A stretch of DNA of 64,000 nt from Perkinsela sp. CCAP 1560/9 (lineage: Eukaryota; Protista; Euglenozoa: Kinetoplastea). A model generated the notes under the pieces. It was given only the letters and a program-made list of their open reading frames with translations. It made no database searches and was not told the DNA's origin. Shown here piece by piece: positions 1-64,000 of the stretch. A program made the position numbers and the translations under genes. The number at the start of each line of letters is the position of its first letter. The stretch's first letter is position 1. The DNA lies in contig CBFFSA010000004.1 in NCBI GenBank assembly GCA_965644495.1, positions 868,001 to 932,000 on the forward strand, read 5' to 3'.

Positions 1-163
1 CGGCACATTGATATTGCATAGTTACTGCACATTGATAATGCATATAGCACATTGATAATGCATATAGCACATTGATATTGCATACAGCACATTGATAATG
101 CATACAGCACATTGATAATGCATACAGCACATTGATAATGCATACAGCACATTGATGATGCAT
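1..163 (-). repeat. 20-bp tandem array (left arm, truncated by window start), inverted relative to 580-986
   Basis: Units GCACATTGATAATGCATAYA are the reverse complement of the right-arm unit TATCAATGTGCTATATGCAT (rotated). Confidence 0.95.
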
Positions 164-213
164 TGTTTGGAAATTAAAGGTGTTTTCAAGAAATAGTGAA
201 CACTCGTCTCTGC

Positions 214-378
214 TCCCGGTGAGGCCCCGGAGTTGCGAGAGGCCTCCATACCCCACAACTACCACCTTCCCCCCCTATTTAGCGGGGGTCGCGCGAGCGA
301 CCCCTGATAAATGGGGGGAAGGTGGTAGTTGTTTTGGGGAATATGAGAGGCCGAACGCACGGAGGGGCCGGCCGGGCC
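214..378. other. Long imperfect rod-like hairpin with GCGA apical loop
   Basis: ACAACTACCACCTTCCCCCC..GGGGTCGC-GCGA-GCGACCCC..GGGGGGAAGGTGGTAGTTGT (255-332), extended by GGCCTC/GAGGCC, GGCCCC/GGGGCC and CCCGG/CCGGG. Confidence 0.85.
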
Positions 379-579
379 AATGAACCCAGACACCATACCC
401 AACCCCTAGCAAAGCCTAGACCTTGTTTACCCGTTTGCAAGACAAGAATGTGTGTCGTTAGTGGGAAGCAATTTGCGAAGTCGAAAGGCTGTGTGATATT
501 AGTGTAACGCGCATAAGTACATGCCCGTGTATATAAAGGACGCACATTTATGGATAAGAATCGGATGTCTTTGTCACTC

Positions 580-999
580 TTATCAATGTGCTATATGCAA
601 TATCAATGTGCTATATGCATTATCAATGTGCTATATGCATTATCAATGGGCTATATGCATTATCAATGTGCTATATGCATTATCAATGTGCTATATGCAT
701 TATCAATGTGCTATATGCATTATCAATGGGCTATATGCATTATCAATGTGCTATATGCATTATCAATGTGCCGCTTAATATGCATTATCAATGTGCCGCT
801 TAGTATGCATTATCAATGTGCTATATGCATTATCAATGTGCTATATGCATTATCAATGTGCTATATGCATTATCAATGTGCTATATGCATTATCAATGTG
901 CTATATGCATTATCAATGTGCTATATGCAATATCGCTGTGCTATATGCATTATCAATGTGCCGCTTAGTATGCATTATCAATGTGCGGGCGCCAGAGCC
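580..999 (+). repeat. 20-bp tandem array (about 20 units, right arm) ending in a putative transposon terminus ...CCAGAGCC|TA
   Basis: TATCAATGTGCTATATGCAT repeated, with a few 23-bp variants (GTGCCGCTTARTATGCAT); end AGAGCC|TAAAAAAG matches the end of MITE 52415-52509. Confidence 0.9.
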
Positions 1000-1261
1000 T
1001 AAAAAAGAATTATTAATATATTATCAAAATTTTTTATTGGGCTTTAACACTCAGATTTCTCGCTCTTAATTTTGTATCAAACAATATTTTCATCCCGAAA
1101 AGGAGCATTGATGGGGATCTCCTTATGGAGTCGATGATGATGCTTCCAGCATCATTATATACACCTCAACCTACGCGGGAAGTAGGTAGGAGCCTACGCC
1201 TGACGCAGGTAAATGGGCTGTACCAACGACAACTCCTTATGAAGTGCTGATACCGAGGGCC

Positions 1262-1367
1262 GGGAAATGCCAAACTCTGTATTTGTGTGATGTGTAAAAT
1301 GAGCTTTCTGGATCTCCTCGCAGTTTTCCCTGGTACTGCCACCATACTGCTGCAAATGACGCCGACC
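1262..1367 (+). ncRNA. Degenerate HDV-like ribozyme copy
   Basis: GGGAAA..ATC-TCCTCGC-AGT-TTTCCCT-GG-TACTGC..GCA-AATGA-CGCCGACC; homologous to 33549-33621; P3 mismatched and catalytic C apparently lost. Confidence 0.5.
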
Positions 1368-1682
1368 ACATGTCGGGGCTCCTCCACATGCGAGGGGCTC
1401 CTCGTGTGTCACTCGCAGCCGCTCGTATAAATGCATATTGAATTATTAATAATATTAATGGGTACAGACCACTTATATTGCACCCACTTTCAAAATAATG
1501 ATATGAATGCATTGAAATGTTTTCTTGCGCAGCGTAACTTCACACACTTTATCTCATTTCCTCCTTCCGCCTACTTTACGTCAAAAAAATGTTGCAGTAT
1601 GCTTATAGTTCACCACATTACACGTCAAATGCCCATGCGCAGATAAAATGCCTGCGGGCAGATAAAATGCCACAATAAAAAA

Positions 1683-1754
1683 GCTTGGCGTCAGTGCCAC
1701 ATGGCAGTGGCGGGGAAGACCGCTAGGAGGTCCCATGTTGGACCATGCTGCCCC
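1683..1754 (-). ncRNA. Degenerate HDV-like ribozyme copy
   Basis: Minus strand reads GGGGCAG-CATGGTCCAACATGGG-ACC-TCCTAGC-GGT-CTTCCCC-GC-CAC-TGCCATGTGGCA-CTGA-CGCCAAGC, followed by a T-run. Confidence 0.55.
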
Positions 1755-2086
1755 ATGTTAGGGCTGTGGGAAATATTGAGAAGACTCCTAGTTTACCTGT
1801 CTGGAGGTAAGGCCCAACTTTGAACGTCTGTGAGCAAAGCCCAACTGTGGGTGTAGCCCTGAGACAGAATTATATTTTAGCGCCCCCGCGCACTGAAGGG
1901 AGTGGGGGCGCGTTCTCAGAACCAACGTTTGTCCCTTCCGCAGGATTGTGTACTTGTTTCCCTATGTTGTGTGACCGGGCGTGTGATCCAGTAGCTTTTT
2001 AGGTTATGCTGTCCACTTCAACTCTGTGGCACAGTTTGACCCAAAAAATAGAAAAGTGGGTGCAATATAAGTGGGCATTACCCATA

Positions 2087-3021
2087 TTAATAAACCCCCC
2101 ACAGCGAATAAGTCACCCCCCTCTTTTTTTGGTACAACGAGGCTTAGGGGGGTTGCTGCACAACTTTTTCGTTCAAAATTTTGAGATCCGCACGTTCCCG
2201 CTGTTTTTAGACCTCTTCACAGATAACAAATTAAAACTCATTTTTTTAATGAAGTTTTTGCATAGTCTTGCCAACATTACCTGAAAAATCTCATGTTCCT
2301 CGACCAGGGGGGGAGAAGGGGGTCAACATGAAAATGGTGTCACAGATCTTCGCTAGGGGAACGCGATCTCTCGATTGCAACAAAAATGATCATAAACAGA
2401 TAACAAACATTCAATTTGTCACGTGGTGGAATATTTGTCTTTGATTGGTTCTTTCTTGAAACAGTGATAAATCAACTTTTTTAAGCTGTCCCCTTTACTT
2501 TTTGCTTGAAGGGGCCTAAGGGGGTTAGGATATCATTTTCTCGTTCAAAATTCTGAGATCTACACGTTCCCACCATTTTTAGATCATTTTAGAAACTGAA
2601 AAAAAAAATTGTTTTTAGGTTCTATTTTTTTGCATCGTCATACCACACTAATTTAAGAAAACAAACACTCTGCGGACAGGGGGCACAAGTGGGTCAATAT
2701 TAAAAATAGCGGCAAAGATCTTTGCTAGGAGAACGAGATCTCTCGTTTGCAACAAAAATCAGCAAAAACGGACAGAAATAATTGATTTCCTCATGGGAGG
2801 AGAATATTTAATTAGTTAAAGTGTGAGAAATTGGTCTCTTGAAAAACGTGAAGAAAGTGATAATCCATCTATGGGATGCACGCATTTGAGAGTTTTGGTT
2901 CCATGCTATAACGCGCAAAATCTTTGTGTTGGGAACAGCAAAATGCAACAAAAATGAACTCAAACGGACACTTGACTGAAAAGTTAGAGAGGGTGACTTT
3001 TCGCTGTGGGGGGGTTATTAA
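2087..3021. mobile_element. Non-autonomous TIR element with an internal diverged tandem duplication (period about 370 bp)
   Basis: TIRs TTAATAAACCCCCCACAGCGAATAAGTCACCC / GGGTGACTTTTCGCTGTGGGGGGGTTATTAA with TA flanks; units about 2146-2440 and 2517-2810 share CGTTCAAAATTYTGAGATC and GATCTCTCGWTTGCAACAAAAAT. Confidence 0.8.
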
Positions 3022-3196
3022 TAATATTAATAATTTGATTTTTTGAAATAATGATAATTATTATTACAAAAATTATTATTACAGCTATGTTTCGCACAAC
3101 TCTATTCATCGCTTCATGAAAGCCATAAAATCGTAAAAAAAGACATTCACTCCACACTCCCACAACAAACCAACATATTTTTTCAACCTTCCCCCC

Positions 3197-4705
3197 ATGA
3201 AACTCTCCTCGTACACCCTCTACAGTCTCCTCGCCACCCTGGCCTACATCGTCCACACTGCCTACTCCACCCACCCCACCGCGGCCTACTTCCCCACCGC
3301 CCTCGCCCTCACCCGTTCGAAACCCTTTGCCGCGCTCACCGCCAACAACGCCCTCCTCGCCGCCCTCTGGGGTTTCCTCCTCACCCGTCGCCTTCTGCTC
3401 GGAACCGTACGCGACCACGAGGGGGAGGGGGTCGCGGACACCGTCACCCTCCACGCCCTGCAATCCCTCTTCGCGCTGTCCTATTTCGATTTCCACCTTA
3501 CCGCAGGTCTCGCCGCGGTGCTTCTCGGGACCGCATTCGCGAAAGCGCTCCATTTGCTCGCGCACGCCCGGGGCGACACGATTGAGTCCAGTGCGGAGAC
3601 CAACCCGCGGGAGGTGTTGCGGCTATCCCTGTGTTTGAGTTTTCTTCTCCATGCCGCGGTGCGGATGTTGCTGTACGCCACGGAGGTGATTCGAAACGAG
3701 GGGTGCTGTGTGTGGGTGGTGATAGCCCTGGATTGGGCCCTGATGTTGGTGGCCGCGACCGGGATCTCATTAAGGCTGATGTTGCACATCGCGGATCGAA
3801 GATTTCACCGTTCAAGTATTGCCGCGAAGTATTATCTTACGTTAGGGTGTACCTTAGTGGCGTGTGTGCTGGAGCTTGTGTTTTTTGCGGTGCTGTTCCA
3901 GCATGTTGGGGTTCCGGTGCATTTACTGCGGGAGCTTTATCTAACGATTCGTGGCCTGATGCAGACCCTGCGACGGGTGTTGGTGTATCGCACGCATTGT
4001 AGGGTTGTGCGGGAGTGTGAGGTTCCGCAGGAGGATGAGATTGCAAAGGATCCGAGTTGTGTGATATGTATGGAGGAGATGACCGGGGGAGGGGTATCTG
4101 GGAGCTGTACCACACGAAAGCTTCCGTGTGGTCATGTGCTACACACGGAGTGCTTGTACCGTTTCGTCGAGAAAGATCAGAATTGTCCAATATGTAGGCG
4201 TGACTTTGTGAGTGTGGCGTTAGAAAAGATGAGACGCAAGAAACGGCCAGTCGTCCGCATACGGAGGGACTGGACGCAGCAAGTGTCGGAAAGTCAGCAA
4301 AGTCAGGTGCCGAAAAAAATGGACGCACAGCAGTCTTACGCATCGAATGTTGAGGATATGGAAGCAGCGTATCAGGAATATTTAGCGAGAATGAACAACA
4401 GAACAGGTACCTCGCTGACAGAAACGGAACCTGTAAAGGACTCCGCTTTGCACGATGTGCCGAATCATTTTTCACTTTCTGCTACAGAAAGAGAGGCTAT
4501 TCTACGAAATATTGAGACCTCGGTAGATCATGATAGTATTCTTATTAAGAAGAGTAATCCTGAAGAATCGTTATCAATGATACTGCCCCGGAACGAAGCC
4601 ACGGCTGCCGCATACAGGATATTTTACTCTGATCTTAGCGGGGCGTTTGGAAAATTAGAAGCCTCACTCCGAACTAGTCGATCAGATGACAGAACTTCCA
4701 GTTAG
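3197..4705 (+). CDS. HRD1: ERAD E3 ubiquitin ligase, HRD1/synoviolin-like
   Basis: Several N-terminal TM segments, then RING-H2 CVICMEEM...KLPCGHVLHTECL...CPICR. Confidence 0.8.
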   Translation: MKLSSYTLYSLLATLAYIVHTAYSTHPTAAYFPTALALTRSKPFAALTANNALLAALWGFLLTRRLLLGTVRDHEGEGVADTVTLHALQSLFALSYFDFHLTAGLAAVLLGTAFAKALHLLAHARGDTIESSAETNPREVLRLSLCLSFLLHAAVRMLLYATEVIRNEGCCVWVVIALDWALMLVAATGISLRLMLHIADRRFHRSSIAAKYYLTLGCTLVACVLELVFFAVLFQHVGVPVHLLRELYLTIRGLMQTLRRVLVYRTHCRVVRECEVPQEDEIAKDPSCVICMEEMTGGGVSGSCTTRKLPCGHVLHTECLYRFVEKDQNCPICRRDFVSVALEKMRRKKRPVVRIRRDWTQQVSESQQSQVPKKMDAQQSYASNVEDMEAAYQEYLARMNNRTGTSLTETEPVKDSALHDVPNHFSLSATEREAILRNIETSVDHDSILIKKSNPEESLSMILPRNEATAAAYRIFYSDLSGAFGKLEASLRTSRSDDRTSS

Positions 4706-4952
4706 GACGTCGAGTAATCATGCACGTTTTTCGTGCTGAGCTTGCCGAATAAATAATTTTATCGCTTCTTTAATGTATTGAGTACGTTACATTAGTACAA
4801 CTCCGTATGTACGATTGTATGATGAGGGGTTCCACAATATAAATTTCTTTCCCGATGTGGATTTCAAATACATGTGTCGTAGACGGTTGCCTTTTGTTTA
4901 TTTTGCTTGTCGGCTACGTTTTTTCCAATTCTATATATTGTGTATATATTGC

Positions 4953-5657
4953 ATGAGTTCGGTTCGCCTTGCTAAAGGTGCTCACGGGAGCGAATTGCCT
5001 GCCGAATACGAACTAATACGATTACTGAGCGATGTGTCGAACCCACTGCCCTCATGGAACGAGAAATGGTCGGTGCGAGAGTGGCATGGAGTCACTTGCG
5101 ACAAAGAACATCGTGTGATCTCTATCTTTTGGCACGAACTGTCTCTGAAGGGTTCAGTTTTGTGGCAACACTTGCCCTGGTCCCTGTCTACATTGACGAT
5201 ACGCGGAAACCGATTAGAGGGCAGGGTACCTACGGACCTACTACCGAGAGGCCTTCGTAGTTTTGATATTCAAGACAACCTGTTCTATGGTGAGTTCTTC
5301 ACTGAGACGCTTCCCAATAAACTCCAACACCTTCACATTGAACGCAACAGATTTTGCGGTAATATAAATCTTCGTGAGTTGCCTAGAAGTCTGCTGCAAT
5401 GTCGGTTAGGGAAAAATTTATTCAATGGTACAATAGATTTAAGTCGCCTGCCTCCAAACCTGGAAGAGCTGACAGCAGAGGACAATTTACTGGACGGAAC
5501 TCTATCATTAAAGCTTATTCCAGAATCTTTGATTGTTCTAAGCCTGGCACATAACCGACTGAGCGGAGAAATCAATCTTACAGAAGTAAACCAAAAAACA
5601 TTAATGAGTTTGGGAGGAAATGTCCAACTGAAATTCATATTAAGAACCGCAGAATAG
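4953..5657 (+). CDS. Leucine-rich repeat protein (expanded family)
   Basis: LPAEYEL motif, WHGVTC cap, 24-aa LxLxxNxFxGxIDLxxLP repeats; first plausible ATG at 4953. Confidence 0.9.
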   Translation: MSSVRLAKGAHGSELPAEYELIRLLSDVSNPLPSWNEKWSVREWHGVTCDKEHRVISIFWHELSLKGSVLWQHLPWSLSTLTIRGNRLEGRVPTDLLPRGLRSFDIQDNLFYGEFFTETLPNKLQHLHIERNRFCGNINLRELPRSLLQCRLGKNLFNGTIDLSRLPPNLEELTAEDNLLDGTLSLKLIPESLIVLSLAHNRLSGEINLTEVNQKTLMSLGGNVQLKFILRTAE

Positions 5658-6265
5658 TGTACTTGATAAATCCGTTACGGGTTCAGAAGATGCGACTAGC
5701 AAAATAGTAGCAGTAAATTCTTGGTAGAAAAGGATAAGTGGAAGAACGTATTTCGGAAGAGCCCGTGTATTCTTATTTATACATTGTAGATGTATTTATA
5801 CATTGTATGTTTAGCTTATTCGTCTATGCAATCACTTGTTCACGGGAAAAGAGTGTGAACCCATCACATTACATTTGTACATGTATAGTCCAGGCACCGG
5901 TTCCCCCCAGGCTACAGAGCGCATCGTAAGAGCTTTTGACCAAATTCCTTTCAACAGATCTCGAAAAACCTTCCGGGCGTTTGTTTGCCTACCACCCCCC
6001 TTTGGGTCTGAATGTGAAGACATTGACTACGGGATAACCGAGATAACCGGATTCCCTGTGCTACGAGATAAAGATGATTGTAATTTCGGTTCCGCATACA
6101 GTGTTATAAAAGTTGTTTTTGGAATGAGTAACGGATACAGTCACTATTTTTTACCAAGACAGGTTTCGACTCAGGTATTCGATTTCGCATTACGTCAGAG
6201 AGCTAGTATTAATTTAGCCCCATTGACACTTAATTTGGGTCCTTGTTCTTACACTTTTTTAATCC

Positions 6266-6673
6266 ATGGAACTTTCTGAAGACTGTCTGCGTCAATTACG
6301 CATTAAGACACAATCTCTGACCCGTATTCTGAGTGATTGTCAGTACGCTGCACGTGAGTTAGATACAGAACGCAAACGTTTATCTTTGTTGCGCGCCCCT
6401 GAGGGTGACGAAGAGGAGCTAGTCGCGCGCCAAAACCAACAACGACGTGTTATCTCCGAAAGTGAAATGATGATATCTGACTCCTCGCTACGCCTGCAGC
6501 AGGCACAAGATGACTTGAGCTTATTCCTTGACACTATTGGGGTAGGAGAAGGTAAAAATAGTATAAATACCTTGTCGCAGGGAAAGAAGGATACGGACAG
6601 CATGGAAGCTGTGCATAAAGCGAAGGAGTGCCTTCAACTCGTAGAAAATTATGGCCTCAAGCTTGAACATTGA
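6266..6673 (+). CDS. TBCA: Tubulin-specific chaperone A
   Basis: LRQLRIKTQSLTRI...QQRRVISESEMMISDSSLRLQQAQDDL matches the TBCA pattern. Confidence 0.85.
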   Translation: MELSEDCLRQLRIKTQSLTRILSDCQYAARELDTERKRLSLLRAPEGDEEELVARQNQQRRVISESEMMISDSSLRLQQAQDDLSLFLDTIGVGEGKNSINTLSQGKKDTDSMEAVHKAKECLQLVENYGLKLEH

Positions 6674-6982
6674 TGAGCACGCGAATTGTGCTACATTAAT
6701 TTTATTGGCGATTAACGAATTTTATTGGCCCCGTTAAAGTCTTCTCCGATAACTCATCTTTCATAGGTAGGTCAGCGATTATCTGCAACGTTCGCGAAAA
6801 ATAGAAATAGAAGAACTTTAACTAGTCGAATAACTTGAATATCACAAACAACTGCATAACTTTAGTTTGTATAGGTTCTGACTCACCCTTGCCTTTGTCA
6901 ATGTCAAATACAAGTTGAGTTCATGTAAATTGGCGTATAGTTGTTTCTTTTTCGACACTTCTCTTTCTTTTATTTCACCTTT

Positions 6983-8506
6983 ATGGCCCCGTTTGGAACT
7001 AACACGGCATCAGGGGGATGGAACCCCACAACAACCACATCGAATACAACACCTTTCGCCCCCAGTACAAGTTCCACTCCGTGGGGAACCGGTGGGACAA
7101 AGACGACTGCAACACTGCCCTGGGGCACCGCACCGTCTCAACCATCAGGAAGTTCTGCTGCGGGCCCGTTCTCGTCCACTACAGGGCTTTTCGGTTCACA
7201 GAACACATCCCAACCCACAACCACGCAACCCTCTTTGTTTGGCGCACCAAACGTTGGTGGCCCAATCACATCCGCTTCCGGCACATCAGCTCCTCAAGCT
7301 CCGTGGTACGCTTCTTTCGATACTAGCACCCTCAATGAGACCTCTCGGTTTGAAACTCTGCCACCCGCCTTGCAGGAGAAGATTCGTGAGTTAAATCGGA
7401 AAATCCACGCGGAGCATTCCGGGATGGAGGCCGTGCGAATGGAATATGCCGCGTTACTTCAAAGCGGAAAACGTTCGAGTACGGAACCGAGTGCTCAGCT
7501 GCTACCCATGTCCAAATCTGCTGCGAATGAACTCGCTCGCCCCGTCGGTGAGGCCCAGGGTTTAGAGCAAACCATGAGTGCCTTAACCACAGGTGCGCTG
7601 TCGCTTGATTCCTTGCATGCCAATGGTGAAAACCTCAACGACCAGATAAAAGAGTTACGTACGAAAGTGGAGCATCTAAAGCAAATCGTTGACACCGACG
7701 CTCAGCCTCGAGTAAAGAATACATTGGATAACGTTCCACAACCCTGTTCGAGTCATGAAGACGACGTCTCCCTACGCTTTATCTCCCACACACTCCACCA
7801 AATGCGTCACCACTGGCGTACCCTCCTACGCACCACCCAGACCATAACCCGGGGCGTAACCCCACGACCCGAACCCCCACCTCTACACCCCACCCACCCC
7901 GTTCCCCTACCCGGAAATGTTCTCGTCCGTGCCATGCGCACCGAGGAGGAGCTTTTTCGTAAAGTCTCCAAACTCGTTACCCAGCGTCATGCGGCCACCC
8001 ATGAACTTGTGCACCGCGCGACACAACAACAACAACAAACACAACAACAAATGCATTCTTCAGGCATGGGAAACACAAATCCTAAATCGGCCCCCCAGCC
8101 CGTGTTCCCGCCTCTCCCTCTTCCACGACACCGGGGCTCGGGGCTCCCCACAGAGCGCAGGCCGCTCCCCTCGGAGCTCATGGCCTCCAGCCCTCGTCGG
8201 CTGGTCTATGACCCCAGCCTGAGTCGAGCACTGCCCGGGGCTCCGGGAATTCCCCAGGGGGGACCCCCCGGGGGGGGATTCGGCAGTAGGGGGGGTAGCG
8301 CCCCCCTGGGGGCTGCTTCCACGACAGGGCTCCCCTCCTCGACATCGTTGCTCGGGTCGGGGAGTGGGGCCCCGGGGGGGCTCACGACTACCCCGGGGAG
8401 TAGCGCGTTCCCGGGGGCCGGGGCGTTGCCCTCTACCCCGCAGGTGAAGGTGGGAACGTTGAGTGCGAGTACGCCAGTGAAGCCAAGCACGTGGTCGTTT
8501 CGATAG
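6983..8506 (+). CDS. FG nucleoporin, Nup49/Nup58-like
   Basis: N-terminal PF/LFG repeats; RFETLPPALQEKIRELNRKI followed by coiled coil. Confidence 0.65.
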   Translation: MAPFGTNTASGGWNPTTTTSNTTPFAPSTSSTPWGTGGTKTTATLPWGTAPSQPSGSSAAGPFSSTTGLFGSQNTSQPTTTQPSLFGAPNVGGPITSASGTSAPQAPWYASFDTSTLNETSRFETLPPALQEKIRELNRKIHAEHSGMEAVRMEYAALLQSGKRSSTEPSAQLLPMSKSAANELARPVGEAQGLEQTMSALTTGALSLDSLHANGENLNDQIKELRTKVEHLKQIVDTDAQPRVKNTLDNVPQPCSSHEDDVSLRFISHTLHQMRHHWRTLLRTTQTITRGVTPRPEPPPLHPTHPVPLPGNVLVRAMRTEEELFRKVSKLVTQRHAATHELVHRATQQQQQTQQQMHSSGMGNTNPKSAPQPVFPPLPLPRHRGSGLPTERRPLPSELMASSPRRLVYDPSLSRALPGAPGIPQGGPPGGGFGSRGGSAPLGAASTTGLPSSTSLLGSGSGAPGGLTTTPGSSAFPGAGALPSTPQVKVGTLSASTPVKPSTWSFR

Positions 8507-8820
8507 GAGGGAGAGTGGGTAGGGGGGGTGAAAGAGGAATTCGGGATGTTGAGTTGTGCATGCTGGGGGAGCGATCGAGAGAGTATGTCGTTGTTCCGGT
8601 GGCTTAAATGGGTTGCCCACTTGAATGGTTCAGGTGTTGAATGGGTTTCCCGTTTTTGTAGGAAAAAGCAATATTCGGCTCATATTCATCATATACCAAT
8701 GGGAAGTAAATGTAGGGGTAACGCTACTAGAGTTAGCCAATAGATTACTTGTAATATATTTCATCCTACTCTAGAGCAGCGTTCTGTTTTGTGGACTTCC
8801 TTTTACTACCTAGATTAAAT

Positions 8821-9417
8821 ATGAGTGCCTCCGAGGTAGCTTATTCTCCGGAAAGTGCAGAATTTAGTGAGAAATATACCAATGCTCGAGGCATCCCACG
8901 TGTAACTTTTCTGCAGGATGTCCGTAGTCATGTAAGCGAAAAGAGCATCACCACGGAAGACCTTCTCAACGAGCTCCAACGTGAATACAGTAAATACAAG
9001 CTTCTCGAGACGAAACTCCAGCAGCGAAAGTCTGCATTGAGTGCGAAAGAGCCAGAAATAGAAAAAACCTTGGAAGCACTGCAATTTTTAGAAAAGCAGG
9101 TCGCCGACCAGGCGAATCGTACTTGCGACATTCCCGTCTCCTTTGCTCTTACCGAGACGACGTTCGTTGATGCAGTGCTTCACCCCAGAAAAACAGATTC
9201 ATCCCCAAAGGTCGGGCTGTGGCTCGGCGCAAATGTTATGGCGGAATATGAGCTTCCGGAGGCCTTGACACTGTTGCAGAAAAATTTGTCATCCTGTACA
9301 GAGAATTTAGTTGTGATTGCGGAAGATTTAGCGTTCTTGCGTGAACAAATTATAGTTCTTGAGGTGAATATGGCACGAGTATACAATGAAGGGGTCCACA
9401 GGAAGCAACAAAAATAA
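8821..9417 (+). CDS. PFDN3: Prefoldin subunit 3
   Basis: RGIPRVTF, YSKYKLLE, VGLWLGANVMAEY, DLAFLREQIIVLEVNMARVYN. Confidence 0.93.
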   Translation: MSASEVAYSPESAEFSEKYTNARGIPRVTFLQDVRSHVSEKSITTEDLLNELQREYSKYKLLETKLQQRKSALSAKEPEIEKTLEALQFLEKQVADQANRTCDIPVSFALTETTFVDAVLHPRKTDSSPKVGLWLGANVMAEYELPEALTLLQKNLSSCTENLVVIAEDLAFLREQIIVLEVNMARVYNEGVHRKQQK

Positions 9418-9733
9418 AGAAAATGAACTCTAGCTGGAAACTAAGAAAAAATGGCATGCGCCATTTACGGTTCTGTATGGCTCTCATTTTCTAAATTTTC
9501 AGTGTACCAATAACGGAACACTGAAATGTATAATGAAACTTCTTTTAAACATGAATGAGGATTTTGACCCTCATCCATAATGTGCGCAAGAGTACAATGA
9601 GCACCATGAATTTGAGTGTAATTATCTAGATATCATCAACTTTTTATAAAACCACGTTCTGTGAGTAATTTCTCATTTAGCGCATAGTATTTTTCCATCC
9701 TTTTACAACCACCCTGTCCATCTTTTTTCTCGA

Positions 9734-10168
9734 ATGGACCCCTACCCCTATCACCACACCTCGCTTGCCACCGCCCTGGAATCCTCCATAGGACAACTCA
9801 TCGAGCAGTACGGCCCCGAGGCGTTGCCTGGGGAGGTGATTACCAGCCTTCGACAGTGTTTCGTGGAAACCATGAATACTGTTCTGAAAGATCTTACCCC
9901 GAATCACAGGGCCACGCTCCGTGCCCCTGTGCCCCGTACGCTCGAGTACCCCGTCTATCGGATTATTGACGGCCACACGACGGTGTTACTCCGGGATGTG
10001 GATATAGAACTCGCACGGGAGAGCGGGGTGGGGTCGGAAAGCCTTCACGTCGACTCGCTGCGGTTGGATCTTTTTCCCGCATCGCATTATGAGAATTTCC
10101 TACGACGCTCCTCGACATCCAGGAGGAGAGGTCAGAAAAAACAGGTAGAGAAAGACACGGACATGTGA
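9734..10168 (+). CDS. TFIIA-2: Transcription factor IIA gamma subunit (trypanosome TFIIA-2 type)
   Basis: YHHTSLATALE...PVYRIIDGHTTVLLRDV...LHVDSLRL fits the TFIIA-gamma helical and beta domains. Confidence 0.75.
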   Translation: MDPYPYHHTSLATALESSIGQLIEQYGPEALPGEVITSLRQCFVETMNTVLKDLTPNHRATLRAPVPRTLEYPVYRIIDGHTTVLLRDVDIELARESGVGSESLHVDSLRLDLFPASHYENFLRRSSTSRRRGQKKQVEKDTDM

Positions 10169-10343
10169 TGAAGGCAACGGTGGCTTGTAAATTGAATGAG
10201 GTGGGTAAGATGTGCACTTTTGTTAATGTGAGCACTCACTTATGAATTATGGCGGGGCCCATTGGGTAACTCTGAGGATGGTCAGTTACTTGATTTATTG
10301 TCAGTTTCTTTTTTCAGTCTACCTCTCACTCTACAGTTACTCA

Positions 10344-11090
10344 ATGTCCGGTGCCCGTGAGATATGCCTACTGTTTGATGTTGATGGTACATTGACTATT
10401 CCTCGCGCCCCAGCTACACTGGAAATGAAAGGCTTGCTTCAGGCGCTGCGGAAGAAATATCTTATCGCTATTGTAGGAGGATCAGACCTAGCGAAGCAAC
10501 GCGAACAGCTCGGCACCGACGTCCTGGATCAGTTTGACTACGTATTTTCAGAAAACGGGCTGTATTCTTTTGATAGTGGGCAAGTCTTACACGAGCAGTC
10601 CCTAACAGCACACCTTGGAGAGGATAAGATGAAGAAAATTGTAAATGAGACACTGCGTGCCATTGCCGATTTGGATATACCGCAGAAGAGGGGAACATTT
10701 TTTGAGCTGCGTAAAGGTCTTATAAATGTGAGTCCCATCGGTCGGAATTGTACCCAGGCCGAACGCGAAGCGTTCGAATTGTATGACAAGACAAATAACG
10801 TTCGTAAACGTTTGATCGAGGTGTTACGCAATGCATACGGTGATGAATGTCACTTACAATTCAGCATAGGTGGTCAAATTTCGATTGATATCTTTCCCAA
10901 GGGTTGGGACAAGACGTACTGCTTGCCTTTTCTGACAGAAGATAAGAGAGTTTCCGCCATACATTTCTTTGGCGACAAAACTTATGTGGGTGGAAATGAT
11001 TATGAAATTTTTGTAGATCCTCGAGTGACAGGTTATCATGTCAATTCCGCTACAGACACGATTACAATTTTGCAAGATAGTTTTCTGTGA
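10344..11090 (+). CDS. PMM: Phosphomannomutase (HAD IIB)
   Basis: LFDVDGTLT, VGGSDL, FSENG, NVSPIGRNC, GGQISIDIFPKGWDKTYCL, FFGDKT..GGNDYEI. Confidence 0.97.
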   Translation: MSGAREICLLFDVDGTLTIPRAPATLEMKGLLQALRKKYLIAIVGGSDLAKQREQLGTDVLDQFDYVFSENGLYSFDSGQVLHEQSLTAHLGEDKMKKIVNETLRAIADLDIPQKRGTFFELRKGLINVSPIGRNCTQAEREAFELYDKTNNVRKRLIEVLRNAYGDECHLQFSIGGQISIDIFPKGWDKTYCLPFLTEDKRVSAIHFFGDKTYVGGNDYEIFVDPRVTGYHVNSATDTITILQDSFL

Positions 11091-11353
11091 GGTGATAACA
11101 CCTCATACGCCTTATTTGCACGTAACTGTGGAGTCGTATGCGTATGCCGCTATTGAAACAGAAAAAGCATGACTCATATTTTCTCATTACTCATATTTCT
11201 ACTCGAAGTACATGTATCTGTACATGTATGTCTGAAAAAAGGGCAAAAATTCCTTCAGAAATGGAAGAGCAACAACTTTAAATTCTGTTAGCTTCCTGCT
11301 GTATTATCAATAGAATTTTTGTCTTATTCGTTTTACATTCCCCACTTCCCATT

Positions 11354-14300
11354 ATGTCCGATAAAGAATCCACTTCCCCCACTTCCCGTGTTTCCTCCCC
11401 CACTTCCCGACGCCCCCTATCCTCACGACCGCCGCCCTCCTCCAACGAACCCCCGCGCAGATCCCACCCCTCCTCCCATCACCGTGGCCGTCCCGACCCC
11501 CTCTATGACCGTCCACTACGAAATCCTGAAATCCCTTCGACCACCACCACCACCACAACAACAACACCAACAACCACCGATGCTTATCCCCATCCCCGGG
11601 AGACGACTACCGGCAGCACCACCGTCCCCGAGAAAACCCCTCTCCCTGATGCCCGGAACCCCGGGAATCCGTTTCCACCACCATCCCGCGGACCCACCAG
11701 TTTTCGCCGAGCCACCAGTCGACCCGGTCGCTACTCCCCGTCCTACCGCTCCTATGGCTCCCCAACCCACAACAGCACCGGGATGTACAATACCCGTAAC
11801 ACCCCCCCATGGGAGCGCGCGACAGAGCCGGGGCTACCTTCCCAGGAAACCCCCGAGACCCGAGCGGGGGGACGCTACCCCCTACGTGGGGGACCTGGTC
11901 CCGGTCCACGGTACCCGCAGCCCTCCCATGAGCGACCCGGATACCCCGAGCGCCACAGCGCGTACTATGAGCGCGCCGGGACCCAAGCTACTCCCCAGGA
12001 GACCCGACCGACGCCCTACGCCTTCCGACAGGAAAGGAGTAGTGGCAGTAGTCACACCACCTCCCCGGTACGGCACAAAGAAGGGGGGTTTAAAAAAAGT
12101 GAGGGGGGTGGTAGTTCGGTACAGCGAGGGAGGGATCGGGGTACAGAGCCCCGAGCCGTGGAGCGGCAGGAATCCAACACGGGGGGAGCCCCGGAGAAAC
12201 ACCCGGCGGGGGGGCTGAAATGTCCAGCCACCCCACGACCCCCGTCGGTGCCGGAGGCGCCACTGCCGCGGGTCTCTCCCGGGCTGCTGCCGTCACCCCC
12301 GACGCTGAAGATTGAACCCGTGCATGGGCCGTCCAAGACAAAGACCGCGTGGACCCCACCGCTGTGGCAGAATGTGGAGACGTTTCTGCAGCAGCACCCC
12401 AGCAGCTTGCTCACCGGGGCCGTGATGGGTATCGATGTGCGGTACTGGCTGCGTCGGCTAGAGCCTACGCTGCCTCCGATGTTCTCGTTCCAGCGTGGGA
12501 TTCAGAAAGTACAGGACCCTCTGGTGGCGATTACGGGAGGCGTGCCCCTTACTCTGGAAAGTGTCCTTCGGGAGGAAATTGCAAAGTTTGACCGGCTTGG
12601 CATGCATATGCTGTTTGTGTTTGGCGGTATCACCTCCGAGGATGGGATCCGAGCGTGTGACCTTGCCATTGGACAACAAAGGAAAGTGTATCAAGACAAA
12701 ATTTGGGCGCGTGTGGCCAACGGAACCTATGCAGTCTCTGACAAGGTTAAGGTTGAAAGAGACGCTTGGGAAACCGGGGTGTTGGATACGATCGCGGTAC
12801 CTCAGCTTGAAAATGACGAGGTTTTATCGGAAGTACAGGGTATTCTATGGCGTGCGAGCCAGGAGCCGGGACGCACGAATCATATTCACGTGCTACATGC
12901 CCCCCAAGGCGCATCAAGTCAATTGGCCTTCTTTAAGGAACGTCAAGCCATTCAATGTGTGTACGGCCCGCCCATGCTTTTGTGGCTAAAAACACCGAAA
13001 ATTGAACGTGTTGTGCTTGAAATCGATGGCGACTCGTTCTACGGACTGGAGAATACGTCAGAGAAGCCGCTATCTGTTCCCGAACAGTTGGCAGGGTACT
13101 ATCCGTGGGAACATAGTGTGACGCCAAGCCATGAGGAACACTCTAGTGAATTCGTGCTGAATGCGGAAGGAATGCTAGAGAAGTTGAACCCCGCCGAGGA
13201 ATCTACCAAAGTATTCGCAGATGTTCAGGATGATCTTCTGTTGCATCACTCACTGGGGCTTCTGTCGACCGCGGAGTTTAAGTCATCTCTAAATCGTACT
13301 CTAGTGGACGTTCCTCCCGCTGTAGATTCACATGAGTGTCGGAACGCGCTGCGTGAGGTGCTCCGAGTTCGTGCCCATGTTGTCTCGCGCGTTCTCCCCA
13401 AGTTTGAAAGAGATCGACCCACCACAGGAAAAGGGGCTAAGCTCAAATGGTACCGATGGTTCCAATCCGACAAGGAACCCGAACTTATCTCCCGCCCTCC
13501 TTGTCCCGAATTAGGTGATTGGATCCTGGACAAGAGCTTGTTTTCTCCCCTCAAGTCCCCCGAGGAGTGTCCTCTCTCCACGCCCTCGATGGTCCAAGTC
13601 CTGCGCACCCCCCGCGAGCCCCGACCGCACGATTTCATGTACACCCAACCCGCCGAGATCTACGCCTCCCTCTGTCTCAAACTCTTCGACTTCCTGGGCT
13701 ACTTTGTCCACTCCACCCTCCCCGGGATCACCCGCTCCGCCCACCCCCACGAGCGCACCTCCTGCAACCTCTACGGTCGCATCCTGGCCTCCGTCCCCGG
13801 CCCCTTTGCCCCCTCCACGGTTCTATTCATCGAACTCGCCCGTTGTCGTGCCATGACCGCAGTCCCGCTCCAGCACCCCAATCTGCCACAAACGGAGGGC
13901 TCCCGCGAGGTGCTGACCCACCCCCCGTTTCGTACCGGCCAGGGCGCCGGGGAGTCCCCCGGGGGCACAGCCCCGCGGAGTACTCCCGGGGGAACCGCAG
14001 CCGAGCGCCTGGTCCAATCCGCGCTTCCCAAGACCACAGCCAGTTTTGCCGAGTTGGATATTCAAAACCGCAGCGCGTTGCTTCTCGCGCGGTTGTTTTC
14101 GCTTTCCCCGGTTCGTGTGTCGAAGGGGGGTAGGGGAACGACAACGATGACAACGACTGCTGCAACGAAAACGACCAAAGAGGGGGCCGGGGGCCGCCCG
14201 CAGGTGCTAAGTATGGACCTTGCTGCGTTCTGGTCCATGGCCCGTGCGGTTCGTGGGAGTCTGCGCTCGATTGTGGGGAGCGTGGCGGCCGCGGATCACT

Positions 14301-14719
14301 CGTTGCTGGATGTGGAGAACGAGCACCTCGGGGAGTTGCTGTGCCGGCTGCCGTTTCAGGATACCCCGCCCCCCGTGATGGGGGCGGTGCTGGAGTATGT
14401 CCTGGGGATGGGGAAGGAGTTCCGGGGGTACGGGCTGAGTCGATCGGAGGAGAGACTGGCGCATCTGGTGGAGAAATTCCCGTTTGTGGAGAATATGAAG
14501 GAGGCGTTGGAGGTGGGGTGTGCGTGGGTGCGACAGGCGGTGCATATGATTGAGATGCTGCAGGAGGCGCAACGGACGGAGCCCCCGACGGTGTCGGAGG
14601 CGTATCGTGCATTGTATGAGGTTTCACATAATGTCCTAAGTATACTCGATCATATTCAGACAAATTTAGGGTTAGAAAGACGCGCAGAATTGGAAAAGGT
14701 GTGGGAAGGAAACCCGTGA
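11354..14719 (+). CDS. MKT1: MKT1-family post-transcriptional regulator (MKT1/MKT1L-like) with a long low-complexity N-terminus
   Basis: PIN/XPG-like N domain MGIDVRYWL...DPLVAITGGVPLTL...MLFVFGG; about 330-aa Pro/Arg/Ser-rich extension. Confidence 0.75.
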   Translation: MSDKESTSPTSRVSSPTSRRPLSSRPPPSSNEPPRRSHPSSHHRGRPDPLYDRPLRNPEIPSTTTTTTTTTPTTTDAYPHPRETTTGSTTVPEKTPLPDARNPGNPFPPPSRGPTSFRRATSRPGRYSPSYRSYGSPTHNSTGMYNTRNTPPWERATEPGLPSQETPETRAGGRYPLRGGPGPGPRYPQPSHERPGYPERHSAYYERAGTQATPQETRPTPYAFRQERSSGSSHTTSPVRHKEGGFKKSEGGGSSVQRGRDRGTEPRAVERQESNTGGAPEKHPAGGLKCPATPRPPSVPEAPLPRVSPGLLPSPPTLKIEPVHGPSKTKTAWTPPLWQNVETFLQQHPSSLLTGAVMGIDVRYWLRRLEPTLPPMFSFQRGIQKVQDPLVAITGGVPLTLESVLREEIAKFDRLGMHMLFVFGGITSEDGIRACDLAIGQQRKVYQDKIWARVANGTYAVSDKVKVERDAWETGVLDTIAVPQLENDEVLSEVQGILWRASQEPGRTNHIHVLHAPQGASSQLAFFKERQAIQCVYGPPMLLWLKTPKIERVVLEIDGDSFYGLENTSEKPLSVPEQLAGYYPWEHSVTPSHEEHSSEFVLNAEGMLEKLNPAEESTKVFADVQDDLLLHHSLGLLSTAEFKSSLNRTLVDVPPAVDSHECRNALREVLRVRAHVVSRVLPKFERDRPTTGKGAKLKWYRWFQSDKEPELISRPPCPELGDWILDKSLFSPLKSPEECPLSTPSMVQVLRTPREPRPHDFMYTQPAEIYASLCLKLFDFLGYFVHSTLPGITRSAHPHERTSCNLYGRILASVPGPFAPSTVLFIELARCRAMTAVPLQHPNLPQTEGSREVLTHPPFRTGQGAGESPGGTAPRSTPGGTAAERLVQSALPKTTASFAELDIQNRSALLLARLFSLSPVRVSKGGRGTTTMTTTAATKTTKEGAGGRPQVLSMDLAAFWSMARAVRGSLRSIVGSVAAADHSLLDVENEHLGELLCRLPFQDTPPPVMGAVLEYVLGMGKEFRGYGLSRSEERLAHLVEKFPFVENMKEALEVGCAWVRQAVHMIEMLQEAQRTEPPTVSEAYRALYEVSHNVLSILDHIQTNLGLERRAELEKVWEGNP

Positions 14720-15222
14720 CGGTGAGAATGAAGAGTATGGAGCAGTCGTGTTTTCTTGCTCAAGTGTTAAAAAAAGAAGGTACGCCACTCGGTTATAAGA
14801 AGAACTACGGATTCGTATGGACTTCACTGTCAGAGGGTACATAATTAGTTGGTTTGAATAGTTCGTTTTTGGTTTGCTCTTTGATTTATGTTAAATTTAT
14901 GTTAAATTTGAAGCATCTAGCATTGCTAACGTTTTACCAAGCACTTTAATTTATAAAATTACACTACGAGCATTCTAGGGCTTTATTTGTGGTGTTTACA
15001 CAGAAAATAGTTGATTGATCTTTTTCATAAAACAAATAAGCAGGTACTTTTTTTGTGACAACAAACTTTGTAATCTACAATCCACGTGCTCAGCTTGCAT
15101 CATCGCATTGTTCAATCCTTCCAATCAATGATACGATTATTGAATTAAGATACGATCTTGATTTTCAGTGAGTTAGAATTTCATTAGAACTGATATTTTG
15201 GCTAACTGTAATCAATTAACTG

Positions 15223-15840
15223 ATGGACGAATCATGTAGACCGGCGCCTGATCCCGTTTGCACGACTAAAACACTTACAGTTGTCACTGGAAACGACCGA
15301 AAGCTTGAAGAGCTATCTAACATACTGACGCAATACGGCATCACAGTAAATGCCACCAAATTAGACCTTCCCGAGCTACAGGGCGAAGACCTCTCAGAGA
15401 TTGCAAGAGCAAAGGCGGTCGAGGCGTATCGCATTCTACAGACGCCTTGTATGGTGGAGGATGCTAGTCTGTGCTTTGACGCCCTTGGAGGTCTTCCCGG
15501 GCCCTACATCAAATGGTTCCTCCAAAAGCTGACCCCAAGAGATCTCGTTAAGATGGTAGACCCGTTTGACAAAAAAGGTGTCGCGGCCGTTTGTGTTTGC
15601 GCTCTGGCCTTGAGCAGCGATCCTATTGAATGTAAAATATTTCGTGGGGAGGTACGTGGGACTCTCGTACAACCTCGAGGATCTTCGGGTTTTGGTTTTG
15701 ATCCAATTTTTCAAGTTGATGAGCCCGGTTTTCCGCCTCTTACTTTTGCGGAGTTGGCGCAACAAGAAAAGAATACAATATCTCACCGTGGAAGGGCATT
15801 AAAAAAGCTGGAACAGTACCTTGCCTATCGAACGGCATAA
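15223..15840 (+). CDS. ITPA: Inosine triphosphate pyrophosphatase (HAM1)
   Basis: VTGNDRKL, DLPELQG, GGLPGPYIKWF, FGFDPIF, KNTISHRGRAL. Confidence 0.97.
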   Translation: MDESCRPAPDPVCTTKTLTVVTGNDRKLEELSNILTQYGITVNATKLDLPELQGEDLSEIARAKAVEAYRILQTPCMVEDASLCFDALGGLPGPYIKWFLQKLTPRDLVKMVDPFDKKGVAAVCVCALALSSDPIECKIFRGEVRGTLVQPRGSSGFGFDPIFQVDEPGFPPLTFAELAQQEKNTISHRGRALKKLEQYLAYRTA

Positions 15841-16370
15841 AACAACTACAGTTTTATAGCCTTACTGTCATTATCAGTATTAAACACTGCTCTTGGACTG
15901 TTGAAGCGCAACCAAGACATCACTTCAGAATGAGTGAAACACAACAGAGAACATTCAATGCCCTTGCATTTTAGCGTCAGTAAACCGCTCCATACTGCTT
16001 TTATGGCGGTTTTGTACACCATATACTGCGTGGGACCAAATCTTACATGGGGGTAATTTACCCCGGGTAAATACTCAGAAAGAACAATGTTGAAGTGCAC
16101 GCTTCGAGGCAATAAGGAAGATAGAAACATCGATGATTTTCTCATCCTTGTACAACTCCAACATCTATTCAATTTCCTTGCTATTAATGCGTTTTTGGAT
16201 ATGCATCTTATTAATGCGTTTTAGAGTGTAGTACTGTACGCTTTGTCCCTTACGACATCAAACTACACGAATTGAAGGCTTATTCTAGAGTTGAGTTTGG
16301 ACTTTGTGATGTTATTTTCTTCTGATCAACTTTTAGCACGACTACTTTCCTTTCCTCTTATTGACTTAGA

Positions 16371-17858
16371 ATGGGGGTGCAGCGTTTACTGACTTACATC
16401 CGTTCTGAATATTCCGAGTCATTTGCCACCGTAGAACAGTTCTTCCAAGGCGATCGAGAGGTTTTTAATTTTGATTGTCTACCACCTGCACACATACTGG
16501 TTGATGCAGACAATCTCCTTAGACGTTCGGGGAGAAAGGACAAGCTGCGTATGAAGCGAGAGGATCAAGCGATTTACGACAAAGGAATTATTCAGCTATT
16601 GCATAAGTTACGCTGTACACATAAACGAAACTTTGCGGATGCGACACACAATCTGGTTATTGTATGTGACAGTGATTCTACGGAGCGAAAAATTCGTAAA
16701 ATACTCTCAGGACCTTTACAAGCGGGACACTCATGCGCTGCTAATGAGAAAGGAGGGGAAAAGAAAACAGAATCTAGAAAATGCAACTCAGAGCCGAATG
16801 TAATATTCATAGGTCCAACAGGGGTTTCAGCAGATACAGCGTTACTCATTTTATGTCGCACATTTTTCATGCACGACCCTACAAGACCTATCGTTTTACT
16901 TTCTGAGGATAGCGATTTGTTACTCGGTTGCTTACTAGGACCATTTCCCAATTCTACCTTGCTCTTGTCGCCAAGCGCACCTCAGAAAAAGCTTGCAGAG
17001 AACGTTCGTTGCGACGTGGCACTAGACGTTTGCAACATGGCTCACCTTCAAGAATGTATCGGAGGACCGCATGCATGCATGGATTTTACATTTCTAACAG
17101 TTCTTCTGTTTGGTAAACACCTCACAAAAAACAGCTCTCGCTCGGTTTCGAAAACTACCGGAAAGGTTGGTCTTCTAACTCATCACAAAGACGATATTAC
17201 CGTTTACTGGGACTTGACAAGACTTTGGACTTCACTTAAAAAACGATCCGGTTATAACGATCAGAGCACAGATATGCTCCTACGAAGGGGAAGCACTTAC
17301 GGAATTTATTCGGAAAAGTTAATCACGTTGCTTCATCGATTGGGTTCTTCTATTGTCGATGGACAAGAGGACGTTGAGGTCGCGCGTTCATACCTTCACT
17401 ACGTAGTGCACATGGTACACTATTATACCACGGGCTCCCTAGTGCCGTCGACTAGCGCGGTGCGCGGGGTTCCCTCGTTAAACGCACTTGTTTCAGTTTT
17501 ATCTGAAAGACAAGACACCCCGTTTTACGAGGTAGAAATTTCTTTGGTATGGCCTAAAGTAACGCCAAAGTTAGCACTGCACTTGGAACGTTGCTTGCAA
17601 GGCCAAAAGACATTTGTGAAACCGAAAACGCTCGATGCACTTCATAATTTATGGTTGTCCTACGCAGAGGGTATAGATCCCCATACTGGTCACGCTCTTC
17701 CTAACATCTACGACGATTGGGTATCGGCCCAGGAGCTCGTCGTGCGTAAACGCGCTCGTTTAGAACGCGGAACGCCTGCGAGCCGTGAGCTTGTGAGTCA
17801 TGCGAACGCAAAGAGTGTGGAAGATGCTGTTCTACGCGCCTGTGGATTCGGCAAATAA
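16371..17858 (+). CDS. Divergent XRN-family 5'-3' exoribonuclease-like protein
   Basis: MGVQRL start, ILVDADNLL, SEDSDLLL, DFTFLTVLLFG and YLHYVVHMVHYYTTG occur in XRN motif order. Confidence 0.6.
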   Translation: MGVQRLLTYIRSEYSESFATVEQFFQGDREVFNFDCLPPAHILVDADNLLRRSGRKDKLRMKREDQAIYDKGIIQLLHKLRCTHKRNFADATHNLVIVCDSDSTERKIRKILSGPLQAGHSCAANEKGGEKKTESRKCNSEPNVIFIGPTGVSADTALLILCRTFFMHDPTRPIVLLSEDSDLLLGCLLGPFPNSTLLLSPSAPQKKLAENVRCDVALDVCNMAHLQECIGGPHACMDFTFLTVLLFGKHLTKNSSRSVSKTTGKVGLLTHHKDDITVYWDLTRLWTSLKKRSGYNDQSTDMLLRRGSTYGIYSEKLITLLHRLGSSIVDGQEDVEVARSYLHYVVHMVHYYTTGSLVPSTSAVRGVPSLNALVSVLSERQDTPFYEVEISLVWPKVTPKLALHLERCLQGQKTFVKPKTLDALHNLWLSYAEGIDPHTGHALPNIYDDWVSAQELVVRKRARLERGTPASRELVSHANAKSVEDAVLRACGFGK

Positions 17859-18599
17859 GGTCTACCAATGCGTTCAACAATTTTGTAACTACATTTAATT
17901 ACCATTAATTCTTGTTCAGTACTACATACTGGGGAGTATGTTATACTGTAGCACCGTTTACAGAATACAGGACCGTGTACTGGATAATGAGACGTTTCCT
18001 TCAGGAAATAAAACGTTCGATTATTTTGCGTCGCCTTTTTCCGATATACCGTAGACCCACCAGTAATAGACCCCCCCGTAACAAGGATTTGACTCGGGAG
18101 GGTGGCTCAAGGGGGGACGGGGATTACACGGTGAGGGTGGTTGCGCGGGAGCGAGTGTTCTTCTTTTACCCTAAATGGGTTGCCCTGATGATATAATTCA
18201 TGCACTGATAAGTCGTCCTATACTTTGCTTTGTATGGCAACGGAAGACAGCATCATATTCCGGATACAAAAATATGCTCTTATGTATGAAGCCGTTACTT
18301 GTTCGAAAGGTCGTGAGCCACGGGTACGTACTCTTAAGAAAGAGTATCGGTTATGCTCCGATTAAAAGTACCGCGGTAAAACTTATTTTTTGGAACCTCT
18401 TCTGATGACCGCACATGGCCTCCCCGCAAACCAGTTTTTTAAAGTCCTATACGGTATCAATTCTGTAGCCGGCTACAGATCTCAATGGAGAACGGACTTG
18501 GGGCAAAAGCGATCACTCGGCTGACAAACATCCCTTTGAGTCGTGCTCTCGAACAATGAAAATCGAAAAATGAAAAAATGAAATACGAAACTTTTCCAA

Positions 18600-18679
18600 C
18601 TTCCTTCCAAAAAATTTGAAAAAAATCCGTATTAAAGGGGGGATCAGGGGGGTCCGTATTAAATGGGGGGTCACAGTAT
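18600..18679. mobile_element. Isolated transposon terminus related to the TACTGTCACCCC family
   Basis: CCGTATTAAA subrepeat twice, ending GGGGGGTCACAGTA, similar to 47961-47980. Confidence 0.45.
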
Positions 18680-18763
18680 CCTAAAACCTAGAACATGTCT
18701 ATCAACTTTACCCACCTCTACCCCTTACAAAACCTTATTCCCCCTACACTCGACATTTCCTCC

Positions 18764-19772
18764 ATGACCCCCACCCCCACCCCCATCGACCACATCGAAA
18801 AAGACGGCATCACCTACAAACTCCTCCGCAAACCCGACTTTCGCAAACTCCGCAACCTTACCCTCGACAACACCGCCTGGAGCGAAAAACACCGCACCGA
18901 GCGTCTCGTGGTATGGATCCGGGAACCCCACAAAGGGGGTTCCTCGTTGACGACCTCTTCTTCCTCCTCCTCTTCCATGGTTTCTACGTCCTCCGGTGCT
19001 CCGTCTTCTACTTCTACGTCTTCCCGTACCTCTTCATCTTCTGTTTCATCTTCTGTTTCATCTTCATCTTCCAGTTCGCTTAAGATGGTCAAGGTCCGCG
19101 CCGCCTTCCCCTCCTTCCCCCCCTCCACGCTGTACGACGCGCTCCACGACCACGCCTACCGCCCCACGTGGGACACGCACATGGTGTCGGGGTACAATAT
19201 CTGCGGGCTGGACCCGCACAACGACGTGGGGTACTACGCCGTGCGCTTCCCCTTCCCCCTCTCCCCGCGCGACTTTGTGAACCAGAGNNNNNNNNNNNNN
19301 NNNNNNNNNNNNNNNNNNNNNNNNNNNNNNNNNNNNNNNNNNNNNNNNNNNNNNNNNNNNNNNNNNNNNNNNNNNNNNNNNNNNNNNNNNNNNNNNNNNN
19401 NNNNNNNNNNNNNNNNNNNNNNNNNNNNNNNNNNNNNNNNNNNNNNNNNNNNNNNNNNNNNNNNNNNNNNNNNNNNNNNNNNNNNNNCCAGGGTGGGCGG
19501 TGACGCTGGCGACGACGACCGGGGCGTCGGCGATTGTGAGCAAGATGGAAAAGGCGGTGGAGAGGTACCCGGAGTGGGTACGAAAGAGGTATGGGGGAAA
19601 AGAGGGGGGTGGGGGTGAGGAGTATGTCAGGTACTGGGCGACGGAGCCGGAGGTGTGGAGTGAGAGGAGGAGGAGGAGGAGGAGGAGGAGGAGGGGGAGG
19701 TGGGAAAGGAGGGAGAGAGAGAAATTGAAGATCGCCCAGGGGTGGAAAAGAAGGTACAGTAAAATAGGGTAG
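18764..19772 (+). CDS. START-domain lipid-transfer protein (PCTP/STARD10-like), interrupted by an assembly gap
   Basis: LYDALHDHAYRPTWD..NDVGYYAVRFPFPLSPRDFVNQ before the gap; helix IVSKMEKAVERYPEW after it. Confidence 0.85.
19288..19487. other. Assembly gap (200 N)
   Basis: Run of N. Confidence 1.
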
Positions 19773-20054
19773 AGGAAGGTGATGGAAGGGGTGGGGTGGA
19801 GGAGAAGGAGCGAGAGAGTCACTCGCACTCTTTCCGACAGTAATTTATTAGAAATTACGCGGGAAGGAATTCACCTTGTTACGTGAATAATGTAGCAAAA
19901 ATAGTACACGTATAGCTGTACATAAAGGACTTCAGAACTTTTTTGGACGCTCGCATCGAATGTATTTCGAGAAGACTAAACTGTGATCTCATGCAATTAT
20001 TATTATTTTGAGTCTTCCCTTATTGTCACATAGAAAATATTCTGCTCCGAATAT

Positions 20055-20612
20055 ATGGAATCTGAAAAGGCTGACACCGAAACAGGGAACGACAGGCTGT
20101 CTCTCAGCTCCTTACATGGCAAAGTGCTTGAATTTCTTTCTTCTAGAGACGACACATCATCCTTAGCTGAAAAACTTCCCACCAAGATCTCTAAGATAGC
20201 GCGAAGCTACTTGAAGAATGAAGGTGCACTGCCGTGGCTTTATGAGCTCAATACTCTTTTGGAAACCGGTAACAATGAAAAAATGCCTCAAGGTGAGTTA
20301 ATCGCACAATGTGAGCGCGATCCAAGTCGACCACCCAAGAGCAAGAGTGTTGTGGTTAAATGTACAGGGAATTCGGAGGAAAATGAGCTTGTTGCAAGAA
20401 AGAATACGGCCCCTAGGAGCGTAGAAGAAACGGTCTCAGAAATTCCCAAATCGAGGCAAAGGCAATCTAGAGAACGTTCCTTGTCGTTATCCTCTATTGA
20501 CGAAGCGCATCAAATGGAATCCTTGAAAAAATCGCACAGGAAAAAGCTGGTTAAAACCCAGGAAGCAGAATTTAGTGATCCATTCATAGATTCTAGTGAA
20601 AACGATGGATAG
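20055..20612 (+). CDS. Hypothetical protein
   Basis: 185-aa ATG-initiated ORF on the coding strand; charged and Ser-rich. Confidence 0.6.
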   Translation: MESEKADTETGNDRLSLSSLHGKVLEFLSSRDDTSSLAEKLPTKISKIARSYLKNEGALPWLYELNTLLETGNNEKMPQGELIAQCERDPSRPPKSKSVVVKCTGNSEENELVARKNTAPRSVEETVSEIPKSRQRQSRERSLSLSSIDEAHQMESLKKSHRKKLVKTQEAEFSDPFIDSSENDG

Positions 20613-20986
20613 GTGAACCGTCCCCGAAACATTACCTCAGAGCTAATAGTATAGTATTGTCACTATGTGCGCTAAAGTGCTGCGTTATATTTGGGCGATT
20701 AGGTTCGAAAGTAATTTAAATAATATTTTTCTTTAACATTTAAGTAATGGTCACGTGTAAAGAGTTCCGCAGTAGTGTATTTGTGTGTTCGACCTTTCAA
20801 TGTTTTTTTCGTTCAATGAAATATTTCTTGCCTTTTATGGTGTTTGGAGTGTCCAATGCGATGCTTTTGCGCAGCGTGTAATAAAGAATATCAAGTTCAT
20901 CACTTGTCCTCCGAATTATGCTCCACATGTTATACACATTTCATAATTGGTGTATTCGTATTGATCTGTTTTTATAACTTTGCAAC

Positions 20987-22435
20987 ATGGTGTCTGCCCG
21001 CGATCGCGCTCAACAGATAGAGGAGAGGCGAAAGTCGAGGTGTGCTTTGTCTAACATTGACATTGACGATGATTTCGAAAATTCCGCGGTCTTGGTACCA
21101 CATGGCTCTGCCCGCGCAAGTATGCCTGATGAATCTTCATACCAAAGAGAAGCGGAAGCGGGAGCGAAGTCACTTCCTATGCGCGCCCACAACTCATTTG
21201 ACGATATGCTACGTCAGAACAGTAAGTATGACATGATTGGCGAAGGTCGTGAGATAACTATAAGACATTCGAAAGATGTCTCGGGTGAAGAAGACAGTGT
21301 GAATTACCAGCCTAAAGATCTCGCTAAGATAGAACGCGGCATTGATTCCATATTTCAACTTCTTGGTGACGAGCAGGAGGATGTACCTGAGAGAAATTCT
21401 GAAAGGATGAAAAAACGGATGAAATCGTCATCAAAGGTATCACGCTCAGACACCATCTCCCATGAAAAATGTGAATCGATGCACCCCAAATCTAGATCAG
21501 AATCGGAGAAAATATCCTTATCATCGAGAGTACAGGCTCTAGCACGGGAGCAAGCGGATTCTGATAAGCAGAGTGGGCTTTCGTCTGAATATGACACCCA
21601 AACTTCGTCCGATGCAAAGGTAGAAAAACCCTTATGGATATTAGCCGCACAGATCAGAATTCGCATGCAGCCTCCGCTCGCCGTCTTAGCTTCACTTCCG
21701 CTTGTGCAAAACGCCTTGCTGTCTGGAGGTATCGTCCCAACGCATCAAGACAAATTAGATGATATGAGAAATTGCATTGGAGATCAATTTACTTTTTATG
21801 AACAACAAGTGATCTCATCGTTTCTGAAGATGAAGCACTGTGCAGTGAGACTAGATGCTCTATTCCAGAATTTTATTACTGAGCAGTGCACCACGACTTT
21901 GATAAATTCTGAAAAAAGCGTCGGACACAAGTCCTTAGATTGCGTTGAAGCTACACTGCGAAAGTTATACGTTGATCAAGGCTTAGTGCTTCCTGCCTTT
22001 GAACCGTCGTTTTGGGTGCAAAAGACTCAAAGAAATCGTGCGCTCATTCCTTTTTATGGTGCTTCCCATATACCGACGTCCAGTACAACTCTCTACAATG
22101 ATGACGACTTTTACACACTTCTTGCAATGCAGCACACGAGAGACCATTTAAGAGAAAGTGGGCATCAACATTGGGCAGTATGTTCCCTAGTTGCTCGGCA
22201 GCAGCTACCACATACGACCTCGAAGAACTCACAGGAAACCACTGTATCAGCATTAAAAAAGAAGAAGACTCGCGTAGTTGAAAAAACTGCGAAAACTAAA
22301 GAAATGCATCGCCACTCACTTAAACTTTTGTCGCGTACGTCGTGGGAGGTGAATCCAAAGCTTGTTAATTTTTATCCCGCTCCTTTGACGGTATCTCAGA
22401 CATCGACGGAACTCCTCAATTCTTTGTTTCAGTAG
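20987..22435 (+). CDS. AATF: AATF/Bfr2 ribosome-biogenesis factor
   Basis: YNDDDFY and C-terminal EVNPKLVNFYPAP..ELLNSLF (TRAUB-like); acidic N-terminus. Confidence 0.75.
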   Translation: MVSARDRAQQIEERRKSRCALSNIDIDDDFENSAVLVPHGSARASMPDESSYQREAEAGAKSLPMRAHNSFDDMLRQNSKYDMIGEGREITIRHSKDVSGEEDSVNYQPKDLAKIERGIDSIFQLLGDEQEDVPERNSERMKKRMKSSSKVSRSDTISHEKCESMHPKSRSESEKISLSSRVQALAREQADSDKQSGLSSEYDTQTSSDAKVEKPLWILAAQIRIRMQPPLAVLASLPLVQNALLSGGIVPTHQDKLDDMRNCIGDQFTFYEQQVISSFLKMKHCAVRLDALFQNFITEQCTTTLINSEKSVGHKSLDCVEATLRKLYVDQGLVLPAFEPSFWVQKTQRNRALIPFYGASHIPTSSTTLYNDDDFYTLLAMQHTRDHLRESGHQHWAVCSLVARQQLPHTTSKNSQETTVSALKKKKTRVVEKTAKTKEMHRHSLKLLSRTSWEVNPKLVNFYPAPLTVSQTSTELLNSLFQ

Positions 22436-22688
22436 GCACCAGACAACTCTTAGGATTCCATTAGAGTTTAGTTTTTGTTTTTTTTCTTTTACACATAAAG
22501 TTATGCAAGTCAATGCAACCACAGGATATTATGGGATAATTCGGGCCTCCATACTACACCATAGAATAGATTACACAAGAAAATTGTGTGTATACAAAGG
22601 AAACCCACCTTTTCGACTCCATTTTTCCCATTCATCCTCACTTTCCTTTCTTTTTCCTTACCCTACTCGATTTCTTTCCCTTCCTACC

Positions 22689-23471
22689 ATGCACCGTTTC
22701 TTCACGGCTCGCTCTCGAGCCGCCGTCGCCTCATCCGTTCTCCCCCTCGTCTCCGCGCCCCGTCGCGCCTACACCCCCCTGGACGCCAGTGACGTACAGC
22801 GGGACGTGGCCCCCTGCATTGACATTGTCGAGGTCAGCGACGACCCCGCCCACGGCTCCATGGTACGTATGGTCTACCACAGCCGGAGTGTGGAGTTCAT
22901 GCACTACCCCCAGATGGGTCCTCGAAAGACGGACCCGATGGACCCCATGCCCCAGTTTGACTTCCAAAACCGCATCTTCTTCCGCGCCGGGCGCAAGAGT
23001 ATTGCGGAGATGCTCGCGGTTGTGGAGGGGAAGCAAAGCGAGATGAACTATCAATCCCCTTATGGTGCCTCGGTGAATTTCGGAAAAATCCCGGAAGGTT
23101 TTTTGATGAAATTATCCTCTCCGGATTACAAAAACAAGACCGAGGTACGCAGTTGTGAGATCTCGTACAAGGGCCACCACGCGGCCTCGTTGAAACATTT
23201 TTTGAGTGGGGCCTTGTGTAAAGGGTTTGGTTTTGAGGACATGTCCTCTTCCGAGGCCCTGGCCGTGGTGCTTGCCAGTGGTAATGCCCAGCGAAACAAC
23301 TATAATAATCGGCGAAACAGAAGCCGACAAGGTGGAAAGGAGGGAACAGAAGGGGGTTCGAAGGCGAACGAGGCACCTGCGCGAAAGAGCTTTGATCAGG
23401 TTGGACCTGGCATGGATTCCGCTTCAGCTCCGGTCAAACCGAAAACGGTGGATGATCTAGATGACTGGTAA
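22689..23471 (+). CDS. MRP1: Mitochondrial guide-RNA binding protein MRP1 (gBP21)
   Basis: Presequence-like start; DDPAHGSMVR, YPQMGPRKTDPMDPMPQFD and LKHFLSGAL..GFGF match kinetoplastid MRP1. Confidence 0.9.
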   Translation: MHRFFTARSRAAVASSVLPLVSAPRRAYTPLDASDVQRDVAPCIDIVEVSDDPAHGSMVRMVYHSRSVEFMHYPQMGPRKTDPMDPMPQFDFQNRIFFRAGRKSIAEMLAVVEGKQSEMNYQSPYGASVNFGKIPEGFLMKLSSPDYKNKTEVRSCEISYKGHHAASLKHFLSGALCKGFGFEDMSSSEALAVVLASGNAQRNNYNNRRNRSRQGGKEGTEGGSKANEAPARKSFDQVGPGMDSASAPVKPKTVDDLDDW

Positions 23472-23954
23472 TCATGGTATGCTGCCGCTGACTCAACAGG
23501 TTGTGGATGACGTTTTAGCTCCTAAATATGATTTACTCGACAGATTTTCTTATTTTAAGTTATTTTAAATCGTGTATCTTATTCCAATTTTAAAGATGTA
23601 TGCACTATAGATATGAAGACATTTCAATACCAAGAACCAGAATTGAGGTGACAAGGTCGAAGCATTGCGATCAAAATTTTATTGTTGGTCAAGAGTACAT
23701 TTGGTGAAGGCCATAGTACATTCTGTATATTGTGTGATATTTAGGCACTTTTGTCGCAGCACTTTTTAAGTAGAAAGCGTTGAGACATCATCGAGAATAT
23801 TTGTTCTTTTATTTCATGTTAATTTAATCAGAGGCGATATTATTTTCCGTGTAACGGCCGGTCATTCACTTTGAAGACCAATACTTCTCTAAGAAAATGC
23901 ATTTTATTAATAGACAATCGTTTGAACAATTTTTCTAATTTTTTCTGACTCCTG

Positions 23955-24731
23955 ATGAAATCTACCCCCGCTCTACATCTTCGTATCCTGCTTCCTAAGC
24001 CCACATTACGGTATTACTACCACGGCAACCGGCAGCGTCAACTGGCCCAGATGCGTAGCCAGAGAATTTTTGCCGGTCGTCATCTTCCCTATCGAGCGCT
24101 CTTTGGACGTATCGACCATCTACTGGTGCAGCGTGCAGCGTTCTACCCCGGAAGTGGGCGGTTTAATCCAGCAGCATACGAACGACTTCGCTGGTGTCCG
24201 TTTACGCCCTACGTGCCGAGTTACTGGACGGACCAGAGAGTGTGGAGAGGCGCTGCAGAATACCCCGACGACGAGGAAAGCCGCGTCGCAATTGCACGCA
24301 AACTTTTTGAAGAGGGTGATTTAACGGAGTGGCAGGCGCGGATACAGAGAAGCACCTGCGCGCAGGTAGTGGATTTGTATTTAAAATTATTCCCACAAAA
24401 TGGGGAAAAGAAACCTTTGTGGCAAACTGGAACAGGCGGGACGGAGAATCTGCGCCCCTCTACGATGGCATTCCACGCGAAGACTGCTCTTGTTCGAGCG
24501 CGGGGCTTGGAAACGTTTTCGCAAAAGTTTTGTGTGGTAAGGAAACTATTGGAAAGTCGGTTGCTGGAGGTATGGGGAGGAATGCGTCCATCTACTTTTG
24601 AGCAGATAATACAGGCAGTGAGCGCTGAGTGTGCCACGGATCTTAACGAAGCGCTGGAGAGACGAAAGAGACTGCATGCTCTTCCGCGATATTTTAAAGC
24701 AGCAGAGTCGAGAGCCCTGAATGGCACTTAG
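23955..24731 (+). CDS. Hypothetical protein, probably mitochondrial
   Basis: 258-aa ORF with a basic presequence-like N-terminus. Confidence 0.7.
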   Translation: MKSTPALHLRILLPKPTLRYYYHGNRQRQLAQMRSQRIFAGRHLPYRALFGRIDHLLVQRAAFYPGSGRFNPAAYERLRWCPFTPYVPSYWTDQRVWRGAAEYPDDEESRVAIARKLFEEGDLTEWQARIQRSTCAQVVDLYLKLFPQNGEKKPLWQTGTGGTENLRPSTMAFHAKTALVRARGLETFSQKFCVVRKLLESRLLEVWGGMRPSTFEQIIQAVSAECATDLNEALERRKRLHALPRYFKAAESRALNGT

Positions 24732-24788
24732 GATCGTAGTTTTAATCTGTTATTTACCATGTGAATAATTACCATGTAATTATCGCTT

Positions 24789-24990
24789 CGCTGGCCGGCG
24801 GATTCCCCAGATCTTAATCCAATGAGAACTTGTGGAACCAAACAAAGCAATTCAAGAACCGTAAATGCCCCATTTCTGCAGGTGAAATTAAGCGCGTATG
24901 TGAATCATAGTTGGACTCCGTAGAAGCGAAGGAGTCGATAAAGAAGCTGTATGTCTCCTTCAAAAAAAGACTCGAGTTGTGCATATTATA
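24789..24990 (+). pseudogene. Tc1-family transposase C-terminal remnant
   Basis: RWPADSPDLNP, frameshift, then ENLWNQTK...IKKLYVSFKKRLELC with an in-frame stop. Confidence 0.8.
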
Positions 24991-25431
24991 TAAAGGAAAG
25001 AAGATTCCTTACTAAATACTGTATGTGTACTAATGTTAAAATAAGTGATTTCTGGGAAAGGGGAGAAACTCAGTACTAAAAACTAAAGTTTATCGAAAAA
25101 TAATGATAAAATACTTGGTCAATTTTGCCTGAGATTGCCTTTTTGGACCGTTGCATTTTTTGGTTACAGGGGCCCATGTGCGTAGAAAATATTTTTCCCT
25201 ATCTGCTTGTGTTCTAAACTAACGCTTTTCGCACATTTTATTTGAATTCGACATCATGTGCAACCTGTGGAATTGTTCAACTTTGACATAAACGGCCCTG
25301 TATTAACGATGTGAATAATTTATAACAAAATGAATATGACGGAGAAATAGTTTGTTAGAAATCATCATTTTGCACTGACTTTCTCTGTCTTCATGATCTT
25401 TATTTTTTCCAACACCATGCCCCCCCAGTAA

Positions 25432-25589
25432 TACTATTCCCCCCCTATCCTAGCGTTGCCTCGATACCCCCCTTCATTAGCGTTGCTTTTTGGACTGTCT
25501 CTTGCCGCGAAGCGGCGATTTTTTTGATCCCCACCTCCTAGCGTTGCTTTTTCCCAAAACCAGGCAACGCTAGGATAGGGGGGGTAGTA
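25432..25589. mobile_element. MITE (about 160 bp)
   Basis: TIRs TACTATTCCCCCCCTATCCTAGCGTTGCC / GGCAACGCTAGGATAGGGGGGGTAGTA; internal TAGCGTTGC subrepeats and a GCCGC-GAA-GCGGC hairpin. Confidence 0.85.
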
Positions 25590-25638
25590 AGTCATCACTC
25601 TCTTCTGATGATTTAACTCCGGAATCTCTAGGAAGTCA

Positions 25639-25700
25639 TACACCTTTTTTGTGGAAGTAGTACACCTTTTTTGTGGAAGTAGTACACCTTTTTTGTGGGT
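25639..25700. repeat. About 22-bp tandem repeat x3
   Basis: TACACCTTTTTTGTGGAAGTAG. Confidence 0.85.
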
Positions 25701-25863
25701 AGGTCCCCCCCCCAGTATTTGATATCTTGCGTTTGTTGGCAATATTCTTACCGTTACTCTTGGGATGATATATTTCTCGCATTTGTGAAGGGATTACGAG
25801 CTCCGTGGTATGGCTATTCAAGGTCTTTTTCCTATTTGTTTCCGTGGAGGATGTAGCAAGTTT

Positions 25864-26370
25864 GCGAGAGCCAGCAAGTGCTAGCGCATCGACTTTCTCG
25901 TTATGAACATTGCCATTGTGTGACTTCTCAAAATATTTTGAGATTGAAGAGAACGGACTTATAAATCTATGTCTTCCATCAACTTTCCGTTTGGCACACT
26001 ACCATATCGAATCACCCGACGCCTGAGACGCATGTGATGGAAAAAGTTCCAAACGTACAAGAAAGAATCCGTATGTACAATGATGGCATCAATTCCTGGG
26101 GAGATTCTCTTGATTGACTCATAAAAAGCTTCTTCTTCAGCTCTCTCGGCGGAAGGAGCCTCAAGTAGTAATGATAGAAACTTGTCTTGTGTCCACTTTT
26201 GTCGGATTACTATGCCCGTCCCGCTTCTGTATTCTTGTTAAGTTTTAAGCAAGCGGACCCATCAATGTAAATGTGTATCTCTTTATCTTCAATGGGGAAT
26301 GGTTCACTATCTTCTTCTAAAAACTGTAAATCGTACAAGCTTTCTTTTCCGATCGCGTCTTTGTACAGGC
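25864..26370 (-). pseudogene. Decayed RNase HI domain, probable retrotransposon remnant
   Basis: Minus-strand IHIYIDGS / SGTGIVI..SAERAEEEA..IIVHTDS / KSHNGNVHNEKVDALA gives the D-E-D-D motifs, with two frameshifts and a stop. Confidence 0.8.
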
Positions 26371-26593
26371 TTTACCATTTTTTAATGTTTTAACGCAAAA
26401 GTAATCAGGGAGTGGTCCTAATGTTTGGTGTAAATTTTCACAGCATTATTGCCAATGAAGGGGGTCTTTTACATTCTTTTTACATCTTTTTACATACATC
26501 TTTTTAGTAAGTCAAAAACTATACACTATGCAAAATTCTTTGAGTTTTGACATTACTAATAGCACTCTTTTATTCCTTACATAGTTTTTCAGT

Positions 26594-28438
26594 ATGCTAG
26601 AGTGGAACTGGCCTTCCGACTGGGAGCCCTTCCAAGATACAATACGCGTGAAGCTGCAGGAAGATATACAAGAAGCAATGAAAAGCAACACCAACCCTCT
26701 TCTCCGCGGCAACATCGAAATCGAAGAGCTTAATTTTGGTACTATTCCACCTACTGTGTGTCTAAAACGGATTCACGAACTTAGTGCTTCGTTCCTTAAA
26801 ATTGAGCTCTATGTCAAGTATACCGGGGATGGAAGCATCAAAATTCGTGGACTCGAAATCAATTTAGACGGATGTGCAGTGACACCCCCTTTCTTTTGCC
26901 CTTTTGAAATGAGCTTGGGCGAGCTTCACATTGAGGATACCATTACTCTTACCCTCAGCCGCGCAACCGCGGGAGAGGCCACACTTTCTCGTGGCACTCG
27001 AATCGGGAGAATGAGTGTCCCATGTTCACCCCGCACGTCTTCTTTTGCATTTCCTACGTCTCCTTCTACCCCTTGGGCCCTGAGGGATTCCAGTTCAAGA
27101 CGTGCACAACCCATTGGAGCTGCGTGTGCTACTGCAGCTTCTATTTTTTCTTCCATTGGTGATAAATCTACGGAACAAAGACGTTTAAGAACAGACACAA
27201 AGAAACCTTTGCAACAAATGGATCGTACTTCGGACATGTCCACCAAAGTTTCTTCTAGTGCAGGTAACCCTCGATCGAGACCCGACTCGACACTGGGCAG
27301 TCTTCAAAGGAGAAATTCTTTCGCAAGCGCAGACACCCCGAACGAACCTCATAGAGGACGGTATTCCATATCTAGCACGCGCCATGTTCCCGGAGCAGCT
27401 TTTTCGGTTGCCTCCACATTCCCTCCAGACTCACTTCACACAGCTCCTTCCTTTCGTGACTACGCCTTACGCAAGTACAAACCCCTTGACAGATCCCCTT
27501 CCTCCAGTCTAGTGTCACCTCCTATTTCACTGACGGAGACCGACCGCGAAGTGAGATCCCCTCCAAGCTCCAATGACTCCTCCAAGCCACCTCTGCCCGG
27601 TCTCTCCGACGACTCCGAACTCTCCGGTGGTCTCCCGCAACACCACCACCTCACCTCCTCCACCTCCACCGAAAAAGAAAAAGCCTCCAAAAAAGTCACC
27701 CACCACAGCCGTCTCCCTCGGCGAAGTACCACCCGTGAGTTCTCCCTCCCACCGTCGCGTCACACACACTCCTCCCCCCTTTCTCCAAAAACAGCTACCC
27801 GGGAGCCCCCACGAAGAACACCCCTCACCCCCACCCCTTCCCTCTCCCCTGGAACCTCAATCACTCCCCACCCCCGCTCCCCCCTCTCCCCCCCACTCAC
27901 GTCCCCCTCCCCCTCTTCGCTCTCCCCACAGGAGAATCTCTTCTCCAGTCTCTCTTCGAGTCTCTCTTCGAGTCTCTCCTCACAAACCACAAACCACAGT
28001 TTGGGTTTGAGCCCCAGAGACCACGGGGCCACAACCCCCTCCCCTCTAAGCCTCCGGGTCCCTCCCTCCCCTCGAGGGCTACAACTGCCCTCTCCGGTTC
28101 CCGTAGACCCGTTACTGGGGGAGCAGGAGGGGGAGGGGGGGGTGCTATGGGGGAATGGAGCCGCGGGGGCATGGGGGAGAGCCACCTACCCGTTGTCCCC
28201 GGGTCCTGGCACCCCGGGAGGGTATGGCACCCCTCCAAAAGGGTCGGCTCCCAGTCATGTGGTGACGACCGTGACAATTCGATTCACCGAGAACCCGTTA
28301 CGGGATTTTAAGGTGAAGTCGAATTTTAGTTCCGTGCAAGGCGCCGATAAGAAGGTGGAGGGGACGTTACGTGCACTGGTGAATCCGGTGTTGGAGGGGT
28401 TGAGGGTGAGGGGGTTTAGTTTTACGTTTGGGGAGTAG
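26594..28438 (+). CDS. MDM34: Mdm34-like SMP-domain protein with a large Ser/Pro-rich insertion
   Basis: NIEIEELNFGTIPP..YTGDG..PFEMSL N half; IRFTENPLRDFKVKSNF C half. Confidence 0.75.
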   Translation: MLEWNWPSDWEPFQDTIRVKLQEDIQEAMKSNTNPLLRGNIEIEELNFGTIPPTVCLKRIHELSASFLKIELYVKYTGDGSIKIRGLEINLDGCAVTPPFFCPFEMSLGELHIEDTITLTLSRATAGEATLSRGTRIGRMSVPCSPRTSSFAFPTSPSTPWALRDSSSRRAQPIGAACATAASIFSSIGDKSTEQRRLRTDTKKPLQQMDRTSDMSTKVSSSAGNPRSRPDSTLGSLQRRNSFASADTPNEPHRGRYSISSTRHVPGAAFSVASTFPPDSLHTAPSFRDYALRKYKPLDRSPSSSLVSPPISLTETDREVRSPPSSNDSSKPPLPGLSDDSELSGGLPQHHHLTSSTSTEKEKASKKVTHHSRLPRRSTTREFSLPPSRHTHSSPLSPKTATREPPRRTPLTPTPSLSPGTSITPHPRSPLSPPLTSPSPSSLSPQENLFSSLSSSLSSSLSSQTTNHSLGLSPRDHGATTPSPLSLRVPPSPRGLQLPSPVPVDPLLGEQEGEGGVLWGNGAAGAWGRATYPLSPGPGTPGGYGTPPKGSAPSHVVTTVTIRFTENPLRDFKVKSNFSSVQGADKKVEGTLRALVNPVLEGLRVRGFSFTFGE

Positions 28439-28677
28439 AAGAGAAGGGGGAAGGGCAGTGAGTGGATGAAAAGGGTAGAGGTGTCGAGTTCGGGAGTTGC
28501 AAATAATAATATTGTCGAACGTATGTGAATAAGGCCTCGAAAATAAGTTTTGCAATCAAGAGTTTACCTGCAGGGTTTTAAGTTAGATTCTTTGGGTACC
28601 ATTAGAGTTCAGTTTTATGGCAGCACAGTCTATTCTAGTTAAGTTTTTGCCTTTGTTACTTATTTTGGGTCGGTGGA

Positions 28678-29691
28678 ATGGGACGGATCCAAAACACTAT
28701 ACTGAGTCGTAGCCGCGACTCTCGTCTGGCTTTAAGCGCCTTGCGTGAGAAACTTCAACGCGTTACCGGTTCATCCACAATACTGGAAAACGAAGCAAGA
28801 CGACTACCTAATAAATACAGTAGACGTAATTCAGCCTTTATAATTGATAAATCGGATCCAAGTTCCTTAGCTTGCGTGCCACTATCAAATTCAGCAAGCT
28901 GCAATGCTATTTTTCCTTTAGATTACCTTATCGGTGTCGATGAGTGCGGGGTTGGTGCACTTGCGGGTCCAATAGTTGCTGTGGCCTGTCAAATGCCTCC
29001 GAACAGCTTCGGAGTAGAGATGGACGCGAAATCCCCCTTGTTACGTGATTCGAAGTCTTTATCGAATAAATTGAGATCTTTTTGGTACAACCAATTGACG
29101 AATATTCATTCTCCAGTGCTGTGGTCGTACGCCATGTGTGATGCGCGTGATTTGGATGAAAGCAAAGTACTATCCACGAGGCTACGCGTAATATCTACTG
29201 CAGTAAAACAGTTAATAGAAAAGATGCAAAATAACAACTTGTTATCACCGGATCAGTATAGGAGTTTACTTTCGCGGACATTCGCGTATCCTCGAACTTT
29301 GGGTGAGGACAAAAATACAAATTCGTTTCCAAGTGGTTCATGTTGGCACGTTCAACCAATAGTTATTGTCGACGGGGTCGAGGGCCCCACGGTTGACTCT
29401 TGTCTACCCGATACGAGCTTTCGATGTAGGGCATATTCATGCACATCGAAGAGGGCTCCCTCGGGAATTATACCTGTTCGCAAGGCAGATGAAACATACT
29501 TCACTGTCGCTGCGGCGTCTATCATAGGAAAACAGCTACGTGATGAATTAATGACAGATGTGTATCACAAGTTGCATCCGAGTTATGGCTTTGACCAACA
29601 TAAAGGTTACGCAACCGATCTCCATGTGCACAGATTACGTAGTTTTGGACCCACATCCATACACCGTTCGTCATACTCCCGAAAAGAATGA
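28678..29691 (+). CDS. rnhB: Ribonuclease HII (bacterial rnhB-like type)
   Basis: IGVDECGVGALAGP, RDSK, VDG, KAD..VAAASIIGK..RD, YGFDQHKGY, IHRSSY. Confidence 0.92.
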   Translation: MGRIQNTILSRSRDSRLALSALREKLQRVTGSSTILENEARRLPNKYSRRNSAFIIDKSDPSSLACVPLSNSASCNAIFPLDYLIGVDECGVGALAGPIVAVACQMPPNSFGVEMDAKSPLLRDSKSLSNKLRSFWYNQLTNIHSPVLWSYAMCDARDLDESKVLSTRLRVISTAVKQLIEKMQNNNLLSPDQYRSLLSRTFAYPRTLGEDKNTNSFPSGSCWHVQPIVIVDGVEGPTVDSCLPDTSFRCRAYSCTSKRAPSGIIPVRKADETYFTVAAASIIGKQLRDELMTDVYHKLHPSYGFDQHKGYATDLHVHRLRSFGPTSIHRSSYSRKE

Positions 29692-29989
29692 CCCATGCTC
29701 TGCGTTTGCATCATTAAATTGAACTCCGTAGAAAATGTTATATTCTTTTTCATGGTAGGAGATTCCTTTTTTTTACCTTCTTTTTTTTGGTTTATATCGC
29801 TTGCTCCCGACTTTTTGGTAGAGTTTCGTAACTATTCCTTTGCAACTATATTTCTACCATATTTTCCATGTTTTTTAAAAGGCTGTTTAAGCAAACACCC
29901 TTTCCCAAAGGAATAGATGCTTTTGCTTTATAAGTATACCAAAAAAGATCTCTTTCGCCAAAGATTTACTTGCGCCTTGGGCTACTTGC

Positions 29990-30420
29990 TGGCTTGGGCT
30001 ATACTGAAGCAAATTTCGGTTTTTTTTATTTTTTTCATAAATCTGTTCAAAAATTCCCCAAAATCTATTGAAAAACTTGAACTGACAAATTAGGCTTAAA
30101 GTGGACACTATACATACACGCAAGCGCAATGCTCTTCTAATTTTCAAGCGTTACACTTCAAACTTCCACTTTTGTGCTCCGCTGAGGCCTGCACCCGATT
30201 ATCTCTCCGGCCGGCTTTCCGGCCCAACATGCCACCTTCACGATTTGAGCGCTTCTTGGCGATTGAGTCGTGCACCTCACATTGTTTGTGTGTACACCTT
30301 CCTCAGTGACCCACTACCGACGGTGGTTCACGCTTTCCCACTTGTAGTCCCCTCGGGGACGAATATTGTGACGAGCGCATTCTGTCCCAATTCTGGTACG
30401 TTTTCCTGCGGCTAAATTTG
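29990..30420 (-). mobile_element. Merlin/IS1595-type transposase remnant, homologous to 60590-61260
   Basis: Minus strand reads WESVNHRR*WVTEEGVHTNNV; extended nucleotide similarity to 60870-61260. Confidence 0.75.
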
Positions 30421-30551
30421 ATTGAAAAAAAATAGAAAAAAACCGAAATATGCTTCAGTTTCACCTTGAAATACGTATCGAAAAGGTGTCCAATGTTTCC
30501 ATTCACTCTACCACACTGAAGATAGTTTTGCTTTTGATCTTTTTTCTTTGG

Positions 30552-31319
30552 ATGACGATAATTCACGGAATCTGCGGATCGGATGTGCCATCAAACTCAC
30601 GTTGTGCAAAGGTTAGTTCACGTCTTTTACCTCAGGAAATGCTATTCGAACGTTTTGCCGAATCGTTGAACATGGCACATCCATCACACCCACTCGAAAT
30701 ACTTTCCGCCTGGTCTTCAGAGGAGATTGTTTATAACGATCGAGGAGAAATCATACAGCTTTTGTGGTCACACAAGGGCATGAATGGTTCAATTCTTTGG
30801 GGATACATTCCTGCCACAGTGGAATTCATTGATTTTGGTTGGAATGAGTTTAATGGCAGGATCGATGCCAAGAATCTTCCCCACGGAATTCGGGTGTTAG
30901 ATATTCAACAAAACTGTTTTGACAAAGAAATTGACTGGGGCGACTTTCCACCTTCTTTGGAAGTGCTAGATATATCGTGCAATCAGTTCGAGGGATGCAT
31001 CATGTGTGACAAACTTCCTGTCTCATTGAAAAGATTTAACATTCACGCGAATCAGTTTCATGGGAGCGTTGATCTGGCATTTCTTCCTTCCCATCTAGAG
31101 CACATCAATCTCTCGTATAATGCGATAGATGGACGATTTTGTGCTAGTCAGCTCCCGCGTAAGCTCATTAGCCTTAATATTGCCGTAACGAAATTTGAAG
31201 GGACACTTGAGTGCGCAGACTTACCACCCCGCCTACGCCATATGGACGCGACATATAGTCGGATTACAGGTCACGTGCCAGAAAAATATGAAAGGTCAAT
31301 CTTCTTGTCCCAGGAATAA
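30552..31319 (+). CDS. Leucine-rich repeat protein
   Basis: AKV..LLPQEMLF motif and 24-aa LRRs. Confidence 0.9.
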   Translation: MTIIHGICGSDVPSNSRCAKVSSRLLPQEMLFERFAESLNMAHPSHPLEILSAWSSEEIVYNDRGEIIQLLWSHKGMNGSILWGYIPATVEFIDFGWNEFNGRIDAKNLPHGIRVLDIQQNCFDKEIDWGDFPPSLEVLDISCNQFEGCIMCDKLPVSLKRFNIHANQFHGSVDLAFLPSHLEHINLSYNAIDGRFCASQLPRKLISLNIAVTKFEGTLECADLPPRLRHMDATYSRITGHVPEKYERSIFLSQE

Positions 31320-32419
31320 ATTGGTACTAATAAGCCAGCTGGCTTAGACCGCATTGTTTTTAATAACAATTTTCTACACTTGTTTGTATTGAAATTTTGA
31401 GATGTGTTTATCGCTAGATAAATTAATTGAGGGAGAAACTACTCCGTGGCTATCCTATATTAATAAAATTGGCCCGAAATTTCGCCCCAAATTTGGCCCG
31501 ACAAAAAATTTTCCGGAAAAAGTTTTTTTCGCAAAGAACCAAAGGCAGCACCATAAATAGATAGTTTTAGTAAAAAAACACACCTTTTGGACCACTCGAG
31601 ACACCCTTCTTCGGAAGCGATTTGCAAACCCCAATTTGCCACATATGCTTTTTTCAACTTGAAATGTGTGCCACGCAAGGCCGTAGAGGAAGGAGGAGGC
31701 GCAAGGCGAAAAACAGAAGGCGGATTTCAGATTTCAAGATAACCGGATATTTTTCATCACCATGAAGTTCCTTCATCGAAACAAAATAAATGTTCTTGCA
31801 TCTGTTCCCTCTACGGTCGTCTGGACACGTACATTGAGTTCCCGCAGTGCCAGATGGAAGTTTTCACCCCTGTACACTGTAACGGCGATCTGTGGTTTTG
31901 TAAGTTTAAGAACTTTTTTATACTCGTGGGAGAGAAATTTCGTTGATTTGCTTTGGTACAACATGCCCTTTTCAAAAATTTCAAAACCAAAAAACAAAAA
32001 CCAAAAGTCACAAAGGAATAGCAAAAACTTTGAGTACCTGTAGATTTCTGTGAATCGCTGTGAGTATTTTTTTGCGACGAAAAATGGCGATCTAGAGACT
32101 CACCAATGGCGAGAGCCGGGGAGAGAGATAGAGAGTAAGAAAGGAAAAGAGGAAGAAACGTTTGCCCTTGTGTAAGATTGTTGGTGCACTGCATGTATCC
32201 AAAGTTGTTATTATCAAAAGAGTTTTGATGCTAAGTACGTAATATTGTGCCAATGCTACAAGTTTTTAGATGAAACTACAGTCGCGTTGCCCCCCTCTTA
32301 GCCCGGAAGGTATGTAACACCCAGAGCGAGCTGTCTGTGAAGTAAATAAATTATGACCTTCACTGTGTTAGTTTTCTAATACCAGCGATTTAAATTGACA
32401 CTTGAGGCTGACCATCCAA

Positions 32420-32481
32420 GTGGGTCCGGGGGTCCCGGACCTGGGTCCATGGACCCACATGGGTCCGGACCCGTCAGACCC
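32420..32481. repeat. Cluster of GGGTCC/GGACCC inverted subrepeats
   Basis: GGGTCCGGGGGTCCCGGACCTGGGTCCATGGACCCACATGGGTCCGGACCC. Confidence 0.7.
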
Positions 32482-32729
32482 GCAAAGGTATGTATATAGT
32501 GTTTATAGTACTATAAATTTTCTTGAAACACTATAAACTATCTATAAATAGTTTTAGGGACTTCTAGAAAAAATCAGTTTCTGTGACTTAATGATCAATT
32601 CAAATGTAGTAAATTAAGCATCATTGATCCATGCCGAATAAATTGCTCGGAGCTAAGTCCAGGGTATGCAAATATTGTGCCCTGCATGATTGGAGAAATG
32701 TTTTGAAAACATTGATGTTTTCAAAAACT

Positions 32730-32820
32730 TTTTTTCCGCGTATCTTTCGAAAAATCAGACCCCCCTTTGTACTTCCGAAAGTACCGAAACCGGCGGAAAT
32801 TTAAAGGTGGGGTGACAGTA
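32730..32820. mobile_element. Right terminus of the 46062-47980 element family
   Basis: AAAGTACCGAAACCGGCGGAA..AAAGG.GGGGTGACAGTA nearly identical to 47938-47980. Confidence 0.75.
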
Positions 32821-33548
32821 TCTTCTCTTGACAGTATCAAATACCTGTTTCGTAATACTCCCTCTCTCATTAATTTTTATAAATGGATTTCGAGTTATAA
32901 AAATTTAGTTTATGCGGGATCATTAATTTTTATAAATCAAAAATTTATCGAACGCTATTTCTTAATGTTTTTCTAAACCAGAGATTTTTTTCTGTTATTC
33001 TACTTAAGATGGATTATTTTGTGAACGTGGATGGACGCGCTTCGAAGAAATTTCTTACAGAAAAGCGCAAATGGTTGACTTCTATGCTGGAGGCATAGAA
33101 GGCATGTAATATCACTTACTTTCTTAAAGAAATGTTTCTTTTATGCGTTTTTAGATGTACAGTCACCCCCCCTCCCTTGACTTAGCCTGCCAAAAAGTCG
33201 AAAAAATAGGAAAAAGCGGATAAGTCGCCCAGCCGACTGCGGGCCTAATTTGTCCGAAGGAGCGTCTTCGTTGCTCGGTCGCAATCCTATGTCGTAATGC
33301 ATATTGCACTGCCGGATCCAAGGAGTTCTTCTAGAACTCGCGTTTTCTTCCACGTAAATTCAACCAGGACAGGTGGGATCGGTCAGGATCGTAAATCTCT
33401 AGTTTCAACCCTCTCAGCTTCAGATATTAGATTGATTCGTGAAAAAATGCTCATGTAGGGGAAAAGACAATCTTTTTGGGGGGGATTTTCTTTCTGAGAT
33501 GAAGATACTGATTTTTGTAAAACGCGATTCACTGAAAAAATTCAGCAT

Positions 33549-33621
33549 GGGGAAGCATGGTCGGGACCTACTCGCGGTCTTCCCTGGCACTACCATCTTA
33601 CAGATCGTACTAACGCCAACC
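33549..33621 (+). ncRNA. HDV-like (R2-type) self-cleaving ribozyme, best-preserved copy
   Basis: P1 GGGGAAG/CTTCCCT with G1-U wobble; P3 ACC/GGT; L3 TACTCGC; P1.1 GG; J4/2 CTAA; P2 GGTCGG-G/CGCCAACC; followed by T7. Confidence 0.65.
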
Positions 33622-33905
33622 TTTTTTTGGAATAGCGGTCATTTATACGGGATCATTAATTTTTATAATTATAATTATAATTATAACTCACTTTTTGTTA
33701 TAATTTATAATTTATAAAAATTAATGAGAGGGAGAGTATTCATTTATTCGATACCGCTATCTTTTTCTAACAGCACCCTATAACTTTGGTAACGCATTTT
33801 TTCATCAAACCCCATCTCAACCTACTTTCTTTCCACTAGCCTTCTTTCTTTTCTCCTCCTCCTTTACCCCTTCTCCCCCTTCCCTTTCTCCCCTACCCCA
33901 CGGGG

Positions 33906-34541
33906 ATGTCTTCCCTTCTCTCTGCCACCGAACCCCCACACCCCCGTCCCCACCCCCCATCGCGTACGCCCTCCAAAGTCCAACACGTCTCCCTCCCCCC
34001 GGAGTTCTCCCTTTCCCTTTTCCTTCGTAACATCCAACACGCCGTCCCCTCCTGGAACACCCACAACCCCGCATGTTCCTGGGAGGGGGTGCGGTGCGAT
34101 GACACGGGCCAGGTGTCCTTCCTGGAGTGGGCCGGGTACTCGCTTCGCGGCGCCCCCGCCTGGGGCTCCCTGCCCCCGACGGTTCGCGCGCTCGATCTCG
34201 CCATGCGTGTGGTCGGGGACCAGTTCCGGTTTAACCAACTGGGCGGGGAGATCGACACCGGGGCCTTACCCCCACAGCTACGGTGGTTGGTTCTCGGGGA
34301 TAACCAGTTTGAGGGAACACTGTCGCTGGAGGCGCTGCCACGCTCGGTGGTGTGGGTGGATGTGAGTGCGAACAAGCTATGTGGTTCACTGCGGTTTGCA
34401 TTGCTGCCACCCCAGCTGCGGTCGCTGCAGTTGAATTTGAATCCGGAGCTGGGAGGGGTGCTATACTTAAGTGACTTGCCCCCGACGGTGACCTCGATTA
34501 ACATTGAGGGAACCAGAATTGTGGGGGTGGAAGCGGGGTGA
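33906..34541 (+). CDS. Leucine-rich repeat protein
   Basis: SKV..SLPPEFSL, PACSWEGVRC and LRRs. Confidence 0.9.
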   Translation: MSSLLSATEPPHPRPHPPSRTPSKVQHVSLPPEFSLSLFLRNIQHAVPSWNTHNPACSWEGVRCDDTGQVSFLEWAGYSLRGAPAWGSLPPTVRALDLAMRVVGDQFRFNQLGGEIDTGALPPQLRWLVLGDNQFEGTLSLEALPRSVVWVDVSANKLCGSLRFALLPPQLRSLQLNLNPELGGVLYLSDLPPTVTSINIEGTRIVGVEAG

Positions 34542-34997
34542 AGTGAGGCCTAAATTTTGATTCTATTCATTTTGATTCTATTGTGAAATAAACTTACTAG
34601 CATGTCACTGTATTAAAAATTGGAATGACTAATAACTTTCTATCCATTGAAATTCTGTTCTGCTCTTTAATGCAGGCGCTTTACGATAAGGGTTGATACA
34701 TACTTTATTTTGCATCCGTTTCTAATATGTTACAAATTTCGCTTTGAATTTTAACTCGACAGAAGTATCAACGAATAAAAAATGGCACATTGCAGCATGT
34801 CCATATTGATTTAAAATATGTTTTCAGAGGAATTTATTGTTTATAAAATGAATAAACGTGAAATATTCGGTCGCGGTGTTTATAGGCTTGTGCAATACTT
34901 TTTACACAGGAAGAAAGGGTTCGATCAGGTGCCTTTTTTTTCTTTATGCTAAACAACTAGTTTAATATTCTTGCCTGACGCTTGCTAGAAATATATT

Positions 34998-35921
34998 ATG
35001 TTTTTTCACTTGAAAATCTTGTACTCTCGTCGTTTTTTCACACTCATTTTGGTTTCAATAGTTATGATTTTATTTGAAATGCTACACGTTATCTTACGGC
35101 TGCATAGTGCGGAGTCCTTACCTTTACGACCAAGTCGAGTGCGAGGCGCACAACTACCCCCGGAAATGCAGCTTAGCAAATTTGTACGCAATCTAACAAA
35201 AAAACATCCGACTTGGAGTGAAGAATTCCCAATCGCGTCATGGGAAGGAGTGCAGTGCTCATCGCCACGTCAAATACATACTGTAAGGTGGTGCAACATG
35301 GCCCTTTCTGGAGTTTTAAACTGGGATTATCTTCCGGATTCTCTCGTGCTCTTTGATATTTCTAGCGACTCTGTGACAACATATCCTAACATGTTAGCGG
35401 GCGAAGTACCGTTCTCACGATTTCCACCTAGCACGGAAGTCATTTTCCTTCATCGAAACTGCTTTGCTGGAAAGTTGGAGTTCTTCACATTTCCGCGCAA
35501 CCTTAGAAGTCTAAACCTAGCTCGGAATCAATTCACGGGAACAGGTTCCTTCCAAGAATTACCCCCTACATTGGATCATCTAAATATTTCTCATAATTTG
35601 CTTAAAGGCGAGCTTCTCCTTGATACACTGCCATTGAACCTTCAGACGCTTCAGCTTGCGGGCAACTTTTTCACTGGAGAAGTTCGCTGGCACACTCTAC
35701 CACGCTCCTTGATATCCGTGAGCGTGGGAGAAAATATGTTAACAGGGGAAATTGACTTTGGAGCAATGCCAGAAAATTTGAAGACCTTGAGTATACAAGC
35801 GAATGGGTTTTCCGGTCATTTTGACCACACAACTTGTCACCCAGCATTAAAAAGTGTCAATGCTCTCCGGAATCATTTCGTAAATATATCTCCCTATTTA
35901 CCTCTTGGATTTACCGTATGA
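34998..35921 (+). CDS. Leucine-rich repeat protein
   Basis: SRVRGAQLPPEMQL, WEGVQC and LRRs; true start may be a downstream ATG. Confidence 0.9.
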   Translation: MFFHLKILYSRRFFTLILVSIVMILFEMLHVILRLHSAESLPLRPSRVRGAQLPPEMQLSKFVRNLTKKHPTWSEEFPIASWEGVQCSSPRQIHTVRWCNMALSGVLNWDYLPDSLVLFDISSDSVTTYPNMLAGEVPFSRFPPSTEVIFLHRNCFAGKLEFFTFPRNLRSLNLARNQFTGTGSFQELPPTLDHLNISHNLLKGELLLDTLPLNLQTLQLAGNFFTGEVRWHTLPRSLISVSVGENMLTGEIDFGAMPENLKTLSIQANGFSGHFDHTTCHPALKSVNALRNHFVNISPYLPLGFTV

Positions 35922-36078
35922 CTAGCTGAGAATATTCAGTGAATTTGTTTTTACGATTGCGTGCATCTATTGCCCGTGCAACAATTTTTAGCTCATAAAC
36001 ATGTTCTTAGATAAATCTCGAGGAAAAACTAGTTCTATTTTTTGGAAGAAAAGATTTGCACCAAAGAATTTAGTATTT

Positions 36079-36304
36079 TAATATCCCCCTACTTATAGGG
36101 CTCCGTTTTTGGGCAAAACGCCCTGTTAAGGGGAGTACAAATAAAATTATTTAGAAAGAGCAATCGGCGCCCCTTCGCAACGATTTTTATCGTTGCTAAA
36201 CAAGGTCCTCCCTTTTGACATACATTAGGATGCTTGGGCTCTAGACAAAATGGCCCTATTAAGGTGGGGGTTGCGCGTAACCGTATTAAATAGTGGGGAT
36301 AGTA
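36079..36304. mobile_element. Possible degenerate MITE
   Basis: Imperfect TIRs TAATATCCCCCTACTTA / TAAATAGTGGGGATAGTA and inverted ATAGGGC/GCCCTAT subrepeats. Confidence 0.35.
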
Positions 36305-36386
36305 ATTTACAATTAATGCAAAAGTTGCATCGCAGGATTCAAGGTGTGATTCTGAATTCACTGTATGTTTTTAAATTTCACGAAAA

Positions 36387-37256
36387 ATGTTTCCGCTACT
36401 TTTCTACTTCGCGTGCATTCGTTTTTCGTCTGGATTTCTTGTAGACAGTAACCCTTCAAAACGGCGCAAACTTGGTCGAGTTAGCCCCAGCATCCTACCA
36501 CAGGAAATGCAATTTCCTCAGTTCGTGCGGCACTTACAAAATCCCCCTCCCTCTTGGTCACTTACTACCCCTACATGCGAGTGGGAACGTGTGACATGTG
36601 ACGCGGAAGGACGGCTTCGGTCGGTGTCATGGGATGCGATGGATCTCCGAGGCAATCTAAGCTGGAGCTATCTTCCACCAACGTGCCAATGCGTCTCGGC
36701 TGTGACAAATTTCTTATCCGGGGAACTTCTCCTAGGGGATCTTCCCTATGCCTTACGTGCTCTGAGCCTCACGGACAATGACTTAGTTGGTCCGCTGTAC
36801 TTAGCAGACGTCCCAGGTACGATGGAAATGCTCAATTTGAGCACAAACGCACACACAGGCGAAATTCATCTTGAATCTCTTCCAAGGAAGGTGAATTATC
36901 TTTCGCTTTCTGGAAACCGACTTACCGGACCATTAAATCTGACAAGCCTACCCCCGGCAATGGAATTATTATTTCTATCCTCGAATCGGTTTGAGGGCGC
37001 TGTAGATTTGAGGCAGCTGCCCCTCTCGCTCCGCGAACTGCACTTAGGAGAAAATTCTCTCTCCGGTTGCATCGTGCTTTCCGCTCTACCAGATAGCTTA
37101 GAAGTTCTTGCCATGAATTCCAACTCTATAAAGGGAAATGTTGAATTTGACAATATTTCCACATCTTTGCACACTTTAGATCTTACTGATACCGAAGTCT
37201 CCGGAACGGTACCACCCCACCTAGAATTTGTTGTCTGGATAGGGGAATCGCTGTAG
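36387..37256 (+). CDS. Leucine-rich repeat protein
   Basis: GRV..ILPQEMQF, PTCEWERVTC and LRRs. Confidence 0.9.
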   Translation: MFPLLFYFACIRFSSGFLVDSNPSKRRKLGRVSPSILPQEMQFPQFVRHLQNPPPSWSLTTPTCEWERVTCDAEGRLRSVSWDAMDLRGNLSWSYLPPTCQCVSAVTNFLSGELLLGDLPYALRALSLTDNDLVGPLYLADVPGTMEMLNLSTNAHTGEIHLESLPRKVNYLSLSGNRLTGPLNLTSLPPAMELLFLSSNRFEGAVDLRQLPLSLRELHLGENSLSGCIVLSALPDSLEVLAMNSNSIKGNVEFDNISTSLHTLDLTDTEVSGTVPPHLEFVVWIGESL

Positions 37257-37616
37257 TATCGTATGGATTTTCGATTAAAGAACACTGATGCGGGGCATTC
37301 ACTAACTCAGTTGAAAGGCATAGCTGTTTCTGTAGGATGCCAGGCACCCACACTGCTCATGCATGTTCTTGGGACAATTAATAAACAAAATATCTTTTTT
37401 TCGACTGTTGTTAAAATTTTGAACCGCCTACAAATCCTAGGAAATGTTCCTTTACATATTATTGAAAACATTGAAACGATGTTAAACATGAAAGTACGAA
37501 GACACAGGGTGGTAAAAACACAGTATGAGCCAAGTTACGTGATTTTCTTTTTAGCCTTTCTTTTTTTGCATATTCGCACGTAATTTACATGTACATTCTG
37601 TATATTCTGCATCGGA

Positions 37617-39000
37617 ATGAGTTTTAATTTATTTTCCTCACAGGAAAGCACTGGGATGCGTCGCGCAGGTAAAGTACGCGGATCTTTCTTACCGGAGGAA
37701 TATGACTTGTCTCTTTTCATTCAGAACATTCCGAAGCGTCATCGATCGTGGAGTACAAACGTACCCGCCTGTGAGTGGAGTGGTGTTAAGTGTGATCCAA
37801 CCATGCGTACTGTAACAGACCTGAACTGGAATCGTATGAAGCTCACAGGGTCTGTTGTTTGGTCACGACTTCCCCGACGGGTTGAAATATTAGATTTATC
37901 AGAAAATATCTTGAGTGGACCTCTATTTTTAGATCAACTCCCTACAACGCTTCACACTCTACATATTTTTCATAACATTCTCACCGGAGGACTAGAATGT
38001 CAGACATTGCATGGAGGGGCGCGCAATATTTATCTTGGTGACAACCAGTTTGAAGGAGAGGTAGATCTTACCTCTCTTCCTGTCACTTTACTTCGATTTA
38101 GATAAAGATACAGTTTCTGTACCTTGTTGGTACATTTTCCCTTTAGTTCATCTTTTCTTTCCCCGGCAACGGGCATAATCTTACTGTTTTATATGCCCGT
38201 TGCCGGCCGGCACTAAGGCCGAAACTGTCCCTCTTTCTCGGAGAAGTAGGGGACGCGCTTCCACCCCATCACCCCTCCCCGGCTCACTCCTTGAGTGGGT
38301 TTTCTTCCCTCCCCGGCTTTCTTCCCTTCGCGCCCTTTTCTCCCCGGGGAGCCATGCGCCATGGTGGCCTCCCTTGAGGACCACTGGGCGTGGCTCTGCC
38401 TCGTCTTATCGCGAGGCAGCGGTCGGTTGCAGTGCGCCCCTCCGGCTGCGTAAAGAGGTGGTGAGTTGCCTGGACCACCTCTACCGACTGGGACCGAGTC
38501 GGTTGCAGTGCGCCCCTCCGGCTGCGTAAAGAGAGGGCGAGTTGCCTGGACCCCCTCTACCGACAGAGTCCGAGCTAAACCCCCTTGGTGCGACATCCGT
38601 CAATACGGATTGTGCCGATGATATCGGCTGCGCATTAAGGGCTGTATCTCTGCGCCAACGAGCGCATGAACATCAAAAATTAAGTAATAATGACTTTTCT
38701 GGCGAAGTAAAATTGCATCTCTTGCCTCCATCTATGATTTCGCTCTCTTTGGGGCATAATCATTTCACTGGGCGCATTTATCTGTACTCCCTTCCAATTC
38801 AATTGGAATTTCTCTATTTACAAAGCAATGAATTTTATGGGAATGTCGATTTAAGCACTCTCCCTGTTGCTTTAAGAGGGCTTAATTTAGATGACAACCG
38901 TTTCGATGGTTTTGAGTGGGGCACACTGGTAGCTCAAGAATCTACTCAAGTTGTTGTTGGAACGCAGCGAGGAAAAGAATTAAAAATGACCACTGCATAA
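37617..39000 (+). pseudogene. LRR gene split by a 577-bp insertion
   Basis: Removing 38103-38679 gives in-frame VDLTSLPVTLLRFR|LSNNDFSG in exact LRR register. Confidence 0.85.
38103..38679. mobile_element. Unclassified GC-rich structured insertion with two 77-bp direct repeats
   Basis: Hairpin CCGGCAACGGGCATA/TATGCCCGTTGCCGG; repeats about 38422-38498 and 38499-38575; ends CATCAAAAA; no TSD beyond an AT junction ambiguity. Confidence 0.75.
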
Positions 39001-39238
39001 TAAAGGACATGTAGACACATTAAAAAAAACGAAACATGCACATTATGTATAGTACGTAGAGTATGTCATGTATTGCTGATACATGTAGTATATTGGAACT
39101 GCACTGCATATTGTAAATGATGCTTTCTAAGTGATGCTAATGATTCGGCAATTGGTTTCTCAAACGTAATATTAAGCTTCAGTAAAGTACATCAGGTCAG
39201 TTGTGTAGTGCATTTCTTTCTTGGCTTATATCACATTC

Positions 39239-40078
39239 ATGACTATGAAACGTTATTGCTCGAATTTTCCGGCTCGCATTTACTCGAGCGCGGACAGCGG
39301 ATCTGTGAGACAGCCTCAAAAACTTGGAAAGGTCCATTCTGCCGTGCTTCCCCTGGAAGTCCAATTTACGCAGTTCCTATCTAATGTAAGCAATTGGCAT
39401 TCGACGTGGAAAGCCGAAAACCATTTCCTGGAGTGGAGTGGGGTATCTGTTTTCGAAGGTGATATGCCCGATACGGGCATGCAGAGCCTCCCTGCGCCAC
39501 ATCTACGAGTTATATGGTGCTTGAAATCTTTATCTGGATCGCCACGATGGGAGCTTATACCTTCCGAGGTATTTCATCTGGACCTGTCGCAGAACAATTT
39601 AAAAGGTGGTCTACCTTTTTCGAGATTTCCAGAAACGCTGCTTTGGCTTAATTTCAATGAAAACTATTTTTCGGGAGAGATTGATTGGAGCAGTCTTCCA
39701 TCATATTTGAGCTTTATAAATATTTCGTTTAACGATCTCCGTGGAGCCGTGGATCTTACGAACCTCCCCGATACCCTTCAGTCACTCAGTCTTTCCGGGA
39801 ATAGATTTACAGGAAATGTGCAGCTGGGACATCTGCCGAAACGACTGATCACGTTGGAGCTTTCTCACAATAAGTTTGCAGGTGAGTTGGATCTTGGTGA
39901 CTTACCAGAGTCGTTGAGTTACGTCAGTTTGAACAACAATAAGTTCAATGCTTTAAAAGGAACACGATATCTGCCCATTACAATGAGTCGACTGTATCTC
40001 ATGGAAAATTGCTTTAAAGAGAAACCGAAGGATCATCTTCCTGCTTACGTGCGTTGGTCGCCTCAATTAGTGGGTTAA
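39239..40078 (+). CDS. Leucine-rich repeat protein
   Basis: GKV..VLPLEVQF, EWSGVS and LRRs. Confidence 0.9.
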   Translation: MTMKRYCSNFPARIYSSADSGSVRQPQKLGKVHSAVLPLEVQFTQFLSNVSNWHSTWKAENHFLEWSGVSVFEGDMPDTGMQSLPAPHLRVIWCLKSLSGSPRWELIPSEVFHLDLSQNNLKGGLPFSRFPETLLWLNFNENYFSGEIDWSSLPSYLSFINISFNDLRGAVDLTNLPDTLQSLSLSGNRFTGNVQLGHLPKRLITLELSHNKFAGELDLGDLPESLSYVSLNNNKFNALKGTRYLPITMSRLYLMENCFKEKPKDHLPAYVRWSPQLVG

Positions 40079-40594
40079 TGCCTTATTTTGTGAGTTAAGG
40101 AAAAGTTAAATCGTAACTATTGTTTTGAGTAGTAACTGTTGTTTTGATAGCAAGATTTTGTAGGGGGGTGTAGATATAGATATGGATATGGACGTAGTAC
40201 TTTTTTACAGCGGTTTTACGTTTCTTCTACTGAATCACTTTCCTTACTCCTTAGCGAAAAATATCGCCAAAAAAGGAAGAAAAATGTACTTACAAGAAAA
40301 GGTTGTACTAAAGGTACTAAAAAGTTACTTTCCAGAAAAACTACTTATCACAGTGTAATAGGTGTAATAAGCGTAATAAGTACAGTGTACTATTGGAACT
40401 ATCCTTTCACGTTCTTGATCATTTCTAACCATAAAATTCGATACTTCAATAAAAATCCGTACATTGCTCATCATGATTACTCGTTTCCGCTATGATCTTA
40501 CGCTAAACTGTCTCCTTAGCACTGCACTTTTTCCGCAATTCTTAAGCTGCAAGGAACGATTTCCATGAGCTTTCGATAAAGCCAATCCCCCATC

Positions 40595-41176
40595 ATGCTA
40601 CAAAGAACCTGGCGTGCACTCGCTACTCCTCTCTTTCACGTAGATCTCACCGATTTGCAACAAAGTACGGTTGATGTCAACGAGCGTATTGACCAGCTCA
40701 TCAACCGTGGTCTCACCGGCAGTACCAAGTGGTGTCTTGCCTTGCTCAATCGATCCGTTGTGTACTACGCATTAAAAGATTATGTGAAATCTCGTGAAGA
40801 CGCGATTGACGCTCATGAGGCATTAATTGAGCGCTGCACAAACACTTCTACTCATTTATTTCTCTCGTCAACGTTAGCAGCAAAGGCGTGTCGTGCTCTG
40901 AGCGATGAGATCGATCTTGCAGAGAAGGAATACGCCGTGGCGAGTCACTCACACGTGATACGAACGCGAGTAAAGCCGCGGACCGTACGCGATATGATGC
41001 GCGACCGACGTCGAAGTCTTAGCCAATATTTGCGGCAAGAGGCAGAGGAATTCGAGCGGTGTGCAAAGCGCATCTCCCAGCTCCCGGAGAAAGCATTTAT
41101 GCGCGACAAGTCTCAGAGAGTGTACACGCAGGATGACCCGGATTATGATAAGTCACGGTACCCATCCGAGGAATAG
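40595..41176 (+). CDS. Hypothetical helical protein with a TPR-like segment, possibly mitochondrial
   Basis: MLQRTWRAL start; ALLNRSVVYYALKDY..S..DA is TPR-like. Confidence 0.65.
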   Translation: MLQRTWRALATPLFHVDLTDLQQSTVDVNERIDQLINRGLTGSTKWCLALLNRSVVYYALKDYVKSREDAIDAHEALIERCTNTSTHLFLSSTLAAKACRALSDEIDLAEKEYAVASHSHVIRTRVKPRTVRDMMRDRRRSLSQYLRQEAEEFERCAKRISQLPEKAFMRDKSQRVYTQDDPDYDKSRYPSEE

Positions 41177-41282
41177 GAAGCCTAATGAGGAAAACATGCA
41201 TAGGTATATTGGAAGCAAAACGGTAAAACCGTGTAGAGGGGTTTCAATTTAACTTGGGTAGGACAATGAGACACACGACATT

Positions 41283-41685
41283 GGTCAAATCTCCCTTTTT
41301 TCCCCCAATCGTTTTTGAAGTTTTGAAGGGCACTCCAAATACTAAAATTAGTTACTTGTATTTCATCTGCTCATCTTCTGAGGCTGAAATAAAGGCCATT
41401 CGTGCTTTAAATTTCCCATTTCGCTCGTTCATGTATTGCCCATACAGTATCGATACTCCACCGAACTCTATAAGTGTGTCACACCTTTTGCCAACCTGTT
41501 GTGCCATAATTTGAGCCCTAGAGCTCTTATTTTCTATAAATGTCCCCGAATGTCTTGGTGTAAATAAGTCAAAGTATTCTCTTTCGTCAATACCAATCTA
41601 GAAGGATTGTAAAATCGCTGAACTCGAAAAAAACATTGAAGTATTTTTGAAAAAAAATTTGGGGGAAAAAAAGGGAGATTCCACC
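41283..41685. mobile_element. Merlin-like MITE with a 9-bp TSD
   Basis: TIRs GGTCAAATCTCCCTTTTTTCCCCCAA / TTGGGGGAAAAAAAGGGAGATTCCACC; flanks CACGACATT (41274-41282) and CACCACATT (41686-41694). Confidence 0.8.
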
Positions 41686-42039
41686 CACCACATTAGTACA
41701 TAACGTCGTGACTGGTAAATATCGGTAACAGTGTCTGGGTCTATAGCACACTCCTGAAGGCTTCTAATCTATTTTTAGAACTTTGAGACATGTCATGATA
41801 AATTTATGAAGTTAATACGAAGTGCTGTAGCCCGCCCAGTAAGATAGGTATTGGGTCAATGTTGCCTAATCTCTCTTACTGGGGGTATGCTTCTCCTTCT
41901 CTTTTCTCCCAACACTTTTGATAAGTTTCCTTATTTCTGAAAACGTGTTAAAACGCTTATTTAGGTTACCCCCGAGGCCCCCGGCACGCGGACATCCACT
42001 CTCTACTCCCTGTACGCTCTCCCGACCCAATTATCTCTA

Positions 42040-42108
42040 ACTGGGGAGTATTCTACTGCGGGGTCTTTTACTGGGGTATCTTTTACTGGGGTGTCTTTTA
42101 CTGGGGGA
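42040..42108. repeat. 15-bp degenerate tandem repeat (about 4.5 units)
   Basis: ACTGGGGTRTCTTTT units upstream of TrxR. Confidence 0.75.
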
Positions 42109-42274
42109 GTCTACGGTAATGAACCGATCACCGACAATGCTTTTGTTATTGATCCTACTCTGACCGGTATCGAAACGACACGATCTTTTTATCCTTCCTC
42201 TATACCTTCCTTTTTTACCTCTTTTACCTCCCGCGCTCGGTTTCTCCCCCCCACCACGCTCACCCCACCACCCC

Positions 42275-43852
42275 ATGACCTCACCCGACACCCCACCGAC
42301 TTCCTACGACCTCCTGGTCATCGGCGGCGGCTCCGGGGGCATTGCCTGCGCCCGGAGGGCAGCCGCCCTGGGCGCCCACGTCGGCCTCTGTGACTTCGTC
42401 GCCCCCTCCCCCACCCTTGGCACCTCCTGGGGTCTCGGCGGGACCTGTGTGAATGTGGGCTGTATCCCAAAGAAACTCATGCACAATGCCGCACGGCTGG
42501 GAGGGGAGGCCCACCACGCGGCCTGCGCATTCGGCTGGGGCAACGACGCCTCCCCCCCGACCCCCCAGGCCCACACCTGGGACGTGCTGCGGCAAAATGT
42601 ACTCCTGCACATCAAATCGTTAAATTTTGGGTATAATGTCGAGCTGCGAAAAGCGGGGGTGAAATATCACAACGCGCTGGCCTCCATACGAAATGTAAAA
42701 AGCGGCGCCCCCTACGAGATTGCGTTACGGAGTAAAGCCGGGGAGGCCTCGACGGTGTGGGCGGCTCGGGTTGTGCTGGCGATGGGGGGACGTCCGACGC
42801 TCCCCGCGGAGTGTCCTGGGGCGCGGGCGTATGGTATCACCTCGGATGATTTGTTTCGGCTAGCGCGGGACCCCGGGAGGTGCTGCGTGGTGGGGGCGTC
42901 CTATGTGGCGCTGGAGTGTGCGGGATTCCTGCGGGGGTTGGGGAAGGAAGTGGTGGTGCTGATCCGGTCGATTCCGCTACGGGGGTATGACCAGCAGATG
43001 GCGCAAAAGATCGTGGAGTTTATGGAGACCGTTGAGGGGGTGCGATTTGTACGTCAAGCGGTGCCGGTGTCGGTAGAAGTGGTGAAACCGGAAGCGGGAA
43101 ATTCTACTCCAGATGAGATTGCTGGTCCTGAACGTCGAAAAGTAACTTGGCGTCATGCCGATGGTACCACCGGAGCTGAGATATTTGATACGGTCTTGTT
43201 CGCCATTGGACGCACCCCGGAGACAACTAAGGTAGGATTGCCCCTGGAGGCCGTAGACGTAAAAAATGGAAAAGTACTCGTTGATTCTGTAGATCAAGTC
43301 GTGGGAGTCCATAACGTGTACGCAATTGGAGATATCGCGCAAGGGGGGCTGGAGCTCACTCCGGTCGCCATACGTCAAGGACAGCTTCTCGCAGATCGTC
43401 TTTTTGGAGGCCGTACGGAAGCGCTTTGTTTTGAGAAGGTCCCCACAACAGTCTTTACCCCCTTGGAATATGGTTGTGTTGGGCTAAGTGAGGAACGGGC
43501 AACGGAAATCTACGGCGAAGATGCTATAGAAGTCTATCACAGCTCATTTACCCCCCTGGAGTGGACATTGGTACATTCCTACCCGGCTAACACGTGTTAC
43601 ATTAAAATAATCACTACGCGCCCCCTTCGGGGCACTGGTGACCACGGTGAACGTGTAGTTGGGTTTCATATTCTGTCCCCCAACGCAGGTGAGATCACAC
43701 AAGGAGTAGCGGTGGCCTTGTGTGCTAATGCAACGAAACAGCATTTTGACACTGCTTTAGGTATTCATCCCACGGTGGCTGAGGAAATGATTGGCTTGCA
43801 TGTTACGAAGCGTTCCGGGAAGGATCCGGAAAAATCGGGTTGCTGAGGTTAA
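42275..43852 (+). CDS. TXNRD: Selenocysteine-containing thioredoxin reductase (large, animal-type); UGA 43844-43846 read as Sec, stop TAA 43850-43852
   Basis: GGGSGG FAD motif, CVNVGC redox centre, GASYVALEC, GIHPTVAE, C-terminus SGC-TGA-GGT-TAA = GCUG. Confidence 0.93.
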
Positions 43853-43853
43853 T

Positions 43854-43975
43854 GGAGACAAAGTTGGTAGCTATTCGTGGTGCTTCTGGGGCGTGCGCAA
43901 GTAAGGTACTTTTTAAGACCATACACCACACCCTTAAGCGACCACGCTGAGATCGCTATCCCCAATTTTGTCTCC
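43854..43975 (+). other. Long stem-loop immediately 3' of the TrxR stop
   Basis: GGAGACAAAGTTGG/CCAATTTTGTCTCC, TAGC/GCTA, CGTGGT/ACCACG, GCTT/AAGC. Confidence 0.75.
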
Positions 43976-44020
43976 CGATTTTTTCTTCTTTGGTTGCGTC
44001 TACAGATGACGCACTTCTCT

Positions 44021-44067
44021 GTGAAGAAGTCGGAGGAAAGGGCATCCCGCTCTCTCCGGTTTCGGAT
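44021..44067 (+). promoter_or_regulatory. Eukaryotic SECIS element, type II, GUGA core
   Basis: GTGAA core, helix GAAGTCGGAG/CTCCGGTTTC (10 bp), unpaired GAA, ministem AGGGC/GCTCT, GGAT core partner. Confidence 0.8.
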
Positions 44068-44419
44068 ATCAACTTTAACTTAAATTTCTGAACTTTGGAG
44101 ATTTAACTTATTTTTTAATTCTATAGGTATTCTAGTGCATCTCTATCTGAAGAGATGGCATTTTATGTTGACGTGTGATAATAGCTAAGGCATATACAAT
44201 ATGCTCGGTGTTTCTTTTGTGATCTAATCATTTACTTGCAAGAGTAGGCACTTACGTATGCATGTCATCGATTGATCTTTATTCTACGCTTTGAATGAGC
44301 CAGGGTGCAAACCCGACAGTTGGTTTAACTATTGTATCGTTTCGTTTAAGAAGTAAAAAGTATACAGCAAATTACTTATACATTTAGTTACTTGTACATT
44401 TAGATATTGCATCAAGAAT

Positions 44420-45196
44420 ATGCTACTTTCCCTTTTAGCACCGGCTGAAATACTTGCACAGGATTATCGTCCCTCAAAGGTTCGCGGTGCTCTGCTTCCG
44501 GAGGAAAACGATCTGCTTCGCGTGCTACAGAATACATCTTTTATTATGCCGTCCTGGACAAATGAAGTCCCTGCATGCGATTGGCGTCGCGTGTCTTGTG
44601 ACGACAAGAGACGTGTTTCGCGTATCTCTTGGTATGAGCTCCATTTGATCGGTGAGCTGCATTGGTCATTTTTTCCAATGCACTTAAAGTCTATTGATCT
44701 CAGTTCTAACTTACTACATGGACAGGTACCTTTTGATGTGCTACCTGTGGAACTTGAAACACTTAATTTAAGCGGCAATAAATTTTATGGAAAGCTTGAC
44801 TTCACCTGCTTGCCACCCACCCTTCGTGCTCTTCTTCTGAGACAGAACGAATTTGACGGGGCCGTCGCATTACCGACAATGCCGAAGAGCCTACAAAAAT
44901 TATCACTGTCGATGAATAAGTTCACTGGGACGCTTGATTTTTCAAACCTCCCACCGAATCTTACGATGCTTAGTCTCGATGCAAATGCCTTTACAGGTTC
45001 TGTTTCATTTCCCAATTTGCCTAAGACACTTCGATGGCTGAATTTGACAGGAAATTGTCTTAGTGGAACCGTTGATCTGCGTTCATATTTGGGACGCCAG
45101 ATAACGATTAAGTTATCCTATAATGCATTCGATGAAATTTTGCCGTCAGATCTGCCCGTGAATTTTTATGTTCGTGGACAACAAGTGCGTATATGA
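44420..45196 (+). CDS. Leucine-rich repeat protein
   Basis: SKVRGALLPEE, PACDWRRVSC and LRRs. Confidence 0.9.
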   Translation: MLLSLLAPAEILAQDYRPSKVRGALLPEENDLLRVLQNTSFIMPSWTNEVPACDWRRVSCDDKRRVSRISWYELHLIGELHWSFFPMHLKSIDLSSNLLHGQVPFDVLPVELETLNLSGNKFYGKLDFTCLPPTLRALLLRQNEFDGAVALPTMPKSLQKLSLSMNKFTGTLDFSNLPPNLTMLSLDANAFTGSVSFPNLPKTLRWLNLTGNCLSGTVDLRSYLGRQITIKLSYNAFDEILPSDLPVNFYVRGQQVRI

Positions 45197-45543
45197 TGGT
45201 GAGAAGGGGGACTGCCAAAAGGGCGATTACAAAGGGGGAGAAAAAAATACAATGTACATACAAATAACAAGGGTGCGTAGTGAAGACAGCAAGAGAAACC
45301 AGAGGGTGCAATAACACGAATAATTTTAAAGGCACGTAAGACAGCGGCGACGAGGGGGCAACATCACAGAGGGGAACAACAGGGGGGGGGGGAGAGAACA
45401 AGGCGAAGAGAGCGAGTGGTGAAGAGGGTGGGGGGAATAGTATGGGAAAGTGAGCTGAAAGAGCTGGTGTATGAATTATTTTGCCACCCTCATAGTGCTG
45501 CCTATAGTATCTATTGCTTCCTATAGTACCTGTGTATAAAGTG

Positions 45544-45908
45544 AACCCTGTTCCGGGTTATTGTGCCCCCCTGCACAATAACTGGCTCTAGGCACAATAA
45601 CTGGCTCTAGGCACAATAAATAAATATTGGAAAACCAAAAAAGGGTAAAGCAAAATTTGGCGCCGCTTCGCGGCGCCTTTTTTATGGACAAACACGTTCA
45701 TGTGCAGAATAAGTTCTATTTAAGGGATGCGTTGTTGAACAAACTACGTTATTTTCAAGAAAATGGAATAAAAAACAACCAAAAAATTACGGCACCGCCT
45801 GGCGGCGCCATATTTTGGAGGGGGGGCACAATAATAGTGGTTGTTTCCACTTATTGTGCCCCCCCTACACAATAAGCAGCTCTAGGCACAATAACCCGGA
45901 ACAGGGTT
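45544..45908. mobile_element. MITE (about 365 bp)
   Basis: Perfect 24-bp TIR AACCCTGTTCCGGGTTATTGTGCC; GCACAATAA subrepeats; GGCGCCGC-TTC-GCGGCGCC hairpin. Confidence 0.9.
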
Positions 45909-46061
45909 TATATAGAAAAAACATATTCATGAAAAAAGAATTGAATCCTAATAAGCTTTGGAACATTGAGAAAACATAGTCGTTGAAAATTTGGGTGAAA
46001 TGAAAGCAAATATAGCCTTTTTTTCGACTTCTGTAAAGGCAATGTTTCTTTTGTGTTGAAA

Positions 46062-47980
46062 TACTGTCACCCCCCTTTATATTTCAGGGGGGTGAACCCC
46101 GCCGTTATACTTCCGTTTTCATTCAGACGAAGAATCAGCACGCCCCTTTATACTTCCGTTTTTCTTGAACAATTTTCTACATGTTTTTGTAACCCAGGGT
46201 GCGGGTCAATATCCTCATACGGCTTTGGATATTAAAGCGCCAAAATTTCTGTTTGAATATTAAAGTGCATGCACTTTATATCAGTTTATCTCAACACAAG
46301 ATCTAATTCACTCCCGGAGTAAGTTTTCTTCCCCCTCGGCTTAATAAAAGCGCGCGTACCTCTTCGAGCGACCTAGGCAACACGTTAGTGAGGTGGCGAC
46401 AAAAGGAAAGCAACATTTCAAAAACTCAAGAAACACTCAGACCATATGGACAGGTGTTGAAACATTCTCCAAGTATTTTCGCCCGTTGACACAGCTTAGC
46501 TTCAGCGGGTGCGCCCGGGTTGACTAATGTAACAAGCCCCTATTGACAAACGTAACAAGAATCAGTATAAAAAATGCATGAGAGTATTCTTTCTGGAATT
46601 TTTGAAGCAGTTTCGCGAAATGCTAATAATTCGTCCCTCTCACTTGTTCCCACCTGCAACGGAACTCTAATTTTCAAGAAAACTAAATCCCATAGGGATG
46701 TGTGAGCTGCCTTGTAATGGAAAGCATACAGTGGTGATCAGCGTCTTTTACCCCCCCCCTACAGGTTTTATAACCCGTACAGGTCTAATTTTGTTCGATT
46801 TTCAAAGAATTTTGTATGGGATAGGCCTTATAATCCCTACAGGTCTTATTTTGTTCGATTTTCGAAGAATTTTGTATGGGACCCAATCGTTCCTAATCCG
46901 AGGTCCTTTTCACTCGTGGACACCTGTATCATTCCTAAACTGAAAAGAACGGATGCAAAAAACTCGATAATTGTTTTACAGAGTACACCTTTTTCAAAAT
47001 CGATATATTTTTTGGTGATTCATGACGAAGGAACACCGCCCCCCGTGTTACCTTACTCTCGCGTGTGCCCCGAGGTGCGCACGTCACTCGTGATCGAATA
47101 CGATGGACTTAAGTGCTATAAGGCTGTCGCAAAACTTCATAAATTTGATCCCGGTCCATCATTGAAACTTTTCGTGTTTTTTTCTGAAGATCAACCGAAA
47201 ACGTTTAAGAATATCTTCCAGGACTATCGCAAGCGTTTACTCTTGCACTCCTTTTCCGAGTCTTCTGACTCACTTTACTACTGTTCTTCATCCGAAACAT
47301 TCGAAAAAGTACGCCGAAAAAAGTTGTAATTAGCTTTTTTGACCCCTACCTGCCTAGGGGGGGTAGGGGGTCGCTCAAGTGAAAAGGACCTCGGATTCGG
47401 AACGATTGGGTCGAAAAACGGTGGTATACCAAAAAGGGGTGGTATTTCCAAAATCGGACAAAATACAAGACCTGTAGGGGGGGGGTAAAAGACGCTGATC
47501 ATCGCTGTAGTAAACGTCAACCCATTACAGCCAACGTGCATCCACCAGGGAGAACAGCCGCATGAGATTGTAACTTTTTTCCCAAGTGGTTTCTTGGCAT
47601 TTCCATTCTTCCGAATGGCGCTTCAAACATTCGGATGCGACAGTTTCCATGATGTGATTCGCAACTTATTCGAAAGTTAACCTTCTTTTGGACAAGTGAA
47701 AAAACCTTTTGGATATTAAAGTGCCTATTTGTATATTTAACCCCTCCCCGAATTAATAATATTTAGAGATGTGTGTAGAGATATTGCTACAGATGCATAT
47801 TATTTCCGGTGTATGTAGAAAAAAGTGGCGCAAGTTTTCTTTTGCCCCTTTTAAAAACATTTTTTTCGCGCTTTTTCCAAAACTTCAGACCCCCCTTTTA
47901 TATTTCCGAAAGTCAGGTACCTCCCTTTATACTTCCAAAAGTACCGAAACCGGCGGAAGTATAAAGGGGGGGTGACAGTA
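46062..47980. mobile_element. Non-autonomous TIR element hosting a nested MITE
   Basis: TIRs TACTGTCACCCCCCTTTAT / ATAAAGGGGGGGTGACAGTA; TTATACTTCC subrepeats at both ends. Confidence 0.85.
46729..47507. mobile_element. Nested Tc1/mariner-type MITE with TA TSD
   Basis: About 38-bp TIR CAGYGRTGATCAGCGTCTTTTACCCCCCCCCTACAGGT; TA at 46727-46728 and 47508-47509; internal 60-bp duplication. Confidence 0.9.
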
Positions 47981-48201
47981 CCTTGTATTGCTTCAAATAT
48001 TTTCGGTGCTTTGTTTTACCTTTTCACTTTTTTTGAATTTTTTTTAAAAAGGAGAAGTGATTTCCAATACAGGTACAATGAAAACGTATGCACGTGTATG
48101 TATTTTCTGCACAAAATTCTCTTTTCTCAACATTACATGCCCAGTAATACACAACCAGTAGTGTCATTACATACTCCTTTACTTGTAAAATTATTAGTAA
48201 A

Positions 48202-48942
48202 ATGAAGCACGCTTATTTATTCAGTTGTCACGATTCAAGATCGTCCGAACAAAGTTCTAATTCTCGTGCCAGCAGAGTCGGAAGAGCAAATTTACCACCT
48301 GAATATGAACTTGTGCAACTTATTGAGGATATCGGAAAAAAACATTCCACGTGGAATCCATCAGTCCCTGCTTGTGAGTGGAAAGGTGTCAAGTGTGAGG
48401 GCAGTTGTATTACTAAGATAGATTGGATAGGACAAAGTCTTTTCGGGTCCATTCGATGGCCCTCGCTTCCGCAGTCACTGCAGATCTTTCTAGTAAGTAC
48501 GAACCAGCTTATGGGGACTGTCGAACTCGATGCCCTGCCCTCGGGTATTCACCATTTCAATGTGATGGACAATGCTTTCAGTGGGAAATTGGAGCTTCAA
48601 CACTTACCCCAGACGGTAAAGCGGCTTAACTTTAGTTACAACCAATTTGAAGGAGAGGTTGACCTAAGTCACCTTCCCGCAGATCTTGTGATGCTCCATT
48701 TAGGCTACAACCACTTGTCTGGTCCTATAAATTTGACTAACCTTCCACCTAATCTAGTCGACTTATCTTTGCCTAAGAATCAGTTTTCGGGTACCGCAAT
48801 CATGAATAACTTGCCAAAAAGCTTACAGGCACTAGATGTACATGACAATGAACAATTATGTGGTGAAGTGGACGCCTCAACGTTGCCAACCATTTTAAAC
48901 AGCTTTCTTTATTGTGATACTAAAATAATTCTTCAAGAATGA
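48202..48942 (+). CDS. Leucine-rich repeat protein
   Basis: SRVGRANLPPEYEL, PACEWKGVKC and LRRs. Confidence 0.9.
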   Translation: MKHAYLFSCHDSRSSEQSSNSRASRVGRANLPPEYELVQLIEDIGKKHSTWNPSVPACEWKGVKCEGSCITKIDWIGQSLFGSIRWPSLPQSLQIFLVSTNQLMGTVELDALPSGIHHFNVMDNAFSGKLELQHLPQTVKRLNFSYNQFEGEVDLSHLPADLVMLHLGYNHLSGPINLTNLPPNLVDLSLPKNQFSGTAIMNNLPKSLQALDVHDNEQLCGEVDASTLPTILNSFLYCDTKIILQE

Positions 48943-49092
48943 GTTCTTAAAGCGTTGAACAAAAGTTCTTAAACCGTTTAAAAGGAAAGTGAAGGAAAGA
49001 AAGTGAAGGAAAGAAAGGGAAGTAAGAGGCAGGCAGGAAGGAAGGAAGATGTGGAAAAAATAAGGCAAGGGAAAGGTAAGTGAAAGCGTCGA

Positions 49093-49165
<73 letters not shown>
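49093..49165. repeat. (ACT)n microsatellite
   Basis: About 24 ACT units followed by TACA/TA repeats. Confidence 0.97.
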
Positions 49166-49209
49166 TACATATACATATACATTATACATATATGTATGTA
49201 TTGTACATA

Positions 49210-50640
49210 CAGGGGTGCAAATTAGATGCTGGGGGGGTCTAAAATTAGCAATGTTTGCGCAATTTTGGAAAATAATAGCGCATTCGAGAGCTCTCGCAGA
49301 GATCTATGTTTTGGCGCTATTATCACGTTAAAAGAAAACAAATTTGAAAAAGATATCTTTTTAAAAGGTTTTTTACCCCCCTAAAAGTTGCAGATTTTTC
49401 AATTTTTGCAGTTTTTTCCGTGTTTTTTTGTTTTTCAGCTCACTATTATACCGCAAAAGCGATCCCTCTCTAAGCAAAACAGTAAAAGCTTATCTGATGG
49501 ATCACATGAACCCACGGGGCACACAAAATATTCACACAGGATGCTTCTCGTTAAAGATTACGAGAATACAAACTCCTACAGTGCCACTTGCCAAAGACAA
49601 GGCGTCCACGACAGCACTGTTAAGTTGTGGGTTAAGCGATTTGAGGAAACCGGGGATGTTGAACGTGCTACGCCTCCTCGCGAACGCACTGTGACAACGC
49701 CGGAGCTTCTTGAGGCATGCCGCGAAATTATTGACGCGTCCAACGCGACAAGTGCGCGAGGTTGTCCCTCGTGGAGTTTTATTCTTCGAGAGGTTAGGAA
49801 AAGGGGTTTCACCTGCAGCAGGCCGACCCTAGTAAATTTTTTAAAGGACGAAGGGATGATCCAACGATCTTTTTCTAAAGGCCTGTTCTTAACTGAAGTT
49901 CACAAGGCCAAGCGACTAACATTTGCACTGAAAATGCAGAAGTGGTCCGTCGCACAGCTTCGTCACATTATTTGGTGTGACGAAAAAAAGTTTACTTGTC
50001 AACTTGGGCGTGAAAGCCGTTCTTACATTTGCCGAGCGAGTGACCCCCCCAAGCCACCCCTAAAAGCTGCGCAAAAATGTTTTGGGGGGGATGGAGTAAA
50101 CGTTTGGATGGGTATAAGCCTTATTTATGGAGTTTTTTATCACGTCTTTCCCGACAGGGACAGAAATGGGAAACTTACGATTACTTCAAATGTTTTTAAA
50201 GCAGCTATGACAAAAAGGGGGGGTTTCTAAAGTTACTTGAAGCGTCATAGCGGTACTAGAGTTGCAATGGATAATGCTCCTTGTCACAATGGCACCTTTA
50301 AAACCTTTCGAGAAAACCAAGTCTTTGTTTTAGACTTTCTCCCAAAATCCCCAGATCTTAACCCTATTGAAAACATTTGGGACATCATGGACACCTTTAT
50401 TAAAGATGGTACAAACCCAGAAAATAGGACTGAACTTTTGTATTCTATTGAAAAGGCGGTTGATTACATTAAAACAGATGGTCATGACATGCTCATAAAC
50501 ACTTTAAACAGCATGCCGCGGCGTTTCGACATAGTAGTAGAAAAAAAGGGGAAAGTTGTAATTATTGAACGTACAAAACTTTTTAATTCATTTTTTGCAT
50601 TTTGACGTTTTTGGGCTTCTCAGTTGACCATCCCCCTACA
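49210..50640 (+). mobile_element. Tc1/IS630-family transposon; transposase broken by one in-frame TAA (50228-50230)
   Basis: Left end TA|CAGGGGTG; HTH STVKLWVKRFEETG; WCDEKKF, MDNAPCH, PKSPDLNPIENIW; ORFs 49388 and 50237 share a frame; right TIR not clearly found. Confidence 0.9.
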
Positions 50641-50957
50641 CCCCGTGAAACATAAATCTGTGTTAATTCGTAACATTAACACAGATTAACGTTACACAGA
50701 CAAATGTCCCCTCGGTATGCCGGAGCTATGATCTTTTTTCATAAATTTGTCAATTTTTGCAAATAGAAATCAAGAACAAAGAAATTTTCAGAGAAAAAGA
50801 CGTAAAAATGTACTAAAAAATTTCGCTTGTGCACATTTTTTTGTTTTTTTAACACAGATTTCTGTCCGGCCAAATATTTTCGAGTTAACACAGATTAATA
50901 TCACACAGATTAATGTTCTCCAGATTAGTATTACACAGACAAATGTCCCACTCGTAT
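50638..50957. mobile_element. Probable MITE with ACACAGATTAA subrepeats
   Basis: 15-bp period ACACAGATTAA repeats; TTACACAGACAAATGTCCC occurs twice; imperfect inverted ends. Confidence 0.5.
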
Positions 50958-52345
50958 TTAGAAAAACAAAATGTACAAGAAAACGGTGCTGTGGACGAGA
51001 GCTTGGGGGGTGGGGGTCGCTAGGCCCCAACATTGCGTAACAACGACTGTGGCCATTAGCGTGACCTTCAAAGTATGTACAGAAAGATAGTTAATTTTCG
51101 GGTTATTCAATTTGGTCTTTTTCCATTGATTGTTCAATAGTTTCTGGTATCCTCCTGCTATTTCTTCGGCTTTTGTCGATGATATATCAGGATCATCAGA
51201 GGAGTGGCTGGAGTGACTATCGCTCACATCTTCGAATTTGTCGCGTGCCTCCCATCCGTAGTGATGCCGGATGCACTCCAAGATGTTCATGAAACGCACC
51301 TGCCATGCTTCTCTGCGTTTCGTGTTACTGTACCCATACTGTTACTGTATTTCACGCATTGCAGCGCTTCGTTTCGTCGTCAGTCCATCGATATCATTCC
51401 ATAGTTGTGGCGCTGCTGCCTTGTCCAATACTTTATCGTATGGTGGGCAGCTTCTGCGTGGTTCGTATGATACCCTCTTAACGCCACGAACTCTTTACTA
51501 TGATTAACCGTGAAATGGTGACAATATTCTCCGAAGTTGTAGTACACTCATCCGTTACGACAACCGAACGCGCACTCGTAAGATGAGGAATATTGAAGTT
51601 CAGCAGAGTAGCCTGATCTCTCCGCTTCACAGGTTTCCGATGTGTGCGCCCCATCTTTCGGTCCGTTATTTCAGTAGCTGTTAGAAACCACCAACCCACC
51701 TTCCGGACACGCTTGCCCTGATTATATTTTCTTTTGCCAATGAATGTTTCATCGACTTGAAGTCTTGAAAAGTCGAAGTCCGTGTCCTCTTGGGAATGAT
51801 AAGCTACGTTACCAAGCATGTGTAGCATTTTCGTAACTGTACCCTGGCGCACTCCGCGGCTCCGACTAATTTTCCCGATTGTAAGATTATATTTAAAATT
51901 TCCACAAATCAGTAGCAGAGTACCAAGATTCACTGCAGACTCATTATTAAGATAAGGCGCGTGCGCGTGAACACGGTTCCTACACATTCCCCTGCATCGA
52001 TCATGGTGTGTGTATTCGTGCATATTTGGACGCCCCCTCAAATCACGCATGAATTTCAATCCATGCTTATGATAAACATTGTGTGATTAATTATCACACT
52101 GTGGGAGGCCGAGCAATTGGTGGTTATTCATCCATTCTTCGGGACTTTTTCTTTACGGCACCTGTGTGAGGTTTCGCCAGTTTGTACACAAGCAAAACCA
52201 TTGCACCCTGGACACACCCTTCTTGCAACTTGGGTCGCAGGCCACGCCGTGTCATCCTCATTTTCGTCGCCTGCATAGGTACAGTGTATTTCGCATCGAC
52301 GATTCCCACAGGGTGATAAATCGACGAAGTCTCTCTCCGCTTCAC
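50958..52345 (-). mobile_element. Merlin (IS1595/ISXO2-like DDE) transposase pseudogene
   Basis: LQVDETFIGKRKYNQGKR, VVVTDE, frameshift, HFTVNHSKEFV..GYHTNHAE; Cys-rich N-terminal remnant. Confidence 0.88.
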
Positions 52346-52414
52346 AATTAAGAAGTTCTAAGTCGTTTCATTTGTGATTTTGCGAAATTGATGAAAATAG
52401 ATCAATGTGCTATA

Positions 52415-52509
52415 GGCTCTTCGTTAAACACGGTGGTTGTTTTCAACTTAGAAGTCACTCGTGCTGCGCGCTTCGCGTTGAAAGCTACCACCGCGTTTAA
52501 CGAAGAGCC
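52415..52509. mobile_element. 95-bp MITE flanked by TA
   Basis: 33-bp TIR GGCTCTTCGTTAAACRCGGTGGTWGYTTTCAAC with 3 mismatches. Confidence 0.85.
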
Positions 52510-53115
52510 TAAAAAAGGAAAATTGGTCATGGACGCTGAAGAAAACGTAAGGAATTGAGCCAAAAATAGCTGATTTTTCGGTAAAAATGAGGTGATTTTT
52601 GCATATTTTTGGTCTCAGAGCACTAAATTCGACTTTTACGTACGGGAAATCTCTCGTAGGCATGTATTCGAGGCTACAGAACGTATTGAGTATAAAAGGC
52701 GATTCCAACCACACCATTCTTCCGAACCAAAAAGACTCCTTTGGGTCCGAAAATTACTTTTTCGCATATTTCATTCAAAAATGGGTCATTTTGGGAGACG
52801 TACCACGGCTTCAAGAAGCAACATCTCGCGAAGGCAATGTCGTAGAAAGCTAGAATAGGTCCCAAACTCTCAGAATACAATAGGAGAAACGATTTTAGAA
52901 AAATATTTTTTTTGCCATTTTTTTCGCCAAGTTGAATCCTTTTTTTCAAAAAAAACCCTTCCTCACGTTTTATTGCGGCACAGTAATACCCCACGGGAAC
53001 GAGATTTCTCGAATGAAACAAGAATGTGTAAAATCGTAAATTTCTGAGACGGAATGATCATGACACGGGCTCGAATCGCAATATTAGAAACGATTTCCAA
53101 ACCCTCCCCTCCCCC

Positions 53116-54294
53116 ATGTCCCTTTCGACCCCCCCTCCCCCCTCCCTCCCCAATCTCCCCGATTCCGACGCCCTTCTACGCTCTCTCCTCACCCCCCCTC
53201 CTCACCCCTCCTCCTCACCCCCCTCTCCTCCCCTCCCCCACCCCCCTCTCTTCTCCCTCTCCCCCACCCCCTCCCCCCCCGCCCCCCCTCCCGCCGTCCA
53301 ATCCTTCACCGCCGCCATCACCCACGCCCTCGCCTCCACCCCCTGCCACGACCTCCTGCTCCCCTCCCGCCGCGTCGTGGTCCTCGACGTCGAGCTCCCG
53401 CTCAAGCTCGCCTTCCAGGCCGCCATGGAGAGCCGCACCTCCTACTGCGTCCTCTGGGACCACCACCGGGAAAGACCCGAGGGGATCATGACCGCCACGG
53501 ACTACATCAAAGTCCTCTGCTACTGCCACGAGCGCTGCGACGACGAGGGCGCCGTGGAGGGGCTGCGCGGGATGAGCCTGCGCGCCTGGCGAAGGGCCCC
53601 GGGGCTGCACAACCCCGCGCGCAGCCCCGGGAGCTGCATCACGGTCTACGCCTTCGAGAGCAGCGCCGCGGAGGCGATCGAGCGGCTGGTGCGGCACCGG
53701 ATCCACCGCGTGCCGGTGGTGCACAGCCGCGGGGACGCGACACTGTGCGGCGTGGTGAGCTACGCCCCCGTGTTGGCGTACCTGGTCGAGGCGTTTGGGT
53801 TGGAGGAGGGGGAGGGGGAGGGGGAGAGCGTGGGGGGGGACGTCGGGGAGGCGGAGAGTGTGTTGGGCTGCCCGGTGGTGCGGCTTGGGCTGGGACATTA
53901 TGGGTACCAGGGTGTGGTGTACACCGTGACATTGGATACCTCCCTGGCGGAGGTGTTTCAGTTGTTTCTGACGCACAAGATTTATATGCTTCCGATTGTT
54001 GAAGCGGGGTCGAATCGGTTGCTGAATGTGGTGTCCCGTACGGACGTGCTCACGTTAGGTTCCTCGCATGGTGTATTTGATCTCTCCATTACGCTCGCAG
54101 AGGTGCTAGAAGAAAGAAAGGTGTCCCCCAACGCGGTGATCTACGTCTTCTCTCCATTGGACACACTACGATCCGTGATTCTACAGTTTGCGAGGAGTGG
54201 GGTACGCTCTTTGGTTGCTGTGGATGCACATCGCAGGGTGTGTGGCTTCTGTAGTATGATTGATTTGTTTCATTTCCTTACGAACTTTCAGTGA
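53116..54294 (+). CDS. CBS-domain protein, AMPK gamma/SNF4-like
   Basis: SRRVVVLDVELPLKLAF, LWD..GIMTATDYI, HRIHRVPVV and further CBS repeats. Confidence 0.8.
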   Translation: MSLSTPPPPSLPNLPDSDALLRSLLTPPPHPSSSPPSPPLPHPPLFSLSPTPSPPAPPPAVQSFTAAITHALASTPCHDLLLPSRRVVVLDVELPLKLAFQAAMESRTSYCVLWDHHRERPEGIMTATDYIKVLCYCHERCDDEGAVEGLRGMSLRAWRRAPGLHNPARSPGSCITVYAFESSAAEAIERLVRHRIHRVPVVHSRGDATLCGVVSYAPVLAYLVEAFGLEEGEGEGESVGGDVGEAESVLGCPVVRLGLGHYGYQGVVYTVTLDTSLAEVFQLFLTHKIYMLPIVEAGSNRLLNVVSRTDVLTLGSSHGVFDLSITLAEVLEERKVSPNAVIYVFSPLDTLRSVILQFARSGVRSLVAVDAHRRVCGFCSMIDLFHFLTNFQ

Positions 54295-54645
54295 GTAGAA
54301 TACTACAATGTACAAATGCATGGAAGCACTGTAGGATATAACGGGTTTCACACTACTATCTACAAGGCGTTCTGCAATGCAATATACCCTGTACGTTTTC
54401 ATAATTTTCTGACGAGGAGTTGCTTTGCTTTTCATGACTTTGATTTCTTGCCTTTTCTACGTGATACTGGACATTCCTTTCCCTATTTTGGTACAACACA
54501 TTCCTTTATGATCATAAGCGATATTATGGTGCGACAATTCATTGCCCCCTTTGTTCCGAAGAACATTGTTCATAAGACTCGCTCCCGCTATTCAAATTTC
54601 TAGGCAACCCACGATATGTAAGACTTTTCAGGTAGCTGCATTGCT

Positions 54646-56694
54646 ATGTTGAAGCGTTCTGTACGTTTCTTTTGCAACGCAGGCGTATCTGATCTTACCT
54701 CCGCCTTGAGTTCTCTGAACAGATCTTCGCCGGATTCAAACAAATTGCTCCCGCTCCTCGAAGCGATGCGCGAGAAATCTCACAGCATTCCCACTTGGGC
54801 TATGTCTCAAGCCGCACAGCTCGGACGCCAAGCGCACCTGAGCGAAGCTGTGGTGAAGCTATTTCTGGCCGGCTACAATTCACCCTCACTTCGAAAGCTA
54901 TGTCTTTTTGACAATGCAGTGGACTGTGCATACGATACGGGATCCTCAAGTCATATTCTCGCCCTGGTGAGGGGCGCTATGAGCAAACTTACTTCGGATC
55001 AGGATGATATAGTTTCTCAACTAGCATTGTGTCGCGCTCTGTGGCGAGCAGTGCTTTTATCTGTGAAAAATCCAAAGGAGACGTTCGAGCACCGCAAAGC
55101 TGCCTTCTATCTGCTCAGCATTGTACGAAATGTGGTTCCTTTCGTGCTTTCCTCGACGAACGAGCAAAGTGATTCGTCGAACATACCAACCAAGGATTGT
55201 AAAGAATCTTTTCTGGGAAATAGGCTCGCTTCAACTCTGCCAAATGATGATGAAGTAGTAGTTTCCTCGATTTCTCGATTCTGTAGGTATGGTACGATCG
55301 ACGAAGGGGAATGTTCCTTTTACCACTATCTTTATTCCCATTTTCTTATCTTTTGTCCTGTGTCTCCTGCACTTTCGCATGTGACGCTTACTTTGCTGCG
55401 AAGCTGTGAGCGCCTTCGTAACTCCACTCTTGCAACTGAGTATTACACTGCGTATTGCAGGAAACGCTCGATCAATGATGAAGAAGTGGATGAGGCAATA
55501 TGGGTCTCCTGGGGACATACTCTGAATGCGGATGGAAAGAGCGAGACCGTCTTGGACACTGCAGCCCGAATCTTAAGCCGGAGACCCGAGTATGTTCCCT
55601 CCCAGGGAGTGGTTTCTACAATATCACGTGCTACGCATCAAACGCGAAACGTATCGCTTATCCGGGTCGTGCTTGAGCGCTTAACTACGGTCGATTTGTT
55701 GAAAGAAACTGTGGAAGTGAAAGCGTTACGGCAGACTGTGAGGCAGAGTACCCACATATGTTTGCAAATGCTAGCCCGGTTTGGGGTTCTTGATTTTGAG
55801 ACAATTCTGAACGAGTGCGTAGAAAAGGGTATGATAGATTCCGACGCTAATAGTTTGCTAGCAAGACTTCTAACGTGGACAATGAATACTGTGAATCCGT
55901 CGGAACAATTATCGAAGTTTGAACCTTTATTGGAAGATTTACGAAGCATAAATGAGGATGTGGCAGGAGCCTTATTGCAGGTATACTCTCGAGTTCAGCA
56001 TGACCGTCTGTACAATTTTTATTGTACTTTGCAAGAGCGGAACATGAGAAAGCTTCCCTGGTTTATATCACTCTTGGAATGGGCAGAGGCTCGGAGGTAC
56101 AGCATAGAATCATCTATGGTAAGGTTCATCAGCGAAGAAGCGAAAAACTTTGATGTTCAAAAAATTCAAATATATCGCAATGTCAACTCGGAGTCCGTAT
56201 TACGAGGCCTGGAAGAACGAATAACTGAGACTCAGGCTCATACGAATACAATTTTGACGCGTTCGAAGCAAAATGTACAAACAGTGGAAAAAGAATTTGA
56301 AGATAAAATTAGAACTGACCTCGGAAATGAGCATTGTGTTCGTTTCGAAAGGTTGCGTCATGCGTCCCTACATGATCCGAAGCGTATATCTCGATATGAG
56401 TATAATGAATATTACGTAAAGATGCCGTACCTGAGGGACGAATCTGCAAGGAATAGAGAAACTAGTGCACCATACGATAGTCTACAATTTCGAGATATCT
56501 TCTTAAGAAATTTTGATGCTTGTATGCAAATTTCTTATTTGAGAAGCCTGCTACACGAATCAGTGCGACGCATGCAATATAAGAAGCTGCGACTTGACGC
56601 TGAAGCTTTAAGTTTGATACTAGACACAGGTATCAGCATGAAACCAAGCACAGAAGCACAACTTGGTTTCCGTTTACCTGCTATTTCCTCGTAA
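54646..56694 (+). CDS. Hypothetical alpha-helical protein, probably mitochondrial
   Basis: 682-aa ORF with presequence-like MLKRSVRFF. Confidence 0.75.
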   Translation: MLKRSVRFFCNAGVSDLTSALSSLNRSSPDSNKLLPLLEAMREKSHSIPTWAMSQAAQLGRQAHLSEAVVKLFLAGYNSPSLRKLCLFDNAVDCAYDTGSSSHILALVRGAMSKLTSDQDDIVSQLALCRALWRAVLLSVKNPKETFEHRKAAFYLLSIVRNVVPFVLSSTNEQSDSSNIPTKDCKESFLGNRLASTLPNDDEVVVSSISRFCRYGTIDEGECSFYHYLYSHFLIFCPVSPALSHVTLTLLRSCERLRNSTLATEYYTAYCRKRSINDEEVDEAIWVSWGHTLNADGKSETVLDTAARILSRRPEYVPSQGVVSTISRATHQTRNVSLIRVVLERLTTVDLLKETVEVKALRQTVRQSTHICLQMLARFGVLDFETILNECVEKGMIDSDANSLLARLLTWTMNTVNPSEQLSKFEPLLEDLRSINEDVAGALLQVYSRVQHDRLYNFYCTLQERNMRKLPWFISLLEWAEARRYSIESSMVRFISEEAKNFDVQKIQIYRNVNSESVLRGLEERITETQAHTNTILTRSKQNVQTVEKEFEDKIRTDLGNEHCVRFERLRHASLHDPKRISRYEYNEYYVKMPYLRDESARNRETSAPYDSLQFRDIFLRNFDACMQISYLRSLLHESVRRMQYKKLRLDAEALSLILDTGISMKPSTEAQLGFRLPAISS

Positions 56695-56958
56695 AACTTA
56701 ATGCACTTGAACTAAGGTGGAGTAAACTTCGGTTTTTGTCAACTGTAACATACAGTGTAGAGGGTTGAAAAGTACCTCTATTTTTTTCCACCGTGCGTGT
56801 AGAAATTCATTTTGTAAAGTATTTGACAGTAGTACTAGGTAAGTAAAGGTAAGTAAAGGTTTGTAAGAGGGGTCACAACAAGTGATTTTACACATTCAGG
56901 TGGTCCCATAAGGTTGATACCTTAGAAAATCTTTCATTCCTCTGGTCCTACCAAACAA

Positions 56959-57258
56959 ATGTTGAGTATCGACGTTACTAACCCACCCCCACCTGCTTCA
57001 CATGAGACAACTTCTGAGAGCACACCGATTGAAAAATTGCCTTCATTTTTTCCGTTAGTGGTGCCACGTTGCAAAGCGCCGGCGGAAGATTTTTTTAAAT
57101 GTTTTTCTCATTCAAGCCAAGCACTTGATGACAGAAATAGACCTGTTGAAGAGTCGATTTATGAATGCCAAGAGTCACTTGCGGCATACGAATCATGCAT
57201 GAAATTACACTATGAGCATACCGAGAAGAAACGGAAGAGATTTTTAGGGATATTTTAA
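56959..57258 (+). CDS. Twin CX9C small protein (mitochondrial intermembrane-space type)
   Basis: CKAPAEDFFKC and CQESLAAYESC. Confidence 0.7.
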   Translation: MLSIDVTNPPPPASHETTSESTPIEKLPSFFPLVVPRCKAPAEDFFKCFSHSSQALDDRNRPVEESIYECQESLAAYESCMKLHYEHTEKKRKRFLGIF

Positions 57259-57532
57259 TCAAGGCAACGTTTTTTCCATAAAAAGTTTGCCATTTCTCGT
57301 GCCTTCATGCGTATAAACAAGAACGATCTAGTCTTGCGACTCAAGATTTGCGTGAATAAGACACCATTGTCCATCTTTTACGACATTCTCTTGGACTGGA
57401 GTAGTAAACGTTTCGATCCGTCTCAGTAGTATTTTCATCGTGATGTTTCCACATAGCAAATGTACATGTAAACGATTATTTCTTTAATGTCAGTAAATCC
57501 TTACTGATTCGTTCCTTATTTTATCGTCTTGC

Positions 57533-58362
57533 ATGAACGTGTTACAGACTTCTAAGTCACGCCCCGCAAAAGTGAGCGCCGCGAATTTGCCACAAGAATA
57601 CGAGCTCTCAGAACTGGTACAAGATATCGCAAACCCACACAAATCTTGGAATACGGAAGTAACAGCGTGCGATTGGGAGTATGTGACGTGCGATGAACAA
57701 GGTAACGTCTCTGAGCTTAAGTGGAACATCAATGTGATTGGTGGATTTGGCTATGATCCAGCGTATGACGAGGAAATTTGGGACATTCGAAATTTGCGTG
57801 GTACATTGCATTTCGCATGTCTCCCGCGAACAGTCGCAATTTTTGATGTCTCGTTTCCGAAATCAGAGGGGCTGATTGGAAATGTATCCCTCAGTAATCT
57901 TCCATCAAATCTGTATCGTTTATCTTTAAGTGGAATAGGTTTTCAGGATCATTGGATTTGACATCGCTGCCAAATACAATGTATAGATTGGATCTCGGAC
58001 ACAACCGATTCACAGGCAGTGTGTGTTTTACTAAGCTTCCGGCATATATGTGTGGCCTGCATCTTGAAAGTAACCTTTTCACCGGAGCTATTGATTTAAC
58101 AGCACTGCCCGCTTCGATACTCGACTTGAGCGTTGCAAATAATAAGTTTTCGGGTGCCGTTATGCTGCAGCATCATTTGCCATCATCTTTGGGGTCTCGT
58201 ACACAGGGGCAGAAGTTAGAAAGCCTCTGGGGGTTATCTGGGAGCGTAAAGAAATCATTTCTTCCAAAGTTCACGAATGTAAAGCACACAAGTATCCATA
58301 TCACAATAATTTTTTTCATTAACCTTGAAGTTCTGGCATGTGATGTACCAATGTTTTTGTAG
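57533..58362 (+). pseudogene. Frameshifted LRR gene
   Basis: Adding one A at 57934-57935 restores LSLSGNRFSGSLDLTSLP; the C-terminus is also degenerate. Confidence 0.8.
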
Positions 58363-58835
58363 GCGCGATTGCATAGTTCTTTGTAGATTCTACTAGAAAC
58401 GATTTGTTACTATTACTCACACAGTTTAGTACAATAAGCGGAGGATTAGTACCTAAATTGCACAACACTACCCACTAGCTATACTGTTAGTTAGAGAATA
58501 AGAACGTTTTTTTATTGAACTATTGGAATATACACTTGTAGGCAAGTTAGCTAACCATGTTATTAATCTGTATGATTGAGCCCAGTGCATTTGTGAAGAA
58601 TGGATGTAAACGGGTGGAAATTTCATCCTAAGCGGAGAGGCGCTTAAAAGTAAGTATTATCCAGGGGTCTGAAAATCTACAATATCTATAATTATAGTAC
58701 TACATACAGTAGTACTATAATGTAGTATTATAATACTATTATCCCTGTTAAAGTACTTTATCTCTGTCAGTATATTGGTGCAGTAGAGTGTGCCGGCTCA
58801 GTAGCTGCTTAATTTATGTATCAGGATATTTATCT

Positions 58836-60440
58836 ATGCGTGAACAAATGAACCTTTCTACATCTTCGGATTTTCGCGGGAACAAAGTGGGTGCACCGAA
58901 ATCGTTTCGTTCCCCTTCAAGGAGGTCGCCGCGCGCCCACGACGTGTCACGTCGCATCGTTCAAAAACTAATTCCTCCAGGAGAAAGTCTGTCAAACTTT
59001 TGCAGAAGTGGAATTGAAACTTCATTCTTCTTCAAAGGCTCAACCATTAGAAAGTTATTCGGAACAAAGAACATGATGTTTGCCGTCAATAATGGTTCGT
59101 TGCAGCCCGGACATGATCTTGACATTGTGCGCTATGATAGCGATGAGCACACAAGATTAAGTTTTCCGAACATTCCGAATCCGATTCCAGGGAAAAGGTT
59201 TCTTCGAAATGCAATGGGACAGGGATGGAGTGTGCGTTTCTTGCATCCACAGAGCTACAGTGCTCGCATGCGTCGCCTACTCCGGTCCATGGAGGATGTG
59301 TTGGGCTGCTACTGTGGTGCCAACACTTATTACACTCCAGCAGGCGCTCAAGGATTCGCCCCTCATTTTGATGATGTTGACGTATTTATCATACAGACTG
59401 AAGGCAGAAAAAAGTGGTCTGTGTATTCTTACGACGGAATCCGTCCTCGGTATCCCAGTGAAGACTTCTTTGAGGATGACATAGGACCCCCTGACTTCCA
59501 ATACGAACTCGAGGTTGGTGATATTTTGTATCTACCGCGGGGAACTATACACTACGCACAGTCGTTTCCTGACATACACTCTCTTCACGTCACATTGAGT
59601 GCAAATCAACGAAATACCTACATCGATTACTTACATAGTCTTTTTCATATGGCGGTTGAAAAAATTGCTGAAAATAACTCGAATGCTCGTCGTACAATTT
59701 CTTATGAGATTCCTTTTGCCTTTGGCACTGCGTTCGACCCTACAACAAGATTACCCAGAAAAATATATGATGGTAATGAATTGTGTCATGACTGCGATGA
59801 GACAGGGTTTTCTGCTTGTATTGCAAATTTTGTTGAAGATGTATTCGACGTTTTAAGCGCATCGTTGCCTGGAAGTATTGAAGATACAGCAAACGAAGCG
59901 CAAACAAATGCAATCAAATGTAAGCGAAGGGAGTTCGCGCCCTTAGTAATGAAGAAAGATGTCCTATCTCTTGCAATGGATCAATATATGAAGAGCAATC
60001 TCACCCATACGCATCCAATTCTTAGGCTTAAAGAACAGAATGTCAATACGTACATGTATGAGGATTCTAACTTTAGACGTCCAGAAAAGGTGATTCGTCT
60101 TTTGGCTAGACAGTCCGTACGAGTATGTCTGGAAGCCGGAGAGTGTCGCATGTATTACGTCTCTCCTATAGAAAACGTACCTGAAACGGAGGGAAATAGA
60201 AAACGTACACACTGCCCTAGGACTGTGCGCAGAGGATCCAGCCACGAGCCCGTTGGAATGCTACGGTTTGAAATCACTTTCGCCAATGCTCTTTCACAGA
60301 TCCTTTGCGCCTATCCGGACCCTATGCCAATAGATGAGTTGAGTTTTGACACACGACATTTCTCTAAAAATGACGTGCGCGACAATCGCGGTTTACTATG
60401 CAAAAGCTTGGTTGAAACGGGTCTATTTCTCGTTTTATGA
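58836..60440 (+). CDS. RIOX1: JmjC ribosomal oxygenase, NO66/RIOX1-like
   Basis: GANTYYTPAGAQGFAPHFDDVDVFIIQTEGRKKW, GDILYLPRGTIHYA, HSLHVTLS. Confidence 0.88.
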   Translation: MREQMNLSTSSDFRGNKVGAPKSFRSPSRRSPRAHDVSRRIVQKLIPPGESLSNFCRSGIETSFFFKGSTIRKLFGTKNMMFAVNNGSLQPGHDLDIVRYDSDEHTRLSFPNIPNPIPGKRFLRNAMGQGWSVRFLHPQSYSARMRRLLRSMEDVLGCYCGANTYYTPAGAQGFAPHFDDVDVFIIQTEGRKKWSVYSYDGIRPRYPSEDFFEDDIGPPDFQYELEVGDILYLPRGTIHYAQSFPDIHSLHVTLSANQRNTYIDYLHSLFHMAVEKIAENNSNARRTISYEIPFAFGTAFDPTTRLPRKIYDGNELCHDCDETGFSACIANFVEDVFDVLSASLPGSIEDTANEAQTNAIKCKRREFAPLVMKKDVLSLAMDQYMKSNLTHTHPILRLKEQNVNTYMYEDSNFRRPEKVIRLLARQSVRVCLEAGECRMYYVSPIENVPETEGNRKRTHCPRTVRRGSSHEPVGMLRFEITFANALSQILCAYPDPMPIDELSFDTRHFSKNDVRDNRGLLCKSLVETGLFLVL

Positions 60441-60589
60441 GCTGAAATGTCAATAATGGATTTGGTCAAATGTCCCTGTTTTTCCGCCAAATTTTTAAAT
60501 GTTTTCTCCAAATACTGATTTTTTTTTTCGCTATTCGTTTCGTCATTTTCAGTTGCTTGGTCTATCTTTACATGCCTTGCACGGGGTGT

Positions 60590-61260
60590 GTTTGATTTTC
60601 TTGTCGACGAAAGCTAACAATAAGTAAGATTTCAACTTGGACCGAAAAGCAATGCGTGGCGTGGCTACAAAACCATATGTTGGTGGTTCAAAAGGTCATA
60701 CAAGGGTGAAAACCTTATGGTGGGGGGAAATTTTCTACGAATTTTATACCCCCCACCATGGGATTTTAACCCCTGTGTGTTGCAAGAAAAAAGCAAATTA
60801 ATCGAAATTTTGATGCAAATAGTTCCAGGTCGCACTTCCGCTTCTCTTGTACACGGAATTACGGAATTTACCAGAATTTGGATGGACGGCGCTCGTCACA
60901 ATATTCGTCTCCGGGGGGACTACTAGTGGGAAAGCGTGAACCACCGTCGGCAGTGGGTCACTGAGGAAGGTGTATACAAAAACACTGTGGGGTGCGCGAC
61001 TCAATCGTCAAGAAGCGCTCGAAGCGTGAAGGTGGCATGTTGGACCGGAAAGCCGCCCGGAGAGAAGATCGGGTGCAAGCCTATGCAGAGCAAGGAAGCG
61101 GAAGTTGGAAGTGCAATGGCGGGGAATGCATTGCTGCACGTGCTTTAAAATTTAAAAGAGCTTTGCGCTTGCGTGTATGTATAGTGTCTGCTTTTTAAGC
61201 ATAAGTTGTCAGTTCAAGTTGTTCAACAGATTTTGAGCAATTTGTTAACATATTTATGGA
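60590..61260 (+). mobile_element. Merlin/IS1595-type transposase remnant
   Basis: FLVDES, IWMDG and WESVNHRRQWVTEEGVYKNT with stops; homologous to 29990-30420. Confidence 0.75.
60701..60775. mobile_element. 75-bp hairpin MITE nested in the Merlin remnant
   Basis: CAAGGGTGAAAACCTTATGGTGGGGGG / CCCCCCACCATGGGATTTTAACCCCTG; resembles the Tc1 left end at 49210. Confidence 0.6.
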
Positions 61261-61468
61261 AAACACGAATTTTGCTCAGCCGTTACCCTCATCACATAAT
61301 TTCGCAACAGTACTCAAATGCTCGAGGCAGACCAAACACTTCCTTGAGTAATCGGGAGAGTGACAATAAACAAAAATATCTCCGTAAAACACATTAAACA
61401 AGAAGACACCAGTACCATTGCAATCACAAAATCTAAAGATACTTCATTTCTTTTTACATCCGACTCTT

Positions 61469-62824
61469 ATGCCGACATTCACACACCTCCCCGTGACCTT
61501 GACATCCGATGAACCACGACGCGGGCGCGTTCGCGGTGCCGTCATGCCCGCCGAGTACTACCTGGAGCGTTTTATCCAGCACCTTAACAACCCGCACCGC
61601 TCCTGGCACTCCCGTCGTGCGGCGTGTCGTTGGGACGGCATCACGTGCTCCGATGCGGGAGTCCTGGAGGACATGGCATGGAACGAACGTGAGCTCTCCG
61701 GGAACCTCTCCTGGAGCTACATCCCCAACACCCTGCTCTATCTCGACCTCAAAGGGAATGAACTCGACGGGGGCCTTTCCCTCCCCGAGCTCCCCCCCAC
61801 CCTGGAAACCCTTTACGGGGACCATAACCAATTTACGGGGTGCCTTGATTTACGCTCTCTCCCCGGCAACCTCTCCGATATCCGTCTCGGGAACAATCAT
61901 CTCCACGGGGAGCTCGAGCTCACCTCGCTGCCCCCTCCGCTTACCTATCTCGGGTTAAACCGTAACCGTTTCGAGGGGGGGATCTCCCTCGAGGCCCTTC
62001 CCCCGTTGTTGGAGTACATCCGACTGGATCATAATCAATTCACCGGACCCGTGGAGCTGCGGAATTTGCCCAAGACCCTGCAGGATTTGTATCTGGACCA
62101 CAACGCGCTGAGCGGTCACCTGTGCCTCAGTGCGCTCCCCCCGTCGCTGGAGTATGTCCGGCTGGAGCATAACGCGTTCGAGGGAGCGGTGGATTTCACC
62201 CGACTCCCGGAGGCGCTGAGTGATATCTACGTGGACCATAACCGGTTAAGCGGGGCGTTGGATTTGACCCATCTCCCGCCTCGATTGGCGTATGCGCACC
62301 TGGAGAAGAATGAGTTTAGTGGAGGGTTGGGGCTGGATAACCTTCCGCCGGGTTTATCTTTTCTTCGGGTCGATCATAATAATTTGACCGGGGGGCTGGG
62401 TTTGCGACATCTGCCACTGGAGATGGAGACGCTTTATGTGAACCATAACGAGTTCGAGGGGGGCGTGGATCTAACCGGGCTACCTGGCCAACTTCTGGAT
62501 CTGCGGGTGGACCACAATAGGCTGAGTGGGCCGGTGCAATTCGAGATACTTCCCGGTGGGCTGCAGATGCTTCGACTGGACCATAATCGGCTCACAGGGC
62601 CGGTGAATTTGGCGAACCTGCCGCCCGCCCTTACATCGCTTCGGTTAGAGTATAATCAACTCGACGGGATCGCGGATCTGCGACATTTGCCCAACGGAAT
62701 GCTAGAGGTGAACTTGCGAAATAATGACTTCGTGGCGTTTGAGAAACCAGAGATTCCCCCTTTGCTGTGCGTATTCCGATTGGGATCATCACACTCCAAA
62801 AAAAAGAGGACTGTGAAGCGATGA
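61469..62824 (+). CDS. Leucine-rich repeat protein, long form (about 14 repeats)
   Basis: GRVRGAVMPAEYYL, AACRWDGITC and tandem 24-aa LRRs. Confidence 0.92.
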   Translation: MPTFTHLPVTLTSDEPRRGRVRGAVMPAEYYLERFIQHLNNPHRSWHSRRAACRWDGITCSDAGVLEDMAWNERELSGNLSWSYIPNTLLYLDLKGNELDGGLSLPELPPTLETLYGDHNQFTGCLDLRSLPGNLSDIRLGNNHLHGELELTSLPPPLTYLGLNRNRFEGGISLEALPPLLEYIRLDHNQFTGPVELRNLPKTLQDLYLDHNALSGHLCLSALPPSLEYVRLEHNAFEGAVDFTRLPEALSDIYVDHNRLSGALDLTHLPPRLAYAHLEKNEFSGGLGLDNLPPGLSFLRVDHNNLTGGLGLRHLPLEMETLYVNHNEFEGGVDLTGLPGQLLDLRVDHNRLSGPVQFEILPGGLQMLRLDHNRLTGPVNLANLPPALTSLRLEYNQLDGIADLRHLPNGMLEVNLRNNDFVAFEKPEIPPLLCVFRLGSSHSKKKRTVKR

Positions 62825-63061
62825 GGTGCATAGGGGTACGACTGCGCATAGGGGTACAACCCTAATTTTGTAGAGTACGTTGTTTAAGAATAATGGATAC
62901 AGGTTTACAGAAACGGAGTGAGAAATGGGGATTTTGGTATTGTGTCAACAAGTTTCATTGTTTGTGTAATTGATTCTCTTTGTATTATCTTGCTCATGGT
63001 TTTCGGTTTGTCCTTTTACAAACCATAGACTTCTGCCTACTTGCATTGCTTCGCTAGGACA

Positions 63062-63676
63062 ATGCCGACCTTGGAGCCTGTCTTGGAATATCTTTTCGGT
63101 CCCGCTCCTGGACATGAGTACGATGACGATGGACAGACGTGTTCTGTTTGCATTGACTTTTGCGCCGCCGAAACCGACCGTTTCGAGAGAGAGCTGGGTG
63201 TTGTCCCCTGGGGAAGTGCTTTCTCTCGCCAACGTGAGGCCACGCGAGGGAGGCTGCGCGAAGTTGAGCGCTGTCGTCGCTATTGTCAGCAATATCTTAC
63301 ACTCTGTAAAACACAAAATGTAGAGCGAAACGAGCTGCAGAACTCCAAAAATGAAGAAAAAACGTCACTGGAGACTACCAGCGAATGTGCTTCTTCATAC
63401 CGCTTGTGGAAAAATTATCTTTTTGTCCTGCGTAACCGACCCACGACTATGGAGATTTATGCTCCTACCAATTTGTCGCCCAACATGCGTGGACGCGATG
63501 CATTGCCAAATCAGAAACCCACTCAAGAACAGCAACCGAGGCCTGACTTTGCAAAGAGCTTAGCAGAATTAAAGCAAAAACATTTTCGAGCCATTGGAGA
63601 GAATGATACTTCACCTATCACTCTGGCAGATCAACACGCCACAATACCCATTGAAGCGAGGGATCTTACAAAATAA
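63062..63676 (+). CDS. Hypothetical protein
   Basis: About 204-aa ORF on the coding strand; Cys-containing N-terminal domain. Confidence 0.6.
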   Translation: MPTLEPVLEYLFGPAPGHEYDDDGQTCSVCIDFCAAETDRFERELGVVPWGSAFSRQREATRGRLREVERCRRYCQQYLTLCKTQNVERNELQNSKNEEKTSLETTSECASSYRLWKNYLFVLRNRPTTMEIYAPTNLSPNMRGRDALPNQKPTQEQQPRPDFAKSLAELKQKHFRAIGENDTSPITLADQHATIPIEARDLTK

Positions 63677-64000
63677 TGTGCGAGAAACGTGTTTCGCTGT
63701 GCAGATTGAAAGCACTTTATTCATCATGAATCACAGCGAGATCCACATCCCTTCAATTATTCTTCCGAAATGCTGCACGGAGGTAGTACATTGTATCGTG
63801 TTCCAATGATGTTTTACATACAGGAAACATACCGTCCCCTCACTATTTTCTTTTTCGTATCTGCACCCCTACTTTAAACCAGGGTCCGAAAAACTCCAAA
63901 AACTATTTTCTTTCATTTCAACTCGATATTCAATTACATTGAAGGTTACGCATTGGCTCTTCTCTTATCGAAGTATCGAGCAAAATGACTCTAAGATGGA

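What the first reader, a model, noticed from the sequence alone, without database searches (positions are those of the whole stretch)
42275..44067. Selenocysteine thioredoxin reductase with a SECIS in a kinetoplastid
Seen: the ORF track stops at SGC, but the DNA reads GGT TGC TGA GGT TAA, the Gly-Cys-Sec-Gly-stop tail of large TrxRs. The N-terminal CVNVGC centre is present, and a type II SECIS (GUGAA/GGAU core, 10-bp helix, AA bulge, ministem) lies at 44021-44067. Known: trypanosomatids lack TrxR, rely on trypanothione reductase, and their described selenoproteins are SelK, SelT and SelTryp. Inference: this kinetoplastid, whose identity is supported by MRP1 on the same contig, runs a selenium-dependent thioredoxin system, either retained from an ancestor or acquired, e.g. 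from an amoebozoan host. I cannot verify its status in bodonids or Perkinsela.
Basis: partly seen in the sequence, partly recalled or inferred. Interest (0 to 1): 0.85.

Follow-up and report, generated by a model that had tools for sequence, protein, structure and literature searches.

The report
Selenocysteine thioredoxin reductase gene, kinetoplastid
This is a real gene for a large thioredoxin reductase whose apparent TGA stop almost certainly encodes selenocysteine, but it is an inherited, expected feature of kinetoplastids outside the trypanosomatids, not a surprise.

Summary
Observation confirmed. ORF 42275-43846 is a high-Mr thioredoxin reductase (TIGR01438 570 bits, cut-off 476). It has CVNVGC and ends Gly-Cys-TGA-Gly-TAA.

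All eight kinetoplastid-type relatives examined, including a second paralogue in this genome, read Cys-TGA-Gly-stop. Their Gly and stop codons differ synonymously, so the two codons after TGA are translated.

The same architecture occurs in six related 3'UTRs. Helix II shows strong covariation: 9 of 10 pairs have two-sided changes and 94% of cells pair. The window's copy lacks a clear helix I and gets no Rfam hit. A model built without it scores it at only E=0.03.

The genome has tRNA-Sec, SepSecS and an SPS2 gene that itself carries an in-frame TGA. It also has a trypanothione-reductase-like gene.

The tree places the gene with Perkinsela and prokinetoplastid TrxRs, inside a clade that contains Euglena. 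This supports vertical retention. No named amoebozoan sequence was in the tree, so host transfer was not directly tested.

Butenko et al. 2020 already reported TrxR in all kinetoplastids they studied except trypanosomatids. I found no paper describing the Sec tail or the SECIS.

The scan had already found the paralogue on another contig (s1-673031).

The parts
42275..43852 (+). Coding sequence of a cytosolic-type large thioredoxin reductase (paralogue a): 523 codons, then TGA (Sec), GGT (Gly), TAA (stop)
   Evidence: ORF. Pfam Pyr_redox_2 plus Pyr_redox_dim. TIGR01438 TGR 570.2 bits against a cut-off of 475.85. PDB TGR/TXNRD matches at 1e-143, against 1e-52 for trypanothione reductase.
42446..42463 (+). 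N-terminal redox-active disulfide CVNVGC (residues 58-63)
   Evidence: Read directly from the sequence and its translation.
43844..43846 (+). In-frame TGA read as selenocysteine, the penultimate codon of the Gly-Cys-Sec-Gly tail
   Evidence: Eight of eight related loci read Cys-TGA-Gly-stop, with Gly codons GGT/GGG/GGA/GGC and stops TAA/TAG.
43854..43975 (+). Long stem-loop starting 7 nt after the TGA, a candidate Sec-redefinition (SRE-like) element
   Evidence: MFE -53.6 kcal/mol, z = -6.0, 0 of 200 shuffles as stable. It is the most structured post-stop region of 29 ORFs in the window; the next best is -35.1. A hairpin starts 6-7 nt after the TGA in all 7 loci that have a 3'UTR.
44021..44067 (+). 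Type II SECIS element: GUGA/GGAU core, 10-bp helix II, AAA bulge, 3-bp ministem. It lies 175 nt after the TGA.
   Evidence: A model built without this sequence finds it as the top hit of the window, 19.6 bits, E=0.03. Helix II covaries across 7 loci. The paralogue's element matches Rfam SECIS_1 at 34.8 bits against a gathering score of 35.
43992..44074 (+). Possible weak, atypical helix I (GGUUG 43992-96 with CAACU 44070-74), enclosing an extra small hairpin. Inferred only.
   Evidence: Pairing found by eye; the constrained fold did not pick it. The six relatives have clear helix I stems of 5-11 bp.

Best explanation
The gene encodes a cytosolic-type, high-molecular-weight NADPH thioredoxin reductase. 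Its C-terminal redox centre is Gly-Cys-Sec-Gly. The ribosome reads TGA at 43844-46 as selenocysteine because a SECIS element in the 3'UTR (44021-44067) recruits the Sec-specific factors. The large stem-loop that starts 7 nt after the TGA probably helps by acting at the ribosome when UGA is in the A site. Electrons would flow NADPH -> FAD -> CVNVGC -> the Cys-Sec pair of the other subunit -> thioredoxin. The gene was inherited vertically within Euglenozoa. It has a second, probably mitochondrial, paralogue in the same genome and coexists with a trypanothione-reductase-like gene. Shown here: the sequence features, homology, conservation of the tail, SECIS covariation and the Sec machinery genes. 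Inferred: actual Sec insertion, the role of the stem-loop, enzyme activity, localisation, and that the mRNA extends past the SECIS.
For: TrxR identity. Tail and CVNVGC. Cys-TGA-Gly-stop in 8 of 8 loci with synonymous variation after the TGA. Shared SECIS layout in 7 loci. Helix II: 93.9% of cells paired against 53.5% in shuffles, 9 of 10 pairs with two-sided changes, 0 of 500 shuffles reach the covariation score, slid controls 35-51%. Leave-one-out model finds the window's element as the best hit of the window. A genome-wide scan with the 7-sequence model returns only the two TrxR 3'UTRs in 21 Mb. The paralogue's element aligns to Rfam SECIS_1. tRNA-Sec 62.8 bits (cut-off 47), with ARAGORN calling SeC with anticodon TCA. 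SepSecS 363 bits. SPS2 with Sec in the L-R-G-U-G-C-K-V-P motif. Phylogeny. Post-TGA hairpins.
Against: Rfam gives no SECIS hit for the window's 3'UTR even at E<=10. The leave-one-out score is modest (E=0.03) and almost tied with a chance hit at 39758-39815 on the minus strand, which lacks the UGA core. The window's element has no clear helix I, unlike all six relatives. The core has G, not A, before UGA. The covariation alignment was fitted to the model. The PSTK model found nothing, and eEFSec and SBP2 were not searched.
Confidence: 0.85

Rival explanations
1. TGA is a genuine stop. The enzyme ends at ...Ser-Gly-Cys without Sec, as a truncated or low-activity TrxR, and the SECIS-like hairpin is chance.
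For: No Rfam SECIS hit. The fold z-score is only -1.69. There is no helix I. Gene callers and the NCBI annotation of Perkinsela end the protein at the Cys.
Against: Gly plus stop directly after the TGA is kept in 8 of 8 loci while the codons themselves vary. The SECIS layout and helix II covariation are shared by 7 loci. The genome keeps tRNA-Sec, SepSecS and a Sec-containing SPS2.
Confidence: 0.05
2. The gene was acquired horizontally, for example from an amoebozoan host, or the locus is host or contaminant DNA joined in by mis-assembly.
For: The 5' half of the gene is richer in G+C (0.58-0.64) than its neighbours (about 0.40-0.46). Relatives of this organism (Perkinsela) live inside amoebae.
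Against: The nearest sequences are kinetoplastid (Perkinsela, PhM-4), not metazoan or algal. Both paralogues sit in a starred clade with Euglena. Free-living prokinetoplastids PhM-4 and PhF-6 have the gene. The gene lies in a same-strand gene array on a 1.13-Mb contig. Butenko 2020 infers an ancestral euglenozoan TrxR. No named amoebozoan TrxR was in my tree, so that donor was not tested directly.
Confidence: 0.04
3. The gene is a Sec-TrxR by descent, but this copy's SECIS is degenerating through loss of helix I. Sec insertion would then be inefficient and most product truncated.
For: Helix I is clear in six relatives but not here. The window's element scores lowest but one among the seven under the model. 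The UGA-SECIS distance (175 nt) is the longest of the set.
Against: The ORF is intact. The tail, core, helix II, AAA and ministem are all kept. The post-TGA stem-loop is the strongest of the set. A distant 5-bp helix I is possible (43992-96 with 44070-74).
Confidence: 0.06

Closest known systems
Perkinsela sp. CCAP 1560/4 'thioredoxin reductase' (P0002; locus L001) and prokinetoplastid PhM-4 TXNRD (P0003)
   Same: 56% identity over the full length, the same clade in the tree, the same Cys-TGA-Gly-stop tail, and (shown for Perkinsela; only the protein was seen for PhM-4) the same GUGAA...GGAU SECIS layout and a hairpin 6 nt after the TGA.
   Different: Perkinsela has Asn-Cys-Sec-Gly where the window has Gly-Cys-Sec-Gly. 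Its SECIS has a clear helix I and lies 77 nt, not 175 nt, after the TGA. Gene neighbours differ: Sdh5-BUD31-S26e in Perkinsela, LRR genes here.
Animal TXNRD1/TXNRD2 and flatworm TGR (PDB 1h6v, 3ean, 1zdl, 2x8c)
   Same: The same fold family, CVNVGC, the GCUG tail and a SECIS-dependent penultimate UGA. PDB matches at 1e-140 to 1e-143 over the full length. About 50% identity to animal TXNRD/TGR sequences in the protein database.
   Different: No glutaredoxin domain. The SECIS core is GUGA rather than AUGA. There is a strong stem-loop directly after the UGA, which to my knowledge is not described for animal TXNRD mRNAs.
Trypanosomatid selenoproteins SelK, SelT and SelTryp (Lobanov et al. 2006, PMC1557815)
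   Same: The same phylum-level Sec machinery, intronless genes and a SECIS in the 3'UTR a few hundred nt from the UGA.
   Different: A different protein family. Trypanosomatids have no TrxR. This genome adds two TrxRs and a Sec-SPS2 to the repertoire known from trypanosomatids.
Trypanothione reductase
   Same: The same flavoprotein disulfide reductase superfamily. A TryR-like gene coexists in this genome (C1:860658-862109).
   Different: The window's protein scores 185 bits on TIGR01423 against a cut-off of 738, and it has the C-terminal Sec extension that TryR lacks.
SEPN1-type Sec redefinition element (SRE; Howard et al. 2005, from memory)
   Same: A stable stem-loop beginning about 6 nt 3' of the Sec UGA.
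   Different: Here the UGA is two codons from the true stop, so the hairpin lies in the 3'UTR. There is no sequence similarity and function is untested.

Membership tests
High-Mr thioredoxin reductase / TGR subfamily (TIGR01438) | Whole-protein score over the curated cut-off, and better than GR, TryR or lipoamide dehydrogenase models | tested here: met
   570.2 bits against a cut-off of 475.85. The next models score GR 347 and TryR 185. PDB TGR/TXNRD 1e-143, GR 1e-67, TryR 1e-52.
High-Mr thioredoxin reductase / TGR subfamily (TIGR01438) | Pyr_redox_2 FAD/NADPH domain plus Pyr_redox_dim interface domain | tested here: met
   PF07992 at 1.8e-46 and PF02852 at 2.6e-23.
High-Mr thioredoxin reductase / TGR subfamily (TIGR01438) | N-terminal redox-active CVNVGC | tested here: met
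   Residues 58-63.
High-Mr thioredoxin reductase / TGR subfamily (TIGR01438) | C-terminal Gly-Cys-Sec-Gly followed by a stop | tested here: met
   GGT TGC TGA GGT TAA, conserved in 8 of 8 loci. That TGA is decoded as Sec is inferred.
High-Mr thioredoxin reductase / TGR subfamily (TIGR01438) | NADPH-dependent reduction of thioredoxin that depends on selenium | not testable with these tools
   Needs an enzyme assay or 75Se labelling.
Eukaryotic SECIS element, type II | Kink-turn core: (A/G)UGA on the 5' side and GA on the 3' side | tested here: met
   GUGA at 44021-24 and GGAU at 44064-67. The GA on each side of the core is invariant across the 7 loci. The base before UGA is G rather than the usual A.
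Eukaryotic SECIS element, type II | Helix II of about 9-11 bp between the core and the conserved A's, kept by compensatory change | tested here: met
   10 bp in the window. 93.9% of cells paired, 9 of 10 pairs with two-sided changes, 0 of 500 shuffles as high. The alignment was fitted to the model.
Eukaryotic SECIS element, type II | Unpaired AA(A) followed by a ministem | tested here: met
   AAA at 44037-39 and GGG/CCC at 44040-48. AAA is present in 6 of 7 loci and AA in the seventh.
Eukaryotic SECIS element, type II | Helix I closing the internal loop below the core | tested here: inconclusive
   The constrained fold finds none next to the core in the window. Six relatives have 5-11 bp. A distant 5-bp pairing is possible.
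Eukaryotic SECIS element, type II | Match to Rfam SECIS_1 (RF00031) at its gathering score | tested here: not met
   No hit for the window at E<=10 or on locus L018. The paralogue scores 34.8 against 35.
Eukaryotic SECIS element, type II | Lies within the mature 3'UTR of the selenoprotein mRNA | not testable with these tools
   It is on the right strand, 175 nt after the TGA and 350 nt before the next ATG.
Sec-decoding organism | tRNA-Sec with anticodon UCA | tested here: met
   RF01852 62.8 bits against 47. ARAGORN calls tRNA-SeC with anticodon tca.
Sec-decoding organism | SepSecS and selenophosphate synthetase | tested here: met
   PF05889 362.9 bits. TIGR00476 207 bits against 125, with an in-frame TGA.
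Sec-decoding organism | PSTK, eEFSec, SBP2 | tested here: inconclusive
   TIGR03575 (PSTK) gave no hit, but the model is stringent. eEFSec and SBP2 were not searched.
Trypanothione reductase (TIGR01423) | Score over the curated cut-off | tested here: not met
   185.4 bits against 738.1. The gene is not a TryR.

The most novel reading that the evidence does not exclude
Kinetoplastid TrxR mRNAs may use a lineage-specific two-part recoding signal. One part is a SECIS with a non-AUGA core: GUGA here, GGGA and GCGA in two relatives. The other is an obligatory stem-loop 6-7 nt after a penultimate UGA. That stem-loop would be an SRE-type element placed in the 3'UTR, letting Sec insertion compete with termination only two codons before the true stop. 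In the window's copy, the unusually large 122-nt stem-loop would compensate for a SECIS that has lost helix I.
Probability: 0.25. Interest if true: 0.55.

Novelty: new member of a known kind. Interest (0 to 1): 0.38.

Why it matters
The finding corrects a mis-ended gene model. The same truncation at the Sec codon is present in the public Perkinsela annotation. It also shows that the selenoproteome of early-branching kinetoplastids is larger than the SelK/SelT/SelTryp set known from trypanosomatids: it includes two Sec-TrxRs and a Sec-SPS2. That fits the published picture that trypanosomatids lost the thioredoxin reductase system after trypanothione took over. It also implies they lost their most selenium-dependent enzyme at the same step. 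The conserved hairpin next to the UGA and the non-AUGA SECIS cores are small additions for people who build selenoprotein gene finders.

Tried and rejected
- **Rfam scan of 43800-44420 at E<=10.** No SECIS family matched. The weak snR40, lncRNA and DUF805b hits are chance.
- **MAFFT alignments of the SECIS set (A1, A2).** They mis-registered the 3' strand, so I did not use them. I bootstrapped a covariance model from two sequences instead.
- **First 2-sequence model R1.** It could not separate the window's element from noise: 11.3 against 11.2 bits.
- **Model hits at window 39758-39815 (-), 24342-24380 (+) and L007:3039-3099.** All rejected. They lack the UGA core or lie across the stop codon.
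- **Alternative SECIS using the AUGA at 44005-08.** Rejected by eye: only a 6-bp hairpin and no properly placed AA.
- **SPS2 3'UTR (L011).** Neither my model nor Rfam found a SECIS there. It remains unlocated.
- **PSTK model TIGR03575.** No hit.
- **MRP1 on the window's contig.** Not found. The only Pfam MRP match is on contig C6.
- **Organism name.** Could not be determined.
- **Handling of the stop.** The protein was searched only as the piece before the TGA.

Full report
**The observation**

The window reads GGT TGC TGA GGT TAA at 43838-43852. The mechanical ORF 42275-43846 ends ...KSGC. The translation contains GGTCVNVGCIPKK, with CVNVGC at residues 58-63.

Pfam finds Pyr_redox_2 and Pyr_redox_dim. 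The protein passes NCBIfam TIGR01438, the thioredoxin and glutathione reductase subfamily, at 570 bits against a cut-off of 476. It scores only 185 bits on the trypanothione reductase model, whose cut-off is 738. Against solved structures the best matches are flatworm TGR and mammalian TXNRD1/2 at about 1e-140. Glutathione reductases score 1e-67 and trypanothione reductases 1e-52. So the gene is a large thioredoxin reductase, not a trypanothione reductase.

**Is the TGA a selenocysteine codon?**

I searched only the piece before the TGA. The nearest proteins are:
- a Logan transcript, 58% identity;
- Perkinsela sp. CCAP 1560/4 'thioredoxin reductase', 56%;
- a prokinetoplastid PhM-4 transcript, 56%;
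- a Perkinsela-like ENA contig, 55%.

All of these are recorded as ending in Cys. I fetched their DNA, plus the DNA of a second paralogue in this genome and its relatives. Every one of the eight loci reads Cys-TGA-Gly-stop. The Gly codon varies (GGT, GGG, GGA, GGC) and the stop varies (TAA, TAG). Keeping 'Gly then stop' while the codons drift is the signature of translated sequence. This is the strongest single argument that the TGA is decoded.

**The SECIS**

- GUGA, then A;
- a 10-nt strand, then G and AAA;
- a 3-bp ministem;
- the complementary 10-nt strand, then GGAU.

The free fold returns that helix and ministem, but its energy is unremarkable (z = -1.69) and Rfam gives no SECIS hit. The evidence is comparative. 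Six related 3'UTRs have the same layout with quite different helix sequences.

A covariance model built from four relatives, without the window, finds 44016-44073 as the best hit in the 64-kb window. The score is only 19.6 bits, E=0.03, and is nearly tied with a chance hit that lacks the core.

On the structure-aware alignment of the seven elements, 93.9% of helix II cells pair, against 53.5% in shuffles and 35-51% when the partners are slid. Nine of ten pairs show changes on both sides, and no shuffle reaches the covariation score. That alignment was fitted to the model, which favours the structure.

The 7-sequence model, run over the whole 21-Mb genome, returns only the two TrxR 3'UTRs. The paralogue's element aligns to Rfam SECIS_1 at 34.8 bits, against a gathering score of 35, with helix I, core, helix II, AAA and ministem all in register.

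The weak point is helix I. All six relatives have a clear helix I of 5-11 bp, and the window's element does not. A distant 5-bp pairing (43992-96 with 44070-74) is possible but is inferred only.

**A second element**

All seven loci that have a 3'UTR carry a hairpin beginning 6-7 nt after the TGA. In the window it is a 122-nt stem-loop at 43854-43975, with MFE -53.6 kcal/mol and z = -6.0. It is by far the most structured post-stop region among 29 ORFs of the window; the next best is -35.1. A helix starting at that offset occurs after only 2 of the 28 other ORFs. This spacing resembles the Sec redefinition elements described next to some animal Sec codons (from memory). Its function here is inferred. 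The scan noted this stem-loop separately (s1-704968).

**Sec machinery and redox context**

The genome has the following:
- a tRNA-Sec, 62.8 bits against 47, which ARAGORN calls SeC with anticodon TCA;
- SepSecS, 363 bits;
- a selenophosphate synthetase whose active-site motif reads L-R-G-TGA-G-C-K-V-P, so SPS2 is itself a selenoprotein here.

The PSTK model found nothing. I did not search for eEFSec or SBP2.

A trypanothione-reductase-like gene coexists at C1:860658-862109. It scores 548 bits, below the trypanosomatid-tuned cut-off. It is 57% identical to PhM-4, 55% to Euglena and 45-49% to trypanosomatid enzymes.

A second TrxR lies at C1 (locus L007). It is 538 aa, starts MLLRS..., and ends Pro-Gly-Cys-TGA-Gly-TAG. 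It is probably the mitochondrial isoform; that is inference. An independent ENA assembly carries it with the same TGA and SECIS.

**Origin**

In a maximum-likelihood tree the window's protein groups with PhM-4, Perkinsela and the Logan sequence. The second paralogue forms a fully supported sister clade with PhM-4, PhF-6 and Perkinsela-like sequences. Both lie in a starred clade that includes Euglena gracilis, apart from animal, choanoflagellate and haptophyte enzymes.

The gene sits in a same-strand gene array on a 1.13-Mb contig. This supports vertical retention with an old duplication. It gives no support to transfer from an amoebozoan host or to mis-assembly. No named amoebozoan sequence was in the tree, so that donor was not tested directly.

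The organism is a kinetoplastid outside the trypanosomatids. On both TrxR trees it sits nearer to the Perkinsela side of the prokinetoplastids. I could not name it. A Pfam MRP gene exists in the genome but on contig C6, not on the window's contig.

**What is already known**

Butenko et al. 2020 (PMC7052976) searched TR, GR and TrxR across Euglenozoa. They state that TrxRs were absent only from trypanosomatids, and they infer an ancestral thioredoxin system that was lost stepwise. That paper does not mention selenocysteine.

The trypanosomatid selenoproteome is SelK, SelT and SelTryp (PMC1557815, PMC12153298). My searches of the held library found no paper describing Sec-type TrxR or its SECIS in bodonids, prokinetoplastids or Perkinsela. 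This library is not the whole literature.

An earlier follow-up in this scan reached the same reading for the paralogue on another contig (s1-673031). I re-examined that locus myself.

**Verdict**

The claimed surprise rests on extending a trypanosomatid trait to all kinetoplastids.

This is a new member of a known kind. It has modest added value in four respects:
- the gene models, including the public Perkinsela one, are truncated at the Sec codon;
- the early kinetoplastid selenoproteome includes two TrxRs and SPS2;
- the SECIS cores are non-AUGA;
- a conserved hairpin sits next to the UGA.

Noticed in passing
L011 (G000:C8:178295-182110), minus strand, TGA at about L011 2284-2286: The selenophosphate synthetase (SPS2) gene has an in-frame TGA in the active-site motif L-R-G-U-G-C-K-V-P, so it is itself a selenoprotein here. 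To my knowledge the trypanosomatid enzyme has Cys at this position. Neither my model nor Rfam located its SECIS.
   Followed up: partly
L007 (G000:C1:260468-265000) 1462-3084; SECIS at L007 3127-3179: A second Sec-type TrxR paralogue of 538 aa with an MLLRS N-terminus. It ends Pro-Gly-Cys-TGA-Gly-TAG and has a canonical-looking GUGA SECIS that scores 34.8 bits on Rfam SECIS_1. An independent ENA assembly (ERZ24900291, L019) carries the same gene, 3613 of 3617 bases identical.
   Followed up: yes
L005 (G000:C8:164975-168059) 870-1586: tRNA-Sec sits at the end of a cluster of six tRNA genes (Leu, Gly, Glu, Arg, Ile, SeC). It is about 13 kb from the SPS2 gene on the same contig.
   Followed up: no
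L003 4634-4689 and L012 3197-3254: Two relatives have SECIS cores that depart further from the consensus. The Perkinsela-like TrxR-a has GGGA and an ENA TrxR-b contig has GCGA, in place of GUGA. Helix II, the A-rich bulge and GGAU are kept. The L012 contig has about 2x coverage, so an error is possible there.
   Followed up: partly
L001 4537-4557 (Perkinsela LFNC01000462.1): The public Perkinsela 'thioredoxin reductase' protein ends ...KGNC. The DNA continues TGA GGA TAG, so the annotation is truncated at the Sec codon. The tail there is Asn-Cys-Sec-Gly, not Gly-Cys-Sec-Gly.
   Followed up: yes
window 42000-43000: The 5' half of the TrxR gene and its upstream 200 nt are markedly richer in G+C (0.58-0.64) than the surrounding array (about 0.40-0.46). 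The upstream region is a C/T-rich tract.
   Followed up: no
window 34998-40078, 44420-45196, 48202-48942, 61418-62821: The TrxR gene is embedded in an array of small leucine-rich-repeat genes, all on the + strand. All ORFs of 200 aa or more that look like genes in the window are on the + strand.
   Followed up: partly
L006 (G000:C1:859158-863609) 1471-2970: The trypanothione-reductase-like gene is closest to PhM-4 (57%) and Euglena (55%) and is below the TIGR01423 cut-off. Whether it reduces trypanothione or glutathione was not examined.
   Followed up: partly
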